Below, piece by piece: positions 1 through 32,000 of a stretch of 32,000 nucleotides of DNA (position 1 is its first letter; every line of letters begins with the position of its first letter). The translations under genes and the position numbers were made by a program. The DNA comes from Pirellula staleyi DSM 6068 (GTDB lineage: Bacteria > Planctomycetota > Planctomycetia > Pirellulales > Pirellulaceae), in the NCBI GenBank assembly GCA_000025185.1, contig CP001848.1, positions 1,470,001 through 1,502,000 of the forward strand, given 5' to 3'. The notes beneath the pieces are model-generated. The model saw nothing but the letters and a program-made list of their open reading frames with translations. It ran no database searches and was not told the DNA's origin.

Positions 1-2367
1 GCGACGATCAGAACCGACCATCTGCTCCATGAACTTGAGGCTCGTGTAGGGATTGACCTCAGGAAGCTGATCGCTGGTGGCAGTCGCTTGCACCACGTCA
101 GCGACCGATTGGCTGCGAGGAATCACTCGCAAATTGCTCGAGCTTGCCAGCACGCTTTCGAAACGAGCGACTTGCTCCAGCGGAATCGCCAGCACTGCAG
201 AAACAACGCCTCGCAGCGGCTCTTCGTAAAGCTGTACCACTTCAACATCGCTGGCAGCAACCAGCATTTGCGTTCGACCAACGATTTCCGGCGGCACATC
301 GTAGTTGCTCGGAAACGTCATTGGCTCGGCCGAAATCACATCGACTCGCATCTGCTGTTTGACAAGCTCAAGCCCTGCGAGCTGTTCTTTCTGAACTAAG
401 AATCCGCGATAGCCAGGGGCGATTCCGGCCGAAATTCCCACAGCAGTGTCGGCTGGAAGAAAGTCGGACTCCAAAAAGTAGTCGCCAGGCTGTTTGTTGG
501 TTCGCAGCACGCGACCAGCAAACAAGCTTAGATCGGTAACGATTTTCTTTTCGTTGACTTCATCGATCGAAATCGAAGTGATGGCTGGCCGAGCGACAAC
601 GGCTCCCCACGGCTCGAGTTTTTCGAACGCTCGAACTGCCACCGTGCACAGCGGCACACTTGCCATGTTGGGAGGCGATGCTGTTGGCAAGTTCGAACGA
701 AATGCAGCAGTGAGTTTGATTTCACTAGTCATCGCCGCTGCTTGCGCAAGGGCTTCGGCATCGCGCAAGCGAACGGCGAGGGTGAGGGATGAAATCGGAT
801 TGGCAATCGAATTGTTCGCTCCAGCAGATTCGCTTGGCGTACGAGCAATGGCCACCACGCGCGCGTCGACCGCCAGCAGCCAGTGCTCGGCGCGATGACC
901 AAGCGAAGTGGACCATTGCAAGTCGGTCGAACGGCTGATGACTTCTGAACTGTTGCGAGTCGTTGTCTCGTTTTCCCGGCGCGAAGTTTCCTCTGTCGTA
1001 CGCACATGCTCCAGCTTGAAACTGCCGAGCAAATCGAGGTGGTCCCCCACACTTAAATACTCAGACCCCAAGATCTGACTAGCGCTAATGACAACAGCTT
1101 GGCGATCAGGAGGAATGACACTTCCGATGCCACCTTTTGCCCCTTGTTCGGCAAGTTCCGATTCGGAGATGACAGTGCCAGCTTCGATGTCGCGATTGGC
1201 GACGCGTCCGAGCAGGAAGTCGTAAGGCACCAGTTTGGAGCGAGTGGCGGTGTCCGGGTCGTAGTAGGCGAACTCAGGGCGGCGTGTTACAGGATCGATA
1301 AAGTCTTGCTCGGTGATCCGCTGGAAGGCGGGAATGGTGCGCTTGACGAGCGGAAATGCCACGGCAAGCTTCTGTTCGGCAGGCGCTTCGCTATCGTCAC
1401 TCCCACCTTTGGCAGCTTGTCCTGATTGCGCCACCGCCATCACCGAGAGTCCCTTGTGAAGCGCCTTCTTCACGTGGGGAATGTCGGACGGAGTTAGCGC
1501 TAGAACCACTTCTTCGACCGGAATGTTTTGCACTCGCTGACCTTCGGTGAGCGAAGAGGTGGTCGACGGCTTCTGTCGAATGCGAACTGGTGTGAGCAAG
1601 ATGGCCGACTGAGCAATTGTGCGTTCCACCACTGCTTGGGGTGGATCGCTGGCCTTCGATCGCGTGACGAACTGAACACCGCTGCGGGGCTTATGCGACG
1701 GATCGAACTCGCCGAGCATGTCGTGTGGAACCGAGGCAATCAGGTCGACTTTGTCTCCCAGCTTGAGCCCGTGGAGGCCTGCAATCGAGCTGCTTTCGAG
1801 AGTCATCGACTGCATGCCGGGGGGAGTGGCGCCAGCTAAACCAGGGCGGGTTCCTTTGGGGAGAAACGAACTTTCCGTAAAGGCAAGTCCTGGGTTCTTT
1901 TCTTTCGAGACCACTCGGCCGATGATGTCGTTCACACTCATCATGGCACCACCCAGTTCGCGCACGCGGCCGATCGGAATCCGTTTTCCACCGTCGATCG
2001 AGATCATGAAGGTGCCATTTTCTTCGGTCACTTCGCGGGCGGCGGAGCTCACCTCTTGACCGTCGTCGCCGATGTACTTCAGACCAATCCCGACAATCTG
2101 ATCAGGGCGCAGTTCGATCGTGGCGATCGCGCGCTTCTGTGGGTCGATCATGTCTTCGCGCGTGACCGAGGCATACGGAGCAATGGGGCGCGCGTTCACA
2201 GGTATCTGAACTCGTGGTGGCTTGGCAGAGGCCAAGAAAGGGAATTCCACTCCCGCCATCCAAAGAGTCGCTCCGGTGGCTACGGCCCCAAAGAGCAGCA
2301 CGAAAAAAAGACCACCAAGCATCCATAAGGGAGACTGCCGGCGGTTGTGGGGATTGATTCCTCGCAT
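1..2367 (-). CDS. cpaB: CpaB/RcpC-like Flp pilus assembly protein, unusually large (>=789 aa); N-terminus present, C-terminal end runs off the left window edge
   Basis: Absent from the ORF track because no stop codon lies in the window. My manual minus-strand translation from ATG 2367 stays open to position 1 (789 codons); this is the only minus frame with no short ORFs listed here. N-terminus MRGINPHNRRQSPLWMLGGLFFVLLFGAVATGATLWMAG is a single TM anchor. Three SAF-like plus beta-clip modules follow: GRVVSKEKNPGLAFTESSFL...GMQSMTLESSSIAGLHGLKLGDKVDLIASV; GRVANRDIEAGTVISESEL...DRQAVVISASQILGSEYLSVGDHLDLLGSF; GRVLRTNKQPGDYFLESDFL...GYRGFLVQKEQLAGLELVKQQMRVDVISAE. GAAGG lies upstream of the ATG. 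The gene is directly downstream of flp-cpaA-tadE-like. Confidence 0.75.
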   Translation of the reverse strand, partial: MRGINPHNRRQSPLWMLGGLFFVLLFGAVATGATLWMAGVEFPFLASAKPPRVQIPVNARPIAPYASVTREDMIDPQKRAIATIELRPDQIVGIGLKYIGDDGQEVSSAAREVTEENGTFMISIDGGKRIPIGRVRELGGAMMSVNDIIGRVVSKEKNPGLAFTESSFLPKGTRPGLAGATPPGMQSMTLESSSIAGLHGLKLGDKVDLIASVPHDMLGEFDPSHKPRSGVQFVTRSKASDPPQAVVERTIAQSAILLTPVRIRQKPSTTSSLTEGQRVQNIPVEEVVLALTPSDIPHVKKALHKGLSVMAVAQSGQAAKGGSDDSEAPAEQKLAVAFPLVKRTIPAFQRITEQDFIDPVTRRPEFAYYDPDTATRSKLVPYDFLLGRVANRDIEAGTVISESELAEQGAKGGIGSVIPPDRQAVVISASQILGSEYLSVGDHLDLLGSFKLEHVRTTEETSRRENETTTRNSSEVISRSTDLQWSTSLGHRAEHWLLAVDARVVAIARTPSESAGANNSIANPISSLTLAVRLRDAEALAQAAAMTSEIKLTAAFRSNLPTASPPNMASVPLCTVAVRAFEKLEPWGAVVARPAITSISIDEVNEKKIVTDLSLFAGRVLRTNKQPGDYFLESDFLPADTAVGISAGIAPGYRGFLVQKEQLAGLELVKQQMRVDVISAEPMTFPSNYDVPPEIVGRTQMLVAASDVEVVQLYEEPLRGVVSAVLAIPLEQVARFESVLASSSNLRVIPRSQSVADVVQATATSDQLPEVNPYTSLKFMEQMVGSDRR

Positions 2368-2448
2368 CGGACGACCTTCGATCTATGTTGTCGGGCGGAG
2401 AATCCTTTCTGCACGCTGTATCGGAGTGTAGGTGACTATTGATTGTAG

Positions 2449-3459
2449 TTACTGAAGAATCTCACGTCGAAAAATTGCTTGGGAAGAAATTACCCGGCGA
2501 TAGGGACGCACCACCTGGCCGAGAGCTTGCTGGCCACCCAGGCCATATTCACCCGAGTAAGTAGTGCGATGAATGTTACCTTCATCGGGTGACACCAATG
2601 GTCCATCGGGTGGTGCGATTGGGTTGGTAACTACCACCACACCCGCATCGTTGGCCAGATTAGGTCGGCCCACCGTCGGCTCGAAAGGGAACTCAGGGTC
2701 GGCTGTGTCGTGCCGAAAACTGCTCATCGCGGGAGACTGCGAGGGGTAGTTGATCCGTAGCCCGACGATACCGCGCTCGGGACTGCTCACTTTGAAGGGA
2801 TCGATGCGCGGCCCTGCTTCGCGAACGATCGGCTCAACAGCGGCGACCCAGTCGATGGTTTCAACGCCAGTGGCACTGCGACCGACGACGATGGGAATGC
2901 GAACGAGAAAGCCACTCGGCTCAGGCATCACACTGGGGTCAGGATTGTCGTCGGGATTGTCATCTTCATAGACGGCACCGGGATAGCGGAGCACATCGAC
3001 GTCGTTAAAACTGTCGGGGATCATCAGCGGAACGAGTTGCTGGTTCACCAGCGGCAGTCTTGCGACGAGTTCGCGCCACCTCGTGCTCAACTCGGTAGCA
3101 GGACCGTCTGTGGGGAGCTCGATCACCAGATAATGTTCGTCATAAACCGTTTGGCGAAATCGCCTGATCGCTTCTTGATCGGCAGCACTAAGACCAAGCG
3201 CTGGATCGGTGTAGTCGCCGTAGAGCACCATTTCGAGTGTTACGGAATTGGCGGGCAACGGAGTGCGTGAAGTTTCGCGAGCAGCAAGATCGACGGCGGC
3301 TTGTGTTCCTTGTGCGGCATAGAACATGAAGCCGAAGGTGAGGATCGCCGCGAGCAGCATGTAGACCACGAGCGCAATAACGGCGAACTCGACCAGCGAT
3401 TGGCCTCGTCGCTGGCGCAGTCGATAGCGGTGTGAAACTGATTTAGGCGATTCGTCCAT
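2449..3459 (-). CDS. TadE/TadG-like pseudopilin-family protein, long form (336 aa)
   Basis: ORF track gives 2449..3543. I trimmed the start to ATG 3459 (MDESPKSV...), which overlaps the cpaA stop by 17 nt. ...RRGQSLVEFAVIALVVYMLLAAILTFGFMFYAA is a TadE-type class III signal (G/QSLV-EF plus a hydrophobic helix). I recognise no motif in the remaining ~280 aa. Confidence 0.7.
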   Translation of the reverse strand: MDESPKSVSHRYRLRQRRGQSLVEFAVIALVVYMLLAAILTFGFMFYAAQGTQAAVDLAARETSRTPLPANSVTLEMVLYGDYTDPALGLSAADQEAIRRFRQTVYDEHYLVIELPTDGPATELSTRWRELVARLPLVNQQLVPLMIPDSFNDVDVLRYPGAVYEDDNPDDNPDPSVMPEPSGFLVRIPIVVGRSATGVETIDWVAAVEPIVREAGPRIDPFKVSSPERGIVGLRINYPSQSPAMSSFRHDTADPEFPFEPTVGRPNLANDAGVVVVTNPIAPPDGPLVSPDEGNIHRTTYSGEYGLGGQQALGQVVRPYRRVISSQAIFRREILQ

Positions 3460-3880
3460 GGAGCACCATGCTGAGTGTGAGGACGAGAACCAGAGCGCCC
3501 AAAATCGCAGGACAATAGGCGTAGTCTTTTTGGCCTCGCGCAACTGCGACTAGCGCCAGCATGCCGCCCAGTAGCGCGGTGAGAATCGCCAGCAGTAGCA
3601 AAACCGAGGGGCCAAAAATCATGCCGAGGCCGACCATCAGTCGAACGTCGGCGCCACCTAGTCCACCGAGCCAGCAGAAAGGGAATGTGATCGCAAAAGC
3701 GAGCAATCCCCCGAGAAAAACGCCGCTCCAGCTGTTATTGCCCAGGCCGCAAGCGATGCAGACGATGCCCCATAGACCGAGGGCATAGGAGATCCAGTCG
3801 GGCACCTCGCGCGTACGCAAATCGTGCCACGTTGCCAGCGCAACGAGCAGCAGCGGAACGACGACGAAGAGAGCAGCCAT
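3443..3880 (-). CDS. cpaA: A24-family prepilin peptidase, CpaA/TadV type (145 aa)
   Basis: Polytopic membrane protein. WHDLRTREVPDW and GGLGGADVRLMVGLG carry the two catalytic Asp positions typical of short Tad-type prepilin peptidases. It lies between flp and the TadE-like gene. Confidence 0.8.
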   Translation of the reverse strand: MAALFVVVPLLLVALATWHDLRTREVPDWISYALGLWGIVCIACGLGNNSWSGVFLGGLLAFAITFPFCWLGGLGGADVRLMVGLGMIFGPSVLLLLAILTALLGGMLALVAVARGQKDYAYCPAILGALVLVLTLSMVLHGRIA

Positions 3881-3946
3881 GAGAAGCTCGATTCACCCGC
3901 TGACCGGGCAAGTGACCGATGCGATCGAAACGAAAGGCGAGCGGAG

Positions 3947-3987
3947 AAAAAAGTCTCTGCGCCTCGAAGGTGAATCGAGACGCAGAG
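3947..3987 (-). terminator. Intrinsic terminator immediately downstream of flp
   Basis: Minus-strand RNA reads CUCUGCGUCUCGA-UUCACCU-UCGAGGCGCAGAG followed by ACUUUUUUCUCC. That is a 13-bp stem, a 7-nt loop and a U6 tract. The one G.U pair would be a C.A mismatch on the other strand. The hairpin starts 45 nt after the flp stop. Confidence 0.7.
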
Positions 3988-4031
3988 AACAGTATTTGAT
4001 CTTGCGAATGGACGTTGTCGGTTCTCAAAAA

Positions 4032-4382
4032 TTAGTCAACTTCGTTGACTAGCCCACCGAAAGCATCGGAGTTGGTACCGGTGACGTTTTGCGAAAGACG
4101 TCCAACCGTACCGTCGCTGTTGAGCAGAATTTCAGCCTGATCAAGTGCGATATCGCCATTGGCATTGGCAGCAGTTTCGATCAGCTTGCCTGACGCCATG
4201 GGCTGATTGTCATCAAAGTGGGCACCTGGCAGGATGGTGGCGACAGCAGCGATGAGGTCGCTCGTCTTGTGACCGAACACCGAGATGGCAGCGGCGCAGA
4301 TCAGGGCGACGCCAGCGATGATCAAACCGTACTCAACCAAACCTTGTCCCTTGCTCTTGCGGGACAGAATCTTACGAAGCAT
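4032..4382 (-). CDS. flp: Flp-family type IVb pilin with a long C-terminal extension (116 aa)
   Basis: ORF track gives 4032..4511. I took ATG 4382 as the start because AGGAGA lies 7 nt upstream. MLRKILSRKSKGQGLVEYGLIIAGVALICAAAISVFG contains the Flp processing motif G/XXXXEY followed by a hydrophobic helix. Confidence 0.85.
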   Translation of the reverse strand: MLRKILSRKSKGQGLVEYGLIIAGVALICAAAISVFGHKTSDLIAAVATILPGAHFDDNQPMASGKLIETAANANGDIALDQAEILLNSDGTVGRLSQNVTGTNSDAFGGLVNEVD

Positions 4383-5128
4383 GGGTGCTTCTCCTGGAAC
4401 TAGAAAACTCTGCGAATCACACGCCGCACTTGTGACCTGAGGGGGTGGCGGCAACGGACCCTGTAAACCAAAACTGATTCTTCCTGGTGGCAAGCGGCCA
4501 GTGGCTTGCAAGGCAAAACGATGCCTCTTGCACCGTGCGGGAGCGCTTCACTCCATGGAGGAGAAAGCACTGCCCGCGGCTGTACGCGGCAGCTGAAAAG
4601 TTGGTCGGACCGCTCACACTGCGTTGCACAAACCGCGGGCAGATCTCCCTCGAATTTTCGTTTCTCGGGCGGCTCGAATCGCATCGGCACCAAAGTGCGT
4701 GCGAACGTTCCACCAGAGTTGGAAATTTTTATCGCGACGGAGTTCGGACCTCGTGGCTGCAGCGGAAGCTCGGCGTTTGATGTCTCAATCGAGAAAGCAT
4801 CAAAGTCGAACCTCAGCCAGTTAGGCCCTTCGAAATCGTCAGTTCGGAGGTGCCGATTCTTTCGATAGGTCCGAGTGTAATGCGGCAGCGATGCTTTTGC
4901 AACTGTTGTGCAATAAGAAATCGGTGTGAATATGACAGAAATCGCAGATGGCCTATGAATGCATCTGCGTAAGCTAGCTAAACAGTCCGCGTGTGCAGAT
5001 GCAGTGCTGCCAGCGTTCGATGAGGGATAGCGGCCTTTTCCGAAGCCTGAGCTGCGCTACTGTCGCTTCGCGGTTCTGGTTGACGTTTCTCGCGACTCGA
5101 TCGACCGTGGCTCGCAGCACATCGGCAT

Positions 5129-5800
5129 TTACCCATTTTCCAAGATCCAGGTTGTCGCGTAGTGGGCGAGCTCGGTGCCGCTAGTGAGGTCGAGTTTCTG
5201 CCGGATACGGTCACGATAGGTCTCCACCGTCTTCACGCTCAGGTGCAGGCGTTTGGCGATTCCGGTGGTCTTTTCACCCTGTCCGATGAGACGAAAGACC
5301 TCGAGCTCGCGATTGGCCAGGGTGTCGAGTGGCGAACGGGTGAGATGCTTCTGCTCGCCACCGACAGTGCGCCGCAGCATCGTCTCGACCATCGCGTCGC
5401 TGAGGTAGACCTTACCTTCGAGGACGCGGCGGATCCCCTCGACAATCGTATCCGTGGCCTGGTCCTTGGTGATGTAACCCAGCGCACCGGCGAGGAGCGC
5501 CCGTTCTGCGTAGAGCGATTCGCTGTGGGTGGACCAAACGAGCATACGAACCGTGTCTTGGCGGTCCTTGATGCGCTTGATCAGGTCGATGCCGCAGCCT
5601 GTTTTGAGAGAGATATCGATCACAGCCACGTCGGGCTGAGTTTCGGCGACGAGGCGGAGGGCCTCGCCCAAATCGGCAGCTTCCCCGCACACTTCGAGGT
5701 CGGTCTGTCGACCGATTCGCAGCGCTAGCGCCTCGCGCACGGCGGGGTGGTCGTCGACGATCAGTACTCGCGCTCGTTTTTTGACTTGATTACGGTTCAT
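5129..5800 (-). CDS. NarL/FixJ-type response regulator (receiver + LuxR-type HTH), 223 aa
   Basis: ORF track gives 5129..5821. I trimmed the start to ATG 5800 ([23 protein letters not shown]) with AGGAGA just upstream; this overlaps the kinase stop by 11 nt. Receiver motifs are DD, VAVIDISL and YITKD. The C-terminal HTH reads LANRELEVFRLIGQGEKTTGIAKRLHLSVKTVETYRDRI. Confidence 0.9.
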   Translation of the reverse strand: MNRNQVKKRARVLIVDDHPAVREALALRIGRQTDLEVCGEAADLGEALRLVAETQPDVAVIDISLKTGCGIDLIKRIKDRQDTVRMLVWSTHSESLYAERALLAGALGYITKDQATDTIVEGIRRVLEGKVYLSDAMVETMLRRTVGGEQKHLTRSPLDTLANRELEVFRLIGQGEKTTGIAKRLHLSVKTVETYRDRIRQKLDLTSGTELAHYATTWILENG

Positions 5801-8800
5801 GGCTTCTCCTGTCCAACACACAGGTTACCATCGTGCCGGCTGGAAGCACTTTTTCGAAGCTGAGCGTCGCACGAATAATCGCGGCCCGGTTGCGCATGAT
5901 GCGCAGGCCAAGACCACTGTGACCCTGGGTTGGCTGGTCGGGGATGCTGATACCGATGCCGTCGTCTTGCACACGTAGCGTCAGGTCTTCGCTCGACTCG
6001 ACAGAAATGCGGATGTTCTTGCACTGCGCATGCTTGATGGCGTTGTGCACTGCTTCATGGGCGATGAGATAAAGGTGGGTCGCGATGAGGTTGTCCTCGA
6101 CCAGCACCGGTTTAGGACAGTCGAAGGTGCAGCTCAATTTGCCTTCCAGCTGGGTACGTGAGGCTAGGTCGGAGAGCGCTGCCATGAGCCCTTCGGAATC
6201 GACCGATACGGGACACAGCCCACGCATGACGGCCCGCAGATCTTGCCGGCTCCGATGCAATCCCTGAACGACGCGCTCGACCAAATCCGACGCGTTGAGC
6301 GGATCGGTCCGGAGTGTCTCGGCCAAATCGCCCGCCAGCATGCTCAGAGCGGTCAGTTCCTGGCTCACGCTGTCGTGCAGATCCTGACCAATGCGGCGCT
6401 GCTCGAGCGAGGCAATCTCCACGACCTCACGCTCCAACTGCTTCCGGTGGCTGATGTCGCGGAGAATGCCGGTGTAGAGATGCAGGTGATTCACCTCGCT
6501 GACCGCCAGATCGACCGGGAAGGTCGAACCATCCTTCCGCAGTCCTTCGACCTCGCGACCATTGCCGATGATGTGCTTCATGCCCGTCTGCTGATACCTG
6601 GCGAGGTACTGATCGTGGTTTCCTCGGTAGGGGGAGGGCATGATCATTTTCACGTTTTGGCCGATCATTTCGTCGGCAGCGTATCCAAACATCCGTTCCG
6701 CAGCCGCGTTGACCGATTGAATCAATCCTTTCGCGTCGATCGTGATGATGGCGTCGGCGGCGGCGTCCAAAATGGCCGCCAAATGGGCTTCGCGGTTGTG
6801 CAGGACCCCCGCAGAGGTCTCGACGACCTTGGCGTGTTGTTGTGCCACACCTTCGGCGGTCAATTTGCGTTCGGTGATGTCGACAAACGTGATGACCACG
6901 CCGTCGATCCGATTGTCCAGCGTTCGGTAGGGGAGAATCCGCCGCACGTACCAGCGGCCATCTTCCGCGCGGACTTCCTTTTCCCGGGGGATCAGATTGC
7001 GCAGCAGTTGCTGAATCTCGGGGAGCAAGTCGTCGTCGATAAACCGCTTGACGATATCGCCAATCGACCGGCCACGGTCGGTGGCAATGATCCTGAACAT
7101 CCGCGAAGAGGCTGGAGTAAAAAGCTTGATCCGCAGGCTGCCGTCCAAAAAGATCGTGGGGATGTCGGTGGTATCGAGAAGGTTGGCCATGTCGTTTGTG
7201 GCCGATTCCACCTCCTCGATTTTGTCGTGAAGCTGGTTGTTGACGGTGCTCAGCTCCTCGTTATACGAGTGCAGCTCTTCCTTGGAGGTTTCCAGTTCTT
7301 CATTCGCCGACTGGAGCTCCTCGTTCATCGACATCACTTCTTCGTTCGAGCCCTTGAGCTCCTCGTTCGCGCTCTCCAGCTGCTCGATGGTGTTTTGCAG
7401 GTCGTCGCGCGTGGTCTCCAGTTCTCGCTCCAGCTGGTGCAGCAGGTCGGGCTCATCCGTCTCGCCGCGTGCACCTAAGTCCAATGGGGATTCACCGGCA
7501 GGATGCCGCTGTGCCTGGAAAGAAATCAGCAGCAGACCGGTGGTCTGTTTCGACGTGTGAAGCGGCTCTGCTTCGATATTCACCCGGCAGGGCTCCCCCG
7601 CGCGGCGCAAGATTGCGTCGTTGATGCGCTGCGGCGAATTTTCGCGGATGGCCCGGCGGATCACCACGCGCAGCTTCGACGCAAGTCCTGGGCGCGCCAT
7701 CGCAAACAGGTTCTGGGTCGGGGCACCTCCGGGCTGTACCAGGTAGTCCTCAGTCGGTCCGGCGAAGTGCAGCACTTCGTAGTTGCGATTGATCACCACG
7801 CAGGCCAAATCGAACCGGCGAAGGAGGGAATTCTGTGCAAGTTCCGCCAGCTTCGGAGGGACCGGTGCCCGATTGGTGGATGGCGGCAGTGCTGGGCGCG
7901 GCTCGGACTGCGTCACCGGAAACTGCAAATCTTCAGCCCGAAGGGGGCCCGTACGCTTATAGATGCGCCACTTTTTCGACACCGGTTCGAACAGCTCGGT
8001 TTGCCGGCCAATCGTCTCCGAGGGACCCAGAAATAAGTAGCCTCCTGGCTTGAGAGCGAAGTGCAACAATGCGAGCACTTTCCGCTGTACGTCGGGTTCG
8101 AGATAAATCAAGACATTGCGGCAGCTGATCACGTCCATTCGTGAAAAAGGAGCGTCGGCAATCAGGTTTTGAAACGCGAACGTTACTGTTTCGCGCAACT
8201 GCTTGCTGACCTGCCAGTGCACTTCGTCCACCCGTGTGAAGAAGCGGGCAAGTCGCTCCGGCGAGACATCGGCAGCGATTTCATCAGGATAGAGTCCGCG
8301 GCGGGCAATCTCGAGCGCTGGTTCGTCGATGTCGGTGGCGAAAATTTGCAGCCGACATGGGTTTTGAGCCAGCGACTGATGTTCGAGCAACAGCATGGCG
8401 ATGGAGTAAGGCTCCTCCCCTGTCGCACACCCAGGAACCCAGACACGAAACGGGGTGTCAGCATCCTTGGTCTGCAGGAGCGGGGCGACGACTTCCGTCT
8501 CCAGGTAGTGAAAAGCCTCGGGATCGCGGAAGAACCGGGTCACACTGATCAGCAGATCGCGCGCGAGTTGCTTCACCTCCTCAGGGTGCTGGCGGAGATG
8601 AGCGAGGAAATCCGCGAGGTTCTCGAAGTTGCTCAGTCCCAGTCGGCGTTCCAGTCGTCGCGCAAGCATCTTTTTGCGATAGCCGCGAAAATCAAATTTC
8701 GTACGGGCACGCAAAAGTGCGAGCAATTGGTTCAGGTGATCGGGCGCTTCTTCGACTTCAGCGATGACTCTGCCACCGTTGGCAAGGAAGTGGCGCACAT

Positions 8801-9506
8801 CTTTTACAAGCACTTCGGGCATCTGCTCGACCGGCAGCACATGATCGGCCAGTCCCGTGGCGATCGCGCTGGCGGGCATGCCGGGATAATCAGCCGTACT
8901 TGGGTCTTGAACCAGGGCGATTCCACCCGCAGCTTTCACTGCCTTCAGCCCCAGCGTTCCATGCGAACCGGTCCCGCTCAGGATGATGCAGATCGCTTTC
9001 TCCATCTGATCGTCGGCCAGCGATCGCAAAAAGAAATCGATCGAAGTTTGCCAACTGACGCGCTCGACCGGACCCGTCAGTCGGAGCACACCCCCTTCGA
9101 TGGTCATATTCTTGTTGGGCGGGATGATGTAGACCCGGTTGGCCTCGACAGCCATCCCCTCCGTGGCCTCCACCACCGGCATCGATGTCTGCCGGGCAAC
9201 GAGCTCGACCATCAAGCTGGAATGGGTTGGGGCCAGGTGCGGAATGAGTACGAAGGCGATGCCGCTGTCCGCTGGCATGGCTGCGAAAAACTTCTTGAAA
9301 GCGTCGAGCCCACCAGCCGAAGCGACCAGCCCCGCCACAGGGAATTCCGGTCGACCGCGCTTGCTGTCCAGGTCATCCTCTTCAGCCAGTTCCGCAGGAT
9401 AGTCCCTATTTGGTTCGGGAACCTTGGCCGCAACTATCGGCTCGGGAGGTGAGTCGGCTCCTTCGGTACCTGTTGCCGACATCTTCCCTCGTTTTTTCGC
9501 AGCCAT
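5790..9506 (-). CDS. Hybrid CheB methylesterase - CheR methyltransferase - coiled coil - PAS - PAS - HisKA_3/HATPase sensor kinase (1238 aa)
   Basis: The N-terminal third is CheB-like ([29 protein letters not shown]). A CheR-like SAM methyltransferase follows ([28 protein letters not shown]). Next is a coiled coil with reiterated NEEL ([33 protein letters not shown]), then two PAS regions. The HisKA_3 H-box is [18 protein letters not shown], and the HATPase reads HNAIKHA...DDGIGI...GLGLRIM. GGAGA lies upstream of ATG 9506. Confidence 0.9.
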
Positions 9507-9865
9507 CGCCGAGTTCTCCGTCTTCCTCGAAATCTCTGGCCTCTGATTCTAGCCAGCATCGGTCCTAGTGAGAGTCAGGCGATACCTGCTGCTCGGTGTC
9601 AGGGCTTCCCCCACAAGTACTGTTGCACGTTCCCGACTGTAAGGTTGTGGAAGCTCCGCTACTATTTTTCTCAACGAAGCTGGGATGCCTAACGAAGGGA
9701 ACCTAGGTTCTGCCACTTACTGCCGAGGAGTGTCGTGGTGCCAGACTATCGGATGCCGGTTTTCGCCGATACGGACCTGCGAGCTGACGGCGCCTATCGC
9801 CAGCTTGCAGCCAAAGAGGCCCCAGTCACAAAGCGGATCGACCACACAGATTCGGGAGGTTGTCC

Positions 9866-10297
9866 GTGAAACATCGACTACTGATTGCCTGTCGCGACGG
9901 CGATTGGCGCGAACTCTACCTGAGCTATTTCACCAATCTGGGCTACGAGGTGGAAATTTCCTCGGACGGCCTGGATTGTCTCGCGAAACTGCGTCAGGCA
10001 GCGCCAGCCATCCTTGTACTGGATCTCGAACTTCCTTGGGGCGGAGGGGACGGAATACTTGCCTGGCTCCGTGAAGAGCGATCAGCGCCCCAGGTTCCGG
10101 TGCTGCTTATGGGTCCCACTTCCACCGGGCTCGAGAGGCTCCACTGCAAAGGGTCGCCCGTCCTGGACTACCTGTCCAAACCGGTCGGGCTGACGCGGTT
10201 GCTGATCAGTGTTCGCTCCGCCTTCGCAAGAGCGCACGGACTGGAGCAACCCGCCACGAGGGAGAGCGCCGGTGATACCCCGGCAAGTGCTTGCTGA
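9866..10297 (+). CDS. Single-domain CheY-like response regulator (receiver only)
   Basis: The ORF track starts at TTG 9860. I prefer GTG 9866 because GGGAGG (9854-9859) abuts the TTG but is 6 nt from the GTG. Receiver features are ILVLDLELP (acceptor Asp present) and YLSKP (conserved Lys). The acidic pocket is atypical (LLIACRDGD). The gene is divergent from the kinase operon. Confidence 0.7.
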   Translation: MKHRLLIACRDGDWRELYLSYFTNLGYEVEISSDGLDCLAKLRQAAPAILVLDLELPWGGGDGILAWLREERSAPQVPVLLMGPTSTGLERLHCKGSPVLDYLSKPVGLTRLLISVRSAFARAHGLEQPATRESAGDTPASAC

Positions 10298-10679
10298 GAA
10301 TCAGGTTTCCCTGCTGGCCAGATTGAGGAACCAGCGAATGAGGAACTCGTTCGGATGGCGGCAACTCCATCGGGGCATGTTCGCTAATGCGTTGGCCTAG
10401 GTTGCAGCGAAGCCCACGCTGCAGCCTGTCAGCTAACGGACGGCTGAACTAACTGGCATCCAACTGAAGTTCTGAATGCCCTGTTTTGAACCCATTCAAA
10501 CTGGCGCACCCAACGATTCAAAAAGCTTTGTGTTCACAGTTTCCTTACCAAGCTGACGCTAAACAGGATGAACCACGAAGGAATGGATTCGCACCATCAA
10601 CGAATTGTCGACGACCCGGATGTCGTTCAATCAAAGGCAATCGAAGTGATTCGCTAGACAAGAACGGGAGCAATGAAAC

Positions 10680-11162
10680 ATGTCTCAAGTTTTATCAAAA
10701 AGTGGCAGCCGAACTTCGAGGGGTCTTTCTGAGATTCCGATGAAAACGCAAGGTGAAATCCAAGCTGCCATCTCCGAGCGGATCGCGAGCTTTGGACAGG
10801 AATACATAGGCCGAGGCCCCAGGGCTATTCATGCCCATTTAATCGGCGACCTCCTCGTGATACGCCTCCAGGGCGTGTTAACCACTGCTGAGCTCCACCT
10901 TGTCAAGTCAGGCCCGACGCAGAGTGTGGGAAGAAATCTGCTCAAGCAATTTCGGACCCATCTAGTCGAAACAGCGCGCCCCCTTTTGGAAACCATGATC
11001 CAAGAGGTCACCGGGACCAATGTGCTGAGTCTACACCATGACCTAAGTACAGTGACTGGCGAAGAAGTGCTGCTCTTTACATTAGCCGAAGCGCCAGTTT
11101 GTAGACAATCTAGAAGCAATAAAGTTGGTAGTTCCTTAGGGACATATAAAAGAGTCACCTAA
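10680..11162 (+). CDS. DUF2294 domain protein
   Basis: MKTQGEIQAAISERIASFGQEYIGRGPRAIHAHLIGDLLVIRLQGVLTTAEL...SLHHDLSTVTGEEVLLFTL matches the DUF2294 pattern as I recall it. GGGAG lies 9 nt upstream of ATG 10680. An alternative start at ATG 10740 (MKTQGE) would match the usual family N-terminus. Confidence 0.7.
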   Translation: MSQVLSKSGSRTSRGLSEIPMKTQGEIQAAISERIASFGQEYIGRGPRAIHAHLIGDLLVIRLQGVLTTAELHLVKSGPTQSVGRNLLKQFRTHLVETARPLLETMIQEVTGTNVLSLHHDLSTVTGEEVLLFTLAEAPVCRQSRSNKVGSSLGTYKRVT

Positions 11163-11408
11163 GCGGCAACCAGCTAAACACCAGGGAATACAAGGCTGGC
11201 CCAATTTCACAAGCAAATAGCGCGCGACACAGCTAGTCATTCTGAAAGGGTAGATTCGCGACAAGCAAGGTATTGGGATGCCTTCGCCGTCAGGCTCCAT
11301 TCAGAGGATTGGATTCAATCCCGCATCGCAAATGGATCATAGTTCGGCACTATAGCATGCAAGCAACCTAGTAAAAGAAACCAAACAACAACTGAAAGGC
11401 AGCCCCCA

Positions 11409-11582
11409 ATGTGGTCAGTCCTCTTGATCCTACTGGCTTTTTTTCTTCCTCCTCTGACAGCATTTTTTGTCGTCGGCTTTAGCACGCACTTTTGGATCAA
11501 CCTGATCCTCACCTTGCTGGGCTGGATTCCAGGAACGGTACATGCCCTTTGGTTAGTCGTCACCCAAGGAACGAAAAAATAG
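11409..11582 (+). CDS. Pmp3/YqaE (UPF0057) family small membrane proteolipid, 57 aa
   Basis: Below the ORF-track size cutoff; found by manual translation: MWSVLLILLAFFLPPLTAFFVVGFSTHFWINLILTLLGWIPGTVHALWLVVTQGTKK. It has two TM helices and the family signature FWINLxLTLLGxIPGxxHAL. The listed antisense ORF 11315..11677 is therefore spurious. Confidence 0.8.
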   Translation: MWSVLLILLAFFLPPLTAFFVVGFSTHFWINLILTLLGWIPGTVHALWLVVTQGTKK

Positions 11583-12013
11583 CCCCTAAAACAATAAGTC
11601 CTGTTCACAAGATACATGGTAGCCGGAGCGGTAATGAAGTGATGTGTAATTGGAGTCGTGCTCAAAGAGTGGACCAAGTATGCCGTTTTGATAGGTAGAG
11701 CTTGGATGTTTTATGTTGGTGCTCCCTGAAGCAAGTGGACCGGGCATGCAGCAGGTATTAGAAGCGATTCACTCGCTCGTAATCAACTCCATCGGTTGGC
11801 TAGGTAGGGACCATTCGGGGCATAGCAAGGAGGCTGGCAAACCAGTAAAGCGACCCAGCAAGTGTCTCGTTGGTGCGTTTTATTGAGCTGAACTTATTTG
11901 ACCATAAGACACAACAAAGCAAGTGGTGGGGATCGCTGGCGTTTCTCGGCGAAAGGTGACGCAAGATGTACCGAAACGAACGCTGCCTGGGGCACATCAC
12001 TAAGGAAGATCCC

Positions 12014-12592
12014 ATGACTTCATCGCAAATCCCTGAATCGATGTCAGCACAAGTGTTGCACTCCGCCACGCTGGAGACTCGAGAGAAGCCATTCTGGGGA
12101 ACGACTGAGCAGCGCCCGGGTTCACTCAGCGGCATCCGCCACCAAGGACCCTGGTGCGAATCTCTCCGGGTTTTGGTAGCGGATGGCAATCAGGATTCCG
12201 CCGACGAACTTGGCTGGTGGCTACATAGGTGCGGGCATGATCCGAGCGTTGTCTATGACGGCCCCACGGCACTTCGAGTCGCTGCAATGCATCGGCCTCA
12301 GGTGGTACTGCTCCATCTCGAGATACCCCAGATGGATGGCTGTCGAGTCGCCAAACAACTGAGACATGACTTTCCGAGGTGGGAGTGCTTGCTGATTGGC
12401 ATCACCGGGCGAACGGACGAGGCGCGATACCGGCAATCGATCGAGTCTGGTGTCGACCTGCTGCTGATCGAACCTTACCGACTGTTGATCCTGGAGACTT
12501 TGTTGTCGTTAGAGAGCGTTCGAGTACAGCGAGTGCAGTCGGAGCGTTGCATTGGCCTACTTGCCAACATGGAACCAACCCCGCAGGAATGA
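12014..12592 (+). CDS. Receiver-domain (REC-like) protein with a degenerate phosphorylation site
   Basis: ORF track gives 11966..12592. I prefer ATG 12014, with AAGGAAG upstream. LRVLVADGNQDSADELG...VVLLHLEIPQMDG...LIGITGRTDE...LLLIEP aligns to the CheY fold. The acceptor position is His (CAT at 12314-12316) and the conserved Lys position is Glu. Confidence 0.7.
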   Translation: MTSSQIPESMSAQVLHSATLETREKPFWGTTEQRPGSLSGIRHQGPWCESLRVLVADGNQDSADELGWWLHRCGHDPSVVYDGPTALRVAAMHRPQVVLLHLEIPQMDGCRVAKQLRHDFPRWECLLIGITGRTDEARYRQSIESGVDLLLIEPYRLLILETLLSLESVRVQRVQSERCIGLLANMEPTPQE

Positions 12593-12712
12593 AAGTTTTG
12601 ACGTCTCTCGAACATTTGTTTATGGCATCGATGAAGTTTCCATCAAAACCCTTGCGATCAACGAGTCCGTTCGTGCGGACGTATTAGAAATAGGAAAAGG
12701 AAGGTTGACGTC

Positions 12713-13126
12713 ATGCGCGATAATGTGGGTAGGTTTTGTGAAAGCGTTCACACCCGGCTCGAGGCCCTCGATGGTCAGATGGACGCTCTCAAACTCAATA
12801 TTGGAACCACTTGGCATTCCCTCCAAGAGAAGCTTAAAGAGGTACGTCAAGACCATGAAGCTTCCCGTCAGCTAGTGGCAGATGCCAGGACCAGCTTGGA
12901 ATCCTGGTTCGGCGAGCAGCAGATCGAGTCGCAGGGCGCGATTGATGCCTTGGTGAAGAACCACGATGTCAAGCAACTTGCCGCGCGAGCTCAAAAGGCA
13001 GAGGAATGTGCCTGGTCGGCTATTCAGCTTGCCCAGGCGAGCATCGACGATGCCGAGTGGATGATCCTGGAGGCAATTTCCGCCAAGCTCGATGCCGAGG
13101 CTGTTACAGAGGAACTACCGCAGTAG
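12713..13126 (+). CDS. Hypothetical helical/coiled-coil protein (137 aa)
   Basis: AAAGGAAGG RBS lies upstream of ATG 12713. The composition is alpha-helical and rich in E/Q/A/L. I recognise no family. It sits 61 nt upstream of the GH13 gene on the same strand. Confidence 0.55.
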   Translation: MRDNVGRFCESVHTRLEALDGQMDALKLNIGTTWHSLQEKLKEVRQDHEASRQLVADARTSLESWFGEQQIESQGAIDALVKNHDVKQLAARAQKAEECAWSAIQLAQASIDDAEWMILEAISAKLDAEAVTEELPQ

Positions 13127-13187
13127 CGCGTCGCTCGCACCAGTCACTGCGTGATGCGCGTTGATTTACACGAAACGGAGGTCACCT

Positions 13188-15035
13188 GTGTCCACAATTG
13201 TTACCGAAAACGTTGTCAGCGGTATGGGATCGATGCCTCGAGCCGACGGAGTGGCATTTCGCTTATGGGCGCCCCATGCGGATGCGGTGTACGTAACGGG
13301 GACGTTTAACCACTGGGCCTCGGAAACGCATCCGATGGTGAAGGAGAAGAGTGGCTATTGGTACGCCGACATTCATGAGGCGCGGATCGGCCACGAGTAC
13401 CGATACCGAATCGTCAGCGGCGACAAACAATTACTCCGTATCGATCCCTACGCGCGACAGGTCACTTGCTCTGTGGGGAACGCGGTCATTCACGACCCTC
13501 ACTTCGATTGGGCTGGCGATAACTTTCGTCTACCTCCAATGAATGAGATGGTGATCTACGAAATGCATTTGGGAACCTTTCACGACCAAGAAGATGGGAA
13601 GTCGGACAAGTTTGCTGAAGTGGTGCAGAAGCTAGATCATCTGCAGCGGCTGGGTGTGAATGTGATTGAAGTCATGCCCTTGGCTCAGTTCGCGGGTCAC
13701 TCGTCGTGGGGATACAACCCTTCATGCGTGTTCGCCGTGGAATCAAACTACGGCGGTCCCGATGGATTTAAACGCTTTGTCAAAGCCGTGCATCAAGCCG
13801 GAATCGGCGTGGTTTTAGACGTTGTTTACAACCACTTCGGGCCTAGCGACCTCGATCTGTGGCAGTTCGATGGCTGGAGCGAAAACGGTCAGGGTGGAAT
13901 CTACTTCTACAACGATTGGCGGGCCACCACTCCCTGGGGTATGACACGCCCTGATTATGGACGCAACGAGGTGCGACAATTCATTCGAGATAATGTTCTG
14001 ATGTGGCTTGAGGAGTATCACGTCGACGGTCTGCGACTCGACATGACGCTGTTTATGCACAACGTTCGCGCAAGCAGTGACGCTGGCGGGGAATTGCCCG
14101 ACGGTTGGAGCCTCATTCAGTGGATCAATCGTGAAGTACAGCAGCGCTATCCGCAGCGCATCATGATCGCCGAGGACTTGCAAGACAATGAACGGATCAC
14201 GAAGTCGCTGGATCAGGGTGGAGCTGGATTCACCGCGCAATGGGCTGCTCGTTTTGTGCACCCGATTCGAGCTGCTGTCATCACGCCTGATGATGCGCAG
14301 CGCTCGCTTGATAACGTTCGTCACGCAATCGAAGGTCAGTACAATGGGAATCCTTTTCAGCGGGTGATCTACAGCGAGTCGCACGACGAGATTGCGAATG
14401 GTAAAGCACGCGTCGCGTCGGAAATCAATCCGCAGAATCCGGAATGCTGGGCAGCCCAGAAACGGACCACCCTAGCAGCCGCATTGGTGCTGACATCGCC
14501 CGGCATCCCGATGCTGTTTCAGGGACAGGAGTTTCTCGAAGACGGCTGGTTTCAGGATACGGTGCCGCTCGATTGGCAGAAGTCCAAAGACTTCAGTGGC
14601 CTGTTGAGAATGTATGGTGACTTGATTCAGCTGCGACTCAACCGGTCGGGCACGACGCGCGGTCTTACGGGGTCGGGGATCCATACGTTCCATCAGAATC
14701 AGGCCGACTGCGTGCTTGCCTATCATCGGTGGCACCAAGGGGGCCCTGGCGACGACGTGGTGGTCGTTGTGAATCTGTCGCATCGAGCTCACGAGAACTA
14801 TGAACTCGGATTTCCGTCACCCGGGATTTGGCGGTTGCGGCTCAACAGCGACTGGAATGGCTACAGTCATGCCTTTAGCAATCAGGCTTGCTCCGATATC
14901 AACACGGAAGCGAAGGGTAACGACCAATCCCCGGATCGCAGCAACTCACCACGCGATGGCTTCCTGGCTTCGGGATTGATCAACATCGGACCCTATAGTG
15001 TGCTGGTGTTTTCGCAAAACAAACCCGAGGAATAA
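13188..15035 (+). CDS. GH13 alpha-amylase-family enzyme with N-terminal CBM48-like domain (glucan branching-enzyme-like)
   Basis: The ORF track starts at TTG 13161. I prefer GTG 13188, with GGAGG (13177-13181) 6 nt upstream. N-terminus GVAFRLWAPHADAVYVTGTFNHW is CBM48-like. GH13 conserved regions are VVLDVVYNHFGP, DGLRLDMTLFMH (nucleophile Asp), IAEDLQD (acid/base Glu) and YSESHDEIANG. Exact specificity is not decidable from sequence by eye. Confidence 0.8.
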   Translation: MSTIVTENVVSGMGSMPRADGVAFRLWAPHADAVYVTGTFNHWASETHPMVKEKSGYWYADIHEARIGHEYRYRIVSGDKQLLRIDPYARQVTCSVGNAVIHDPHFDWAGDNFRLPPMNEMVIYEMHLGTFHDQEDGKSDKFAEVVQKLDHLQRLGVNVIEVMPLAQFAGHSSWGYNPSCVFAVESNYGGPDGFKRFVKAVHQAGIGVVLDVVYNHFGPSDLDLWQFDGWSENGQGGIYFYNDWRATTPWGMTRPDYGRNEVRQFIRDNVLMWLEEYHVDGLRLDMTLFMHNVRASSDAGGELPDGWSLIQWINREVQQRYPQRIMIAEDLQDNERITKSLDQGGAGFTAQWAARFVHPIRAAVITPDDAQRSLDNVRHAIEGQYNGNPFQRVIYSESHDEIANGKARVASEINPQNPECWAAQKRTTLAAALVLTSPGIPMLFQGQEFLEDGWFQDTVPLDWQKSKDFSGLLRMYGDLIQLRLNRSGTTRGLTGSGIHTFHQNQADCVLAYHRWHQGGPGDDVVVVVNLSHRAHENYELGFPSPGIWRLRLNSDWNGYSHAFSNQACSDINTEAKGNDQSPDRSNSPRDGFLASGLINIGPYSVLVFSQNKPEE

Positions 15036-15080
15036 CTGGAGTCTACTACAGCCATAACATGGGTAACCAAGGCATCTGCT

Positions 15081-16172
15081 ATGAACACAGCTAACCTGCC
15101 CCTGCCATACTCGGACGACGTTGAGACGATTCCACCCGATGAGCCAGAGGATATCGCGCAGGTGGTCGCTGCCATGGAAGTGCTCCTTTCACGGAGCCTG
15201 GCGAAGAGTGGACAGTTTCGCCCCGACGTCCATGTGAAAACACATGGCTACGCGCGAGGGGAGTTTTGGGTCTTGCCGAATCTGCCCGCCGAACTCAAGC
15301 AAGGGCTCTTTGATCACGATGGTATCTACCAAGCTGTGGTGCGATTTTCCAACGCTGCCAGCCTCGCTCAATCCGACATTATTCCCGATGGTCGCGGACT
15401 GGCAATTAAAGTGTTTGACGTCAACGGCGAAATGATTCCGGCAGATGAGCAGTGGAGCCCAACACAAGATTTCGTGATGATTAATCACCCAGTCTTTTTT
15501 GCTCGCAATGTGCAAGACTACCTCCGCTTAGAAAAGGTCCTCGTGCAAGCGGAAGGCAACTCGCTCGCCACCTTGCAAGGCGCCCTCACCGGTGGCGACT
15601 GGAATCCCTTGCACTGGCATTGGCGCGAGTTGCTTACAGTCGCCCGGATCGCTGGCCAGCTCCCCGCGCATCCAGTGAGTAACACCTACTTCAGCATGGC
15701 CCCGATTCGTTTCGGAAACTTCGTGGCCAAATATCGGGCCAAGCCAGCTGGAGACAATCACGATTCCTACATGAAACTGGTTCAACGATTAGGTTCTCAG
15801 ACCGACGCCCTACGCTTGGCGCTTGAAGAGACTTTGCGTACGCAGCAGGTGCTGTTCGAGTTCCAGGTGCAGCTCCGGACCTCCGAGCGAACGATGCCAA
15901 TTGAAGACGCTAGTGTTGAATGGCCGGAAAGCGAATCTCCGTATCGCACGGTCGCTCATCTCTTGCTCCCGCGTCAGGAGATTGAGCTGTTGCGGCAGCA
16001 AGCAACCTATCAGAACCTGGCGTTTAACGTTTGGCACGCTTTGGCAGCGCATCGGCCACTCGGAGGTATCAACCGAGCTCGCCGCCGAGCTTATTCGCTA
16101 TCATCCGCCTGGCGTCGACTGCAATTTGCAGCACAATCGCCCGAGCCGAACTATGTGGATCCGCCCGAGTAA
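15081..16172 (+). CDS. Catalase-related haem-binding family protein (y4iL/SrpA-like)
   Basis: KTHGYARGEF, VVRFSNAASLAQSDIIPDGRGLAIKV and the C-terminal RARRRAYSLSSAWR (proximal Tyr context) follow the catalase-core pattern. At 363 aa it is much shorter than true catalases. Confidence 0.65.
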   Translation: MNTANLPLPYSDDVETIPPDEPEDIAQVVAAMEVLLSRSLAKSGQFRPDVHVKTHGYARGEFWVLPNLPAELKQGLFDHDGIYQAVVRFSNAASLAQSDIIPDGRGLAIKVFDVNGEMIPADEQWSPTQDFVMINHPVFFARNVQDYLRLEKVLVQAEGNSLATLQGALTGGDWNPLHWHWRELLTVARIAGQLPAHPVSNTYFSMAPIRFGNFVAKYRAKPAGDNHDSYMKLVQRLGSQTDALRLALEETLRTQQVLFEFQVQLRTSERTMPIEDASVEWPESESPYRTVAHLLLPRQEIELLRQQATYQNLAFNVWHALAAHRPLGGINRARRRAYSLSSAWRRLQFAAQSPEPNYVDPPE

Positions 16173-16502
16173 ATCCACCTACCAATCAACGGAAAGGTCG
16201 ATTCCTTGGTCGCAGTGGTTAGAATCTCAAGACCCCCGTCGGTGCTTCTGCGAAGTCAAGAAACGTTGCCTCTGCAACTACCGATAATGAGCGAGTGCGT
16301 TGGCCAGCTGGTTGAGAGCGAGTTCATCTATCTCGCTTTAGTCAACGTTTTGCCGGCGGGACAAATGGCTCTTGCCAGGATTGTGAAGCTGGGCCAGGGC
16401 GAGATTTTTTAGGGCGCATCGCACTTTTTTAGAGCGGCCATTTCGCCCATTTTCGCCTTGGATTTCAAACACCACGTGCGCTACTCGTCCGTGCGACACG
16501 CA

Positions 16503-18284
16503 CTAGGAGTGAGAAACAGCGGGATCGTGATGCGTAAGCTTACGCAGCTGCTGAATGCCGATCGGGGGCTCGATCTGCCAAGGAATGATTGCGAAGCGGC
16601 TGGCTTGCACTTCCTTCACCTCGCGCAGGTACTTTTGCTCGTGTTGCTGTCGCTGCTTCATCAGCGGATCGGTGAGCGGGAGTGGGCTAAGCACCTGGTT
16701 GATGACCCAGGCGAAAGGCTCGATTTCGGCGCGGCGCAAATCTCGCTGCAGGGCTGCTGCTTCATGCACGGGCGTTGCTTCCGCGAGCGTGACAATCAGC
16801 ACACGTGTGAAACCGGGATCGCGCAGACGAGGCAACAGGTTTTCGACAGCTTCGGGCATAGCACTCGCCTGCCGAGTGACTTCGCGGTGATAGGCGAGTG
16901 CCGAATCGAGCAGCAAGACAGTGTGGCCCGTGGGAGCAGTGTCGAGCACCACAAACTTGTTGGTGCCAGCGGCCACAGCATCAGCAAACGCCCTGAAAAC
17001 TGCGATTTCTTCCGTGCACGGCGAGCGGAGGTCCTCCTCGAGGAGTGCCCTCCCCTGCTGGTCGAGATTGGCCCCGGCGCTACTTAAAACCTCGGCGGAA
17101 TACTTGGCGGTTTCTGCTGCAGGGTCGATGCGACTAACGGTTAGGTTCGCCAGTTGCTGGTTGTTGAGTGCTGCTGCGATATGAGCGGCGGGGTCGGTTG
17201 TCGATAGATGGACTTCATAGCCCCGCTCGGCGATCGCCACTGCCACTGCAGCTGCGACGGTCGTTTTCCCAACGCCACCTTTTCCCATCGCGAGAATCAC
17301 GCCGTGACCGGGAGCCACAAGATCGTCAATCAACTCGCCGAGTAGTGGCAAGTCGTCTACTCGGTCCGAACTGTCTAGCGTTGACGCTTCCGGTGAATAG
17401 CTCGGAGGAGTCCCCAGTAGACGAAGCGATTCGACGCCGACGATGCCGCTGGGACTCAGTGGCACGATGGTTGTCGGTAGAGCTCGGAGGCTTTCGGGAG
17501 TCGCGGCGAGCGCGACAGCTCCACGTTGCTCGAGCGCGACGGCATAGGGATCGCTCGTATCGAGCGCTTCAAACACTCCGTTTACAACCAGATGCTGATT
17601 CTCCACGCCAAGTTCAGCAAGCTCGCCACTGGTGCGAGCTGCTTCACGCAGCGCGCTCACTTCAGCGCGGGCTACGAGAACAAGCGTCGTGACCTGCGGA
17701 TCGCCAAGGGCTTTCACCGTCTCTTGATACAGTTTCTGCTGAGCCTGCAAACCGGCGAGCGGACCGAGACAGCTAGTGCCGGTCGTGTTCTCCTCCATGA
17801 AACCGGCCCATGCCGATGGCAGGGTGAGCAGCCGAAGCGTATGGCCCGTTGGTGCGGTGTCGAAGATGACATGATCGAACTGCGACGTGGCAGCTGGATC
17901 GCCAAGCAGTCGCGAGAACTCATCAAACGCAGCGATTTCGAGGGTACAAGAGCCCGAAAATTGCTCTTCCATGCTCTTCACCGCTGCATCGGGGAGTAGT
18001 CCGCGATAAGGCCCAATCATCCGCTCGCGATATGCGGCCGCCGACTTTTCGGGATCGAGGTTCATCGCATAGAGCGTGGGAACAGCGGGGATGGCAGTGG
18101 GACGATTTTCGAGTGCGACGCCCAGCACTTCGTCGAGGTTCGATGCTGGGTCGGTGGAGACGAGCAGCACCCGTTTACCTGCATCGGCAAGTCGAACTGC
18201 GGCCGCACAAGCGACTGACGTTTTGCCGACGCCCCCTTTGCCGGTGAAGAACAGATTGCGCGTCGGATGAAGGAGGAATTTCAT
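16503..18284 (-). CDS. arsA: Arsenite-activated ATPase ArsA (two-halved, 593 aa)
   Basis: Two P-loops (FTGKGGVGKTS; MGKGGVGKTT) and two DTAPTGHT signal-transduction motifs are present. The metalloid-binding Cys contexts are conserved: GSCTLEIAAFDEF, GTSCLGPLAGL, SPCTEEIAVFRAF. Confidence 0.92.
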   Translation of the reverse strand: MKFLLHPTRNLFFTGKGGVGKTSVACAAAVRLADAGKRVLLVSTDPASNLDEVLGVALENRPTAIPAVPTLYAMNLDPEKSAAAYRERMIGPYRGLLPDAAVKSMEEQFSGSCTLEIAAFDEFSRLLGDPAATSQFDHVIFDTAPTGHTLRLLTLPSAWAGFMEENTTGTSCLGPLAGLQAQQKLYQETVKALGDPQVTTLVLVARAEVSALREAARTSGELAELGVENQHLVVNGVFEALDTSDPYAVALEQRGAVALAATPESLRALPTTIVPLSPSGIVGVESLRLLGTPPSYSPEASTLDSSDRVDDLPLLGELIDDLVAPGHGVILAMGKGGVGKTTVAAAVAVAIAERGYEVHLSTTDPAAHIAAALNNQQLANLTVSRIDPAAETAKYSAEVLSSAGANLDQQGRALLEEDLRSPCTEEIAVFRAFADAVAAGTNKFVVLDTAPTGHTVLLLDSALAYHREVTRQASAMPEAVENLLPRLRDPGFTRVLIVTLAEATPVHEAAALQRDLRRAEIEPFAWVINQVLSPLPLTDPLMKQRQQHEQKYLREVKEVQASRFAIIPWQIEPPIGIQQLRKLTHHDPAVSHS

Positions 18285-18333
18285 GGTCAGAGATCCTTGT
18301 GCTGTCGGTCAAAGCGATTCGAGGTTCTGATAC

Positions 18334-18696
18334 TTAGCAACAGCTGCCGCCAGGTGTGCAGCATCCTGTGGCGACCATGGGTAGCTCTTCCTGCATTGAA
18401 ACGTGTGCCCAGCTGGCGAGGAGCTGTCGGCTCGGGTAGATCCCTTGGCTGACAATCTGTCCCTCCACAAAAATGATGGGCAATGCCTCGACACCCTTGG
18501 TCCCTAGTAAAGCGCGGACCTCTTCGTGGTTCACAAACTCCTGGGGCTGTTGCGACAGATTGAATCGATCGACCGACACACCTTGGCGGCGAAGCCAATC
18601 GAGATCGCTTGCAAAACGGACCAGTGTTTGGTCGACTTGTGCCCCGCAGATCCCTGTCGAGCAGCACATCGGTTTGTCAAAAATTTGCATGGTCAT
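18334..18696 (-). CDS. arsD: Arsenic metallochaperone / repressor ArsD (120 aa)
   Basis: ORF track gives 18334..18759. I trimmed the start to ATG 18696, with AGGAGA 6 nt upstream. MTMQIFDKPMCCSTGICG and the C-terminal GCCTPGGSCC carry the vicinal Cys pairs typical of ArsD. Confidence 0.9.
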   Translation of the reverse strand: MTMQIFDKPMCCSTGICGAQVDQTLVRFASDLDWLRRQGVSVDRFNLSQQPQEFVNHEEVRALLGTKGVEALPIIFVEGQIVSQGIYPSRQLLASWAHVSMQEELPMVATGCCTPGGSCC

Positions 18697-18763
18697 GTTC
18701 GTTCTCCTGATCAGTGTTCGTTTATCGCCGATAGGCGATTTTGCGAGTAAATGAAACAACCGA

Positions 18764-19102
18764 TTACAACTTACCGATTAACTCTTTGAGTTCCGCGAGT
18801 GATACGGCGTTGATGCAGTAGCAGACACGCGGTCCATCGATTTCACCTTGCACGAGCCCCGCTTCTTTCAAGATCTTGAGGTGCTGAGAAACGGTCGACT
18901 GGGCGACCGGCATCTCGTCGACGATCTCGCCGCACACACACGTTTCGCGTTTGGCGAGCAGTTGCAGAATTTTAATCCGCAAAGGATGTGCCAGACCCCA
19001 AGCGAGTGCGGCCAGCCGTTCGACCTTCAGCTGCTGCGTTGTCGCGCTGCTACCGTTCGACGGAACTGGTTCACACTTTAAGGGTTTGCGGCGACGAGCC
19101 AT
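18764..19102 (-). CDS. arsR: ArsR/SmtB-family metalloregulator
   Basis: AHPLRIKILQLLAKRETCVCGEIVDEMPVAQSTVSQHLKILKEAGLV shows a winged HTH with the CVC metal-sensing motif. It is the first gene of the arsR-arsD-arsA operon. Confidence 0.88.
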   Translation of the reverse strand: MARRRKPLKCEPVPSNGSSATTQQLKVERLAALAWGLAHPLRIKILQLLAKRETCVCGEIVDEMPVAQSTVSQHLKILKEAGLVQGEIDGPRVCYCINAVSLAELKELIGKL

Positions 19103-19134
19103 TATTTCACCTCAGCGGTAGGTCCTGCTTCTCT

Positions 19135-19152
19135 TATCGTTATTCTACGATA
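19135..19152. promoter_or_regulatory. Candidate ArsR-family operator (inverted repeat TATCGT-N6-ACGATA)
   Basis: A perfect 6-bp inverted repeat lies 33-50 nt upstream of the arsR ATG. It sits in the 334-bp divergent intergenic region shared with the P-type ATPase and is followed by a second ACGAT. This rests on position and symmetry only. Confidence 0.25.
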
Positions 19153-19436
19153 GACGATCAAAGAAACAAGTCTTTCAGGAATTTAGCTTCGTATCGCTAC
19201 ATCTCTCATCGGACGAGTGTGCGGATTAGCGCGGCTGCGGCGCGTAAGTGTGACGATTTAGGTCGGTTTCCTCGGCTACGTACCACGCTGCCCAAGATCT
19301 CGCTCTGGATGCTCACCTTCAATTCAAGATTCTGCTCCGATCGGGCAATTCTTTCGTGCGTGTGGGGCGCTGCTAGCCGTCATACTGAATTTTCCGACCG
19401 CGAGCCTACGCGCCTTGACCGATCGATCGAAAACTC

Positions 19437-21920
19437 ATGACTGCGAAAACCAAACTTGAAATCGCTCTCCTCTTGCCCAAGGTGCTCGATGCGCGGGATG
19501 CCTGCATCCAGCGACTTAGCGATTTGCTGAAAGGGAAAGAGGGGATCGAGACTGCGCATCTGGTGGAACATGCAGCCCAAGGTCGCGACGAGATTTGCAT
19601 CCACTACGATCCTCAGCGACTCTCGCTAGGTGCAGTGCGAGACTTGGCCCGACGTGCCGGTGCGCAGCTCGATCAGCGGTATGGCCATCTTCTGCTGAGC
19701 GCGGAAACGATGTACGCCCAGCAGGCACTAACGGCAGAGGCGCGAGCGCGACAACTCCCCGGAGTGCTCGATGCCGCAATCTCTCCCTCCGGCGCGCTGC
19801 GCATCGAATTCGATCGTCATGCCACCGACGATCAAGCCATCCTGGCGGGACTACGAACGCTGGGTCTACGAATCATCGAGCCGCAGGCCAAGGCAGCTCC
19901 AGCCGAGAGTCACGCAGCAGTCGCTAGGCCGCACCTAGGCCAGCACGATCACAAACAGGAACACGAACATCGGCGTTTTTTTGGCGAGCGAACCGAGCTA
20001 ATCTTCGCCTTGATCTGCGGTGGACTTTTGCTCGGTGGTTGGTTGCTGTCAACCTTCGCTTCCTTCAGTCCCTGGGTACCCATCGGCATCTTTCTGGCGG
20101 CCTATTTTTTCGGCGGCTTCTTCACGCTGCTCGAAGCTATCAAGAGCATCCGTGTAGGACGATTTGAGATCGATTTTCTGATGCTGGTGGCTGCTATCGG
20201 CGCGGCGACGCTCGGGGAATGGGCAGAAGGTGCCCTACTGCTCTTCTTGTTCAGCCTCGGTCACGCGCTCGAGCACTATGCGATGGGTCGCGCGAAGCGT
20301 GCCATCGAAGCATTAGCCGAGCTTGCTCCGCAAATTGCCTTGGTTCGGCGCGATAACAAGACCGAAGAAGTCGCTGTGCAGCAACTCCGACTGGCCGATG
20401 TCGTCGTCATTAAACCGAACGAACGGATTCCAGCCGATGGGTTCGTGATCCTGGGGGAAGGAAGCGTCAATCAGGCCCCGATCACTGGCGAAAGCGTGCC
20501 GGTTGAAAAACGCCCTGTGGAAGATATTCCTCAGGCCGCTGCTAACCCCGATCGACTCGAGTCGCAGCACCGAGTTTTTGCGGGCACAATCAACGGCAGT
20601 GGTTCGCTCGAAATCCAGGTCACGAAACTTTCTGGCGACTCGACACTCGCTCGAGTCGTGAAAATGGTGAAAGAGGCGGAGACGCAAAAGTCCCCCACGC
20701 AGCGGTTCACCGATAACTTCGAGCGCTACTTTGTCCCCGCAGTGCTCGGCACGGTCACGCTACTTCTATTCGCTTGGGTCGTTATCGACGAGCCCTTTAG
20801 CATGTCGTTCTATCGCGCCATGGCGGTGCTGGTCGCAGCAAGTCCCTGTGCGCTGGCGATCTCGACTCCCAGCGCCGTTCTCAGCGGAGTAGCTCGCGCG
20901 GCTCGCGGTGGAGTACTGGTGAAAGGTGGCGCTCCGCTCGAAAACTTGGGAAGACTAAGTTCTATCGCTTTTGACAAGACTGGCACTTTGACCGAAGGAA
21001 AGCCACGCCTGACCGATGTCGTCTGCTCTGCCGGTGTCACTGAAAACGAATTACTGCAAGTGGCGGTGGCTGTGGAGAGCCTGAGCGATCATCCACTCGC
21101 CGCTGCTGTTGTGCTGGGAGGGAAAGCACGCCTAAGAAGTGATCCTGTTCTGGCGGCGCAAGACGTGCAAAGCATCACGGGACGTGGAGTCAAAGCCACG
21201 GTGGATGGTCAGCAGATTTACATTGGCAAAGAGCGCTTATTCGCCGAAGTCGAGGGAACACCGCTACCCGAATTCTTGCGAGCAGCAGACGACCAGCTAA
21301 AAGCGAGCGGCCGCACAACCATGATCGTTCGTCGCGGCGATTCCTACCTCGGGGTGTTAGGCTTGATGGACACTCCCCGAGAAGCTGCCAGACAGGTTAT
21401 TCGTCGTTTGCACACGCTGGGAATCAAGCGAATGATCATGCTGTCGGGCGACAATCAGCAAGTTGCTAGTGCCGTGGCCACAGCGGTCGGTATCGACGAA
21501 GCCCAGGGTGACTTGATGCCCGATGCGAAGGTCGCAGCGATCAAAAAGTTGAACCTTGCTGGTGGTGTGGCGATGGTAGGAGACGGTGTGAACGACGCCC
21601 CGGCCATGGCCAATGCCACGGTGGGCATTGCGATGGGAGCAGCTGGCTCCGACGTGGCGCTCGAAACAGCCGACGTCGCTTTGATGTCCGACGATCTCAA
21701 CCATCTACCGTTCGCTGTCGGCCTAAGTCGTCAAACGAGCCGCATCATTCGGCAGAATCTTTGGCTCAGCCTCGGAATGGTCGCTTTCCTCGTTCCCGCA
21801 ACGATCCTTGGACTCCGCTTAGGACCCGCCGTCTTGCTGCACGAAGGATCGACACTTCTCGTCGTACTCAATGCGTTGCGTCTGCTGGCGTATCAAGACT
21901 CCTCAGCTCCAGCTCCATAA
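19437..21920 (+). CDS. Heavy-metal translocating P1B-type ATPase, P1B-4-like (SPC motif)
   Basis: Motifs: FDKTGTLTEG, GDGVNDAPA, TGES, transmembrane AASPCALAISTP (SPC rather than CPC), and last-TM HEGSTLLVVLNALRLL. There is a His-rich stretch HLGQHDHKQEHEH before TM1. The N-terminal ~150 aa form two HMA-like folds with degenerate CxxC. Confidence 0.9.
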   Translation: MTAKTKLEIALLLPKVLDARDACIQRLSDLLKGKEGIETAHLVEHAAQGRDEICIHYDPQRLSLGAVRDLARRAGAQLDQRYGHLLLSAETMYAQQALTAEARARQLPGVLDAAISPSGALRIEFDRHATDDQAILAGLRTLGLRIIEPQAKAAPAESHAAVARPHLGQHDHKQEHEHRRFFGERTELIFALICGGLLLGGWLLSTFASFSPWVPIGIFLAAYFFGGFFTLLEAIKSIRVGRFEIDFLMLVAAIGAATLGEWAEGALLLFLFSLGHALEHYAMGRAKRAIEALAELAPQIALVRRDNKTEEVAVQQLRLADVVVIKPNERIPADGFVILGEGSVNQAPITGESVPVEKRPVEDIPQAAANPDRLESQHRVFAGTINGSGSLEIQVTKLSGDSTLARVVKMVKEAETQKSPTQRFTDNFERYFVPAVLGTVTLLLFAWVVIDEPFSMSFYRAMAVLVAASPCALAISTPSAVLSGVARAARGGVLVKGGAPLENLGRLSSIAFDKTGTLTEGKPRLTDVVCSAGVTENELLQVAVAVESLSDHPLAAAVVLGGKARLRSDPVLAAQDVQSITGRGVKATVDGQQIYIGKERLFAEVEGTPLPEFLRAADDQLKASGRTTMIVRRGDSYLGVLGLMDTPREAARQVIRRLHTLGIKRMIMLSGDNQQVASAVATAVGIDEAQGDLMPDAKVAAIKKLNLAGGVAMVGDGVNDAPAMANATVGIAMGAAGSDVALETADVALMSDDLNHLPFAVGLSRQTSRIIRQNLWLSLGMVAFLVPATILGLRLGPAVLLHEGSTLLVVLNALRLLAYQDSSAPAP

Positions 21921-22380
21921 GTAGATGTTAAATGCTTCCCAGATTGGTCTGCTTATAATTATTGAAATCACCACTCTATAGTAGGGAATGCAATTTCTCC
22001 CAACTATTGAACCTCGACAAGCAATTGCTGGCAACGAAACCTCCTGCTTGAAGATGCAGGTGTGTTGTCCTATTGGATGTATACGTTGCCTCGTGGACAG
22101 GGTCCATGGACAATGCCATCCTGGATGGGCTCCTATGTTTTTGAGCTTCAGCTTGACCCGGACGAACAAGATTGATTTGTGGTCGGTAGAAACCAGTTTG
22201 GGTAGTGTAGGAGTCCGATTGCGGTTTTCTTTGGTAGGAAGAAAGCAACTCTCATAAATATTATTATGAGAAAAGCCATTGCCTTGCCAGCGCTGGGCTT
22301 TACACTTCAGCCGGTAGTGATGTTGGATGACTAGGCGAACAAAACCCCGTGTACGGCGGGGGTTTGATTGAAAAGTAAGC

Positions 22381-22430
22381 CGGCGCGATGAGGTACCCAT
22401 CGGTATTTTTATCGCGTCGTTTTTTGTTTT
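22381..22430 (+). terminator. Intrinsic-terminator-like hairpin in the ATPase/adhesin spacer
   Basis: CGGCGCGAU (22381-22389) pairs with AUCGCGUCG (22411-22419) over 9 bp, including one G.U. The loop is 21 nt and is followed by UUUUUUGUUUU (22420-22430). Confidence 0.55.
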
Positions 22431-22499
22431 CTGCACCGGTTGCTGCGCGCATTGCTCTGCGAAAGATCAATGCGAGTGACCTGCTTGGAAGAAGTGGGT

Positions 22500-22609
22500 A
22501 GTCGTCGGGTGACTGAATAAAGGGCAGCTCGGGAATGCCGGGTGGCCCGTTAATAAGTTAGCCGATGTGGTGAGATACTCGTTGAGTATGCCGCTACGTC
22601 GGCTTTTTT
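22500..22609 (+). ncRNA. Candidate structured RNA element, copy A (three helices, ends in an intrinsic terminator)
   Basis: Aligns along its whole length with 29419-29523. Conserved blocks are AGTC..GGGWGACT, TAAA, TGCCGGG, GTTAATA, GCCGAYGTG and ACGTCGGC followed by T6-7. Helix P2 is GGGC/GCCC here versus TAGCCG/CGGCTA in copy B. The terminator stem is 22561-22572 / 22592-22603 with a U tract at 22604-22609. Confidence 0.45.
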
Positions 22610-22789
22610 GCGCGCTGGTGCAAGTCTTTAAGTTGAACCATCCCAGAAGGCTAGCGCAAATATCAAAGGAGTGGAGTCCACTCTCGTTCATCGAATGCTA
22701 TGGAGATTGACTGGCGGCGTCAGCATATTGCGGCGCGCAGGGTGGTTATCGATCCCTTCGGCTGAAGGCGCTCGACCTGGAGCTGTAAC

Positions 22790-25700
22790 ATGGTTATGCA
22801 AAAAATCGCCGGTCTCATTGGGAAAGTTTGGTCTCGTCAACAGACACGCCGAACACGGAGCACCAAACCGATAGCCCGGCGACTAGGGTTTCTATGTCTC
22901 GAAGACCGCCGCATGCTGGCGGGGATTCTGGGGACAGCGGAGGGGTTCGCAGTTTTAGCAGGTTCGACCGTCACAAATACGGGGCCCTCTATCATCAGCG
23001 GCAACGTGGGACTCAGCCCAGGGACTGCGATTGTCGGTTTTCCACCTGGGATTGTCATCCCTCCCGGCGTCATTCATGCAACGGATGCTGTGGCGCTACA
23101 AGCTCAAAGCGATGTCGTGATTGCGTACAACGATCTTGCCGGCCGGGCATCCGACTTTGATTTGACAGGTCAAGACCTGGGGGGACTAACACTCGTACCA
23201 GGTGTCTACACCTTTTCGTCGTCGGCTCAATTGACCGGGATGCTGACGCTTGATGGCCAAGGAGACCCCGACGCCGAGTTCATTTTTCAAATCGGCAGCA
23301 TGCTGACGACGGCAAGCGCTTCTTCCGTGATCATGATCAACGGTGCCGACAGTTGTGACGTCTATTGGCAGGTTGGGAGTTCCGCAACGCTCGGAACCGG
23401 TACAGATTTCGTCGGGAGCATCGTCGCCCTGACTAGCATCACTCTCACCACGGAAGCCTCGATCCTGAATGGCCGAGCGTTGGCCCGAAATGGGGCTGTG
23501 ACGCTCGACTCCAACGAGATTTCCATCGACGGCTGCGGCGACATAGCCTGGGAAAAGCGCGACGAAGCTGGCACGCTCCTGGGGGGAGCAGTCTTTACGA
23601 TCACCCCCGATCCCACCGATGGCATCGGCATTTTGACAATCGTCGATAACGGTCCCGGTGATGCTGACCCCGCGCTCGGGCAATTCCTCGTCGATGGCGC
23701 TCTGTTTGGAACCTACACCGTTACCGAAACGGCGGCCCCACTTGGTTATGCGATCGATGCCGACCCAACCCGCGTCATCGTCGTGACTCCAGCTGAAATG
23801 CATCCGACGATCGGTGTGCAAGGGACCGACGATGCGGGCGTGACCGACGAATCGGACTTCCACAACAGTTTGCTTCCCATTGAAGTAGGGAGTATCGCTT
23901 GGGAAAAGCGCGTCGCGAGCGGTGTGCTGCTGGGTGGCGCGATCTTCACGATCACCCCCGATCCACTCGACGGCGTGGGGATTCTCACGATCCTCGATAA
24001 CGGCCCCGGCGATGCCGACCCCGCGCTCGGTCAAATCCTGGTCCTTAACACGCTGCCCGGCAGCTATACCGTGACTGAAACCGTGGCTCCACTGGGCTAC
24101 AGTCTCGATGGCGATATCACGCGCATCGTGGTGGTAACCGATGGTGGACTGACGCAAGTGATCGGCGTGCAAGGGACCGACGATGCGGGCGTGACCGACG
24201 AGTCCGACTTCCACAACAGTTTGCTGCCGATTGAAGTAGGGAGCATCGCTTGGGAAAAGCGCGACGCGAGTGGTGTGCTGCTGGGTGGCGCGATCTTCAC
24301 GATCACCCCCGATCCGCTCGACGGCGTGGGGATTCTCACGATCCTCGATAACGGTCCCGGCGATGCTGACCCTGCGCTCGGTCAAATCCTGGTCCTCAAT
24401 ACGCTGCCCGGCACCTACACCGTGACCGAAACCGTGGCTCCACTGGGATACGGACTCGATGGCGATATCACACGCATCGTGGTCGTAACTGTCGGCGGAC
24501 TGACGCAGGTGATCGGCGTGCAAGGTGCGAATGATCCGGGTGTGACCGACGAGTCCGACTTCCACAACAGTTTGCTGCCGATTGAAGTAGGGAGCATCGC
24601 TTGGGAGAAGCGCGATGCCAGTGGTGTGCTGCTAGGCGGCGCGATCTTCACGATCACCCCCGATCCACTCGACGGCGTGGGGATTCTCACGATCCTCGAT
24701 AACGGCCCCGGCGATGCCGACCCCGCGCTCGGTCAAATCCTGGTCCTCAACACGCTGCCCGGCAGCTATACCGTGACTGAAACCGTGGCTCCACTGGGCT
24801 ACAGTCTCGATGGCGATATCACGCGCATCGTGGTGGTAACCGTTGGCGGACTGACGCAGGTGATCGGCGTGCAAGGTGCGAATGATCCGGGAGTAACGGA
24901 CGAATCGGACTTCCACAACAGTTTGCTGCCGATTGAAGTAGGGAGCATTGCCTGGGAAAATCGCGACGCGAGTGGTGTGCTGCTGGGTGGCGCGATCTTC
25001 ACGATCACCCCCGATCCGCTCGATGGCGTGGGGATTCTCACGATCCTCGATAACGGTCCCGGCGATGCCGACCCTGCGCTCGGTCAAATTTTGGTCCTCA
25101 ACACGCTGCCCGGCACCTACACCGTCACGGAGACCGCAGCGCCACTGGGGTACGGTCTCGATGGCGATATCACGCGCATCGTGGTGGTAACCGTTGGCGG
25201 ACTGACGCAGGTGATCGGTGTGCAAGGCGCGAATGATCCGGGTGTGACCGACGAGTCCGACTTCCACAATAGTTTGCTACCGATTGAAGTAGGGAGTATC
25301 GCTTGGGAAAAGCGCGACACGAGTGGTGTGCTGCTGGGTGGCGCGATCTTCACGATCACCCCCGATCCACTCGACGGCGTGGGGATTCTCACGATCCTCG
25401 ACAACGGCCCCGGCGATGCTGACCCTGCGCTCGGTCAAATCCTGGTCCTCAATACCCTGCCCGGCACCTACACCGTGACCGAAACAACGGCGCCGCTCGG
25501 CTATGTGCTCGATACCGATGCGACTCGGGTCGTCATTGTGACTGTCGGCGGGCTCACCCAGGTGATCGGTGTGCAAGGGACCGATGATGCCGGAGTGACC
25601 GACGAATCGGATTTCCACAATCGTCGATCGAACGTGATCATCATTGGACCAGGAAAGAGTCCCCAGACGCCGCAGCAAGTCACCGTGATTGACGAGTCGA

Positions 25701-27658
25701 GCGGAGAGATACTGGTGCAGTTCGCTCCCTTCGGAACTACGTTTCAGGGGGGCGTGCGTGTCGCTGCTGGCGATCTCACCGGCGACGGCATCGACGAAAT
25801 CATCGTAGCTTCCGGACCGAGCATCGCGGGGGAAGTGCGAGTCTACTCCCAGAGTGGCGACCTGCTGACCTCGTTTTTGCCCTATGGTTCGACCTACGTC
25901 GGGGGAGTTCAGATCGCTGTTGGCGATATCGATGGCGATGGACTGCTCGACATCATTACGGTTCCTAGCGCCGGGCGTGCCGAGGTCAAAGTCTTTCGAA
26001 ATGTGCTTGTAGTCGGGGCACCGACGTTCGATGCTGTCAATCCGTACCGAGATTTCCTTGCCTTCCCCGCATCGTTTATTGGTGGCGCGGTGGTGGCTGT
26101 CGCCGACATGGGAAGCACTCCGCTGGTGAATGGTCCTTTCGGCAACACGCTCGACCAGAAAGCAGAAATCGTCATCGGCAGCAGTGCCGGCATGCAGGCC
26201 ACGGTGAAGGTGTTCGACGTGAGTGGCATGGCAACGTCGACACCCAATACCGTTCCCGCACACGTTCGAAGCTTCACGCCGTTCACCACTTCCACCAGGA
26301 TCTACAAGGGTGGAGTCTCGCTCAGTGTCGCGAGAATCAATGCCGATCTTGTCCCCGATATCGTGGTGGGGGCTGGAGTCAACGGTGGTTCGCTGATCGA
26401 TGTTTGGGGCTGGAGCAACACTCCTTCCGCCACGCTCGCCAGCTTGTCGGCCAATGGACTTGGCTTTGCTGCGTTCACGGGAACCAGCCAAACCGCTGCG
26501 GTTCAGGTGGCCACCATGGATACCAACGGCGACGCGATCGCGGATGTTATCCTGGCTGCACAAGGGCCGAGCGGAATCACGGGGCAGATCAACGAGTTCG
26601 ACATCATCAGCACCGCGCCGCTGCAGGTTTCGCTCGCCACGGCTGTCCCTGGCACTTATCCCGGTCCTTCCTACATCGCGACCATTGTCAGTCCTATCCT
26701 GCCAGTGGAGGCAAACCTGGCTGCCAACATCCAAAGTAGCTCGGCCCCTCTCGAAGTGGTCCCCCCTGCGACCCGTTTCTATGTGGTCAACGACGACAGC
26801 GCGAATCGGACCTACGAATATGGAGAAAACGGCGAAGCCAATGAGAATTACACGCTCAGCAGTGCCAACACTACTCCCCGTGGAGCGGTCAGCACTGCGG
26901 CAGGTGACAAAGTTTGGGTGGTAGATGCCAATCGAAAAGTCTTCGTCTATGACGCCAGTGGCAACCTGCTTGGGAACTGGACGGCGGGCACACTGGCGAG
27001 CAACGCGACTGTGGAAGGGATCGCCACCAACGGCACCGATATTTGGATTGTCGATGCTCAAAGCGACAAGGTTTACAGGTACACAAATGCCGCCAGCCGA
27101 CTTTCCGGCAGCCAGAACTCGGCCAGCAGCTTCATGCTCAGCAGCGGGAACACAAGTCCCAAGGACATCGTCACCGACGGCGTGCACTTATGGGTGGTCA
27201 ACGATGCTGCCGAAGACAAGGTGTTTAAGTACACGATGTCTGGAACGCTTGTCGGAAGCTGGGCGATCACCGGTGGTGGTGGCGGGCCGACCGGCATCAC
27301 ACTCGACCCCGCAGCCCCTAGCCATTTGTGGATTGTCGATTCGAATGCCGACCGCGTTTATCAGTACGACAGCGCTACGGGGCGCACATCGGGTTCGCAA
27401 GCATCTTCGATCAGCTTCGCTTTGGAGGCTGGCAATACCAACCCCCAAGGGATCGCTGATCCACCGGTGAATTGGAACTCCTCTAACGACTCGACGAGCT
27501 ATGCTGCCAAACAGGCCGCCGTGCAAGATACGGCGCTGCTGGCCTTACTACTTGAAATGGACTGGACCATTTCCACCCGCCGTAGGTCTGCCGAACTCGA
27601 TTCGTCGGCAGATGCTTCACGAACTTCGCTGGCCGCATTGTTACCAGCGGGCTTCTAG
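22790..27658 (+). CDS. Giant secreted/surface protein (1622 aa): DUF3494 ice-binding-like domain + 6 SpaA/Cna-B-like repeats + FG-GAP/VCBS repeats + propeller-like repeats
   Basis: GGAG lies 7 nt upstream of ATG 22790. The N-terminus contains [16 protein letters not shown]. Residues ~48-250 ([41 protein letters not shown]...[15 protein letters not shown]) match the DUF3494/IBP fold family. Six 117-aa repeats follow ([24 protein letters not shown]...[15 protein letters not shown]). FG-GAP motifs are present ([27 protein letters not shown]). Four blades of the type W(V/I)VD....KV(F/Y).Y close the protein. Confidence 0.9.
   Translation: [1622 protein letters not shown]
23543..25648 (+). repeat. 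Six in-frame tandem repeats of 351 bp (117 aa) inside the giant gene
   Basis: Repeat starts at 23543, 23894, 24245, 24596, 24947 and 25298 are exactly 351 bp apart (codon ATH of the IAWE motif). Units 2-5 are near-identical at DNA level; units 2 and 4 share a ~200-nt stretch with a single difference by eye. Units 1 and 6 are more diverged. Confidence 0.95.
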
Positions 27659-28819
27659 GCCGACGTTGGCACCGTGCAGAAACAAGCTCCCGTTATCGTG
27701 CAAACGGGTACCCCCTTGGGCATCTGCGAAGTCAAAATCGAGCTGATTCGGGGCGAGTGCCACACCTTCTAGCCAAAGCAGGTTGTAGCCGGCTCGCAAA
27801 TTCCAGACGTCCGACAGTGCATAGATCGCAGAAAGGTTGGCGCCGCTTGCGAAAGCAACACCTCCACTGCGACTTGACACTGTCGGACGTAGCAGGAAAT
27901 TCGGGAAGTCAGTCACCGATTGGGACTGCTGCGCGTCGTTATAAAAAATGCCACCAAAGCCCATCGCTTCCCAGCCGAAACGACCCTGCGTGCGACGCAA
28001 CTTCGCCCCGAGCTGTCCACCGTAGAGGTTGTTGCTGGTCTGAAGGTTGTAGGAACCCTCTTCCACCCCACCGAGTTCGTCACGCTGGGCCAGGATGTCG
28101 AGTTGTTCGTTGAGGTTGAGATAGCGAAAGCCTGCAAACCACGAGAGTGATTGGCAACTGCTGTTGCTGCCGCAGTCACTACTACAGCTATCGCAGCTGC
28201 TGCAACTGTCGCAGCATCCGCAGCAGCAGAGCAGATTCGCGGCAAAGCTGTGGAGTGAAGAGGAGTAATCGACCTCCACGCGGTCGACGTCCACAAAAAC
28301 GTTTCCTACCAGGTTATCGGAAAAAATGAGGAACGACCCTGGTCCAGGCGAAACAACCACCGCCGATGCAGTTCCTGAGAAGAGCCCAAAATAGTCGAGT
28401 TCCAGGGTTCTGCCGTTGCACAGACGCCAGCCAAAGGTTGCCTGTAGCCCGGGATCGAAGTTGAAGTTGAGATCGGAAGTCGACAACAGAGTCGAACCGG
28501 TGGAGTCATCCACAACGATCGGCTGGCTCGCGATTTGAGGGACCCGCTGCAGGAACAGCGCATCGATTTGAAAATAGACGCATGGGCATGGGTCGCTGAA
28601 CGTGGGGCCGCCACAGTCGTCAAAACTGTCGGTGGTCGTCATCGTGGTCGACCCATCGAATTCGCCTTGGTCTGGCGAGGATGCGCTCAGGTCGTTGATG
28701 GAGTAGGTCGTGTTGCGTTCGACGGTTTCGGCAACTCGCACCTCTTGCGCTCGCCCCTCTGCTCCGTGCAAGGAAAGGATGACTAGCAAGATCCCGAAAG
28801 AGATGGTTATGGAATTCAT
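27641..28819 (-). CDS. BBP7-family outer-membrane beta-barrel protein with an internal Cys-rich tract (392 aa)
   Basis: The ORF track starts at TTG 28849. I prefer ATG 28819 (MNSITISFGILLVILSLHGAEG is a signal peptide; GGAG is upstream). It has alternating beta-strand-like segments, WFAGFRYLNLNEQL, and a C-terminal ...LHGANVGLEARW ending in an aromatic residue, as in OMP beta-signals. The family assignment is from my recollection of planctomycete BBP7/DUF1551. Confidence 0.7.
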   Translation of the reverse strand: MNSITISFGILLVILSLHGAEGRAQEVRVAETVERNTTYSINDLSASSPDQGEFDGSTTMTTTDSFDDCGGPTFSDPCPCVYFQIDALFLQRVPQIASQPIVVDDSTGSTLLSTSDLNFNFDPGLQATFGWRLCNGRTLELDYFGLFSGTASAVVVSPGPGSFLIFSDNLVGNVFVDVDRVEVDYSSSLHSFAANLLCCCGCCDSCSSCDSCSSDCGSNSSCQSLSWFAGFRYLNLNEQLDILAQRDELGGVEEGSYNLQTSNNLYGGQLGAKLRRTQGRFGWEAMGFGGIFYNDAQQSQSVTDFPNFLLRPTVSSRSGGVAFASGANLSAIYALSDVWNLRAGYNLLWLEGVALAPNQLDFDFADAQGGTRLHDNGSLFLHGANVGLEARW

Positions 28820-28911
28820 TCCGTTAAACTCCGTTTGGAAGGATTGCAAAGGATGGCTGCAATCATGGCTTGGTAGCTTGTGTTAGGGATCTCGATCCGC
28901 TGACGAGACTC

Positions 28912-29073
28912 TCAGTTTCCTAGTCGGGCGTGGAGGCAGGTCAATGCTTCCGCGAAGGAACCATATTTCAAGCGCGACTCCCACCAACAATCTCGCGCAG
29001 CTCGCGATAACAGAGCTCGCAGCCTGCACCAAACGACAGGTGAACCAATCTCCACGAACACGATTCTCATCGT
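28912..29073 (-). pseudogene. Possible truncated receiver-domain remnant (52 codons)
   Basis: Inside the listed 149-aa ORF, an internal ATG (29073) with GGAG 4 nt upstream gives MRIVFVEIGSPVVWCRLRALLSRAARDCWWESRLKYGSFAEALTCLHARLGN*. This resembles beta1-alpha1-beta2-alpha2 of a receiver domain and stops before the acceptor Asp. Support is weak. Confidence 0.2.
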
Positions 29074-29418
29074 GCTCCGTTCCCCCTGTTGCCGCTGTAC
29101 AAGGTGCAAACCACCCCCAGGAGCAGGTTCAGGCGTGATAGTGAGGAGCTTTTTGGTCTTCAGTACCTCATCGACATAATTTGCAGCATTGCAATGTCGC
29201 GAAGTGAACAATCCGATCCATCCGGGGTCATACGAGACGTGATCTCTAGCGGTATTTTCGTCGCGCTTTATGATTTTGAGGTTCTGGGTGATATGATTGC
29301 GACGATTGGGTGGGGATTCCCCGAAAAAATCTTGTTCGGTGGGTGAAAAGCATGGTACCATTGCCCGCCTAGATTGCGGTCAGTTACTGACCATCGCACT
29401 CTATGACTGCTGAAAATC

Positions 29419-29523
29419 AGTCGGGAGACTAAGTAAATAGCCGTTGGGCCTGCCGGGCGGCTAGTTAATAGTAGGCCGACGTGCCGAGAAGCCTACGGGC
29501 TGCGCGGCACGTCGGCTTTTTTT
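29419..29523 (+). ncRNA. Candidate structured RNA element, copy B (three helices, ends in an intrinsic terminator)
   Basis: P1 is AGUC-GGGA-GACU (29419-29430). P2 is UAGCCG (29438-29443) paired with CGGCUA (29458-29463). GUUAAUA follows as a linker. The terminator is a perfect 12-bp stem, GCCGACGUGCCG (29475-29486) with CGGCACGUCGGC (29505-29516), an 18-nt loop and a U7 tract (29517-29523). Confidence 0.5.
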
Positions 29524-29559
29524 GTTTCTTGTTGCTCGATGTTAACGGAGTCTCGACCA

Positions 29560-30180
29560 ATGCCAGCCCCCCTGAGTCGAGCGGTGAGCAGCAACCCCTC
29601 TGGGAGTCCTCGTTTCAGCAAGAGTCCCGAGCTACTCCAGGCAACAACCGATCTCTCCGAGCCCGCCGGTCTCGCTTGCTTAGCCGATGTTTTTGTGATG
29701 CTGTGCGATTGGCGAGGTCGTTCCACATGGACTAGCGGCAATGATTCCCTGGGGAAAGTGGGCGAACTTATCTGGGAGCATTTGGCACTCGACTCCCTGG
29801 AGCAGGCCAAGCATGCTTTAGGACAAGTAGTGGCTATTCGCGTTCCTCAGGTACTCGACGTGGTGCACAAGAATGGCGATCGTATCCGTGGTCGACTCTG
29901 GCCACTCGATTCTCCGGAAATTGCTGTCTGTCTTCTGGGGTCGCGAGTCCCTGGCAATTTACGGCAGCTTTCGCAGCGAGAGCGGGATGTCCTCGACTGG
30001 CTCGCCTATGGATTCGAACCGCGATCGATTGCCGAAAAACTTGATATTAGTATTAGCACGATCCACACGCATCTAAAACATGCCCGTGAAAAGCTGGCAC
30101 TTCCAACGCTCGAATCGCTCATCAGTTTTGCCGCCCGCTACTGCTATCCCATGAGCCTCCCTTTTGAGCAAAAGACTTAA
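29560..30180 (+). CDS. LuxR/GerE-family transcriptional regulator with an uncharacterised N-terminal sensor-like domain
   Basis: The ORF track starts at ATG 29539. ATG 29560 has ACGGAG 9 nt upstream, and either start is possible. The C-terminal HTH reads LSQRERDVLDWLAYGFEPRSIAEKLDISISTIHTHLKHAREKL. The N-terminal ~140 aa may be PAS-like but I cannot assign them confidently. Confidence 0.8.
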   Translation: MPAPLSRAVSSNPSGSPRFSKSPELLQATTDLSEPAGLACLADVFVMLCDWRGRSTWTSGNDSLGKVGELIWEHLALDSLEQAKHALGQVVAIRVPQVLDVVHKNGDRIRGRLWPLDSPEIAVCLLGSRVPGNLRQLSQRERDVLDWLAYGFEPRSIAEKLDISISTIHTHLKHAREKLALPTLESLISFAARYCYPMSLPFEQKT

Positions 30181-30559
30181 GGAGTGGTTTTGATGCAATA
30201 TTTAGAATAGTAGTATTAGAAGCATGGGGATATGAGACTTATAGTCACTACGATATGGGCAAGCGTTGAGGTCCAAGTTTGATGAGTACTCGATCTTCAA
30301 CGATTAAGTATCCAAACCCAAAATCGCAAGCGAGTTTCTCTTCTAGCGTCGATGGCCTGGTAGCCTCCTAAGAGATCTCATCGCACGTTGATAGTTTTTT
30401 GCTGCGATCCATCGCGCGCCTCTCGCTCGGCAGCGACTACATGTGTCTCCCAGAGAGTGCATCCAGGTAGGCTTCTCCCGGATCGTGTAGCCGCGTCTTC
30501 GCAGCGTCAGCCTCTCCTGAAAAGGGACGCACCTGTACCGCCAGTCGACCAGTGTCGCA

Positions 30560-30707
30560 TGCATCGTTTGCCCTTCGCCGAACGTTGCGAGTACATTGCA
30601 CTGGTCGGTCAGCGATCACTTGCGAATTCCCGGGACCTTGATCGGTGCTGGTCGAAACTGGCGAATGAACCCAGCGCGAGCGACTGCATCGTTTGTCGCC
30701 GAACGTT
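30560..30707 (+). repeat. Direct repeat TGCATCGTTTG(+/-CCCT)TCGCCGAACGTT, two copies 125 bp apart, upstream of the dehydrogenase-domain gene
   Basis: Copy 1 is 30560-30586 and carries a 4-nt CCCT insertion. Copy 2 is 30685-30707. The 23 shared nt are identical, and looser similarity continues a further ~10 nt. Copy 2 ends 22 nt before the proposed GTG start at 30729. Confidence 0.6.
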
Positions 30708-30728
30708 TTTGCGGTGGAGTGTCACCCT

Positions 30729-32000
30729 GTGCTACGAACAGTCGTTATCACGCTCATCGGCATCGTGTCAGTTGTTGGCGCGATGGTTGCCTCCGCCGTG
30801 GAGCCAACGAAGCTTCCCGTGGCTGTGCCCAGCGGGTTCCAGGTGAAGCGAGTTGCCTCGCAGCCGCTGGTCGAGCGCCCCATGTTCGCGGCGCTCGACC
30901 CCCAGGGTGGACTCTATGTCCTTGATTCCGGCGGCGCAAATGGGAGTGATCGCCGCGAGAATCCTGCGGATGTAGTGCGCTACTTGACCGATACCGACGG
31001 CGACGGCGTGTACGATAAAAGTGTGATCTTTGCGGACAAAATTGTCTTTGGTACCGGTTTAGTCTGCTACGACAAGGCGGTCTTCGTCACTTCACCTCCC
31101 AGTCTCTGGAAGTTCGAAGATACGACAGGGGATGGTATTGCCGACCAGCGGACCGAACTAGTCACTGGCTTTGCGTTTAATCAGAGTTGCACCGACGATC
31201 TGCACGGCGCTTGCTTAGGGCCGGATGGGCGGATTTATTTCCTGCCTGGGAGGTTTCATCACAAGGCCCAGGTGCCGGGTGGCCCTGTGATTCGTGAAGG
31301 GGTCGGCCCTTGGCTGATGCGCTGTCGACCCGATGGACGTGAGGCAGAGATTGTCAGCGGCGCTGTCGGCAATCCGGTGGAAGTGGCGTTCCTCCCCACT
31401 GGTGACGCGTTCATTCAAGGAACCTTTTGGGCCAAGCCGTCAGCCGCCGATGGACTGCGCGACGCACTCATTCACGCTGTTCCAGGAGGAGAATATTCGG
31501 TCCGTGATCGCGACTACTCCGATCGTGTCCGAACCGGGGACTTCCTTCCAGCACTGGTGCCACTAACGGCCACTGCACCAAGCGGTCTCACGGCCTACTG
31601 GAGCGACACTTGGGGCCCTGAGTATCGACATAACTTATTCACCTCGCACTTCAACACCGGCAGAATTCTGCGACATCGACTTTCCCCTCAAGGGGGAACG
31701 TTCACGAGTGTGACAGAAGACTTTGTCACCGCCGCTCAAGGGGATGTTCACTTTACCGATGTGCTTGAAGATGCAGATGGGAGCCTGCTGGTTGTCGACA
31801 CCGGAGGTTGGTACCTCGCTTGCTGTCCTGCTTCGGGAACCAGTAAGCCGGAAGTGAAAGGTGCGATTTACCGAGTCTCGCGCGAGGGAGCGCAGCGAGT
31901 GGCCGATCCGTATGGCAACGCGATTCCTTGGGAGCAGGCCACGGCTGCGGATCTAGCACAGCGACTCGGCGATCCCCGCTTTGCGGTGCGCGAGCGGTCG
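30729..32000 (+). CDS. PVC-type membrane-bound dehydrogenase-domain protein (N-terminal part; runs off the right window edge)
   Basis: Absent from the ORF track because there is no stop in the window. My manual translation is open from the stop at 30666-30668 to 32000. GTG 30729 (GGTGGAG 9 nt upstream) gives VLRTVVITLIGIVSVVGAMVASA as a signal/anchor. It continues GFQVKRVASQPLVERPMFAALDPQGGLYVLDS...DGRIYF...LLVVDTGGWYLACCPASG...GAIYRVSR, the pattern of the Planctomycetes/Verrucomicrobia putative membrane-bound dehydrogenase domain. The start codon is uncertain; GTG 30714 and ATG 30783 are alternatives. Confidence 0.75.
   Translation, partial: MLRTVVITLIGIVSVVGAMVASAVEPTKLPVAVPSGFQVKRVASQPLVERPMFAALDPQGGLYVLDSGGANGSDRRENPADVVRYLTDTDGDGVYDKSVIFADKIVFGTGLVCYDKAVFVTSPPSLWKFEDTTGDGIADQRTELVTGFAFNQSCTDDLHGACLGPDGRIYFLPGRFHHKAQVPGGPVIREGVGPWLMRCRPDGREAEIVSGAVGNPVEVAFLPTGDAFIQGTFWAKPSAADGLRDALIHAVPGGEYSVRDRDYSDRVRTGDFLPALVPLTATAPSGLTAYWSDTWGPEYRHNLFTSHFNTGRILRHRLSPQGGTFTSVTEDFVTAAQGDVHFTDVLEDADGSLLVVDTGGWYLACCPASGTSKPEVKGAIYRVSREGAQRVADPYGNAIPWEQATAADLAQRLGDPRFAVRERS

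Follow-up and report, generated by a model that had tools for sequence, protein, structure and literature searches.

A Planctomycetota-wide family of structured 5' leader RNAs, likely transcription attenuators, with three copies in one Pirellula staleyi locus

The stretch of Pirellula staleyi DSM 6068 DNA analysed here (contig CP001848.1, positions 1,470,001 to 1,502,000 of the forward strand; 32,000 nucleotides, called the window below) contains an element of a little over 100 nt that occurs more than once and ends in a run of T. The question raised by this locus is whether the element is a functional RNA and, if so, whether it acts on the gene behind it or in trans. Judged by its sequence, the ~113-nt RNA is an undescribed Planctomycetota-wide family, and its members are likely to be conditional intrinsic terminators (transcription attenuators) in the 5' leaders of genes across the phylum.

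Results

Copies of the element in the window

The initial annotation had placed two copies on the plus strand and aligned them end to end, and both were found as placed (copies A and B, Table 1). An 18-nt block common to them, GTCGGGWGACTRARTAAA, has exactly 2 occurrences in the 32-kb window where 0.04 are expected. The count of two was too low, since a third copy (copy C) in tandem with copy A had been missed. A covariance model (CM) built from A, B and three orthologues scored 101 bits for A, 122.9 bits for B and 54 bits for C (E 4e-10). A second, family model, most of whose sequences came from other genomes, scored 96.5 bits for A (E ~1e-18), 89.3 bits for B (E ~1e-16) and, with filters off, 78.7 bits for C (E 1.6e-14); the E-values of both models are rough because the calibration was shortened. 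The family model with filters off found no copy besides A, B and C in the whole window. Their sequences mark the three copies as homologous, with C the more diverged.

Copies A and B both fold into three hairpins, a small one (P1), a long one (P2) and a G+C-rich one with U6-7 behind it. Compared with shuffled sequences the fold showed z = -4.3 for copy A and z = -5.1 for copy B. The plus strand of copy A folded at -51.7 kcal/mol and its reverse strand far worse, at -29.3 kcal/mol, because of the G.U pairs.

Table 1. Coordinates of the RNA copies, their parts and the neighbouring features in the window
Feature	Position	Strand	Basis or remark
Candidate promoter of the C/A pair	-35 TTGCCT 22279-22284; 16-nt spacer; -10 TACACT 22301-22306	+	hexamer scan
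Copy C	22316..22430	+	CM, folds; in tandem with copy A, 68 nt upstream
Copy C 5' strand GUUGG	22322-22326	+	GGA 22325-22327
Copy C P2	22336-22370	+	
Copy C terminator hairpin	22382-22418	+	U tract 22420-22425
Extra hairpin between C and A (CGCAUUG / CAAUGCG)	22448..22474	+	read from sequence
Copy A	22498..22612	+	read from sequence, fold, CM
Copy A 5' strand CGUCGG	22503-22508	+	
Copy A P1	GUC 22504-22506 / GAC 22511-22513	+	
Copy A P2	22518-22552	+	
Copy A terminator hairpin	22560-22604	+	U tract 22604-22609
Copy A terminator 5' arm CCGAUG	22562-22567	+	complementary to copy A 5' strand
1622-aa secreted adhesin-like protein (Ice_binding, 6x SpaA, FG-GAP)	22790..27658	+	Pfam; downstream of C and A
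Copy B	29414..29525	+	read from sequence, fold, CM
Copy B P1	AGUC 29419-29422 / GACU 29427-29430	+	loop GGGA
Copy B 5' strand GUCGG	29420-29424	+	
Copy B P2	29434-29467	+	
Copy B terminator hairpin	29473-29518	+	U tract 29517-29523
Copy B terminator CCGAC	29476-29480	+	complementary to copy B 5' strand
206-aa CsgD/LuxR-type regulator (GerE HTH)	29560..30180	+	Pfam; downstream of B

Extent of the family

Four sequences gave a degenerate pattern, which matched at least 120 stretches when scanned over one genome per species. Full-length elements were confirmed by CM in 118 of 120 pattern stretches, often together with further copies that had escaped the pattern, which gave at least 187 distinct full-length members of ~113 nt in at least 120 loci. 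These copy numbers and the taxonomic range below are lower bounds, and the confirmed members all come from metagenome-assembled genomes (MAGs) or metagenome contigs. Pattern matches in Chlorobiota (L095) and Bacteroidetes (L114) were without CM confirmation and were attributed to chance.

According to the record titles, nearly all members belong to Planctomycetota, where they span the classes Planctomycetia, Phycisphaerae and Brocadiia. Those from Pirellulales include Thermoguttaceae, Lacipirellulaceae and Pirellulaceae, and further members were found in Planctomycetaceae, Gemmataceae, Isosphaeraceae, Phycisphaerales, Tepidisphaeraceae and Ca. Kuenenia. A few short contigs carrying members were binned as Victivallales, Verrucomicrobia or Chloroflexota. 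All 187 members differ in sequence. The 56 members that fall outside the search pattern showed the same conservation as the rest, so that the conservation was not produced by the pattern itself. Two or more copies within 8 kb were present at 51 of 121 loci, with both strands used, and the pairs less than 700 nt apart comprised 9 tandem, 10 divergent and no convergent arrangements.

The family is larger than had been noted from the two copies, being phylum-wide and having a third copy in the window. A search of the window against Rfam 15 at the gathering score gave no match; at E ≤ 10 copy A had none, and the sole match of copy B was a chance hit to mir-341 (19 bits; gathering score 90). The remark in the initial annotation that no named RNA family was recognised agrees with Rfam 15, which is without any such family. 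To our knowledge almost no RNA regulators have been described in Planctomycetota, and large undescribed families of bacterial leader RNAs, here with at least 187 members in three classes of the phylum, are now rare finds. A full-text literature search on Planctomycetes RNA motifs, riboswitches, sRNAs, CsbD and DUF2294 returned no description of a ~113-nt family, and the only earlier candidate cis-regulatory RNA motif that it found for Planctomycetes was Rhodopirellula-1. That motif (Weinberg et al. 2010, PMC2864571) consists of one hairpin, bulged and with AAC..GAU..GAAC ... CGUU at the base. It resembles the present family in being multi-copy and 5' of genes, but comparison with the published alignment led to its rejection as the same family, since conserved blocks and architecture differ.

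Conserved helices and covariation

The earlier reading of the element as a functional structured RNA is borne out by at least 187 members with strong covariation. In the family alignment of 61 members, 90.5% of the cells were paired and double changes were found in 26 of 37 pairs; the observed values were reached by 0 of 500 shuffles, and slid controls remained far below the observed covariation. P2 covaries at 13 of 15 pairs, and the upper terminator stem and inner hairpin covary too. Near-invariance was found in P1 (GUC/GAC) and in the nine base pairs at the foot of the terminator stem (GCCGACGUG/CACGUCGGC). A 2x2 internal loop within P2 is conserved (A29 A30 / N46 G47), and the U tract has at least 92% T at six positions. 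The consensus reads GAAGUCGUCGGAUGACUAGAUAAAGGGCAACCCGGC...GCCGGGGGGCUCGUUGACGAGUAAGCCGACGUGGUCGAA..CC....GGUGUUC..CCACGUCGGCUUUUUUU. Its 5' edge is sharp, with conservation beginning ~6 nt before GUCGG and an upstream flank without conservation.

Compensatory changes between copies A and B had been reported for three helices. Those in P2 and in the terminator stem were confirmed: two basal G-C pairs of P2 are replaced by U-A and A-U, and one G-C of the terminator stem is replaced by C-G. P1 shows no compensatory change between the copies. P2 is an 11-bp helix made longer by a UAA/UUA extension. The blocks TAAA and GTTAAT, previously taken as single-stranded, form some pairs with one another and thereby lengthen P2. 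GTTAATA and TGCCGGG, which had been listed as conserved blocks, lack conservation even in the nearest orthologues (L004, L006).

Two mutually exclusive predicted folds

The invariant 5' strand YGUCGG (family positions 6-11) is the same sequence as the terminator 3' arm CGUCGG (99-104), with CCGACG (65-70) in the terminator 5' arm as the complement of both. The resulting antiterminator pairing had been overlooked in the initial annotation. From base to tip, the rod that it closes consists of helix alpha (6-11/65-70), a 3x3 loop (AYG/AAG), helix beta (15-17/59-61, ACU/AGU), a second 3x3 loop (ARA/AMG), the P2 extension and P2. When the RNA was truncated after the terminator 5' arm, the rod with alpha was the minimum free energy (MFE) structure in 181 of 185 members, with alpha worth a median of -8.3 kcal/mol. 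In the full-length RNA the terminator was present in the MFE structure of 175 of the 185 members. The rod was also the MFE structure of the truncated consensus and of truncated copies A, B and C (z = -5.85 for A and -3.57 for B), and in the full-length copies the terminator was again part of the MFE structure. Structure prediction thus shows mutually exclusive antiterminator rod and terminator folds.

The pairs of alpha and beta are 96-97% compatible and almost invariant, so that variation supports them in two cases only. C16-G60 is replaced by U16-A60 in 4 members and by U.G in 3, maybe through one or two independent events. CCGACG varies only by A68G and C69U, each with a compensating change in the terminator and each still able to wobble-pair with the 5' strand. 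Triple covariation of the 5' strand with both terminator arms was not found, the transitions being only wobble-compatible, and position 7 varies in ~20 members without compensation. Because alpha and P1 are near-invariant, covariation can confirm neither of them and both rest on thermodynamic prediction and invariance. Since the rod is much less stable than the full-length terminator, any switch must be kinetic.

From these folds we infer conditional termination. Transcription would start at a sigma70-type promoter between a few nt and ~65 nt upstream of the element, and the nascent RNA would first take the rod fold, with alpha pairing YGUCGG to the CCGACG of the terminator 5' half. Once transcribed, the terminator 3' arm CGUCGG could displace the 5' strand, and the strong hairpin with its U tract would then stop transcription, while the freed 5' strand would fold into P1, a small hairpin whose loop carries GGA. 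An effector would tip this balance, either by stabilising the rod, which would lead to read-through and expression of the downstream gene, or by capturing the 5' strand, which would lead to termination.

Promoters and position relative to genes

Exact TATAAT occurred 24 times in the 86 nt upstream of the members (-90 to -5) compared with 0.7 expected, a 34-fold excess. The -10 boxes were TATAAT, TACAAT and TAGAAT, with TTGC(A/T)TT 17 nt further upstream. A promoter at a fixed distance was ruled out, as the distances are variable: the end of the -10 box lies 8-20 nt ahead of GUCGG in one class and 40-70 nt ahead in another, and in the latter an additional variable hairpin is present. The candidate promoter upstream of copy C (Table 1) fits the family upstream consensus TTGC(A/T)TT-N17-TA(T/C/G)AAT, and the hexamer scan between copies C and A found no promoter. 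With a promoter only upstream of C, copy A is probably co-transcribed with C, which would place two attenuators in series on one transcript. The hairpin between the two copies is like the variable 5' hairpin of the members whose promoter lies 40-70 nt upstream.

Gene calls were made with a home-made codon model, and the best ORF of each flank was compared. Downstream, the best ORF was on the same strand as the element in 140 cases and on the opposite strand in 10 (93% of 150 scorable; 27 further downstream cases were too weak to score), and upstream it was on the same strand in 74 and on the opposite strand in 51 (125 scorable). The distance from the U tract to the start codon had a median of 45 nt and was mostly 40-47 nt for DUF2294 genes. 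This interval is unconserved except for Shine-Dalgarno-like purines and no promoter was evident in it. A median of 45 nt is too short for a separate promoter, and the downstream genes would therefore need read-through. The element is a 5' leader of the downstream gene; between the sRNA and the cis-acting leader that the initial annotation had offered, the co-orientation and the short gap favour the leader.

Downstream genes

Targets in the window would be the giant adhesin-like protein, behind the two serial leaders C and A, and the CsgD-type regulator. Copy B sits in a divergent intergenic region, and the regulator gene starts 37 nt past its U tract with GGAG ahead of the start. Orthologues of the regulator at 68-81% identity (L004, L005 and L006) have the element upstream. 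No element was found by CM upstream of CsgD-like genes at 55-62% identity (L007, L009 and L010), so the element is not bound to that gene.

A Pfam scan of 138 downstream proteins identified MpsC/DUF2294 in 37, Response_reg in 7, Radical_SAM and CsbD in 6 each, Sigma70_r4_2 in 5, Ice_binding and DUF1328 in 4 each, FA_desaturase, BON and Transgly_assoc in 3 each, and Ferritin and ECF sigma in 2 each; YflT was also found downstream. The best 120 DUF2294 homologues were all metagenome or MAG proteins. Neither cold-shock proteins nor Hfq were enriched near the element. Such a mix of genes is typical of a general stress regulon, as in the sigma-B, RpoS and EcfG regulons, and by this analogy the downstream genes look like a general-stress set, the leader linking CsbD, BON/OsmY-like proteins, Dps, DUF1328, YflT, desaturases, adhesins and response regulators.

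Discussion

Comparison with known attenuators and riboswitches

The pbuE (ydhL) adenine riboswitch is an ON-type switch in which the 3' strand of the sensor closing helix is the terminator 5' arm and strands are displaced co-transcriptionally. The predicted folds make the present family a 5' leader of the same design, with the 3' strand of the closing helix doubling as the terminator 5' arm. Unlike pbuE, it has a rod with internal loops in place of a multi-helix junction and no similarity to an Rfam aptamer. In the TRAP/trp leader and the PyrR, BglG/LicT-RAT and HutP systems, an RNA-binding protein decides between the terminator and an alternative fold, and in protein-operated attenuators the regulator gene is often directly behind the leader. 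A csrA paralogue in the commonest operon of the family is a comparable arrangement, although we know of no case in which CsrA drives intrinsic termination. The proteins and RNA sites of TRAP, PyrR, BglG/LicT and HutP (GAG/UAG repeats, RAT hairpin) are absent here, and CAT_RBD, PRD and HutP are absent among the 25 commonest of the 108 downstream Pfam families. The c-di-GMP-I (GEMM) riboswitches occur in many copies per genome, sometimes in tandem, ahead of varied signalling, adhesion and regulator genes. The present family is similarly multi-copy, with tandem cases and heterogeneous downstream genes, but does not match the Rfam GEMM models and has another fold.

Candidate effectors

As effector of the attenuator, a protein, CsrA or another, is a possibility that we entertain with some reserve. 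The leading candidate, put forward tentatively, is a CsrA paralogue that would bind the GGA hairpin and favour termination. CsrA is unusually prevalent in Planctomycetota (PMC13443453). The 948 kb of loci contained ~32 csrA homologues, of which 18 lie 468-493 nt past the element in leader-DUF2294-csrA operons and 4 lie directly behind it. Aligned to E. coli CsrA, planctomycete CsrA showed 36% identity and has kept the MLxLxR start and the arginine equivalent to R44. By binding P1, CsrA would block alpha and favour termination, which in these operons would amount to negative autoregulation. The GGA in a short hairpin loop (GUC-GGAY-GAC) resembles that of CsrA/RsmA targets and of CsrB, RsmY and RsmZ, as does the linkage to csrA and to biofilm- or stress-type genes such as the CsgD-like regulator and the adhesin. 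Of 187 members, 178 carry GGA at the P1 loop, and 83 have that GGA alone. In CsrA-regulated mRNA leaders a second GGA site is at the Shine-Dalgarno sequence or overlaps it; here 157 of 187 members have a GGA within 70 nt downstream, ~150 nt from P1, which is close to our own rough chance estimate of ~70%. The P1 GGA itself is ~150 nt away from the ribosome-binding site and does not lie over it as in CsrA targets.

Several observations speak against CsrA. CsrA dimers normally use two GGA sites, whereas only one GGA per element is conserved, the positions of further GGAs being unconserved, and copy A has GGGU in its place. The ~25 conserved nucleotides in the internal loops would be left unexplained.

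These nucleotides are one argument for the chief rival, an ON riboswitch in which the rod (6-70) is the aptamer and a stress-related ligand (an alarmone, a second messenger or a cation) locks alpha so that no terminator forms. It would keep the attenuator architecture and differ only in its effector. The nucleotides in question are near-invariant and fall in symmetric internal loops rich in purines (A12 Y13 G14 / A62 A63 G64; A18 R19 A20 / A56 M57 G58; and the loop in P2), which is compatible with a binding pocket as far as the predicted fold can tell. The direct overlap of the closing helix with the terminator 5' arm is the simplest known ON design, tandem copies occur in several riboswitch classes, and many copies ahead of varied signalling, adhesion and stress genes are seen with second-messenger riboswitches. 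Against a riboswitch stand the lack of a multi-helix junction and of a similar Rfam aptamer, and no transporter, biosynthetic enzyme or degradative enzyme downstream hints at a ligand. A small molecule or ion that binds the rod is considered nearly as likely as CsrA, and the riboswitch is on balance somewhat unlikely.

Whichever effector is used, the attenuator reading has consequences for the phylum. One RNA switch ahead of dozens of genes per genome could govern a phylum-wide general stress response, the task of alternative sigma factors elsewhere, and would then be either a new class of stress-alarmone or ion riboswitch or the first TRAP-like intrinsic termination decided by CsrA; we regard this as plausible but far from assured. 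If CsrA does decide termination, DUF2294 would be the partner of the CsrA paralogue encoded in the same operon. The family would offer a first candidate RNA target for the many planctomycete CsrA paralogues and a functional context for DUF2294/MpsC, and a single RNA with a handful of mutants would suffice to test stress-gene switching in planctomycetes. The family model could also annotate thousands of MAG loci.

Trans-acting RNA or repeat

A set of trans-acting ~113-nt sRNA genes, which might titrate CsrA through the GGA hairpin or act by base-pairing, with the link to downstream genes incidental or secondary, is improbable. Near-consensus promoters, with starts sometimes 1-6 nt ahead of GUCGG, are in its favour, as is the strong terminator, which with its conserved U tract would release a distinct small RNA; the extreme sequence conservation across the classes of the phylum, the GGA hairpin and the csrA linkage fit such an RNA as well. 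The co-orientation of 93% of the scorable downstream genes at a gap that demands read-through and the zero convergent pairs argue against it. The single conserved GGA compares with 4-22 in the sponges CsrB, RsmY and RsmZ and falls short of the at least 4 by which a sponge is recognised, and a simple sRNA would have no use for the competition, conserved in the family, of 5' strand and terminator arm. Riboswitch-derived sRNAs with dual roles are known, and the 113-nt RNA terminated at an attenuator may have a second role in trans.

A repetitive extragenic element, MITE or plain terminator family without a regulatory role is very improbable: the copies are many, clustered, present on both strands (which is half of the refuting pattern named in the initial annotation, a repeat scattered in both orientations regardless of gene context) and end in a bona fide terminator-like hairpin, but they are directed at genes and never convergent, are tied strongly to downstream 5' ends with upstream genes of mixed orientation, have covarying RNA helices made strand-specific by G.U pairs, a sharp 5' edge with unconserved flanks and promoters upstream, stand as the same 113 nt before the same gene families in Planctomycetia, Phycisphaerae and Brocadiia, and, being all distinct in sequence, do not stem from a recent burst.

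Genes behind the leader and a possible accessory hairpin

A conserved two-gene operon, in which a DUF2294/MpsC gene is followed by csrA, was found behind the leader element at many loci (see table). The DUF2294 proteins showed 85-91% identity across many soil metagenomes, and in some cases (P0124, P0129 and P0138) DUF2294 was fused to CsbD. We infer, purely by analogy, that DUF2294 might be a FliW-like partner of CsrA. Upstream of a subset of leaders, an additional 5' hairpin of the GGUGGAGC…GCUCCGCC type followed by AGAAGUGAAUUUGAAGUC was identified, and a related hairpin (window 22448-22474) with AGAAGUG belongs to copy A, one of the two leaders ahead of the adhesin-like gene. One leader subfamily may carry this hairpin as an accessory domain.

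Positions of additional features at leader loci, leaderless orthologues and the adhesin-like gene
Feature	Locus or position	Remark
Additional 5' hairpin (examples)	L023:6790-6850, L035, L036, L037	ahead of many family members
DUF2294/MpsC-csrA operon	L050, L081, L070, L111, L072, L060, L088, L100, L021, L071, L110, L044, L055, L073, L027, L015, L032, L082	csrA 468-493 nt after element
Six tandem repeats	window 23458-25620	351 nt each, 80-95% identical; inside the 1622-aa adhesin-like gene
ATCGGCTAT(A/T)TTG	L007:4935-4960, L009:4940-4955, L010:4940-4955	upstream of leaderless CsgD-like orthologues

Copy A and the adhesin-like gene

The sequence of copy A in the window (22498-22612) differed at several positions from that in the NCBI contig (L001:3289-3403), for example AAGUAAGCC in L001 against AAGUUAGCC in the window, and the terminator ended in U8 in L001 against CU6 in the window. 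The window is therefore a close but non-identical variant of the NCBI record. The tandem repeats of the adhesin-like gene correspond to its SpaA/prealbumin-like domains. The NCBI entry for this locus has a 1505-aa product, compared to 1622 aa in the window, so either the repeat number varies between assemblies or the repeats were collapsed in one of them.

High-scoring elements were also found on short contigs assigned to a Chloroflexota bin (L042), a Victivallales MAG (L036 and L096) and a Verrucomicrobia MAG (L124). The element on L042, a 2-kb contig, scored 107 bits and the ORF 3' of it grouped with the Ice_binding adhesin-like protein of the window in BLASTP. These four look like mis-binned planctomycete contigs.

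Regulator orthologues and other observations

Immediately 5' of the element at L006, a nearer orthologue locus of the CsgD-like regulator, a 57-aa ORF (L006:3552-3725) was similar to the N-terminal part of the regulator (…LADAFAMLCDGRGSTWTSEADLPVKVGEFI…) and may be a gene fragment or partial duplication. The distant orthologues without the leader had ATCGGCTAT(A/T)TTG in common approximately 50-60 nt 5' of the start codon, possibly as a promoter or operator of another kind. Finally, a 21-nt periodic repeat (CAGCTCCTCGTT-like) was present at window 7251-7425 within a large minus-strand ORF (5790-9506), and its periodicity suggests a heptad or coiled-coil repeat protein.
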